From Octopus sinensis (lineage: Eukaryota): 5,361 nt of DNA. The notes below the pieces were generated by a model. That model did no database searches. It had not been told where the DNA came from and saw only the letters and a program-made list of their open reading frames with translations. Each line of letters opens with the position of its first letter. The first letter of the stretch is position 1. Of the stretch, positions 1 to 5,361 are shown piece by piece. Made by a program: the position numbers and the translations under genes. The stretch is taken from positions 1-5,361 of the forward strand of contig NW_021830077.1 in the NCBI RefSeq assembly GCF_006345805.1, in the 5' to 3' direction.

Positions 1-11
1 AAAGTTAAATA

Positions 12-170
12 GACACTGGCATGGCTGTGTGGTAAGTAGCTTGCTTTCCAACCACATGGTTCTGGGTTCAGTCCCACTCCATGTCACCTTGGGCAAGTGT
101 CTTCCATAGCCTCAGGCTGACCAAAGCCTTGTGAGAGGATTTGGTAGACGGAAACTGAAGGAAGCCCATT
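12..170 (+). mobile_element. tRNA-derived SINE, 5' head only (3'-truncated), Octopus-type/CORE-like
   Basis: A-box-like TGGCTGTGTGG (22-32) and B-box-like GGGTTCAGTCCC (64-75) are followed by CACCTTGGGCAAGTGTCTT, which resembles the start of the CORE domain. The segment aligns closely with the reverse complement of ~708-856. Similarity stops at GAAGCCC (~167), where the other copy enters its microsatellite. Confidence 0.85.
22..75 (+). promoter_or_regulatory. RNA polymerase III internal promoter (A box and B box) of the SINE head
   Basis: TGGCTGTGTGG resembles the A-box consensus TGGCNNAGTGG. GGTTCAGTCCC resembles the B-box consensus GGTTCGANNCC. The two are ~31 nt apart. Confidence 0.65.
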
Positions 171-275
171 GGTATACTGTGAAATGAGATACTTTGAACA
201 AAATATACTATTCATGTCACAGCTCAAGGTGAGACGGTAATGCATTTTAAAAACAATTTTTCTTCAGCTGAATGG

Positions 276-426
276 ACTCTTTACTCTTTACTCTCTCTTA
301 CCTGTTTCAGTCATTTGACTGTGGCCATGCTGGAGCACCACCTTTAGTTGAGCAAATCGACCCCGGGACTTATTCTTTGGAAGCATAGTATTTATTCTAT
401 CGGTCTCTTTTGCCGAACTGCTAAGT
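276..426 (-). mobile_element. 5'-truncated 3' fragment of the same SINE family, with an (AAGAGT)n-like tail
   Basis: It is a diverged direct repeat of 427-564 at an offset of 137-138 bp: CCTGTTTCAGTCATTTGACTG at 301 and 438, CTAAGT at 421 and 559. The tail reads ACTCTTTACTCTTTACTCTCTCTT at 276-299. Confidence 0.8.
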
Positions 427-650
427 TTACTCTTTTACCTGTTTCAGTCATTTGACTGCTGCCATGCTGGAGCACTGCTTTTAGTCGAGCAACTCAACCC
501 CGGAACTTATTCTTTTGTAAGCCCAGTACTTATTCTATCGGTCTCTTTTGCCGAACCGCTAAGTGACGGGGACATAAACACACCAGCATCGGTTGTCAAG
601 CAATGCTAGGGGGACAAACACAGACACACAAACATACACACACACACACA

Positions 651-700
<50 letters not shown>

Positions 701-856
701 CACACACGACGGGCTTCTTTCAGTTTTTGTCTACCAAATCCACTCACAAGGCTTTGGTCGGCCTGAGGTTATAGTAGAAGACACATGCCCAAGGGACTGA
801 ACCCAGAACCATGTGGTTGGTAAACAAGCTACTTACCACACAGCCACTCCTGCGCC
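427..856 (-). mobile_element. Near full-length tRNA-derived SINE (head, internal microsatellite, 3' module with short-repeat tail)
   Basis: On the - strand it starts GGCGCAGGAGTGGCTGTGTGGTAAGTAGC. The A box is at 836-846 and the B box at 793-804, and the head matches 12-170. A (TA)n(TG)n tract follows, then a 3' module ending CAGTCAAATGACTGAAACAGGTAAAAGAGTAA. Confidence 0.88.
614..707. repeat. (CA)n/(TA)n compound microsatellite inside the SINE
   Basis: CACACA... and TATATA... runs are directly visible. Confidence 0.95.
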
Positions 857-1089
857 TTTTCATTTTTAGCGGAATTATTTTAGCTAATTCATTTTTTAGC
901 GGAACAAACCTCAATTAGTATCACATCTGTGCCAAAATATCAAAAACTCCAGCGGATTTTTAAGTGCTACAGAAATATCCTTGTACTTCCAGCACTTAAG
1001 AGAGACTCTTACAGCTGATGGAAAAGTTATCCCTCCAAATAACATATTCAGCTTTTGAACATAAGTAAAAAAAAAACACTACTGTTTAA

Positions 1090-3087
1090 CCCTTTCGTTA
1101 CTGTATTTCTGTTGAGATGTTCTGTGTTTCTTTCAATTAATTTTAAATATAACAAAGAATTTAGTAAAATAACTTAGTTATCATTAAGCTAGTGTTAGGA
1201 ACATAAATTGTGACTGAGGTTTGGTGGAAGATTTTAATGCAAAACTTATGAAAACAAGACTTTTGTACCACCGAACTAGAGGCAGTTTCAGCCGGGTTGG
1301 TATCAAAAGGGCTAAGAATTGTTTCTCTATTATATATTTTAACCCTTTCATTACTGTATTTCTGTTGAGATGCTCTGTGTTTCTTTCAATTACTTTAAAT
1401 ATTAGAAAGAATTTAGTAAAATAACTTAGTTATCATTAAGCTAGTGTTAGGAACATAAATTGTGACTAAGGTTTGGTGGAAGATTTTAATGCAAAACTTA
1501 TGAAAACAAGACTTTTGTACCACCGAACTAGAGGCAGTTTCAGCCGGGTTGGTATCAAAAGGGTTAAGAATTGTTTCTCTATTATATATTTTAACCCTTT
1601 TGTTACCATATTTCTGTTGAGATGCTCTGTGTTTCTTTCAATTAATTTTAAATATAACAAAGAATTTAGTAAAATAACTTAATTATCATTAAGCTAGTGT
1701 TAGGAACATAAATTGTGACTGAGGTTGGGTGGAAGATTTTAATGCAAAACTTATGAAAACAAGACTTTTGTACCACCGAACTAGAGGCAGTTTCAGCAGC
1801 GGGTTGGTATCAAAAGGGCTAAGAATTGTTTCTCTATTATATATTTTATTTAACCCTTTCATTACTGTATTTCTGTTGAGATGCTCTGTGTTTTCTTTCA
1901 ATTACTTTAAATATTAGAAAGAATTTAGTAAAATACTTAGTTATCATTAAGCTAGTGTTGGAACATAAATTGTGACTAAGGTTTGGTGGAAGATTTTAAT
2001 GCAAAACTTATGAAAACAAGACTTTTGTACCACCGAACTAGAGGCAGTTTCAGCCGGGTTGGTATCAAAAGGGTTAAGAATTGTTTCTCTATTATATATT
2101 TTAACCCTTTTGTTACCATATTTCTGTTGAGATGCTCTGTGTTTCTTTCAATTAATTTTAAATATAACAAAGAATTTAGTAAAATAACTTAATTATCATT
2201 AAGCTAGTGTTAGGAACATAAATTGTGACTGAGGTTTGGTGGAAGATTTTAATGCAAAACTTATGAAAACAAGACTTTGTACCACCGAACTAGAGGCAGT
2301 TTCAGCCGGGTTGGTATCAAAAGGCTAAGAATTGTTTCTCTATTATATATTTTAAAAACCCTTTCATTACTGTATTTCTATTTCTGTTGAGATGCTCTGT
2401 GTTTCTTTCAATTACTTTAAATATTAGAAGAATTTAGTAAAATAACTTAGTTATCATTAAGCTAGTGTTAGGAACATAAATTGTGACTAAGGTTTGGTGG
2501 AAGATTTTAATAATAAACTTATGAAAAACAAGACTTTTGTACCACCGAACTAGAGGCAGTTTCAGCCGGGTTGGTATCAAAAGGTTAAGAATTGTTTCTC
2601 TATTATATATTTTAACCCTTTTGTTACCATATTTCTGTTGAGATGCTCTGTGTTTCTTTCAATTAATTTTAAATATAACAAAGAATTTAGTAAAATAACT
2701 TAATTATCATTAAGCTAGTGTTAGGAACATAAATTGTGACTGAGGTTTGGTGGAAGATTTTAATGCAAAACTTATGAAAACAAGACTTTTGTACCACCGA
2801 ACTAGAGGCAGTTTCAGCCGGGTTGGTATCAAAAGGGCTAAGAATTGTTTCTCTATTATATATTTTAACCCTTTCATTACTGTATTTCTGTTGAGATGCT
2901 CTGTGTTTCTTTCAATTACTTTAAATATTAGAAAGAATTTAGTAAAATACTTAGTTATCATTAAGCTAGTGTTAGGAACATAAATTGTGACTAAGGTTTG
3001 GTGGAAGATTTTAATGCAAAACTTATGAAAACAAGACTTTTGTACCACCGAACTAGAGGCAGTTTCAGCCGGGTTGGTATCAAAAGG
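1090..3087. mobile_element. piggyBac-like MITE copies 1-8 (homogeneous block, alternating A/B variants)
   Basis: Each unit starts CCCTTT just after a TTAA and ends TGGTATCAAAAGG(G) before TTAA or CTAA. The units are non-coding and AT-rich, and alternate units are nearly identical. Confidence 0.8.
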
Positions 3088-3118
3088 TTAAGAATTGTTT
3101 CTCTATTATATATTTTAA

Positions 3119-3338
3119 CCCTTTTGTTACCATATTTCTGTTGAGATGCTCTGTGTTCTTTCAATTATTTTAAATATAACAAAGAATTTAGTAAAATAAC
3201 TTAGTTATCATTAAGCTAGTGTTAGGAACATAAATTGTGACTAAGGTTTTGGTGGAAGATTTTAATTCAAACTTATGAAAACAAAACATTTTACCACAGA
3301 GCCCAGAAGCAGTTTCAGCCAGGCTGGTATCAAAAGGG
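3119..3338. mobile_element. piggyBac-like MITE copy 9 (both TIRs and both TTAA sites intact)
   Basis: TTAA at 3115-3118, then CCCTTTTGTTACCA ... TGGTATCAAAAGGG, then TTAA at 3339-3342. The TIR is 14 bp with one mismatch. TTAA target sites and CCC...GGG termini are established piggyBac hallmarks. Confidence 0.82.
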
Positions 3339-3361
3339 TTAAGAATTGTTTCTCTATTATA

Positions 3362-3688
3362 GATCCCTGGTCTGGTGGTTCGTAAAAAGCACTATCCGAC
3401 TCGTGGCCGATGCCAGCACCGCCTCGACTGGCTTCCGTGCCGGTGGCACATAAAATACACCAATCCGACCGTGGCCGTTGCCAGCCTCGCCTGGCACCTG
3501 CGCAGGTGGCACGTAAAAAGCACCCACTACACTTACGGAGTGGTTGGCGTTAGGAAGGGCATCCAGCTGTAGAAACATTGCCAGATTAGACTGGAGCCTG
3601 GTGCAGCCTTCTGGCTTCCCAGATCCCCGGTCGAACCGTCCAACCCGTGCTAGCATGGAGAACGGACGTTAAACGATGATGATGATGA
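3362..3688 (+). mobile_element. Non-LTR retroposon fragment (SINE or LINE 3' end, possibly RTE-associated), probably 5'-truncated, with (GAT)n tail
   Basis: A GC-rich block interrupts the spacer exactly: ...CTCTATTATA | insert | TATTTTAACCC. It ends with a stem-loop (3637-3668) followed by TTAAAC(GAT)5. No ORF of note is present. The clade assignment is inferred from the short-repeat tail. Confidence 0.75.
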
Positions 3689-3696
3689 TATTTTAA

Positions 3697-4288
3697 CCCT
3701 TTCTTTACCATATTTCTGTTGAGATGCTCTGTGTTTCTTTCCTTTACTTTAAATATAACAAAGAATTTAGTAAAATAACTTAGTTATAATTAAGCTAGTG
3801 TTAGGAACATAAATTGTGACTAAGGTTTGATGGAAGATTTTAATTCAAACTTCATGAAAACAAAACATTTTACCACAGAGCCCAGAAGCAGTTTCAGCCA
3901 GGCTGGTATCAAAAGGGTTAAGAATTGTTTCTCTATTATATATTTTAACCCTTTTGTTAGCATATTTCTGTTGAGATGCTCTGTGTTTCTTTCCTTTACT
4001 TTAAATATAACAAAGAATTTAGTAAAATAACTTTGTTATCATTAAGCTAGTATAAGGAACATAAATTGTGACTAAGGTTTGGTGGAAGATTTTAATTCTG
4101 AACTTATGAAAACAAGACATTTGTACTACAGAGCCAGAGGCGGTTTCAGCCAGGTTGGTATCAAAAGGGTTAAGAATTGTTTCTCTATTATATATTTTAA
4201 CCCTTTTGTTACCATATTTCTGTTGAGATGCTCTGTGTTTCTTTCAATTAATTATAAATATAACAAAGTATTTAGTAAAATAACTTAG
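3697..4288. mobile_element. piggyBac-like MITE copies 10, 11 and truncated 12 (more diverged)
   Basis: These units have the same TTAA/TIR/spacer layout. Copy 12 breaks off at ...AAAATAACTTAG (4288), where the microsatellite begins. Confidence 0.8.
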
Positions 4289-4468
4289 ATATATATGTAC
4301 ATAGTTGGATGAATGGATGGATGGAGAGAGACAGACAGACAGACAGAAGGGGAGAGGGAGATTAATAGATAGCTAGATAGAAAGAAAACAGACATACAGA
4401 TATACATACAGACAGACGGACAGCCAGACAAATAGATAGATATATAGATTAGATCGATAGTTAGATAG
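4289..4468. repeat. Degenerate (GGAT)/(GACA)/(GATA) simple-repeat region
   Basis: GGATGAATGGATGGATGG, GACAGACAGACA and GATA-like runs are visible. Confidence 0.8.
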
Positions 4469-4570
4469 ATACATAAATACATACATACATACATACATAC
4501 ATACATACATACATACATACATACATACATGCATACATACATACATACATACATACATACATACATACAT
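4469..4570. repeat. (TACA)n microsatellite
   Basis: About 25 near-perfect ACAT units. Confidence 0.95.
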
Positions 4571-4609
4571 TGACAGACAGACAGACAAAAGGATAAGTAA
4601 ATAGACAGA

Positions 4610-5050
<441 letters not shown>

Positions 5051-5275
5051 CCAGAAAAAACCAGACAAACTTGTATCAACAAACAAACATTTGACCAAGA
5101 ACCATGAAACCAAGACTGTTTTCTTCAAAATATTTTGGTAAAATTGTTTATTTGTCTACAGCAACCTCTAAGGGAAAGATCCATGTTAGCAGATGATGCA
5201 TTCATAATGATGAGATTGCATCTTTCAATGTAGCCATGACAGACGCCTCTCTAATCAGCAAAATTTTTCAGGGGA

Positions 5276-5361
5276 TTATTTTTTTTTCGTATTTATTTTT
5301 TTTGTATTATTTAGTTTTGTTATATTTTATTTTATTTATTTAATTATTCTTTTTATTTATT
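5276..5361. repeat. T-rich low-complexity / (TTTA)n-like tract
   Basis: Almost only T and A, with recurring TTTATTTATT. It runs off the window edge. Confidence 0.8.

What the first reader, a model, noticed from the sequence alone, without database searches (positions are those of the whole stretch)
1086..4288. Satellite built from whole piggyBac-like MITEs separated by a fixed 23-bp TTAA-bounded spacer
Seen: every monomer is a complete TIR-to-TIR element (~221 bp, CCCTTTTGTTACCA...TGGTATCAAAAGGG) flanked by TTAA or CTAA, and the same 23-bp spacer joins neighbours. The array starts exactly at an element boundary (TTAA 1086-1089), and the upstream sequence (CACTACTGT) is not spacer. Known: piggyBac inserts at TTAA and has CCC/GGG termini. 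Simple tandem re-insertion would share one TTAA with no spacer. Inference: two copies landed in TTAA sites 23 bp apart, or one copy was duplicated with its flank, and unequal exchange or rolling-circle amplification then multiplied element plus host flank. This would be a MITE caught turning into satellite DNA.
Basis: partly seen in the sequence, partly recalled or inferred. Interest (0 to 1): 0.75.

Follow-up and report, generated by a model that had tools for sequence, protein, structure and literature searches.

The report
Transposon joint spreading between neighbouring copies
This short tandem array is built from a small, old piggyBac-type transposon, but its 23-base linker is not local DNA: it joins pairs and chains of the same transposon about a thousand times, in patches of chromosome that it shares out with rival linkers, and it likely spreads by being copied from one resident transposon into its neighbours.

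Summary
The array is real: 11 whole ~221-bp elements plus a truncated twelfth, interrupted by a 327-bp SINE-like insert. The monomer is a non-autonomous piggyBac MITE: over 8,000 copies, mostly TTAA-flanked solos, with broken 2.6-kb transposase elements that share its termini. The TTAA-23bp-TTAA spacer occurs 1,085 times exactly, mostly in dimers and short arrays with unrelated flanks. Two other spacer families (12 and 90 bp) behave alike. On chromosomes C1 and C2 the 23- and 12-bp families hold nearly exclusive megabase territories. No two whole dimers are near-identical. Outer ends resemble solos, while sites within ~30 bp of the spacer are family-specific, and neighbouring loci share identical patches beside the spacer. 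Best reading (0.55): rare double insertions founded a few joints, ectopic gene conversion likely copied them into nearby resident copies, and unequal exchange expanded some locally. Main rival (0.3): dimers transposed as composite units and were scrambled later. The solo-to-dimer step is inferred, not shown. The longest array seen has 17 units, so this is not yet a satellite. Precedents are coral CMITE arrays and the spread of Rsp-like into 1.688 clusters in Drosophila.

The parts
883..1085 (+). Older dispersed repeat into which the array's first element inserted
   Evidence: 20 other copies at 77-88%. In 8 of 9 copies inspected the repeat continues past this point, mostly reading TTCAA (TTTAA in L227) then AGTAACCCC, with no element at the site; L230 leaves the repeat earlier.
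1086..1089 (.). Outer TTAA target site at the array's 5' end
   Evidence: Sequence; single TTAA at the matching place in paralog L227
1090..1311 (+). Monomer 1; keeps the CCCTTTCGTTAC end shared with the transposase-coding elements
1312..1342 (+). First joint: CTAA + 23-bp spacer + TTAA, a member of a genome-wide junction family
   Evidence: 1,085 exact matches of the TTAA form
1343..3087 (+). Monomers 2-8: young A/B higher-order dimer expansion (about 505-bp period)
   Evidence: substitution matrix
3119..3338 (+). Monomer 9; differs from m1-8 by 18-25 substitutions and shares a rare haplotype patch with arrays L003 and L009 elsewhere
3362..3688 (+). 327-bp dispersed SINE-like retroelement piece with a (GAT)n tail, inserted inside the spacer, no clear target duplication
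   Evidence: hits in 90 of the 242 other loci searched, best 97.9% over 327 bp in L099; 'SINE' is my recalled label
3697..4169 (+). Monomers 10 and 11 with one exact joint; diverged from m1-8
4201..4288 (+). Monomer 12, truncated after 88 bp; the array's 3' end and outer TTAA are not in the window
4289..5049 (.). Simple repeats (GATA, TACA, GACA) that replace the array's 3' end

Best explanation
The window holds a short tandem array of a non-autonomous piggyBac MITE whose copies are joined by one of a few genome-wide spacer modules, and these modules likely spread by ectopic gene conversion into resident copies nearby. Step 1 (shown): the MITE inserted at TTAA sites thousands of times. Step 2 (inferred): rare double insertions at TTAA sites 12, 23 or 90 bp apart trapped a piece of host DNA between two copies; a few one-off spacers and 13 spacer-less joints show that such founders arise. 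Step 3 (patch exchange between loci shown; solo-to-dimer step inferred): a break inside a resident copy is repaired from a nearby dimer, synthesis runs through the joint and switches back, so the resident becomes a dimer with its own outer ends and an imported joint. Repeated stepwise, this would give megabase territories for each spacer. Step 4 (inferred from the near-identical A/B dimers): unequal exchange expands some dimers into arrays of 3-17 units, as in this window, where a retroelement later split one spacer and the 3' end was lost.
For: Spacer count and dimer architecture with unique flanks; outer TTAA kept in 25 of 31 first and 26 of 30 last monomers, against 23 of 26 solos. Territories: on C2 all 32 exact 12-bp joints lie at 21.8-29.0 Mb, where none of the 71 exact 23-bp joints of C2 lies; 62 of those 71 lie at 186-207 of 208 Mb. 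The 40 scored of 151 candidates for the 90-bp spacer fall at the end of C18 (17), C26 0.8-5 Mb (18), C23 3.8-4.4 Mb (3) and two other places. In 20 loci of the 12-bp family, alleles next to the spacer are nearly fixed (position 20 C: 19 of 19 against 3 of 26 solos, p 6e-10), while the same site at the outer end (4 of 16) and mid-body sites 51 and 96 match solos. No whole dimer pair among 48 is closer than 4.3% at non-CpG sites. A dimer at C2 206.50 Mb has 0 of 101 differences from an oppositely oriented array 110 kb away in the half next to the spacer, but 4 of 102, 7 of 102 and 9 of 102 in the other halves. Three loci at C1 192-193 Mb share a 111-bp tract and a spacer variant but differ outside it. 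The two monomers of one dimer share 18 rare alleles (11 of 48 dimers) against 1.7 expected. Linkage of sites 51 and 180 in solos (p 0.005) is lost in multimer monomers. PMC3064801 (passages read) calls piggyBac's tendency to local hopping low. PMC7403614 (passages read) proposes this route for Rsp-like.
Against: No site was shown as solo in one genome and dimer in another: contigs broke inside the repeat. All patch sharing could be conversion between existing dimers. Inner ends are not robustly younger than outer ends once pattern-selected positions are removed (79 of 5032 against 68 of 5087, p 0.36; p 1.0 in the unselected subset). Outer-left and outer-right halves show no linkage (p 0.62), which a single-event model predicts. 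Across 62 arrays the proximity effect was not significant by permutation (p 0.05-0.86). Solos are not clearly depleted in territories (4 solo places against 11 multimers in about 420 kb chosen around known joints). Five loci show TTAA-spacer-TTAA with one element cleanly missing, which suggests transposase acted on dimers, so composite movement was possible.
Confidence: 0.55

Rival explanations
1. Composite transposition: founder dimers moved as single units by their outer ends (inner ends had decayed at CpG sites), hopped locally, and later gene conversion scrambled their bodies.
For: Outer ends keep TTAA and often the CCCTTTCGTTAC / GTAACGAAAGGG ends of the transposase elements while inner ends mostly differ; inner and outer parts are of similar age; five one-sided footprints fit precise excision of a monomer from a dimer, one of them already present in organism B, two studies.
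Against: No near-identical whole dimers; the four halves are mostly uncorrelated between loci (outer-outer 0.41-0.42 only); outer and mid-body alleles mirror the solo mix rather than one founder; piggyBac local hopping is reported as mild.
Confidence: 0.3
2. Circles of monomer plus spacer, looped out of arrays, reintegrate into resident solo copies by a single crossover.
For: It predicts the same chimeric first and last monomers and is discussed for Rsp-like in PMC7403614.
Against: Diffusible circles explain megabase territories poorly; imported patches are often far shorter than a full 252-bp unit.
Confidence: 0.12
3. One reading: two copies landed 23 bp apart here, and this locus alone amplified element plus its own host flank.
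For: The 5' end is a true insertion junction and local expansion occurred.
Against: The spacer has 1,085 exact matches, sits between elements at unrelated loci, does not resemble the host repeat that follows this TTAA in paralogs, and exists in organism C.
Confidence: 0.01
4. Assembly artefact from noisy long reads.
For: The window is a whole 5.4-kb unplaced contig, with homopolymer indels among monomers.
Against: Monomers carry consistent substitution haplotypes and an insert; the same joints lie on chromosomes and in contigs of other organisms. The exact unit number in this window was not checked with reads.
Confidence: 0.02

Closest known systems
Coral CMITE tandem arrays and CMITE-IN (PMC2872659; parts 1-3 of 4 of the text read, through the discussion)
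   Same: piggyBac-type MITEs with CCCTTT ends and TTAA sites that form tandem arrays of whole elements, including one with similar gaps between elements; a related TTAA-bounded unit with 23-bp extensions.
   Different: That paper saw a few arrays in shotgun reads and proposed slippage; it reports no shared spacer at hundreds of loci, no rival spacer families and no territories. Sequences were not compared with ours.
Double-insertion dimers that seed satellites in Drosophila, hobo array (PMC5932611; passages read)
   Same: Head-to-tail dimers of DNA transposons expand into arrays of about 16 copies with one fixed junction.
   Different: There the junction is one target duplication unique to one locus. 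Here spacer-less joints are rare (13 places) and spacer-bearing joints recur at hundreds of loci.
Spread of Rsp-like into 1.688 satellite clusters (PMC7403614; passages read)
   Same: A hybrid junction spreads to places where an abundant repeat already sits, by interlocus gene conversion or circle reintegration, then expands locally.
   Different: There two satellites are involved. Here the landing pads are dispersed solo transposon copies and the passenger is a 12-90-bp scrap of host DNA; several passengers hold separate territories.
Composite transposons such as Tn10 (recalled)
   Same: Two terminal elements flank captured DNA, outer ends intact and inner ends altered.
   Different: No clonal whole-unit copies were found here; the cargo is non-coding.

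Membership tests
piggyBac-type MITE | TTAA target duplication | tested here: met
   23 of 26 sampled solos have TTAA on the right, the left being part of the search pattern; paralog L227 of the window's flank has a single TTAA
piggyBac-type MITE | Short terminal inverted repeats beginning CCC | tested here: met
   CCCTTTCGTTAC / GTAACGAAAGGG as solo majority
piggyBac-type MITE | Autonomous partner with the same ends and a piggyBac transposase | tested here: met
   10 of 30 PF13843 loci carry this end; five are 2,557-2,623-bp elements bounded by it; 25 of 26 terminal bases match and subterminal likeness is 71-80%; L062 matches DDE_Tnp_1_7 and zf-Tnp_2. All five are broken; the direct parent was not found, only 116 of 1,780 candidates were scored.
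piggyBac-type MITE | Small, uniform size, high copy number | tested here: met
   208-224 bp in 26 solos; 8,162 exact left-end matches
piggyBac-type MITE | Mobilised in trans, with precise excision | tested here: inconclusive
   five one-sided TTAA-spacer-TTAA footprints fit it; no assay possible
Satellite DNA (classical) | Long arrays of hundreds or more units | tested here: not met
   48 of 69 fully bounded multimers are dimers, longest 17 units; 1,085 exact joints in the whole assembly. Collapsed arrays would not be seen.
Satellite DNA (classical) | Heterochromatic location | not testable with these tools
   no chromatin or cytology data
Double-insertion array (hobo type) | Junction sequence confined to one locus | tested here: not met
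Composite transposon | Outer ends and target duplication bound the whole unit | tested here: met
   also expected if a solo was converted in place
Composite transposon | Whole-unit copies related by descent at new sites | tested here: not met
   closest of 48 dimers differ by 4.3%, mean 8.2%; old age plus conversion could hide it
Junction spread by interlocus conversion (Rsp-like type) | Same junction at many loci with variable outer boundaries | tested here: met
Junction spread by interlocus conversion (Rsp-like type) | Identical patches shared by physically close loci | tested here: inconclusive
   clear cases but no significant overall distance effect
Junction spread by interlocus conversion (Rsp-like type) | Orthologous site lacks the junction but has the resident repeat | not testable with these tools
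   contigs broke inside the element

The most novel reading that the evidence does not exclude
Scraps of host DNA trapped between two dead transposon copies behave as selfish modules that need no transposase: they convert resident solo copies into dimers by homology-directed repair, spread stepwise along chromosomes, and exclude rival spacers from megabase territories. Each converted site becomes a seed for a tandem array, and the territories record the range of non-allelic gene conversion in the germ line.
Probability: 0.4. Interest if true: 0.7.

Novelty: new variant of a known kind. Interest (0 to 1): 0.45.

Why it matters
How transposons turn into tandem repeats is an open question. The usual model makes each array from its own double insertion. 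Here a few founder joints appear to have been multiplied to hundreds of loci, so seeds for arrays are copied rather than made anew. The spacers are natural lineage tags for non-allelic gene conversion among ~220-bp repeats, and their territories can be tested against Hi-C contacts and recombination maps. If composite transposition is the answer instead, it is a modest new case of a MITE dimer subfamily.

Tried and rejected
Laying contigs of four runs on dimer L143 to tell solo from dimer failed: flank contigs of organism B and organism E enter the element at both ends, then break. Laying four runs on footprint L049 showed the same flank-spacer join in organism B and no flank cover in organism C, so no polymorphism. 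An apparent 'inner ends are younger' signal (87 of 4585 against 53 of 4742, p 0.002) mostly came from how loci were picked and was dropped. The contrast between the 90-bp spacer (3.0% between 15 loci) and its monomers (9-11%) is inflated by picking top spacer hits, so it is not used as main evidence. The outer-outer distance correlation did not repeat. Distance-class permutation was not significant. No allelic copy of the window's flank was found. An unoccupied source site of the 23-bp spacer was not found among 28 places inspected out of 1,085 matches. Runs of same-orientation joints (20 same, 12 opposite, counted by eye) are within chance. The scan's earlier findings held nothing similar. 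Paper searches listed no report of shared spacer families or territories among MITE dimers; most were seen as listings only, and subscription journals, Dfam and Repbase were not searchable. No supplements were opened; the repeat library behind PMC13282606 may already hold this MITE.

Full report
OBSERVATION. The window is a whole unplaced contig of a 2.72-Gb animal genome; an octopus is my recalled guess from SINE likeness and was not tested. It holds 12 monomer starts from 1090 to 4201. Eleven monomers are complete (219-226 bp); the twelfth stops at 4288 and runs into simple repeats, with no right half downstream. Eight of 11 joints are 31 bp: TTAA or CTAA, the 23-bp spacer, TTAA. Two are 34-35 bp. 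One holds a 327-bp dispersed element with a (GAT)n tail that splits the spacer. Monomers 2-8 form a young A/B dimer series; monomers 9-11 differ from m1-8 by 18-31 substitutions.

THE MONOMER. A 32-letter left-end pattern has 8,162 exact matches, control 0. Of the first 30 loci, 26 held a complete monomer and all 26 were solos; 23 have TTAA on the right. Solos lie 5.4% from their majority sequence at non-CpG sites, so the family is old. Among the 30 best PF13843 loci (116 of 1,780 candidates scored), 10 carry the same end, and five are 2.56-2.62-kb elements bounded by TTAA and CCCTTTCGTTAC. They match up to 25 of the MITE's first 26 bases and 71-80% subterminally. L062 encodes DDE_Tnp_1_7 plus the C-terminal zinc finger; all five are broken. 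The window's left flank is an older repeat whose other copies continue past a single TTCAA or TTTAA, so the array's 5' end is a true insertion site. The monomer is a piggyBac-type MITE.

THE SPACER IS NOT LOCAL. TTAA-spacer-TTAA has 1,085 exact matches, control 0; the first 100 fall on 66 places (counted by eye). All 28 distinct places inspected have MITE sequence on at least one side, mostly as dimers with unrelated flanks. With the spacer left free (0-30 bases), 1,199 joints match; the first 100 rows are the 23-bp family, a 12-bp family and four one-off spacers. The 12-bp joint has 198 exact matches. A third, 90-bp spacer has 151 candidates. Joints that share one TTAA occur at 13 places only. 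Both short families are present in contigs of the more distant organism C. Of 69 fully bounded multimers, 48 are dimers, and the longest array seen has 17 units.

TERRITORIES. On C2, all 32 exact 12-bp joints lie at 21.8-29.0 Mb; the 71 exact 23-bp joints lie at 2.8 Mb (1), 30.9-35.7 (4), 68.9-69.4 (4) and 186-207 (62). On C1, all 17 exact 12-bp joints lie at 194.8-211.4 Mb; 23-bp joints lie at 112-117 and 210-212 Mb, with a variant at 192-193 Mb. The first 100 left-end matches already fill C1 8.5-49.9 Mb, where no joint was listed. The 40 scored 90-bp hits cluster at the end of C18, at C26 0.8-5 Mb and at C23 3.8-4.4 Mb. Positions beyond the first 100 rows of each search were not seen. In 210 kb of C2 near 206.5 Mb, 5 of 6 MITE places are dimers; in 200 kb of C1 near 39.3 Mb, about 10 places are all solos. 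Both stretches were chosen, not drawn at random.

HOW THE JOINT MOVED. Solos fall into two main end types. First monomers often have a solo-like left end and a family-type right end, last monomers the reverse, with switch points that differ by locus. In 20 loci of the 12-bp family, position 20 C is found in 19 of 19 monomers after the spacer, 4 of 16 outer ends and 3 of 26 solos; mid-body sites 51 and 96 match solos. The 23-bp set shows the same trend, weaker at the outer left end (8 of 14 carry 20 C). No two of 48 whole dimers are closer than 4.3%. Yet patches are shared: a dimer and an oppositely oriented array 110 kb apart have 0 of 101 differences in the half beside the spacer and 4-9 in each other half; three loci at C1 192-193 Mb share a 111-bp tract and a spacer variant; the window's monomers 9-10 share a rare patch with arrays L003 and L009. 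The two monomers of a dimer share 18 rare alleles against 1.7 expected. Exchange of patches between and within loci is therefore shown. That a solo becomes a dimer by the same route is inferred. Independent double insertions are too rare to supply the loci, and PMC3064801 (passages read) describes piggyBac's local hopping as low.

AGAINST THIS READING. Inner ends are not robustly younger than outer ends. Outer halves are not linked. The distance effect over 62 arrays is not significant. Five of the 47 distinct places show a spacer with one element cleanly gone, which fits transposase acting on dimers; one such join is shared with organism B. Outer ends keep the transposase elements' termini while inner ends are mostly altered. 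Old composite transposition followed by conversion therefore stays possible (0.3). The direct test, solo versus dimer at an orthologous site, failed because contigs break inside the element.

COMPARISON. Tandem arrays of whole piggyBac-type MITEs with gaps are described in corals (PMC2872659, parts 1-3 of 4 read). Dimers that expand into arrays are described in Drosophila, with a junction unique to one locus (PMC5932611, passages). Spread of a hybrid junction into resident repeats by interlocus conversion or circles is proposed for Rsp-like (PMC7403614, passages). Passages of a review (PMC9659126) and of an octopus repeat annotation (PMC13282606) showed nothing on such spacers. Seven searches listed no report of shared spacer families with territories; the library lacks most subscription journals, and Dfam and Repbase were not available.

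VERDICT. Real, and a piggyBac MITE array, but neither locus-born nor yet a satellite. The notable feature is genome-wide: a few spacer modules link MITE copies at hundreds of loci in separate megabase territories, most likely spread by gene conversion. New variant of a known kind; interest 0.45.

Noticed in passing
window 1-167 and 711-867; 293-564: Two SINE-like copies in inverted orientation around a (CA)n run, and a 137-bp tandem duplication of another SINE-like piece. The SINE label and a likeness to octopus SINEs are recalled, not tested.
   Followed up: no
window 883-1085 and L225-L233: A dispersed repeat of 500 bp or more with an internal hairpin (GTAACCCC...GGGGTTAC); type unknown. The site used here reads TTCAA in most copies and TTTAA in the window and L227, so a point change likely made the target.
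   Followed up: partly
L049, L050, L037, L058, L019 at the spacer: TTAA-spacer-TTAA beside one element only, with unique DNA on the other side; these would be left by precise loss of one monomer and resemble coral CMITE-IN.
   Followed up: partly
L039:1500 region: The 23-bp spacer follows the GGG end of a different TTAA element, not of this MITE.
   Followed up: no
L003 (C27 10.24 Mb) and L009 (C11013): Paralogous sites (flanks 95% and 91% alike) with the same insertion point; first monomers differ at 1 of the first 111 positions while inner monomers differ at 14-19 of 221.
   Followed up: partly
L066:222-3667: One piggyBac family (ends CCCTTTAGTGTT) is nested in an element with the MITE's ends; L065, L067 and L061 are 99% alike, so that family is younger.
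   Followed up: no
L234-L245: Spacer-less joints sharing one TTAA occur at only 13 scattered places; 7 of 9 inspected join two copies of this MITE. The perfect palindrome may keep them from spreading (inference).
   Followed up: partly
L141:7310 and L141:9092: Two dimers 1.8 kb apart are followed by the same 13 bases; unexplained.
   Followed up: no
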